Source of the DNA: Octopus sinensis
Taxonomy: Eukaryota
Length of the DNA: 37,898 nucleotides
Direction: 5' to 3'
Assembly: GCF_006345805.1 (NCBI RefSeq)
Contig: NW_021832754.1
Location: 1 to 37,898 of the forward strand
The translations under genes were made by a program, and so were the position numbers. Position 1 is the stretch's first letter. Each line of letters starts with the position of its first letter. This document shows positions 1 through 37,898 of the stretch, piece after piece. Below the pieces are notes generated by a model. The model had not been told where the DNA came from. It saw nothing but the letters and a program-made list of their open reading frames with translations, and ran no database searches.

Positions 1-11851: not shown

Positions 11852-12242
11852 TTGGAAGCACTCCGTCGGTTACGACGACGAGGGTTCCGGTTGATCCGAA
11901 TCAACGGAACAGCCTGCTCGTGAAATTAACGTGCAAGTGGCTGAGCACTCCACAGACACACGTGTACCCTTAACGTAGTTCTCGGGGATATTCAGCGTGA
12001 CACAGAGAGTGACAAGGCCGGCCCTTTGAAATACAGGTACAACAGAAACAGGAAGTAAGAGTGGGAGAAAGTTGTGGTGAAAGAGTACAGCAGGGATCAC
12101 CACCATCCCCTGGAGCCGGAGCCTCGTGGAGCTTTAGGTGTTTTCGCTCAATAAACACTCACAACGCCCGGTCTAGGAATCGAAACCGTGATCCTACGAC
12201 CGCGAGTCCGCTGGCCTAACCACTGGGCCACTGCGCCTCCAC
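11852..12242 (-). mobile_element. Full-length tRNA-derived SINE, family B, with 11-bp TSD
   Basis: tRNA-like head with A box (tggcccagtggtt) and B box (ggtttcgattcc); TSD agaaatagagt at 11841-11851 and 12243-12253. Confidence 0.95.
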
Positions 12243-12464
12243 AGAAATAGAGTATCAGGGAGGGAAAGAGAGAAAAAGAGAGAGGGAAGAAGGCAAAAGA
12301 GAGACAAAGAAGGACGAAGAGACAGAAATAGACGTCGCACAATAATATTCTAATGAGTAAAAAAAAACAAAAAAAACAGGAGTGAGTAGCGTACACATAA
12401 AGATTTCAAAAATTTAACTAGAATACAAACGGGAAAATTTACGAAGACATAACATACAGAAACT

Positions 12465-12602
12465 CCGTAGCTAGTTCCTCATCAATCAACATCTAAAAGA
12501 TCCTTGCAATGCGCGCCTTTAACGTTGATTTATTCACTTTTGGTGGTGCCGGTGGCGATATAAATGCACCCACTACCGCTTTGTATAGTTTAGCAAAAGC
12601 AC
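12465..12602 (-). ncRNA. Degenerate copy of the type 3 reverse-order hammerhead-like motif
   Basis: Homologous to 11574-11660, but the core is mutated (UUGAUGA; GCA in place of GAAA). Confidence 0.5.
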
Positions 12603-12790
12603 AATGTACTATATATCGATGTTTTTTCTTTAGTTTATTAAAAGAAAAATCATCGTTTCCTTTCTGCATTATAATTACTCTAGAATTTTGCACATATCCA
12701 GTCTCTTACTTAATTCATCAGTTGTTCACTGTCGAACCGCTAGTTCACGGAACAGAAATACAACATAAATGACTGCAAATACTAAATGTA

Positions 12791-12821
<31 letters not shown>

Positions 12822-13516
12822 GCTCATATGTACACACATGCACACACATGCATACGCACATATATGTGTGTGCGTATGTGTGTGTATGTGAATAGAAAGA
12901 CAGATATAAATAACTTGATAGATGCATACGACTATGCTAGATAGCGAACGGGGCGATAACGGAAAGGGCATTTGTGAATAAGAGAGAGAAAGATATATAT
13001 ATATATATAAATGAGGGAAAGAGTAGAAAATATCAAAGATTTGGAACAACTGCGAAAGACATGATGTGGAAAGAAATGAGTTGATAAATAAACGGAAGGC
13101 GAAGAGGGAGAGAATGTAGTAGGGAGAGTAATTGTGGTGAAGAGGAATAGGTAGAAGGATTTACATGAAGACAGAAGGTAGAAGGAAAAGAAAAACAGAA
13201 AAATACGTGTGTGTGCATTTACGCACGCGCTCACATACAAATATATTTACACATGCACACACACACATTTTTCTTATCTTCTCTCAATTATTGGACTGCG
13301 GCCATGCTGGGAGGTGAGGGTTGGATTATGATCAGGGTTGGATTAAGATCCATAGAGGCCTTAAGCTCTTAAAAGATTCTGGTGCCCCGCCTCCATATAT
13401 ATGCAATTCAAAATATAAACAATAATAAATTATAAAATAAATTTTTAATTTTTTTAAATGAAACAAAGCTAACAGCAGGATGAAAAACAGCGTTCCTTTT
13501 TATATACTTCCACTTT

Positions 13517-13900
13517 GTGGAGGCGCAATGGCCCAGTGGTTAGGGCAGCGGACTCGCGGTCATAGGATCACGGTTTCGATTCCCAGACCGGGCGTTGTGA
13601 GTGTTTATTGAGCGAAAACACCTGAAGCTCCACGAGGCTCCGGCAGGGGATGGTGGTGATCCCTGCTGTACTCTTTCACCACAACTTCCTCTCACTCTTA
13701 TTTCCTGTTTCTGTTGTGCCTGTATTTCAAAGGGCCGGCCTTGTCACTCTCTGTGTCACGCTGAATATCCCCGAGAACTACGTTAAAGGTACACGTGTCT
13801 GTGGAGTGCTCAGCCACTTGCACGTTAATTTCACGAGCAGGCTGTTCCGTTGATTCGGATCAACCGGAACCCTCGTCGTCGTAACCGACGGAGTGCTTCC
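13517..13900 (+). mobile_element. Full-length tRNA-derived SINE, family B, with 13-bp TSD
   Basis: gtggaggcgcaatggcccagtggttaggg...ggtttcgattcc; TSD atacttccacttt at 13504-13516 and 13901-13913; highly similar to 11852-12242. Confidence 0.95.
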
Positions 13901-14044
13901 ATACTTCCACTTTATTTATATTCGAAAACCCTTTCTCATCCCTTTTTTTAATTGCAAAGTTTTTGATCAAACTCTCACTATAACACCATGAACACTACGA
14001 AATTATATTTCCAATCATATAAACCACTTCGAATATCATTTTAG

Positions 14045-14416
14045 TGATTTCTTTTGTGCCGTAACCATTTACGCTGGGTAACGCTATGACATATATTTAG
14101 TCAAATAAATCGACCCCCGTACATATTTTTAAAGCCTAGCACTTATTCTTTCGGATTCTTTTTAACGAACGGCTAAGTTACGGGAACGTAAATAACCATA
14201 ACAAATGATCAAATGATGGTAGGGAACAAAGATAAATTCAGATATACGCATGAGCGCGCGCGCACACACACACACATGTATTTTACTGGGGAACACCGGT
14301 TTATAGGATTACCCTGGGTTTCCGCCCATGAAGAGTTTAACTTTATGGCGCATCATCAGGCTCTAAAACCTGTTGGCCAAAGACCTCTAAATATATATAT
14401 ATATACACACACACAC

Positions 14417-14454
<38 letters not shown>

Positions 14455-14706
14455 CATATACATCTATATATATATATGTACTGCTCTACATCTTAGAGTG
14501 TGCTTTTCTTCTCCGGATTTACGTTTTCTACAAACATTATATATACGACAAGATTATTTTAGTTTCCGCTTACCAGATCCAATCACAAGTATTTGGTCCA
14601 GCACATTTCTATGGCTCAAGGCACTTGTTAAAGAAGCTACGTAGTAGAACTGAACCCGAAACTATGTTCTTGGAAAGCAAACTTTTTACCATAACAGCCA
14701 TGCCCG
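14045..14706 (-). mobile_element. Decayed, interrupted tRNA-derived SINE, family C
   Basis: 14555-14706 matches the family-C head in reverse complement (ctgaacccgaaactatg...ttaccataacagccatgcc); 14100-14200 matches its 3' part (aaatcgacccc...cctagcacttattct...gctaagttacggg). Confidence 0.7.
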
Positions 14707-14914
14707 GCTAGATTATGGTATACACACAACACACAACACATATATATTATATATACATATATTGTATGTATGTATATATGTACGTATATAATATTAATAT
14801 ATATATATATATATATAATATATATTATAATATATACATCTATATATGTACATATATAATACATATATACATAACACAATTCCCTATACACACACTCATA
14901 TACATGCAAATATA

Positions 14915-15040
14915 CATACATACACTCACATACATACATACGTACATACATACACATACATACATACATACATACATACATACAAACATACATACATGCA
15001 TGCATACATACATACATACATGCATACATACATGCATACA

Positions 15041-15074
<34 letters not shown>

Positions 15075-15095
15075 CATACATACAGACATATGCAC
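14915..15095. repeat. Imperfect (CATA)n microsatellite
   Basis: Direct reading. Confidence 0.9.
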
Positions 15096-15352
15096 ATACT
15101 TAGAAGGCGAGGAAGAAATTCCATCAAGATGGAATTAAGTGTTAAGAAATGTCGAATATTTTACAAAAATATGTTATAAAAATATAACTATATTTACGAG
15201 AAAACTTGAAAGAGAATGTGCGTGTGTTTGGGTGTGTGTCTGTGTGAGTGTGTATGTGTGTATATATATGTATATATATTTGTACATATATATATATATA
15301 TATGTATATTATGTGTATATATGTATATATATATGTGGTGTGTGTGTTTGGG

Positions 15353-15398
<46 letters not shown>

Positions 15399-15767
15399 GT
15401 ATCTGTGAATATATATGTATATCTAAAGAGAGAGGGAGAGAGAGAATTGGAGAGAGGCTAGAGAAGTTCGAGATATTTTCATGACGATAGGAAATATTTT
15501 ATGTCAGCAACAGAAACCGATTAAAAAATAATTATTTAATTATAAAAATGTTAATTAACTCAGCTTTAATTACTTTGTTAACAATCTGAAATTTTTGACT
15601 GAAAACTAAAATAAATAAAATAAAATAAAATAAAATATTCGACTATTTTATATTATCATAGAAGAGACACCGGTAATAACGTGGTGTAGAGTAACCAAAA
15701 ATATAGCTTTTAATTTATGCTAAGTTTATTCATACTTTCATACATATATGCATACATAATATATAAA

Positions 15768-16209
15768 TAGGAATGGCTGTGTAGTAAGTAGCTTGCTAAC
15801 CAACCACATGGTTCCGGGTTCACTCCCACTGCGTGGCATCTTGGGCAAGTGTCTTCTGCTATAGCCCCGGGCCGACCAATGCTTGTGAGTGGATTTGGTA
15901 GACGGAAAACTGAAAGAAGCCTGTCGTATATATGTATGTATTATTATATATATATATATATATATATATTATATCTATATATATATGTATGTGTGTCTGT
16001 GTTTGTACCCCTAGCATTGTTTGACAGCCGATGATGGTGTGTTTACGTCCCCGTCACATAGCTGTTCGGCAAAAGAGGACCGATAGAATAAGTACTGGGC
16101 TTACAAAGAATAAGTCCCGGGGTTGATTTGCTCGACTAAAGGCGGTGCTCCAGCATGGCCGCAGTCAAATGACTGAAACAAGTAAAAGAGTAAAAGAGTA
16201 AAAAAAGAG
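15768..16209 (+). mobile_element. Full-length tRNA-derived SINE, family C (CORE-like centre, internal TA/TG microsatellite)
   Basis: A box tggctgtgtagtaag, B box gggttcactccc, CORE-like gcatcttgggcaagtgtctt, and tail (gtaaaaga)n. Confidence 0.9.
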
Positions 16210-16247
16210 TATACATACACACACACACACACACATACATATACATA

Positions 16248-16838
16248 GGCGTAGGAGTAGCTGTGTAGTAAGAAGCTTGCTGTAGTAAGAAGGCGGCGAG
16301 CTGGTAGAAACGTTAGCACACCCGGCGAAATGCTTAGCGGTATTTCGTCTGTCTTTATGTTCTGAGTTCAAATTCCGCCGAGGTCGACTTTGCCTTTCAT
16401 CCTTTCGGGGTCGATAAATTAAGTACCAGCTACGCACGGGGGTCGATGTAATCGACTTAATACCTAGTCTGTCCTTGTTTGTCCCCTCTATGTTAGCCCC
16501 TTGTGGGTAATAGAAAATAGGTATTTCGTCTGTCTTTACGTTCTGAGTTCAAATTCCGCCGAGGTCGACTTTGCCTTTCATCCTTTCGGGGTCGATAAAT
16601 TAGTACCAGAGTACGTCTTACGGGATCAATGTATCGACTTAATCCCGTTGTTTGTCCTTGTTTGTCCCCTCTATGTTTAGCCCTTGTGAGCAATAAAGAA
16701 ATAAGAAATAAGAAGCTTTCTTCCCAACCACATGGTTCCGGGTTCAGTCCCACTGCGTTGTACCTTGGGCAAGTGACTTCTACTAGAGCCTCAGGCCGAC
16801 CAAAACCTTGTGAGTGGATTTGGTAAACTGAAAGAAGC
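16248..16838 (+). mobile_element. Family C SINE head interrupted by a tandem dimer of family A SINE
   Basis: Family-C head to ~16291; family A full copy ~16291-16520 plus 5'-truncated copy ~16520-16709; family C resumes at taagaagctttcttcccaacc. taagaag occurs on both sides of the insert. Confidence 0.85.
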
Positions 16839-16878
16839 ACTGTTAGTACGTCACGCTTTCAAGCAATTTATTTCATTC

Positions 16879-16923
<45 letters not shown>

Positions 16924-16944
16924 CCTCTCTCTCTCTCTCTCTGT

Positions 16945-18210
16945 GAACAAATTGAAGTCCTGTGCCTTGTCTGGTCGAATTTTCCTTCAACTCTGTCTGA
17001 GAAACTATGAGGACCATACTAAATTCTTATACCATACGAAGTGCGGTGGCTGTCAAAAGGAAACTGTATTTTACGCTTTGTTGAATTGTTTCATATAATC
17101 ATATCTTGCTTTGAAGATACTCCACTATCCACTTCATTGATGGTTGCAAGGTGCGATATCTTTTTCTCTTTGTGATATACTCATAAGATCAAATGATTTG
17201 ACTGAGTTATTGCAAGGAAACAGAAAAACTCTCATTGATTGTAAATCATTTATCACTACGTTCATTTCAAAATTGGTGTTTAAGAGTAACATTTCAAAAC
17301 GTCAATTTCCACAACTTGATTCTTTAAAAGATGAATTGGTTGATGAGGATTTAACTACATATCGCAGCTATTTACAATCATTGCACGATAACATGGTGGA
17401 GCGATTTTAAGATGTTATTGCGCTGAATACTCCAAATTGGTATAGCAATCCGTTTGAGGTAGATGCAATCGATTTCGAGGATGGCGTTCAGGGGGAATTG
17501 ACAGAATTACAAAATGACAATGACACCACAATGCGATGTTGCCTTAATGGCAAAGAAGGTTTGTGGTACCATCAGAGTATAGTGCCCCAGTCTGTGAAAA
17601 CATCTGAAATTATTATTGTTTACCTTTCCTACCTCATACCTGGTTGAATCTGGTTTTAACCATGTTGGAACTTTACTTTCCCATAAAAGAATTGGACTAG
17701 ATGTGACACAACGAGAAGATTTGCAGCTAAAGTTGACAAGTTTGAAACCGAATGTATCTGCACTAGCTGCATCGCACCAGACACATGGTGCTCATTAAAA
17801 ATTTTTATTCTTTTCCTTTATAATTCAACCATTAATTATTTTTGCATCGGTAGTTCTTATCAATGGTTCTTTTGCGAAAATGAAAATCAGTGTAAAAGAG
17901 AGCGCAAGTTTCCAAAAGTTAATCTGTCTGATAAATATAGAGTTAACGTTAGAATTTTATTGAAACTAATGGCAAAACTAAACCCACAATAAAGGATTTG
18001 TAAACAACCGCATATTTAATACCATCGGCACTGACAGGGCAACGAGTCTACGATTATGTGTGTGTGTGTCAAATGATATAGGGGCGGCTAAGGACTTTGT
18101 TCTGGGGAAGTTGTCAGGATTTTTTTTTTTACACAGGTGGGCGATGGAACATTTTTTGGCCGATAGGTGGTTGATATTGCAATTTGGCGCGAAGGGTTTG
18201 GGAAACACTG
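16945..18210 (+). mobile_element. hAT (Buster/Charlie-type) DNA transposon, 5'-truncated, degenerate transposase
   Basis: EVRWLSKGNCILRFVELF at ~17038-17091; C-terminal dimerisation region FPTSYLVESGF..KR..LD..DLQLKLTSLKPNV..HQTHGAH* (ORF 17616..17798); 3' TIR-like gtttgggaaacactg ending at 18210. Confidence 0.9.
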
Positions 18211-18419
18211 CCCAGAAGTATACCAAGCAACATATGATCAACACAACGTGTTGTTTGGACCAGCTCCTAGGCAGTAGATACTCGTAGGGGTGGTTTTCTC
18301 TGTGTGCACAACCTGTACATTCTACTGGATATATTTAATCGACCATAGGTGCTGACCACGGGTTAATCCAATCCTACCTGGTGCATATCATTTAAGAACC
18401 TGATTCTCTCATGAATATT

Positions 18420-18420
<1 letters not shown>

Positions 18421-18469
<49 letters not shown>

Positions 18470-18555
18470 TAATAATAATAATAATAATTATTATTATTAG
18501 TAGTAGTAGTAGTATACACACACACCTATATATATATATGTATGTGTGTGTGTGT

Positions 18556-18594
<39 letters not shown>

Positions 18595-18600
18595 TGTGTA
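18421..18600. repeat. Compound (ATA)n/(TTA)n/(TAG)n/(TG)n microsatellite
   Basis: Direct reading. Confidence 0.95.
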
Positions 18601-19033
18601 AGGAAAGAGTGAAGGGAGAGTTAGGTGGAGGAAAAAAGGGAGCAAGACGGACATTCAGGTTTTCTGTCAGTTGAATTTTGTTGATCGAGGATCAGTCTTA
18701 TCGGTACCTCCAGCTTCTTCTTGTAGTTCGGTTAATCTCTAAAGTGACTATGTGTTTCGTCTTTCGTTGACAATTCTTCATTTTTATCGTCTACAGGTCG
18801 TTCTGTATCCTTGATCTCTTGGTCATTATTTGAATGTTATCTTAGCGCGTTTACGTGTGGATTTTTCTCTCCCAGAGTAGGTGTTTATTTCTCTGTATGT
18901 TTATGTGTTTGTATCTGTGTGGTTGTGTTGATGTATCCGTGTATATGGATGTTTGAATTAGCATTTATGTCTGTATGTATTCATGTATCTAGTTATCTGT
19001 ATGTGTGTGTGTAAATATAGGTATCTGTAAAAT

Positions 19034-19076
<43 letters not shown>

Positions 19077-19089
19077 ATATAAAAATGCA

Positions 19090-19670
19090 TAATGTAAGTG
19101 TAATGAACAAAAAACGAAAATAATATAGGGTTAGCAAATTTAAACAAGTAATCAAGTATTGCATTAGTTAAACATTTAAAAGACGGAAAGAAAAAGGGCC
19201 CTAACGTTTTGGACTTAGGTCCTTCATCAGATGAAAAACATAGGAGGAATGAGAAAGAGGAAAAGTTGTTGAGAAGAAAAGCGAGAGATAAAAAATCGGG
19301 CGAAGAGTTCGGAGCCATATAGGTATCAGACAAGGTATCAGATAAGGCATAAATAAATTTACTGTAATAAATTTGATATTCAGCCGTTTCCAGTAGTCAT
19401 TATAGGTTTGTTATTGATGGGTTTTCTCAATCGGCCGATTGATCAGCTGAGAAAATTGGACAACCCAAACAGTTAATGCTATTTTCATCAGAGTCATTTC
19501 TGTTTATGATCAAGCAGAACACTGAAGGAATGGTACGGGCATAGGCAGAGAAATGAAGAGAGACAATAAGAATAAGTATAAGGTAAGTGAAAGAGAGATA
19601 AAGAGGAAAGGGAGGAATATGAAAGAAAAAAGAGAGGAAGAAATCAGAAGAAGAGAGGAAGAGAGGCATT
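19090..19670 (-). mobile_element. Probable Penelope-like 3' remnant with a degenerate minimal hammerhead (19200-19233)
   Basis: Minus strand: CUGAUGA-A-GGAC-cuaa-GUCC-aAAA-CG-UU (G12 mutated to A), within a pyrimidine-rich UTR-like context. Confidence 0.45.
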
Positions 19671-20123
19671 CGATAGAAAAGGAGGCAGCGTCATAAAACC
19701 ATAAATGTTTGAAAGTGGGTCATCACACACGAAAACATTTATACTATCTACAGGTCGAATACTATCCAGATATTGAGTTGTGATTTGATATAAGCCACTA
19801 ACTCACATGATTTGGTCATTTGCACTATCCCGCAAAGTGAAGGAATTGTATTAGAAAAATGAATGAGAAATCAGCAGTACTATATTATGATGTAAAGGTT
19901 GAAAAATCTTTGGTAAATTTGGGTATTAAAAAAAGATAAAGCGGGAAATGTGAGGTTAAAACCAAAATCAAATATCAAACAAAGTTATTTTAAAATCCAA
20001 ATAAAATTGAAGGCCAAATATAACTTTAAATTAAATTTAAATAGTTATTTTTAAATAACGTTAAAAAGATTAACGTTAGAACTGAGAATTAAAAATTAAC
20101 AAATTAAAATTTAAGCAAATTAC

Positions 20124-20250
20124 AAAAAATTAAAAAATTGGAAAATTTAAATAATTTTAAAAATTAAAAAATTGGAAAATTTAAATAATTTTAAAAATTA
20201 AAAAATTGGAAAATTTAAATAATTTTAAAAATTAAAAAAAATTTAAATAT
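20124..20250. repeat. 35-bp AT-rich minisatellite, ~3.5 copies
   Basis: Unit aaaaattaaaaaattggaaaatttaaataatttta repeated. Confidence 0.9.
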
Positions 20251-20504
20251 AAAAATTATAAATATAAAAATAAAACCAAATAATAATAAGAAATTAAGCG
20301 AAATAAATAAACTGCCAAGGTTGAATCAAACAGCAGTGATGAAGCTAAAACATTCACATTCAAGAATCGTTATTATAAGCACAAGCATTCATTTGTTAAC
20401 CGCAATAGAAAACGTACTACAGCTTTGTTGAAGTTTACATGGTTCTTGCGTGCATACATAAGCACATTATCACAAATCGAATACAAATACAGAGTGTGTA
20501 TTAC

Positions 20505-23475
20505 GTCCAGCCACACGTATTTTTTTATTTGTTTCTTCTAATCTCATTAGTTTTTAAAATTTTTATGATGAACTCGTCCGTCTCTGCTTTAATTTTTATT
20601 CCTTCCAATGTTACAGGCAATTCTTGCACAACATTGCACAATATATTTTTTAAATTTCATTTTCGGCTTTCAGCACCGCTATCAGTGTCTTCTAGTGGTT
20701 CGCTGTATTTTGATATTAACCTTGACAAACCATCTGCAATATTTTCGATGGAAAATACTTCATTTTGAAGTCGTTATTCAGTAAGATTGTTTCCAAGCGC
20801 TGCAATCTGCTGGGTGTATGTGTGAAGATACCCTTTTTTTATCCATAGATCGACAATAATGGGCTGCGGTCTATCTACAAGCGGAACCTTCTTCCATGTA
20901 TAAATTTATGGCATTTTTTTTACCGCAAATATGATGGCTAATGCCTCTTTTTTCTATTTGATTGTGACTTTTCTCAGCCGGCAATAATGAACACGAAGCA
21001 TGAGCTACTGCTTTCATACTACCATCTTCATATTTGTGTAAAATCTTAGTTCTAATACCACTTTCACTAGCATCTGCTGCCACTATCATTTCTAAATTCG
21101 GGTCAAAATGTGATAACGATAATTCCGACGTTAAAATGTTTTTAATTTCTTCAAAAGCTTTTTGGCATTTGTCCGACCAGTTCCACTTAACGTCTTTTTT
21201 TAACAAGTTATTCAGTGATGCTCTTAAATCGTGCCTATTCGGTATGTATACCTGGTAGTAATTTGCGAGCTCCAAAAATGCTTGTAACATTGTAATGTGT
21301 GTCGGAGGAGGCATATTTTTTATTGCGCTTGCCCTAGACGGGTCTGGTCTGCGCCCATTGTCATAAATAATTTGCCCTAGATATTTTATTTTTGGCATAA
21401 AAAATTCGCACTTTTCCTCGCTGAGCTTAAACTCATAATCTTTATTCTTTCGAAGACCTTTTTAACATGCTCAGCATGCTGACCCCGAGGTTCACGTTTT
21501 TATGAGTATGTCGTCAAGGTAAGCTACAGCGAAATCCGAAATTGCAAGCATAATGTCTATAACATGTTGGAAAATGCCAGGTGCTACCTTTATACCAAAG
21601 AGGAGTCGATTAAATTTATACAACCCTTTATGGGTATTTATTGTCAATAATTTTGAACATTCCTCATCGACTTTTACCTGCAAATATGCTTCAGATAGGC
21701 CCAACTTTGAAAAAAAATTTTCATTCATTCACCTTCGTGAAAATTTCTTCTGGAATTAGTAACAAGTAATTATATGACATCAAACATTCTTTTAATACCA
21801 TTGAAAAATCAGCGCATATTCGGATTTTATTATTTTTTTTCTTGACATAACTGTTGGGGACACCCATTTTGTGAAATCAGTTTTTTTTTTATTACACCAA
21901 GCTTTTCAAGTCTGTCCAATTCTTCATTGACTTGTTTCAACGCTGCGAAAGGTATTGTTTGTTTTTATCTAAAAAACCGGTATAGCGTTTTCTTTCACTT
22001 GAAACTTCGACCCTGTTCTGGTGCAAAGACCCAATTCCTCAGAAAAAACTTCCGGAAAATATTTTTTTAATTCTCTTTTTAAATCCTCCGACGCTTTATT
22101 TGTACAGGTGGAAGAAGAATTCACATTTTTACCAAAAATATTTATGGGAGGTCCCATAAGTTAAATAGTTCCATCCAGTCTGTTCCAAATAAATTTGTTG
22201 TATTTTTCAACACAAAAGCTTTGGGGTTCAATGTTTTCCCACGAAATGTAACATTACTTGTCATTTCGCCCATAAAATGCAATTTTTTTCCTGAAACACC
22301 TCACAGAATTTCCGAAGTTTCCTTTAATCTAGGTTTCCCTATTTTTCTCCATGTATCTGTATTAATTATCGTGACATCACTACCCGTATCCAATTGTAAC
22401 TTGATATTCACATTATTCATTTTTATGGGCACAAATTTTCTTTTCTGAGCCTCGTTCAGAATTTTTGTTAACAAAACATTCTTTCTAGGATTTGTTTTGT
22501 TTGACCCTTTTTTTCGTTTTGCTATACAATGTAAGCTTTTATGTCCAATTTTCCCACACTCAAAACGTTTACAATTTTTAAAAGGACAATTACTCCTAAA
22601 ATGTAAACTTCCGCACCCATAGCATGGATTTGGTCTTGATGTTCATTTTTCCTTTTTTTTTATCCGCTTCAGGTCGACACGCATGTATCTGAGAGCAATC
22701 TTTTTCTTCAATTTTATCCGCGTCATGTCTTATAATTTATAATCCTCTGGCATTCTTCAGCCTTAGTTAATTTTTGGTCCTGTTCTAATTTTGTTAATAT
22801 ACGGGAATATATTTCAGCATTTTTTCTTGCAGTTAACCCTTGAACAAAAATTAGACATTTGAAGAAATCCGGGGTTAATTCATTTAATTTGAATGTTCAC
22901 ACTCTCTGTTAACGACCCCCAACATAGGTGACGAAATCTTCATCATCTTTTTAACTAAATTTAAACATTACCAACGAATATTGGACAGGGAACTTCTTTC
23001 ACTAAAAAAATCTCGATAATTAATTAATTGTTTCATCGAAACAAATTTCCACCTGGTTTCTTCGGCAGAATATAATTACAGTGTTTTTCGTGTTCGGCAG
23101 GGGATAACTTTCTTAAAAGTAGTCGCACATTCTTCTCGTCATTCCAATTTTTACAATCCTCTTTGAAGATTTCTTCGTATCTTCTAAAATATGTAGGAAA
23201 AGTAGTACCTTCTTGTGGGTTATAGATAAATTCTCCAATTGAGTTTGCTACGCCGTCCAACGAGAACGAACCTGAATTATTTTCAGACTTCGTCAACATG
23301 ACTTCCGGAATCTGTTGGTATTGTTGTTGCTGCTGTTATTGCTGTTGCAACTGCACCATGCAGCCAGTAAGTCTTCTATGTTAATGATTTTTTCTTTGAT
23401 TCGTACCAAAAAATAAAATAAAATATATATATTTTTAACGTCCGACGCAAGCTTCGAATATCTCGTCGTCACTTT
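20505..23475 (-). mobile_element. Degenerate Ty3/Gypsy LTR retrotransposon (gag, protease, RT, RNase H; integrase missing)
   Basis: PBS-like gtgacgacgaga at 23472-23461; gag ORF 23033..23299; zinc knuckles CYGCGSLHFRSNC and ECGKIGHKSLHC near 22525-22625; protease LQLDTGSDV near 22375-22400; RT AYLDDIL (ORF 21492..21728); RNase H AADASESGI and ADGLSRL (~20740-20720). Confidence 0.93.
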
Positions 23476-23586
23476 TATATCCTAGACAAATGTTAGATAT
23501 ATATATAGTTTAACGATGCGGAGGTAAAATCAATGTGTCTACATGATGTACTTCGCGAGACTCCAAAACACCCTCTCTACGAAAAA

Positions 23587-23817
23587 AATCTCAGCAAAAC
23601 GCCAAAATGTAAAAAATGAGCAAGACAAATGAAAACATACGAAATAAAAACGATTACCTACGTACCATTAGTTTCACTTGCTAATATCTACGTATATAAA
23701 CACGCAGATATCTGCAAGATCATCAGCGTAGCCTGTCGCTTACAAAACACAATTTCCAGAACTTGACACAGAACACTCAACCGAAATCGAAATATATTTT
23801 GGCGTTTTGCTGAGATT
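23587..23817. repeat. Perfect 22-bp inverted repeat pair
   Basis: aatctcagcaaaacgccaaaat (23587-23608) and attttggcgttttgctgagatt (23796-23817). Confidence 0.9.
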
Positions 23818-24000
23818 GTTTTCTTGAGAACACATTCTTCGTGGTAATGGCGATTTGACGTCTATGTTTAGCATATAGGGTGTCCACTTTAGTGGTCATT
23901 CCTCTTAATTTTGTACGTATCACAATTTTTTAATCTTCGGATTTTTAAATATGCTAAGCCACTGGTTTTAATTGATTAACATCAAATTCTACCCTTATTA

Positions 24001-24223
24001 TATTTTCATCATTTCAACTCAGAACGTAAAGAGATGATCCGGTACACTGTAGACTCGACCATATCTCTAGAATATTGAACGAAGGAAGGTGCAACTGATT
24101 TATTTTTGAATTCTACCCATTTAGATGACAAGTAAAAGCGATCTTACTAGCATTCGAACTCCGAATGCAAAAGGACGTAACGAAATACCAGAGGATTTTT
24201 TATGTGATTCCATAAGACTTTTT
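24001..24223. repeat. Left arm of a ~223-bp inverted duplication (partner 26072-26295); contains decayed family A SINE pieces
   Basis: Near-identical reverse complement of 26072-26295. Confidence 0.93.
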
Positions 24224-24304
24224 AACTAAATTTAAACATTACCAACGAATATTGGACAGGGAACTTCTTTCACTAAAAAAATATATATATATGTATATAT
24301 AATA

Positions 24305-24371
<67 letters not shown>

Positions 24372-24444
24372 TAAGGTATGTAGAAAAATACAACATGGAC
24401 AAGAACGTATAACTCATAGAAGACGATACATAAACATGGACAGG

Positions 24445-24590
24445 ACATTCGAACCCCTCAGTCTTCAGTCAAGAACCGGATCATCGTAGTAATTTCGGCT
24501 GATTAATCTTGAGATTACTAGATCACGGCCAGCCCTCCAAGAAAAACTAAGCTGGAAGCGTAGATTTCCTGGAAGAAGGATCGAATGCAT
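24445..24590 (-). ncRNA. Putative reverse-order hammerhead-like motif, type 1 (copy a)
   Basis: Minus strand: ggcug-gccgugauc-UAGUAAU-C-UCAAGA-uuaau-cagcc-GAA-AUUACUA-cgau-gauccggu-UCUUGA-CUGAAGA. Predicted cleavage after the C at 24513. Confidence 0.65.
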
Positions 24591-25238
24591 ACGAACACCA
24601 GGACAGCAAAAGGGACAGATATAAAAAAAAACAAAAAACAATAATGGAATACAGAAACATGAAATACAGAAGCATTAACGGTGAAAACAACAAGTGTCTT
24701 ACGACTGATAACAAGCAAACAAATTTTTTCTCTGGCGCATTGGAAAAAGCCTTTATAGCGGCGGACGAAGAACAACGATGTTAACACGACGAGGGTCAGG
24801 AGCTGAAAGGCAGATTTCGGCCAACAGTCACGTGACAGAGAAGAGGAAAAGAAAAGAAAGAGAAGCAAAGGAAGAGAGAGAGAGAGAAAAAGGGGGACAA
24901 AACGCAACAAAGAGAGAGAAGAGAGAGAAAGAAGGAATCAGAGAGGAGAAGGGATGGGTGTCGAAGAATGACCTGTGAGTGCAGAGCGAGACAAAGAAAT
25001 AGGAGGGTAGTGGAAGACTAGACCAAAGGATCAGAGGAAAGAGAAGATGATAGAGAGAAAGTAAAAATGAGAGAGAGAGAGAGACAAACAGAGAGTCGTA
25101 CCAATTATTAAGAATATATGTTCACATTAATGATAAAGGGGTACGGGGCGCCTGGAATATAAGTTAAGGTATGTAGAAAAATACAACATGGACAAGAACG
25201 TATAACTCATAGAAGACGATACAATAAACATGGACAGG

Positions 25239-25384
25239 ACATTCGAACCCCTCAGTCTTCAGTCAAGAACCGGATCATCGTAGTAATTTCGGCTGATTAA
25301 TCTTGAGATTACTAGATCACGGCCAGCCCTCCAAGAAAAACTAAGCTGGAAGCGTAGATTTCCTGGAAGAAGGATCGAATGCAT
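25239..25384 (-). ncRNA. Putative reverse-order hammerhead-like motif, type 1 (copy b)
   Basis: Core identical to copy a; predicted cleavage after the C at 25307. Confidence 0.65.
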
Positions 25385-25449
25385 ACGAACACCAGGACAG
25401 CAAAAGGGACAGATATAAAAAAAAACAAAAAACAATAATGGAATACAGA

Positions 25450-25511
<62 letters not shown>

Positions 25512-25964
25512 TTCCTCGATAGATATGTAGATCGATAGAGGGATAGATATAGATATAAGGGCAAATACGTGTGAATTTGTGTACGCTTGCGTGGGTATTT
25601 ATTAGGGTAAACATGCATGCACATATATGTTTGCCCTTCTAGATGAGGAGTGTGAAGTAAAAATTTATGTTACATTCTAACCATATCTCGTTATGCAACC
25701 TCCCACCACATCTACCAACGCATACATAGGGACATCATGAGTAACATATGTGAATGCCTTGGAAACGTATCAGTTGACATCTGTCACTACGAACGTATTC
25801 GTTCTTGATAAAAGTTATCAATGACCGGTGTTTTTTTTTTCCTTTTTTCACCTCCTCCTCTTTTATTTGAAGTGTCTACGTCAAGTTTCTGATGTAAAGA
25901 TGCTTGTTTTGCTAGTTGGTGCGTAGGAAAGGAAGCAGATGACATATTCTGATGCAGTCCACCT

Positions 25965-26010
<46 letters not shown>

Positions 26011-26071
26011 ATCTCTCTCTCTGAAATGGTTACAATGATTGCCTGAGGTTACTTCGGTTAGTAAAATTACC

Positions 26072-26295
26072 AAAAAGTCTTATGGAATCACATAAAAAAA
26101 CCCTCAGGTATTTCGTTATGTCCTTTTACATTCGGAGTTCGAATGCTAGTAAGATCGCTTTTACTTGTCATCTAAATGGGTAGAATTCAAAAATAAATCA
26201 GTTGCACCTTCCTTCGTTCAATATTCTAGAGATATGGTCGAGTCTACAGTGTACCGGATCATCTCTTTACGTTCTGAGTTGAAATGATGAAAATA
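26072..26295. repeat. Right arm of the inverted duplication (partner 24001-24223)
   Basis: Near-identical reverse complement of 24001-24223. Confidence 0.93.
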
Positions 26296-26334
26296 AGAAT
26301 CAGTCTCGGACTGTGACTCGATTAAATCAATAAC

Positions 26335-27050
26335 TTCTTTCTTCCATCCATCCATTTTCGCTGCCCACTATTCCGGGGAGAGTCGCTGCGGAGTTGAGTT
26401 CTCAGTCACCTCCTCCTTAGGTTTCTATCGAAAACAACCGTCATTAAACTTGCCGCCTGGACAAACTGAATAATATGGATATTATCCAGCCATCTCGTTC
26501 TTGGTCTACCGCTGGTCTCCTGCCGGTTGGCTCGGCCTGAATAATCCGTCTTACGATTCTTTCCTTTGATATCACACGTCCTTTGTACGAAAGCTGTGAT
26601 CTCTCATTCTGGAGGAGCAGCGGCTCGAACTGGAGAGACTCGCTGATCTCAACCTGCACACCCCATCGAGTAACGTTACTCTAGATAGCATTCGGAGAAA
26701 TTCTCTTTCGTCCAACCAGCTTGCATATGTGATCTTACTCTTTCGGTCATTATCCAACATTCATGATTGTTGCTGAGGATAGGCAAGAAAACCATATTCA
26801 AGATATCAAGTTTGGCCTCTTTTACCAACCTGTCTTCTTCTGAGGTTCAAATCTAGTACAGTAAAACAGACGCATTACTGTACCAGCACCTTACATTTCT
26901 CGACATAGCAAATCTTTCTTGAGAGAACTAATGTTTCAGTCTTCACAAAATTTATGCTTATTCCTTGTAGCACAAAACAGTGAACCAATATAATGCATCC
27001 TAGAGACCATCTTCTGATGAGTCAAATAGCACCAAGTCATCTTCAAATAC
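26335..27050 (-). mobile_element. RTE-clade LINE 3' fragment with (GATG)n-type tail
   Basis: DDLVLFDSSEDGL near 27040-27000; KLDILNMVFLPIL...HECWIMTERVRS; C-terminal IVRRIIQAEPTGRRP followed, after a frameshift, by RPRTRWLDNI; tail gatggatggaagaaag. Confidence 0.8.
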
Positions 27051-27096
27051 ATTGGGTAAAAAAAAATATTGTCTGCTACTCTGACAAATTTTGCTG

Positions 27097-29020
27097 TACT
27101 AAACTAAATCGAGTACGCTAATTCCAAATCTGAACTCAGAATTGCTGTAGCATATCAGGATTTTGAGTTATGCGCATAATTGTATATTAATACCATATTA
27201 GTATCAGGAATAGTTAAGTTCAAGGTAAATACTTATTATAATAGTGTATATTAGTACTGTGTATTTTATATTTATGTTCAAGGCAGATATTATTATAATA
27301 AAATGGTACATAGTATATTTATGTTAAGGGGATACTTTATTTTTTATATGCTCAGCTCAGAAATATTTGAAACATTTGCTCTTGCGCTTGTGCGTAGTGT
27401 TGGTTTCCCGTTGTAGGAACCTGCAGTAATCACCCTGGATTGAACCAGCCTTGATACCTTGTTTCCGTCTCACCATGCTTATCACTAACGGCACCAAGAT
27501 TCGTTGGAAAAAACTCGAGATGTGAATGCAAGAAATGCATTTTAAGGGCCATTCAACATCCCATCTTTCATACGCTATTAGCACGTTGTTTATTTAATCA
27601 GCATAGTTTTCAGCTATGATTTCCAAGAAAGTTCTGTACAACTAACGTGAATAAATTTCATGCCGTCAGCTCAACTGGATTCAGTTTACCTCTGAATTTA
27701 CTATCACACATCAATTCTCTGATATTGGGTGCAATGAAAATGCCTACTTTCATTTTCGTGTCACTTTTCCCTGCGCCAAATTTTACTTTTAAGTACTGGA
27801 AGCCACAACCATCGTGTTTCATTTCTTTTACCAAGTTTTTCATGAGGTCGAGTTTGATGTGAAGGGACGGAAGGAAGATCTTTTGTGGGTCTACCAGTGC
27901 CATATGCTGTACATTGTACCGACCAACTATGCGCTCACCTCTTTTAAGCCAGTCATTTACTGTGTAATAATTGCTGTCATCACGGCTGTTCCGAACACAC
28001 AAGAAGCACATATCTTTGGTATATCTCAGCTGCAGTCCTAGGAGAGAAATCATCTTTAAATCATTACAAATATTCCACTCCTTTCAGAGTGAGTTCCATC
28101 GATTCATAGGTTTCTTCCATGACCCACAGAAATTGAAGGTTTTTCATTACCGTTATGTAATAACACGCTAACCTTTGACTCTAACCTTACTCGAGTCTAT
28201 AAACGATCTCCATTCGTTAACCACATGCACGTGTCCTAGTTTTTTGTATGAGTGCGTTAACGTCAGTACCTTGCTTGAAAAAGACAGATAAGCTTTCATG
28301 GTGAGAACGGAAAATGGAAATTTTCGTACCTTGCTGTAGGAAATGTCGTTGCTGTAGTCTGGACCCCAAAACTTCTGCTTTCTCATTTGACAACGCCAAG
28401 TCTCTTACTAAATAGTTCAAATCTTCTTGATTAAACAAGCGCGGCTCATTTTTCTTAGAATCAACGACGTAACTCTTCGTTAATAGGAGATGTGCGATGT
28501 GTGAAGGTCTTCAAATGAATCATATGAGAGGAGAACTAGGAAGGGGTCTCGAAGTTATGTGGGAGCGGTTTTAGAGCCGACTTACAATCTGCATATACAA
28601 TTTTTGCTTTGGTTTTCTTTGAGAAACCATTAGTATCAGTTATGCAAAGTAACAGAGACATGATTGGTTGGCTTACGCCATACCATTAGTACAGCAAAAG
28701 GCATTTTCTTCCGTTTTCCATTCAGCCACTGCGTAAGTCCTGAATAACACATGGTGCCGCATGTGTGAGGTGTCCACCTCTTGTGTCGATCCCCAACTTT
28801 ACACCCAAAATAATATTTATAGGCAGTTTTTAATTTGGTGGTAATGGAGCAAATTTTCCACAGACAGTTGTCTGGGTGATTCACACAGCCGCTCCTATTA
28901 ATGATCTAACACAATGACCACAGTTAAAACAGTAATCACGCAGAGTGAGAGATACACATACCACACATGACAACAGCACAAACCACACTGAGAGTTAACA
29001 AGAAGAAACTGACGTATTTG
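27097..29020 (-). mobile_element. Degenerate DNA transposon, probably Chapaev3-like (CMC)
   Basis: NHPDNC...YFGCKVGDRHKRWTPHTC..C...W..GKRKKMPFAVLMVWRKPTNH (ORF 28636..28884); FNQEDLNYLVRDLALS.EKAEVLGSRL; LLGLQ..YTK.MCFLC..SR and LPSLHIKLDLMKNLVK (ORF 27658..28053). The family name is from recall and the boundaries are approximate. Confidence 0.7.
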
Positions 29021-29064
29021 GCGCTTCACACCTATGGAATAAAGTAAAGAAATTATCGTTCAAT

Positions 29065-29859
29065 ACAAATGTGCAAGCTTTATTACATGGGGACCAATGT
29101 GAACAACAGTTTTCAATCTGGCTCCTCCGATTAAGAAATTGGAATGTACCATTTGATTGGAATGGTGATATCAGTTTGGCTCATATTGCTATCATGGTGA
29201 ATTCCCCAACTTAATTGAAGAACAGGATATTTCCAGACTTCAGTAATAATTATAATTCACATAAATGGTTGTGTGAAAGGATCATTTTTGCTCCAAAAAA
29301 TGAGACAGTAGTAAGGATTAACCACGAATTAACAAATAAGATTCCAACAGTCATTAAGGAGTACAAATAAGTTGATTCAGTCCTTCATGAAAATCAGGCT
29401 ATTCATTACCCAACACAGTTCCATAATTCCCTTGGACCACTTGGAACTCCTCCACATAAACTTCTTCTAAAGGTAGGAGTTCAATAATGCTTCTGAGAAA
29501 TTTAGATCCTCCTAAATCATGCAATGGAGCAAGGTTGATTGTGAAGACATTATCACCTAATGCGTTAGAAGTTACCATCATCACTGGATGTGTCTCTGGG
29601 GAACAGGTTTTCGTTCCAAGAATTTCAATCAAACCAGCAGACATGCCTTTGAGTTCAAATGAACACAATTCCCAGTGTGACTTTGCTTTGCAATGTCTAT
29701 TAATAAAGCTCAAGGTTAGTCTTTGAAATCTACTAGCTCGATTTTCTCATGGTCAATTTGTTGGTTGCTCCAGGACTGGTAGTTTGCATGACTTATTTAT
29801 TTGTCTATGTTCCAAACCAGAATACAAAGAATGTTGTTTACCGAGAAGCTCTTACGTAA
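29065..29859 (+). mobile_element. Helitron PIF1-like helicase C-terminal fragment (pseudogenised)
   Basis: WLCERIIFAPKN; GTPPHKLLLKVG; MLLRNLDPPKSCNGARLIV; FVPRI; FAMSINKAQG*SL; FSHGQ..VGCSR; TKNVVYREAL ending at a stop at 29857-29859. Confidence 0.92.
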
Positions 29860-29958
29860 TTTCCTTCAACCTATGTGGTAGAATTTATCTCCTTTCATAA
29901 AAGTGGAAACATTTTGTATTTTCGTTATCATCATCATCATCATCATCATTCATTATTA

Positions 29959-30000
<42 letters not shown>

Positions 30001-30011
30001 CATTATTATTA

Positions 30012-30185
30012 AGGCGGCGAGATGGAAGAATCGCCAGATGGAATGCTTAGGGGGTATTTCACTCGTCGCTACGTTCTGAGTTCAAATCCCACCAAGGTCG
30101 ACTTTGGCTTTTCATCCTTTCGGAGTCGATAAATTAAGTACCAGTGAAATACTAGGGTCAATGTAATCGACTCAATCTCTTCCTC
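30012..30185 (+). mobile_element. tRNA-derived SINE, family A, following (CAT)n/(TAT)n
   Basis: aggcggcgagatggaagaatcg...gttctgagttcaaatccc...ttttcatcctttcggagtcgataaattaagtaccag. Confidence 0.88.
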
Positions 30186-30530
30186 CGAGCTTCCCTTGTG
30201 GAAAAAATCTGACTTAGCCTCGTGTATGTATATATATATTATATATATATATATATAATATATATATATACATGTATGCGTATACATACATACATGTGCA
30301 TATACATACATGTGCATATATATATATATATATATAATTTAGGCAACGGTTTAGCTATGCAACACCAAAAAAGAAAATTATAATTGTCATTAAAAATGAC
30401 AGAGGGCATTAGAAACACATACAACGCTAAAACTAAGAGCTAAAGCGCTCTGATGCTGCAGTCAGCGCACATGATTGTATACATACATACTAACAACAAC
30501 CGAAACCGGCAGTCGAAATATATATATATA

Positions 30531-30846
30531 TTCTTGTTTGTATTTGTAATTGTGTACCATGTTCTCCGTTTTTTGTCTTTGTTGTCGTACACATTCGCTA
30601 GCTTTCTTACAAAAACATAAATGCTTTTAGCTTAGATTTGGTGGCGGGGAAGGAGGCAACCAGATCGAACAGTCTCAAGTGTAACTGCCCGAAACTGTAA
30701 GGACATCTAGTAGCTTGACTGACGAAAGAAGGCCACGAATGGACCCATCCATTTTTTTTTCTTGTCTCTCTTGTTGTTTTTCCTGTCTGCCTTTGTGCCG
30801 TCTATCTGTCCGGATGTTTTATTGTCCTCTATTGTGTTTTTGTTCC
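30531..30846 (+). mobile_element. Solo PLE-like terminal repeat in (TA)n
   Basis: T-rich ~315-bp segment flanked by (TA)n; distantly similar to the 24371-24660 repeat. Confidence 0.6.
30592..30741 (+). ncRNA. Putative reverse-order hammerhead-like motif, type 2
   Basis: ggca-accagau-cga-ACAGU-C-UCAAGU-guaac-ugccc-GAA-ACUGU-aaggac-aucuagu-a-GCUUGA-CUGACGA-aagaaggc. GUC triplet, with C at 30674. Confidence 0.65.
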
Positions 30847-31435
30847 TATATATATATATATATATAATATATATATATATTATATATATATATTAATATA
30901 TATATATATTACATATAGCGGCGTACGTAACCATTGCTCACCATACATACATACATGCATAAATACATGCATGCATCATAGCATAAATACATGTATGCAT
31001 GCATAAATACATGCATGAATGCATGCATACATACATGCATGCATACATACATGCATGCATGCATACATACATGTACTGAATTGATTGATTGAAAGATAGA
31101 CAAACATACAGACGGATAGAATAAAAGTGGGAGAGAGAGAGAGAGGTGGAGGAGAGAGAGCCAAATAGAGAGAGCGCGGGGAGAGGCAAACATAAAGATA
31201 GATAGAACACTGTAACGAGAGTAGGGCAGTAAAATCTGCAGAAGAGCAAAACAGACTGTTACTGATGCTACCTTTTTGCCAATTTTTCTTACCAGACTGC
31301 AAAAGCATACAAAAGAATCACCGAAACGTTTTGCACCCAAGTAATAATAAAAAAAAGTGAGTGTAAAGAGAAGAATAGAGAGACTGAAAACGATGAACAA
31401 TAAGAAGATTTAATAATATTAATCATTATCATCAA

Positions 31436-31665
31436 GTTGGTAAGCTGGCAAAATCGTTACTGCACCAGAAAGAAAGAAAAAAAAATCAAAAGCGGCATTT
31501 CTATCGACTTTACGTTCTGAGATCAAATCCCGCCGGCGTCGACTTTAATTTATATCCTTTCGGGGTTGATAAAATAAGTACTATACTAGTTGAATACTGG
31601 TGTCGATGTAATTGACAAGCCCCCCCCTACCCCGTACTTGCTGGCCTTGCGCCAAAATTGGAAAC
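31436..31665 (+). mobile_element. tRNA-derived SINE, family A
   Basis: agctggcaaaatcgtta...gttctgagatcaaatcccgcc...atcctttcggggttgataaaataagtac. Confidence 0.85.
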
Positions 31666-31751
31666 CAATATTAATCATTATCATCATGATGTTATTACTG
31701 CTGCTGTTACTACCACCACCACCACCACCACGAATACTGATGATAATAATA

Positions 31752-31952
31752 ATGGTTTCCAGTTTTGGCACGGGGCCAGCAGTATTTTTTTTTTTTTTTT
31801 TTGCATGGTGAAGGGGAAAGTAGACTACCTCGAACTCATTACTGAACTGGTACTTATTTTATCGATTCCGATAGGATGAAAGGCAAAGCTGACCTCGGCA
31901 GAATTTGAACTTAGAACAAAAGAACGGACGGAATGCCACTAAGCGTTTTGCA
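31752..31952 (-). mobile_element. tRNA-derived SINE, family A (tail-to-tail with the previous copy)
   Basis: ctggtacttattttatcga...ggatgaaaggcaaagctgacctcggcagaatttgaact. Confidence 0.85.
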
Positions 31953-32572
31953 AGAAGAAGATGAAGAAGAAGAAGAAATGCTGTAGATGAAAAAGAAAAA
32001 AGAGTAGGATAAAACGGACGAAGAAAAGTAGATTTATAGAATAAGAAAGAAAGAAAGAAAGAAAAGGAAAATAACGAGAAAAGACAAAAACAAATGAGAA
32101 ATTACTCTATCTGTGTCTAAATTCCCTCTAAATTCCCTATCTGTGTTTACACATGCACCTTTCGAATTGTGTTCACCGAATATTTTACCAAGGAGGTTAC
32201 AGAACCGGTGAAGTATTTCTCACCGAATTTTCGACTATCATCGTGCTGACATGCATCTTTGCTTCACCACTACATCACTCAATGTTTTTTATTCCCTCCC
32301 ATCCCATCCCATTCTTTCCTATGTACTTAATGTGTATTTTTAATTATATATATATATATATCATTTTTGCAGTTTCCATTTTTCATTTAACATCTTTTAT
32401 TTTTCTTTTATCCCAACCCCACCACCGTGACTTCATTCTGTTCTTTTCTCTCTCTCTCTCCCTTTCCCTCTTTCTCTTTCTTTTTCTTTCTCTTTCACAT
32501 TCTTTGCTTATATTTGTCTCCCAGTGTATATGCACACACACACACACGTGTGTGTGGTGTATGTATGAATGG

Positions 32573-32621
<49 letters not shown>

Positions 32622-32663
32622 CATATATATACTTACACACACACACATATATATATATATATA

Positions 32664-33130
32664 CGAGGGGTACCCAAAAGAAACGGGAATTTTGTAATAT
32701 TTTATTCACTTAGTTTTATGTGTTTACACTTTTATTGCCTTGAAAATATTCTCCGTTTGAAGCAACGCATCAATCCAGACAAGTTTTCCTCTTTGCAAAG
32801 CAGTGCTGGAACTCATACGAAATGATGCCTTTTAAACCTTCCGTCGTTTTTTTTTTCTACCTTTCCCACATCTGCAAACTCCGTGGTACCAGCTTTCGTC
32901 ACCAGTGATGACATTCGAAACAGGGTCCAGATCAACTTCCAACTGTTCTTTCGGTTCACGTCAAACATTTAGAGATTTTGGTCTTCATAAGCAAGTGAGG
33001 CACAAATTTTGCTACAACTCTTTTCACTCGCAATTCCTTAACATTTTTTTCTTTACACAGAACCACGTTACCGATTCTACAGCAGAACACCGGCGGATAC
33101 TTCCCCATGAACAGTCGGATGACTTATGCT
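32664..33130 (-). mobile_element. Internally deleted Tc1/mariner remnant
   Basis: TA followed by TIR-like cgaggggtacccaaaagaaacggg at 32662; minus-strand NVITGDESWYHG (~32915-32880) contains the first catalytic-D motif of mariner transposases. Confidence 0.75.
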
Positions 33131-33225
33131 ACTATAATATCAGCTAAATTTCATCCTATAACACCCTACAATCTTCAAAATAATAATAAAAGTGCTCATT
33201 TGGTAGTTTGAGCCCACACAGCACC

Positions 33226-33681
33226 AGCAGTTCCAAAGTTGAGGTTCGCGAACCTTCGGAGAAGGAAGTACGCAAACAGAGACTAGTGTTTCTTATTTCT
33301 TTATTGCTCACAAGGAGCTAAACATAGAGGGGACAAACAAGGACAGACAAAGGGATTAAGTCGATTACGTCGACCCCAGTGCCTTTCATCCTTTCTGGTT
33401 CTTTCATCCTAAGATGAAAGTTCCTAACTGGTACTTTATTTATCAACCCCGAAAGGATGAAAGGCAAAGTCGACCTCGGCGGAATTTGAACTCAGAACGT
33501 AACGGCAGACGAAATACGGCTACGCATTTCGCCCGGCGTGCTAACGTTTCTGCTAGCTCGCCGCCTTAAGGGAAGATTAGTGTTTCTATGACTAGAGTTC
33601 AAAGTTCGTTGAGTAGACACCCCTTTCTAGGGTCCGGAGAATTATTCATTTAGATAGTACTGAAAAGATTGAGAACCATTG
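33226..33681. mobile_element. Probable hAT-derived MITE interrupted by a SINE
   Basis: Imperfect ends cagcagttccaaag ... attgagaaccattg resemble CAGTGGTTCTCAA-type hAT TIRs. Confidence 0.45.
33294..33567 (-). mobile_element. Full-length family A SINE with 10-bp TSD
   Basis: Complete head-to-tail match to 16291-16520; tagtgtttct at 33284-33293 and 33578-33587. Confidence 0.93.
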
Positions 33682-33714
33682 TACTGCAATTTCTTGACAG
33701 CATTTGTTGAGACT

Positions 33715-33865
33715 CTTTAAGTTCTGAGTTCAAATCCTATCGAGGTCAACCTCCTTACCTTCTGGAGTAGGTAATGCAGTCGACCGGTCAAGTACTAGAA
33801 TGGGTGGCATCGACTAACAGCTTTGTCTTGCGAAATTGCTGACCATGAGCCTAACTTTGAATTCA
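33715..33865 (+). mobile_element. Decayed family A SINE
   Basis: gttctgagttcaaatcctatcgaggtcaac...gaaattgctgacc. Confidence 0.6.
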
Positions 33866-33956
33866 TTATACCTGCAGAAAATACACTGGAGTCAGGACTG
33901 AGAATTCCTTTAATCATACATCTATTGGGTGATAGGTCAGGGGATAAACAACAACA

Positions 33957-34130
33957 CCATCATCATCATCGTCATTGTTATCATCATCATCATCATCATC
34001 ATCGTCGTCGACATCATTCTCATTGTCGTCTTCGTCGTCGTCGGCATCATCATCATCGTCATCATCATCATCATCATCATCATCATGATCATCATCATCA
34101 ACATCAACATCAACAACAGCAACAACAACT
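33957..34130. repeat. (CAT)n/(CGT)n/(CAA)n microsatellite
   Basis: Direct reading. Confidence 0.95.
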
Positions 34131-34241
34131 CTATTCCATTATTAATTTGTCTGATTCTTCCTTTCAATCTGTTTTGTTCGTTCTTGCACCTTCTTCTGCT
34201 TGCCTCCGTGTTTCTCTGTCTCTCTTTCTTGGCTTCCTCCA

Positions 34242-34242
<1 letters not shown>

Positions 34243-34322
<80 letters not shown>
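34243..34322. repeat. (CT)n microsatellite
   Basis: Direct reading. Confidence 0.97.
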
Positions 34323-34324
<2 letters not shown>

Positions 34325-34666
34325 ACTCACAAACTCACCCATTCACTCACTCACCCTTTCTTATTGTAGTTCCTTTATTTTCCTTGACCACACCCACTCC
34401 CGTTTTCAGGAATCACTATTGGAGTATTTTCACAGGAATGTGCGATGCTGTGTACTGCGTTGTAAGTGGATGATGTATGCGTGCGTGCGTATGAGCGTAT
34501 GCTTTATACTGCGTGCTGTGTGAACGTGTGCCAGAATAGAAAATACAGAGAAACAGTTATTGAAATATTCTTCATATAATTAAATGAACATCCCAGTTAC
34601 AATGCATATGTACTCTCTCTGACAATACAGCCACTCCCTAAAATAGATGTGTGTGTGTGTATCTAT

Positions 34667-34700
<34 letters not shown>

Positions 34701-34767
34701 GTCTGTCTGTCTGTCTGTCTGTCTGTCCCTCTCTCTCTCTCTCTCTCCCTATATATATATATAATAT

Positions 34768-34801
<34 letters not shown>

Positions 34802-35280
34802 CATACAATTCATAAATGAGGGCAAAGGAAAAAAATTCTAATGCCAATATGCCGAAAAATTGACATATTGTCCATTAACCATATAATTTTTTCACAATAC
34901 GCACGCTACCCGAAAGAAGGTCGACAGAAATTTCTAAAAAAATTCATTATTACCATATCGGACCGATTTCAGAGTTAGCTACTAAGAGCCCTCTCTTCGT
35001 CAGTGATACATGTGGCAAAAGAAATAAATGAGATACTTACTCGTACCCATATGAAAATGTATTGTAGTTTGGCATTCACGTTTTTAATACGATCTGTCTC
35101 TATTTTTGCACTTTGTATATCACCCTTGGCACGTATTTTCATCCCTTTTCTCTTTTCTCCTCTTCTCATTGTTGCTCTTTCGCTCCCTCTCGTTCCACTT
35201 CTTCAATATTCCTTTTCTTTCTTCACTTCTCTCTTTCTCTGTATGTGTGTATACATATGTATAAGTGTGTATGTGTGTGC

Positions 35281-35289
<9 letters not shown>

Positions 35290-35325
<36 letters not shown>

Positions 35326-35338
35326 ATATATATATATT

Positions 35339-35387
<49 letters not shown>

Positions 35388-35395
35388 AGTATATT

Positions 35396-35445
<50 letters not shown>

Positions 35446-35515
35446 ATATATTATATATATATATATAATTTATATATATATTATATATATATTATAATAT
35501 ATAATTATATATATT

Positions 35516-35548
<33 letters not shown>

Positions 35549-35622
35549 TATATTATATATATATATATATATTTATTATAATATATATATATTTATATAT
35601 ATATATAATATATATATTATAT
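35290..35622. repeat. Long imperfect (TA)n microsatellite
   Basis: Direct reading. Confidence 0.95.
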
Positions 35623-35846
35623 AAATGCTTCTATTGTATAATTCAAAATTTTATTTTGCTTATGTGGCACCTTTGCATGCTAGTGTATAGTTTAAACATA
35701 GTTCTTATATGCATCAGACTTGGTGATTCGATTTTGCTTCAGAAGTGACGCGAGTACATGACGTTGAGAAGTCGCAACAATGTCCTGAAACGCGAGCTGT
35801 TGCTCTCGCGGTCACTTTTGACGCAATTCTGTTTTGTCAAACTCTG

Positions 35847-35877
<31 letters not shown>

Positions 35878-36001
35878 TTTATGTGTGTATGTATGTATGA
35901 TTGTATGTATGTATGTATTTCTCTCTCTCTTTCTCTCTCTTTCTCTCTCTCCCTCTCTCTCTCTCCCCCTCTCTCTCTGTATATCTATATATATATGTAT
36001 G

Positions 36002-36227
36002 TTCTTTTACTATTTCACTTGTTTCAGTCATTTGAAAGCGGCCATGTTCGAGCGCCGCCTTTAGCCGAACAAATCGACCCCAGGACTTATTCTTTGTAAG
36101 CCTAGTACTTATTCTATCGGACTCCTTTCCCGAACCGGAGACGTAAACACACCAACATCTATATCTATAGATATAGATACACAGATACACAAATACATAT
36201 ATAGTACATATACACACATACATTTAT

Positions 36228-36270
<43 letters not shown>

Positions 36271-36386
36271 ATATATATATAAGTATATGTATATATATAT
36301 ATATATTATATATATACACGGTGGGCTTCTTTTCAGTTTCCGTCTACCAATCCACTCACAAGACTTTAGTCGGCCCGAGGCTATAG
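36002..36386 (-). mobile_element. Family C SINE, 5'-truncated
   Basis: Reverse complement of ~15860-16190 (gggcttcttttcagtttccgtctacca; aaatcgaccccaggacttattctttgtaagcc). Confidence 0.9.
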
Positions 36387-36439
36387 TCTACTAGTGTATA
36401 GTTTAACGCTATTCTTATATGCATCAGACTTGGTGTCTT

Positions 36440-37898
36440 TAGACTTGAGGCCAGAAGGGTGCCAAGAGTAGACCAATCGGGAAAAGGTGGATTTGGAAGC
36501 TAAAGAATCCTTCACATGGTCAGAGATTTAGGGACATCCTCACTGAGAAATTTGATGAAAGGGAGGAGGATCTACAAACCTCGGACATAGAGAGTAGCTT
36601 ACTGAGTGCCAAAGACCAAGTCTGCGGATGATGCAAAGTCCTTTCAGACCTAGTGTAACGTGGTGGAGGAACAATACGGTAGACAAAGCCATTAGAGCAA
36701 AGAAACAGGTATGGAATGCCCGGAAGAGTCGGGGTAGGAGGGAACTGTGCCACATATCCAAAAGGGAAGCTGGGCGAAAGGTATACATAGCCAAAGGGGA
36801 AGCAGAAAACAAGTTTGTCAATGTCCAGCGACGCGAGGACCAAAGAACTGAAGTATTTTGGATTGCAAGACTGTGTGAAACAAAACTGTGATGTCACGGG
36901 AGAGAAATGCGTCCGCAAGAATGATGGCGCACTTGCTTTTAATGATTCGGAAAAGAAAGAGGCTTGGAGAAGTCATTATGAAAGACTGCTGAACATATAG
37001 AATGAATGGGAGGAGGAGAGCCTGCCAAATGTTGACCCAGTAGAGGTACCAGCTATCCGAATAGACAGCACTCAAGTAGATAAAGCAATTAAAAGTATGA
37101 ATCCAAGAAAAGCCCCCGCCCCATCAGGAATCACTGCTGAGATGCTTAAAGCATCTGGTCGTGTGGGCTATGGCTTAGTTACCTGTATTGTAAACCAGGT
37201 AGTTCATGATGGAGTCATTTCCGCTACCTAGGAGACCAAGTCAATTGTTGGGGTGGATGCTCTGAGAGTGTTACCACTAGAATAAGAATTGCCTGGGCAA
37301 AGTTCAGACAGCTTCCTACTGGTGACAAAGGGCCTCTCGCTCAGAGTGAAAGGTAGATTGTACGATGCATGTGTTCGAGCTGCCATGCTTCATGGCAGTG
37401 AAACAAGGGCCGTGACTGCTGAAGACAAGTGTAGGCTCAAACCAAATGAAGCTGCATGATCCGCTAGATATGTAATGTCAGTGTGCACACACGACAGAGC
37501 GTAAGCGCCCTGAGAGAAATGTTGGACATAAGAAGCATTGGATGTGGCGTGCAAGAGAGACGTTTGCATTGGTATGGTCATGTACTGCGGATGGATGAGG
37601 TGAGCTGTGTGAAGAAGTGCCACTCCCAAACAGTTAAAAGAAACGGGGGTAGAGGGACACCCAGGAAGACATGGGATGAGGTGGTGAAGCATGATCTTCG
37701 AACGTTGCGCCTCATAGAGGAAATGATGACAGACAGAGACCTCTGGAGATATGTTGTGACTGAGAAGACCCAGCAAATAAAGTGAGATCACAGCTGTAGC
37801 CTACACCAGTGTCTCATAACTAGCGAACTCAAAAAGTACCCTCGGATGTAGGGAGACATGTCGTGCTTGAGGAGACCTGCTGAATCAAGTACATCACA
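36440..37898 (+). mobile_element. RTE-clade LINE, degenerate, with the RT core deleted at ~37221
   Basis: VTWWRNNTVDKAIRAKKQ; KAPAPSGITAEMLK; jump to RYLGDQ...RIRIAWAKFRQL; KGRLYDACVRAAMLHGSET; RRLHWYGHVLRMD...GRGTPRKTWDEVVKHDL (ORF 37483..37785). Confidence 0.9.

Follow-up and report, generated by a model that had tools for sequence, protein, structure and literature searches.

A candidate split hammerhead ribozyme with S-G-C block order in a decayed Penelope-like retrotransposon copy of Octopus sinensis

Hammerhead ribozymes consist of three sequence blocks, S, G and C, whose circular orders define types I, II and III (CGS, GSC and SCG). One viroid ribozyme tolerates an additional base following A9. 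The six-permutation scheme of Eckert 2023 assumes that the step from A9 to G10.1 is uninterruptible, and its search patterns demand G or UG directly after CUGAUGA (PMC10085705). As far as the available text of that paper goes, A9 and G10.1 are separated by at most one or two bases in every known hammerhead; type CSG is represented by two examples, and the published SGC ribozymes, which carry the same linker helix P and short linker between stems I and II as described below, do cleave (PMC10085705). Likewise, the available parts of PMC3088659, PMC6765202 and PMC6155905 contain only one- or two-base core insertions. Hammerhead variants with additional helices are mentioned in a 2026 paper (PMC13725137), and the accessible part of one of the three sources it cites (PMC10162972) holds no text on additional helices. 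Subscription journals apart, the literature yielded no paper on SGC or split hammerheads in animals or in Naiads, and the term 'type-SGC' in one paper. Naiads, which are Penelope-like elements, have been reported to lack canonical hammerheads: a core (n = 9) or half-core (n = 8) was flagged in 17 of 54 consensus sequences, with no fold given in the text available, and the flagged cores did not fit the descriptors used (PMC8557442).

The window analyzed here is the whole 37,898-nt stretch of contig NW_021832754.1 of Octopus sinensis. By homology, a copy of a repeat that we call family A spans about 30510 to about 30945 (plus strand), crossing a TA run (30847-30909) into a 3' tail (30910-30942). 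It had been described as a solo repeat of ~315 bp, and is instead a 5'-truncated piece of a non-coding Penelope-like unit of ~745 bp (unit length taken from locus L018) with ribozyme, TA run and tail. The latter, an optional extension typical of Penelope-like elements, occurs in seven of 27 parsed family A loci, with the unit running on in L002 and L018, and the 3' end of the family is fixed at +101 to +120 in 24 of the 27.

The hammerhead core of the window copy is complete (C3 U4 G5 A6 N7 G8 A9, G12 A13 A14, A15.1-U16.1 and H17), and its segments lie where the original prediction had placed them. Block S (30669-30680) comprises the stem III strand ACAGU (30669-73) with U16.1 (30673), C17 (C30674), after which cleavage is predicted, and the stem I strand UCAAGU (30675-80). 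Block G (30686-30698) comprises the 11.x strand of stem II, GAA (30691-93; G12-A13-A14) and the stem III strand ACUGU (30694-98), and block C (30713-30725) the stem I strand GCUUGA (30713-18) and the box CUGACGA (30719-25), in which N7 is C30723. Stems I and III measure 6 and 5 bp. The order S-G-C is given by no circular permutation, and the copy therefore falls outside types I, II and III, including the type I hammerheads of retrozymes.

The periphery differs from that of the published SGC ribozymes in that the G10.1 strand of stem II (30654-30658) and the 5' strand of helix P both lie upstream of block S. GGCA (30655-58) faces UGCC (30686-89), and helix P (30659-65 with 30705-11) has a single mismatch (A30709), both as originally described. 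The step from A9 to G10.1 is interrupted, as A9 enters a helix IV whose partner strand continues via a hairpin V to G10.1. Helix IV unites the two closing helices of the original prediction (inner 30601-08/30726-33, outer 30592-97/30736-41); its 5' strands occupy 30592-30608 and its 3' strands (30726-30741) follow directly after A9 (93% and 85% of cells paired; present in the minimum free energy (MFE) fold). Hairpin V (30609-30653), located between helix IV and stem II by alignment with the family and visible as a hairpin in the MFE fold of sister copy L029, turned out to be the gc..agcttag motif noted earlier as shared with a copy at 24.5 kb, and is present in both families. Between stem III and helix P, a 3-nt bulge, GA and C (30699-30704), followed by the 3' strand of P with its mismatch (up to 30711), stand opposite C30666, G30667 and A30668, which continue the 5' strand of P (30659-30668). 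A 3-nt bulge plus GA opposite GA is the standard k-turn sequence pattern. This k-turn-like loop, the predicted four-way junction and the Penelope-like (Naiad) context are additions to the original prediction.

Read from 5' to 3', the fold would proceed through a helix IV strand, hairpin V, stem II (10.x), helix P, stem III-UH-stem I, a short linker, stem II (11.x)-GAAA-stem III, bulge plus GA, helix P, stem I-CUGANGA and again helix IV. A four-way junction would join the core to IV, V and II, presumably with the core stacked on II and IV on V. As in published SGC ribozymes, helix P would fasten the distal ends of stems I and II to each other, and where stem III ends, the k-turn-like loop would make P fold back. 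The element shares block order, helix P and the short I-II linker with type SGC; it lacks an unbroken block C, as a 10.x strand 0-2 bases after A9 occurs in 0 of 17 cores of family A and 0 of 27 of family B (the 24.5-kb family), and is possible only in two further families, D and F. With block C broken between A9 and the 10.x strand, the element is not filed as an SGC ribozyme, although it would work like one.

The window copy had been regarded as an independent copy arguing for selection on the structure. This part of the claim finds no support in that form: 2411 candidates for the repeat occur in the genome, the best 40 being 82-86% identical, and the family is homologous to the 24.5-kb family. 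The copy is an old, neutrally decaying member of family A, and selection acted on master lineages, not on copies. A comparison with the family consensus, proposed at the time, does show mismatches reverting to pairs. A30709 is G in 20 of 25 other family A rows, G30713 (a G.U pair in stem I) is A in 24, and A30654 at position 10.1 is G in 22. The earlier caveat that the C11.1 equivalent (C30690) has no obvious partner here finds its answer in the same position, since the family partner is the upstream G10.1 (10.1-11.1 is G-C in 39 of the 43 A and B rows), which is lost in this copy; A30654 opposite C30690 leaves no such pair unless G30653 pairs with the A bulged. Hairpin V is damaged at 30616-19 and 30637-41, and an 8-nt G-rich insert absent from family A (30642-49) separates it from stem II. 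Nonetheless, the catalytic bases are intact despite several hairpin V changes relative to the 25 other rows. Single-sequence folding of the copy is no better than that of shuffles (z -0.09 and z -0.94), as expected for a pseudoknotted and decayed RNA, and in the MFE fold the P strand is caught up in a different helix. Due to the A at 10.1, the insert and the helix mismatches, the copy is probably impaired, and probably slow or dead as a ribozyme; activity of its own is conceivable but less likely than not. The young 24.5-kb family is the better test object.

The central claim of the original prediction, a reverse-order hammerhead whose pairings are kept while the letters differ, is supported by covariation between families A and B and by families C to F. 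A pattern of stem I, GAAA and CUGANGA in S-G-C order has 4917 exact matches in the genome, versus 0 for the reversed control. With a structure descriptor, an upstream G-C stem II was found in 124 of 151 S-G-C cores across 242 loci (reversed 0/1, locally shuffled 0/0), a result that reflects descriptor specificity rather than frequency, as the loci were largely chosen for holding such cores. All helices are retained in five or more families whose stems differ, a lower bound given that the families come from pattern searches. Family C was met by accident with a generic descriptor (1782 candidates), whereas a pattern fixing only CGAAA, GAY and CUGANGA gave 1746 matches versus 105 in the control and revealed D, E and others; families C, D, E and F were all found by descriptor or by a pattern fixing no stem. 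The predicted cleavage sites vary across families (GUC, AUC, GUA and GUU), and the upstream partner of stem II begins with G in every one of them. Among hand-picked representatives, stems pair within and not across families, with 4.8 versus 2.8 of 5 pairs for stem III, 5.0 versus 3.1 for stem I and 4.9 versus 2.3 for stem II (4.9 equals 44 of 45 pairs with one 5'-truncated row left out; the mean is 4.4 with that row).

The joint alignment of families A and B holds 43 of the 59 rows parsed; rows with large indels and near duplicates were left out, and L009 and L017 failed to parse. Pairing reaches 91% of cells in stem II, 93% in stem III and 98% in stem I, against 29-44% in slid controls. Two-sided changes amount to 119 cells versus 47 in shuffles that ignore relatedness, stem I and core being fixed by the search for rows L061-L090. 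Three of the five stem II pairs change on both sides between the two families. Two of five covariation measures are no better than shuffles, namely two-sided pairs (11 versus 9.2; 89/500) and further pair types (36 versus 36). The k-turn pattern (bulge, G.A, A.G) is kept in A, C, E and the B2 and B3 forms of family B, and altered in B1 and D, with U at 2n. GA follows the bulge in 15 of 17 A, 25 of 27 B and 15 of 16 C cores, counts that are circular for loci found by the CGAAA/GAY/CUGANGA pattern; in unfiltered family A loci, GA at the loop site is kept in 29/29 and 28/29. Helices P and III are present in the MFE folds of L029 and L064, and the MFE folds of B1, C, D and E favor other nested pairings.

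No hammerhead family is among the Rfam 15 matches listed for the window, the window copy or the 24.5-kb copy. A metagenome pattern scan returned five matches, none with the stems and all taken as chance, and viral contigs returned none. Within the window, a further S-G-C core of another family lies beside a TA run at 11570-11675 (minus strand), with an AUA site, a 7-bp stem I and helices IV, P, III and I recognizable by eye; without hairpin V or an upstream stem II strand it is a deleted or variant copy, and it has no relative among the 242 loci examined. A candidate antisense hammerhead upstream in family A, consisting of one CUGANGA, was dropped by eye for lack of stems. Elsewhere in the genome, L120:575-625 (plus strand) holds a hammerhead-like motif of canonical type I, with stem II letters equal to those of family B, and L160-L162 (about 25.83 Mb on one genome contig) form a 763-bp tandem that matched the loose pattern and was not parsed as a ribozyme.

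The anatomy of the copies is that of a retrotransposon. At 24375-25454 (minus strand), alignment and parsing reveal a young family B insertion of 1.36 head-to-tail units of ~795 bp with two intact ribozymes (24444-24589 and 25238-25383; predicted site after C24513). The 40 top matches are all 100% identical, although cephalopod Naiads have been called old remnants (PMC8557442). Families B and D form head-to-tail arrays of units of about 795 and 835 bp with no coding frame and one ribozyme per unit, and family A, equally non-coding, is seen only as 1.x units of ~745 bp. The (TA)n target, tail, partial tandems and 5' truncation are those of Naiad-type copies. Among contigs from sequencing runs, which come without molecule ends, four organism codes hold family B; no RNA run is on record among the runs holding these families, and one run contains an 845-nt wrap-around contig that is as compatible with a circle as with a tandem in DNA. 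In A, B and D (L018:1315, L045 minus, L157:1962), a pyrimidine-rich tract is followed by a CACGTG box 296-359 nt upstream of the cut site; the published Naiad_Ovul 5' end has such a box as well, a possible internal promoter. The family B insertion is flanked by a 201-bp, 98% inverted repeat (24001-24201/26095-26295). Further long inverted pairs in the window are located at 11849-12243/13516-13905 and in a 107-bp hairpin at 10693-10919, and broken Gypsy-like gag and RT/RNase H frames (20871-23335, minus strand) and broken non-LTR RT frames (3549-5904, minus strand) were seen by eye.

On these grounds, we consider it probable that the window copy is a decayed copy of a retrotransposon whose family RNA is an S-G-C hammerhead with the G10.1 strand upstream, likely self-cleaving once per unit and likely a non-autonomous passenger of Naiads. 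In an intact member, normal hammerhead chemistry would cut after C17, the activity of the four-way form being extrapolated from known hammerheads. Cutting of head-to-tail transcripts would yield unit-length RNAs of 745 nt (A) or 795 nt (B), which could circularize as animal retrozymes do, by analogy with the available accounts (PMC7229834; preprint 10.64898/2026.07.22.740005). A Naiad RT-endonuclease would then nick (TA)n DNA and prime within the RNA, some 110-190 nt downstream of the cleavage position. Such internal priming, modeled on PMC11167929, would produce the fixed 3' end, optional tail and variable 5' truncation observed in the copies.

The link to Naiads is direct for family C. Its core lies 1.1-1.7 kb downstream of a Penelope-type RT on the same strand at 10 of 30 RT loci and never antisense; the other 20 show no core within the 1.5-kb flank examined. 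The RT and the Naiad CxC region were both seen at family C loci, and two published consensus sequences, Naiad_Obim and Naiad_Ovul, have family C as their 3' end (PMC8557442 File S5). Pfam did not recognize a 125-aa piece of the Naiad RT, whose identity comes from comparisons of RT loci and a by-eye match to the published protein. For the non-coding families A and B, which consequently carry no Naiad ORF (N-terminal GIY-YIG, CxC, C-terminal RT), no coding partner was found; shared architecture, target and tail make Naiad their likely partner.

Another mobilizer is possible, if unlikely, for A and B at present, namely younger Penelope-like elements with a C-terminal endonuclease (or another RT), with the ribozyme model unaffected. 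These elements end in (TA)n and have intact 782-aa RT-GIY-YIG frames in many copies, while no intact Naiad frame was seen in the genome loci examined (longest 320 aa) and family B still spreads. Their own ends, however, bear a minimal type I motif of another kind, with U3 and A8, and the split architecture is shared only by Naiad. As S-G-C carriers they were rejected, with no core in their own ends at eight long and 30 GIY-YIG loci; cores beside them (L094, L116, L190 and L200) look like separate insertions. As this alternative concerns present mobilization and not origin, it is compatible with a Naiad-derived ribozyme. The minimal type I-like motif, in which U3 and A8 replace C3 and G8 and stem III is palindromic, lies 3' of the RT-GIY-YIG frame in young Penelope-like families (L116, L117, L119 and L185-L208), L119 having a 499-aa upstream frame.

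The published Naiad consensus ends suggest how widely the split layout is distributed. Read by eye, the full layout is present in Naiad_Amil, Aacu, Anas, Naiad-2_Movir, Naiad_Plae and both octopus entries, thus in coral, box jellyfish, acanthocephalan and octopus, with unrelated letters in the three Acropora Naiads, Naiad-2_Movir and Naiad_Plae; one further entry (Clytia by file order) and Naiad_Bfor, with a 2-bp stem I, also show it, again in unrelated letters. Two arthropod entries are S-G-C with other peripheries, and four Nippostrongylus/Haemonchus entries plus two more are type CSG (all by eye, from 52/62, 27/43, 12/23 and 12/25 of the motif matches found). The nematode 3' ends are clean type CSG, with 5-bp stems I and II, a long stem III and a linker helix of 10-12 bp. 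No such core was seen in the bivalve ends displayed, which argues that the split core is not universal in Naiads. Judging from these sequences, the split S-G-C layout likely explains the apparent absence of hammerheads from Naiads. We lean slightly toward a broader reading as well: Naiads across animals would use non-circular hammerheads, in a seventh topology with A9 and G10.1 split by a four-way junction (ctenophores, cnidarians, acanthocephalans and cephalopods) and as CSG in nematodes, active and present in thousands per genome, giving circular retrozymes of 750-830 nt, with a k-turn that lets a host protein of the L7Ae family time the cut.

As to function, the main rival holds that the fold is real and serves as a protein-binding or RT-recruitment structure of the 3' end, cleavage being slow, protein-dependent or incidental and copies arising from uncut multimeric transcripts. 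The genomic copies do span the cut site intact, and the k-turn-like loop hints at protein binding. For a Penelope-like element of an anole, moreover, catalytic mutants left insertion unchanged, none of the RNA-seq reads terminated at the site, and cleavage depended on protein and was dispensable for insertion in vitro, according to the text available (PMC11167929), and eight of nine Xenopus retrozyme dimers did not cleave in vitro (preprint 10.64898/2026.07.22.740005). Yet unrelated families and phyla retain every catalytic position, and not the stems alone, whereas N7 is variable. Among 29 unfiltered family A loci, N7 is C in ten, U in six, G in six and A in seven, whereas the other six CUGANGA positions are kept in 27-29, U16.1 in 29 and C17 in 28. 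N7 is freely variable in the hammerhead consensus too (PMC3088659). A free N7 beside fixed core bases is, in these sequences, the signature of selection on masters rather than copies, and points to selection on catalysis, which renders a purely structural role improbable.

It is less probable still that the element is an ordinary type-SGC ribozyme, in which the strand immediately following A9 would build stem II and the role of the upstream helices would be limited to regulating or trapping the fold. Families D and F would allow it, since each of their 7 cores (7 of 7) can form a downstream stem II of at least 4 pairs, which may connect them to classic SGC, and competing folds dominate several MFE predictions. 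In A and B, however, a downstream stem II is impossible: none of the 17 and 27 distinct cores reaches 3 pairs there (0/44), versus 11 and 23 reaching 4 pairs with the upstream strand, and this upstream partner covaries at 3 of 5 pairs and invariably starts with G. Finally, a chance resemblance amplified by repeat copying can practically be dismissed: copy number alone is no proof of function, the window copy folds no better than its shuffles and Rfam lists no hammerhead, but six helices and the core persist, written in different letters, in at least five families and in several phyla, and the controls gave 0.

If a split hammerhead mobilized with Naiads is correct, non-circular RNA permutations move from a few hundred metatranscriptome sequences to animal genomes with thousands of copies, and the assumption that the CUGANGA block is inseparable from stem II falls. 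It would also explain why Naiads seemed to be without hammerheads, previously read as the ribozyme being dispensable for Penelope-like elements. It would further supply short constructs open to direct testing, a set of compensatory variants made by nature and, for RNA engineering, a new point at which the hammerhead core accepts an insertion. The window copy itself is a worn example of the split form.

Compared with known systems, the families resemble animal non-LTR retrozymes (PMC7229834; Li et al. 2026) in their non-coding head-to-tail units, single hammerhead per unit, thousands of copies and Penelope-like affinity. Those retrozymes are type I and mostly 150-450 bp, whereas the order here is non-circular, the units are 745-835 bp and circular RNA is putative. 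With Naiads (Craig et al. 2021, PMC8557442) they share the (TA)n target, fixed 3' end, optional tail, 5' truncation and partial tandems, though families A, B and D are non-coding. The loop of A, B2, B3, C and E has the 3-nt bulge, G.A and A.G of a standard k-turn, and 3b=C (A) or 3n=G (B2 and B3) fits the rule for ion-induced folding, so that a kink is predicted (PMC5061560, PMC4382518); the coral Naiad consensus has a plain bulge in its place. Type SGC (HRIMA-1 and variants; PMC10085705) has the same S-G-C order, full core, short I-II linker, P helix and direct link between III and P. Type SGC consists, in the available text of that paper, of metatranscriptome RNAs only, none from the genomes of known organisms, while the present element is an animal retrotransposon. 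Moreover, the 10.x and P strands of type SGC lie 0-1 base after CUGANGA, whereas here they are located upstream of block S, with helix P joined to stem III on both strands via a k-turn-like loop or bulge.
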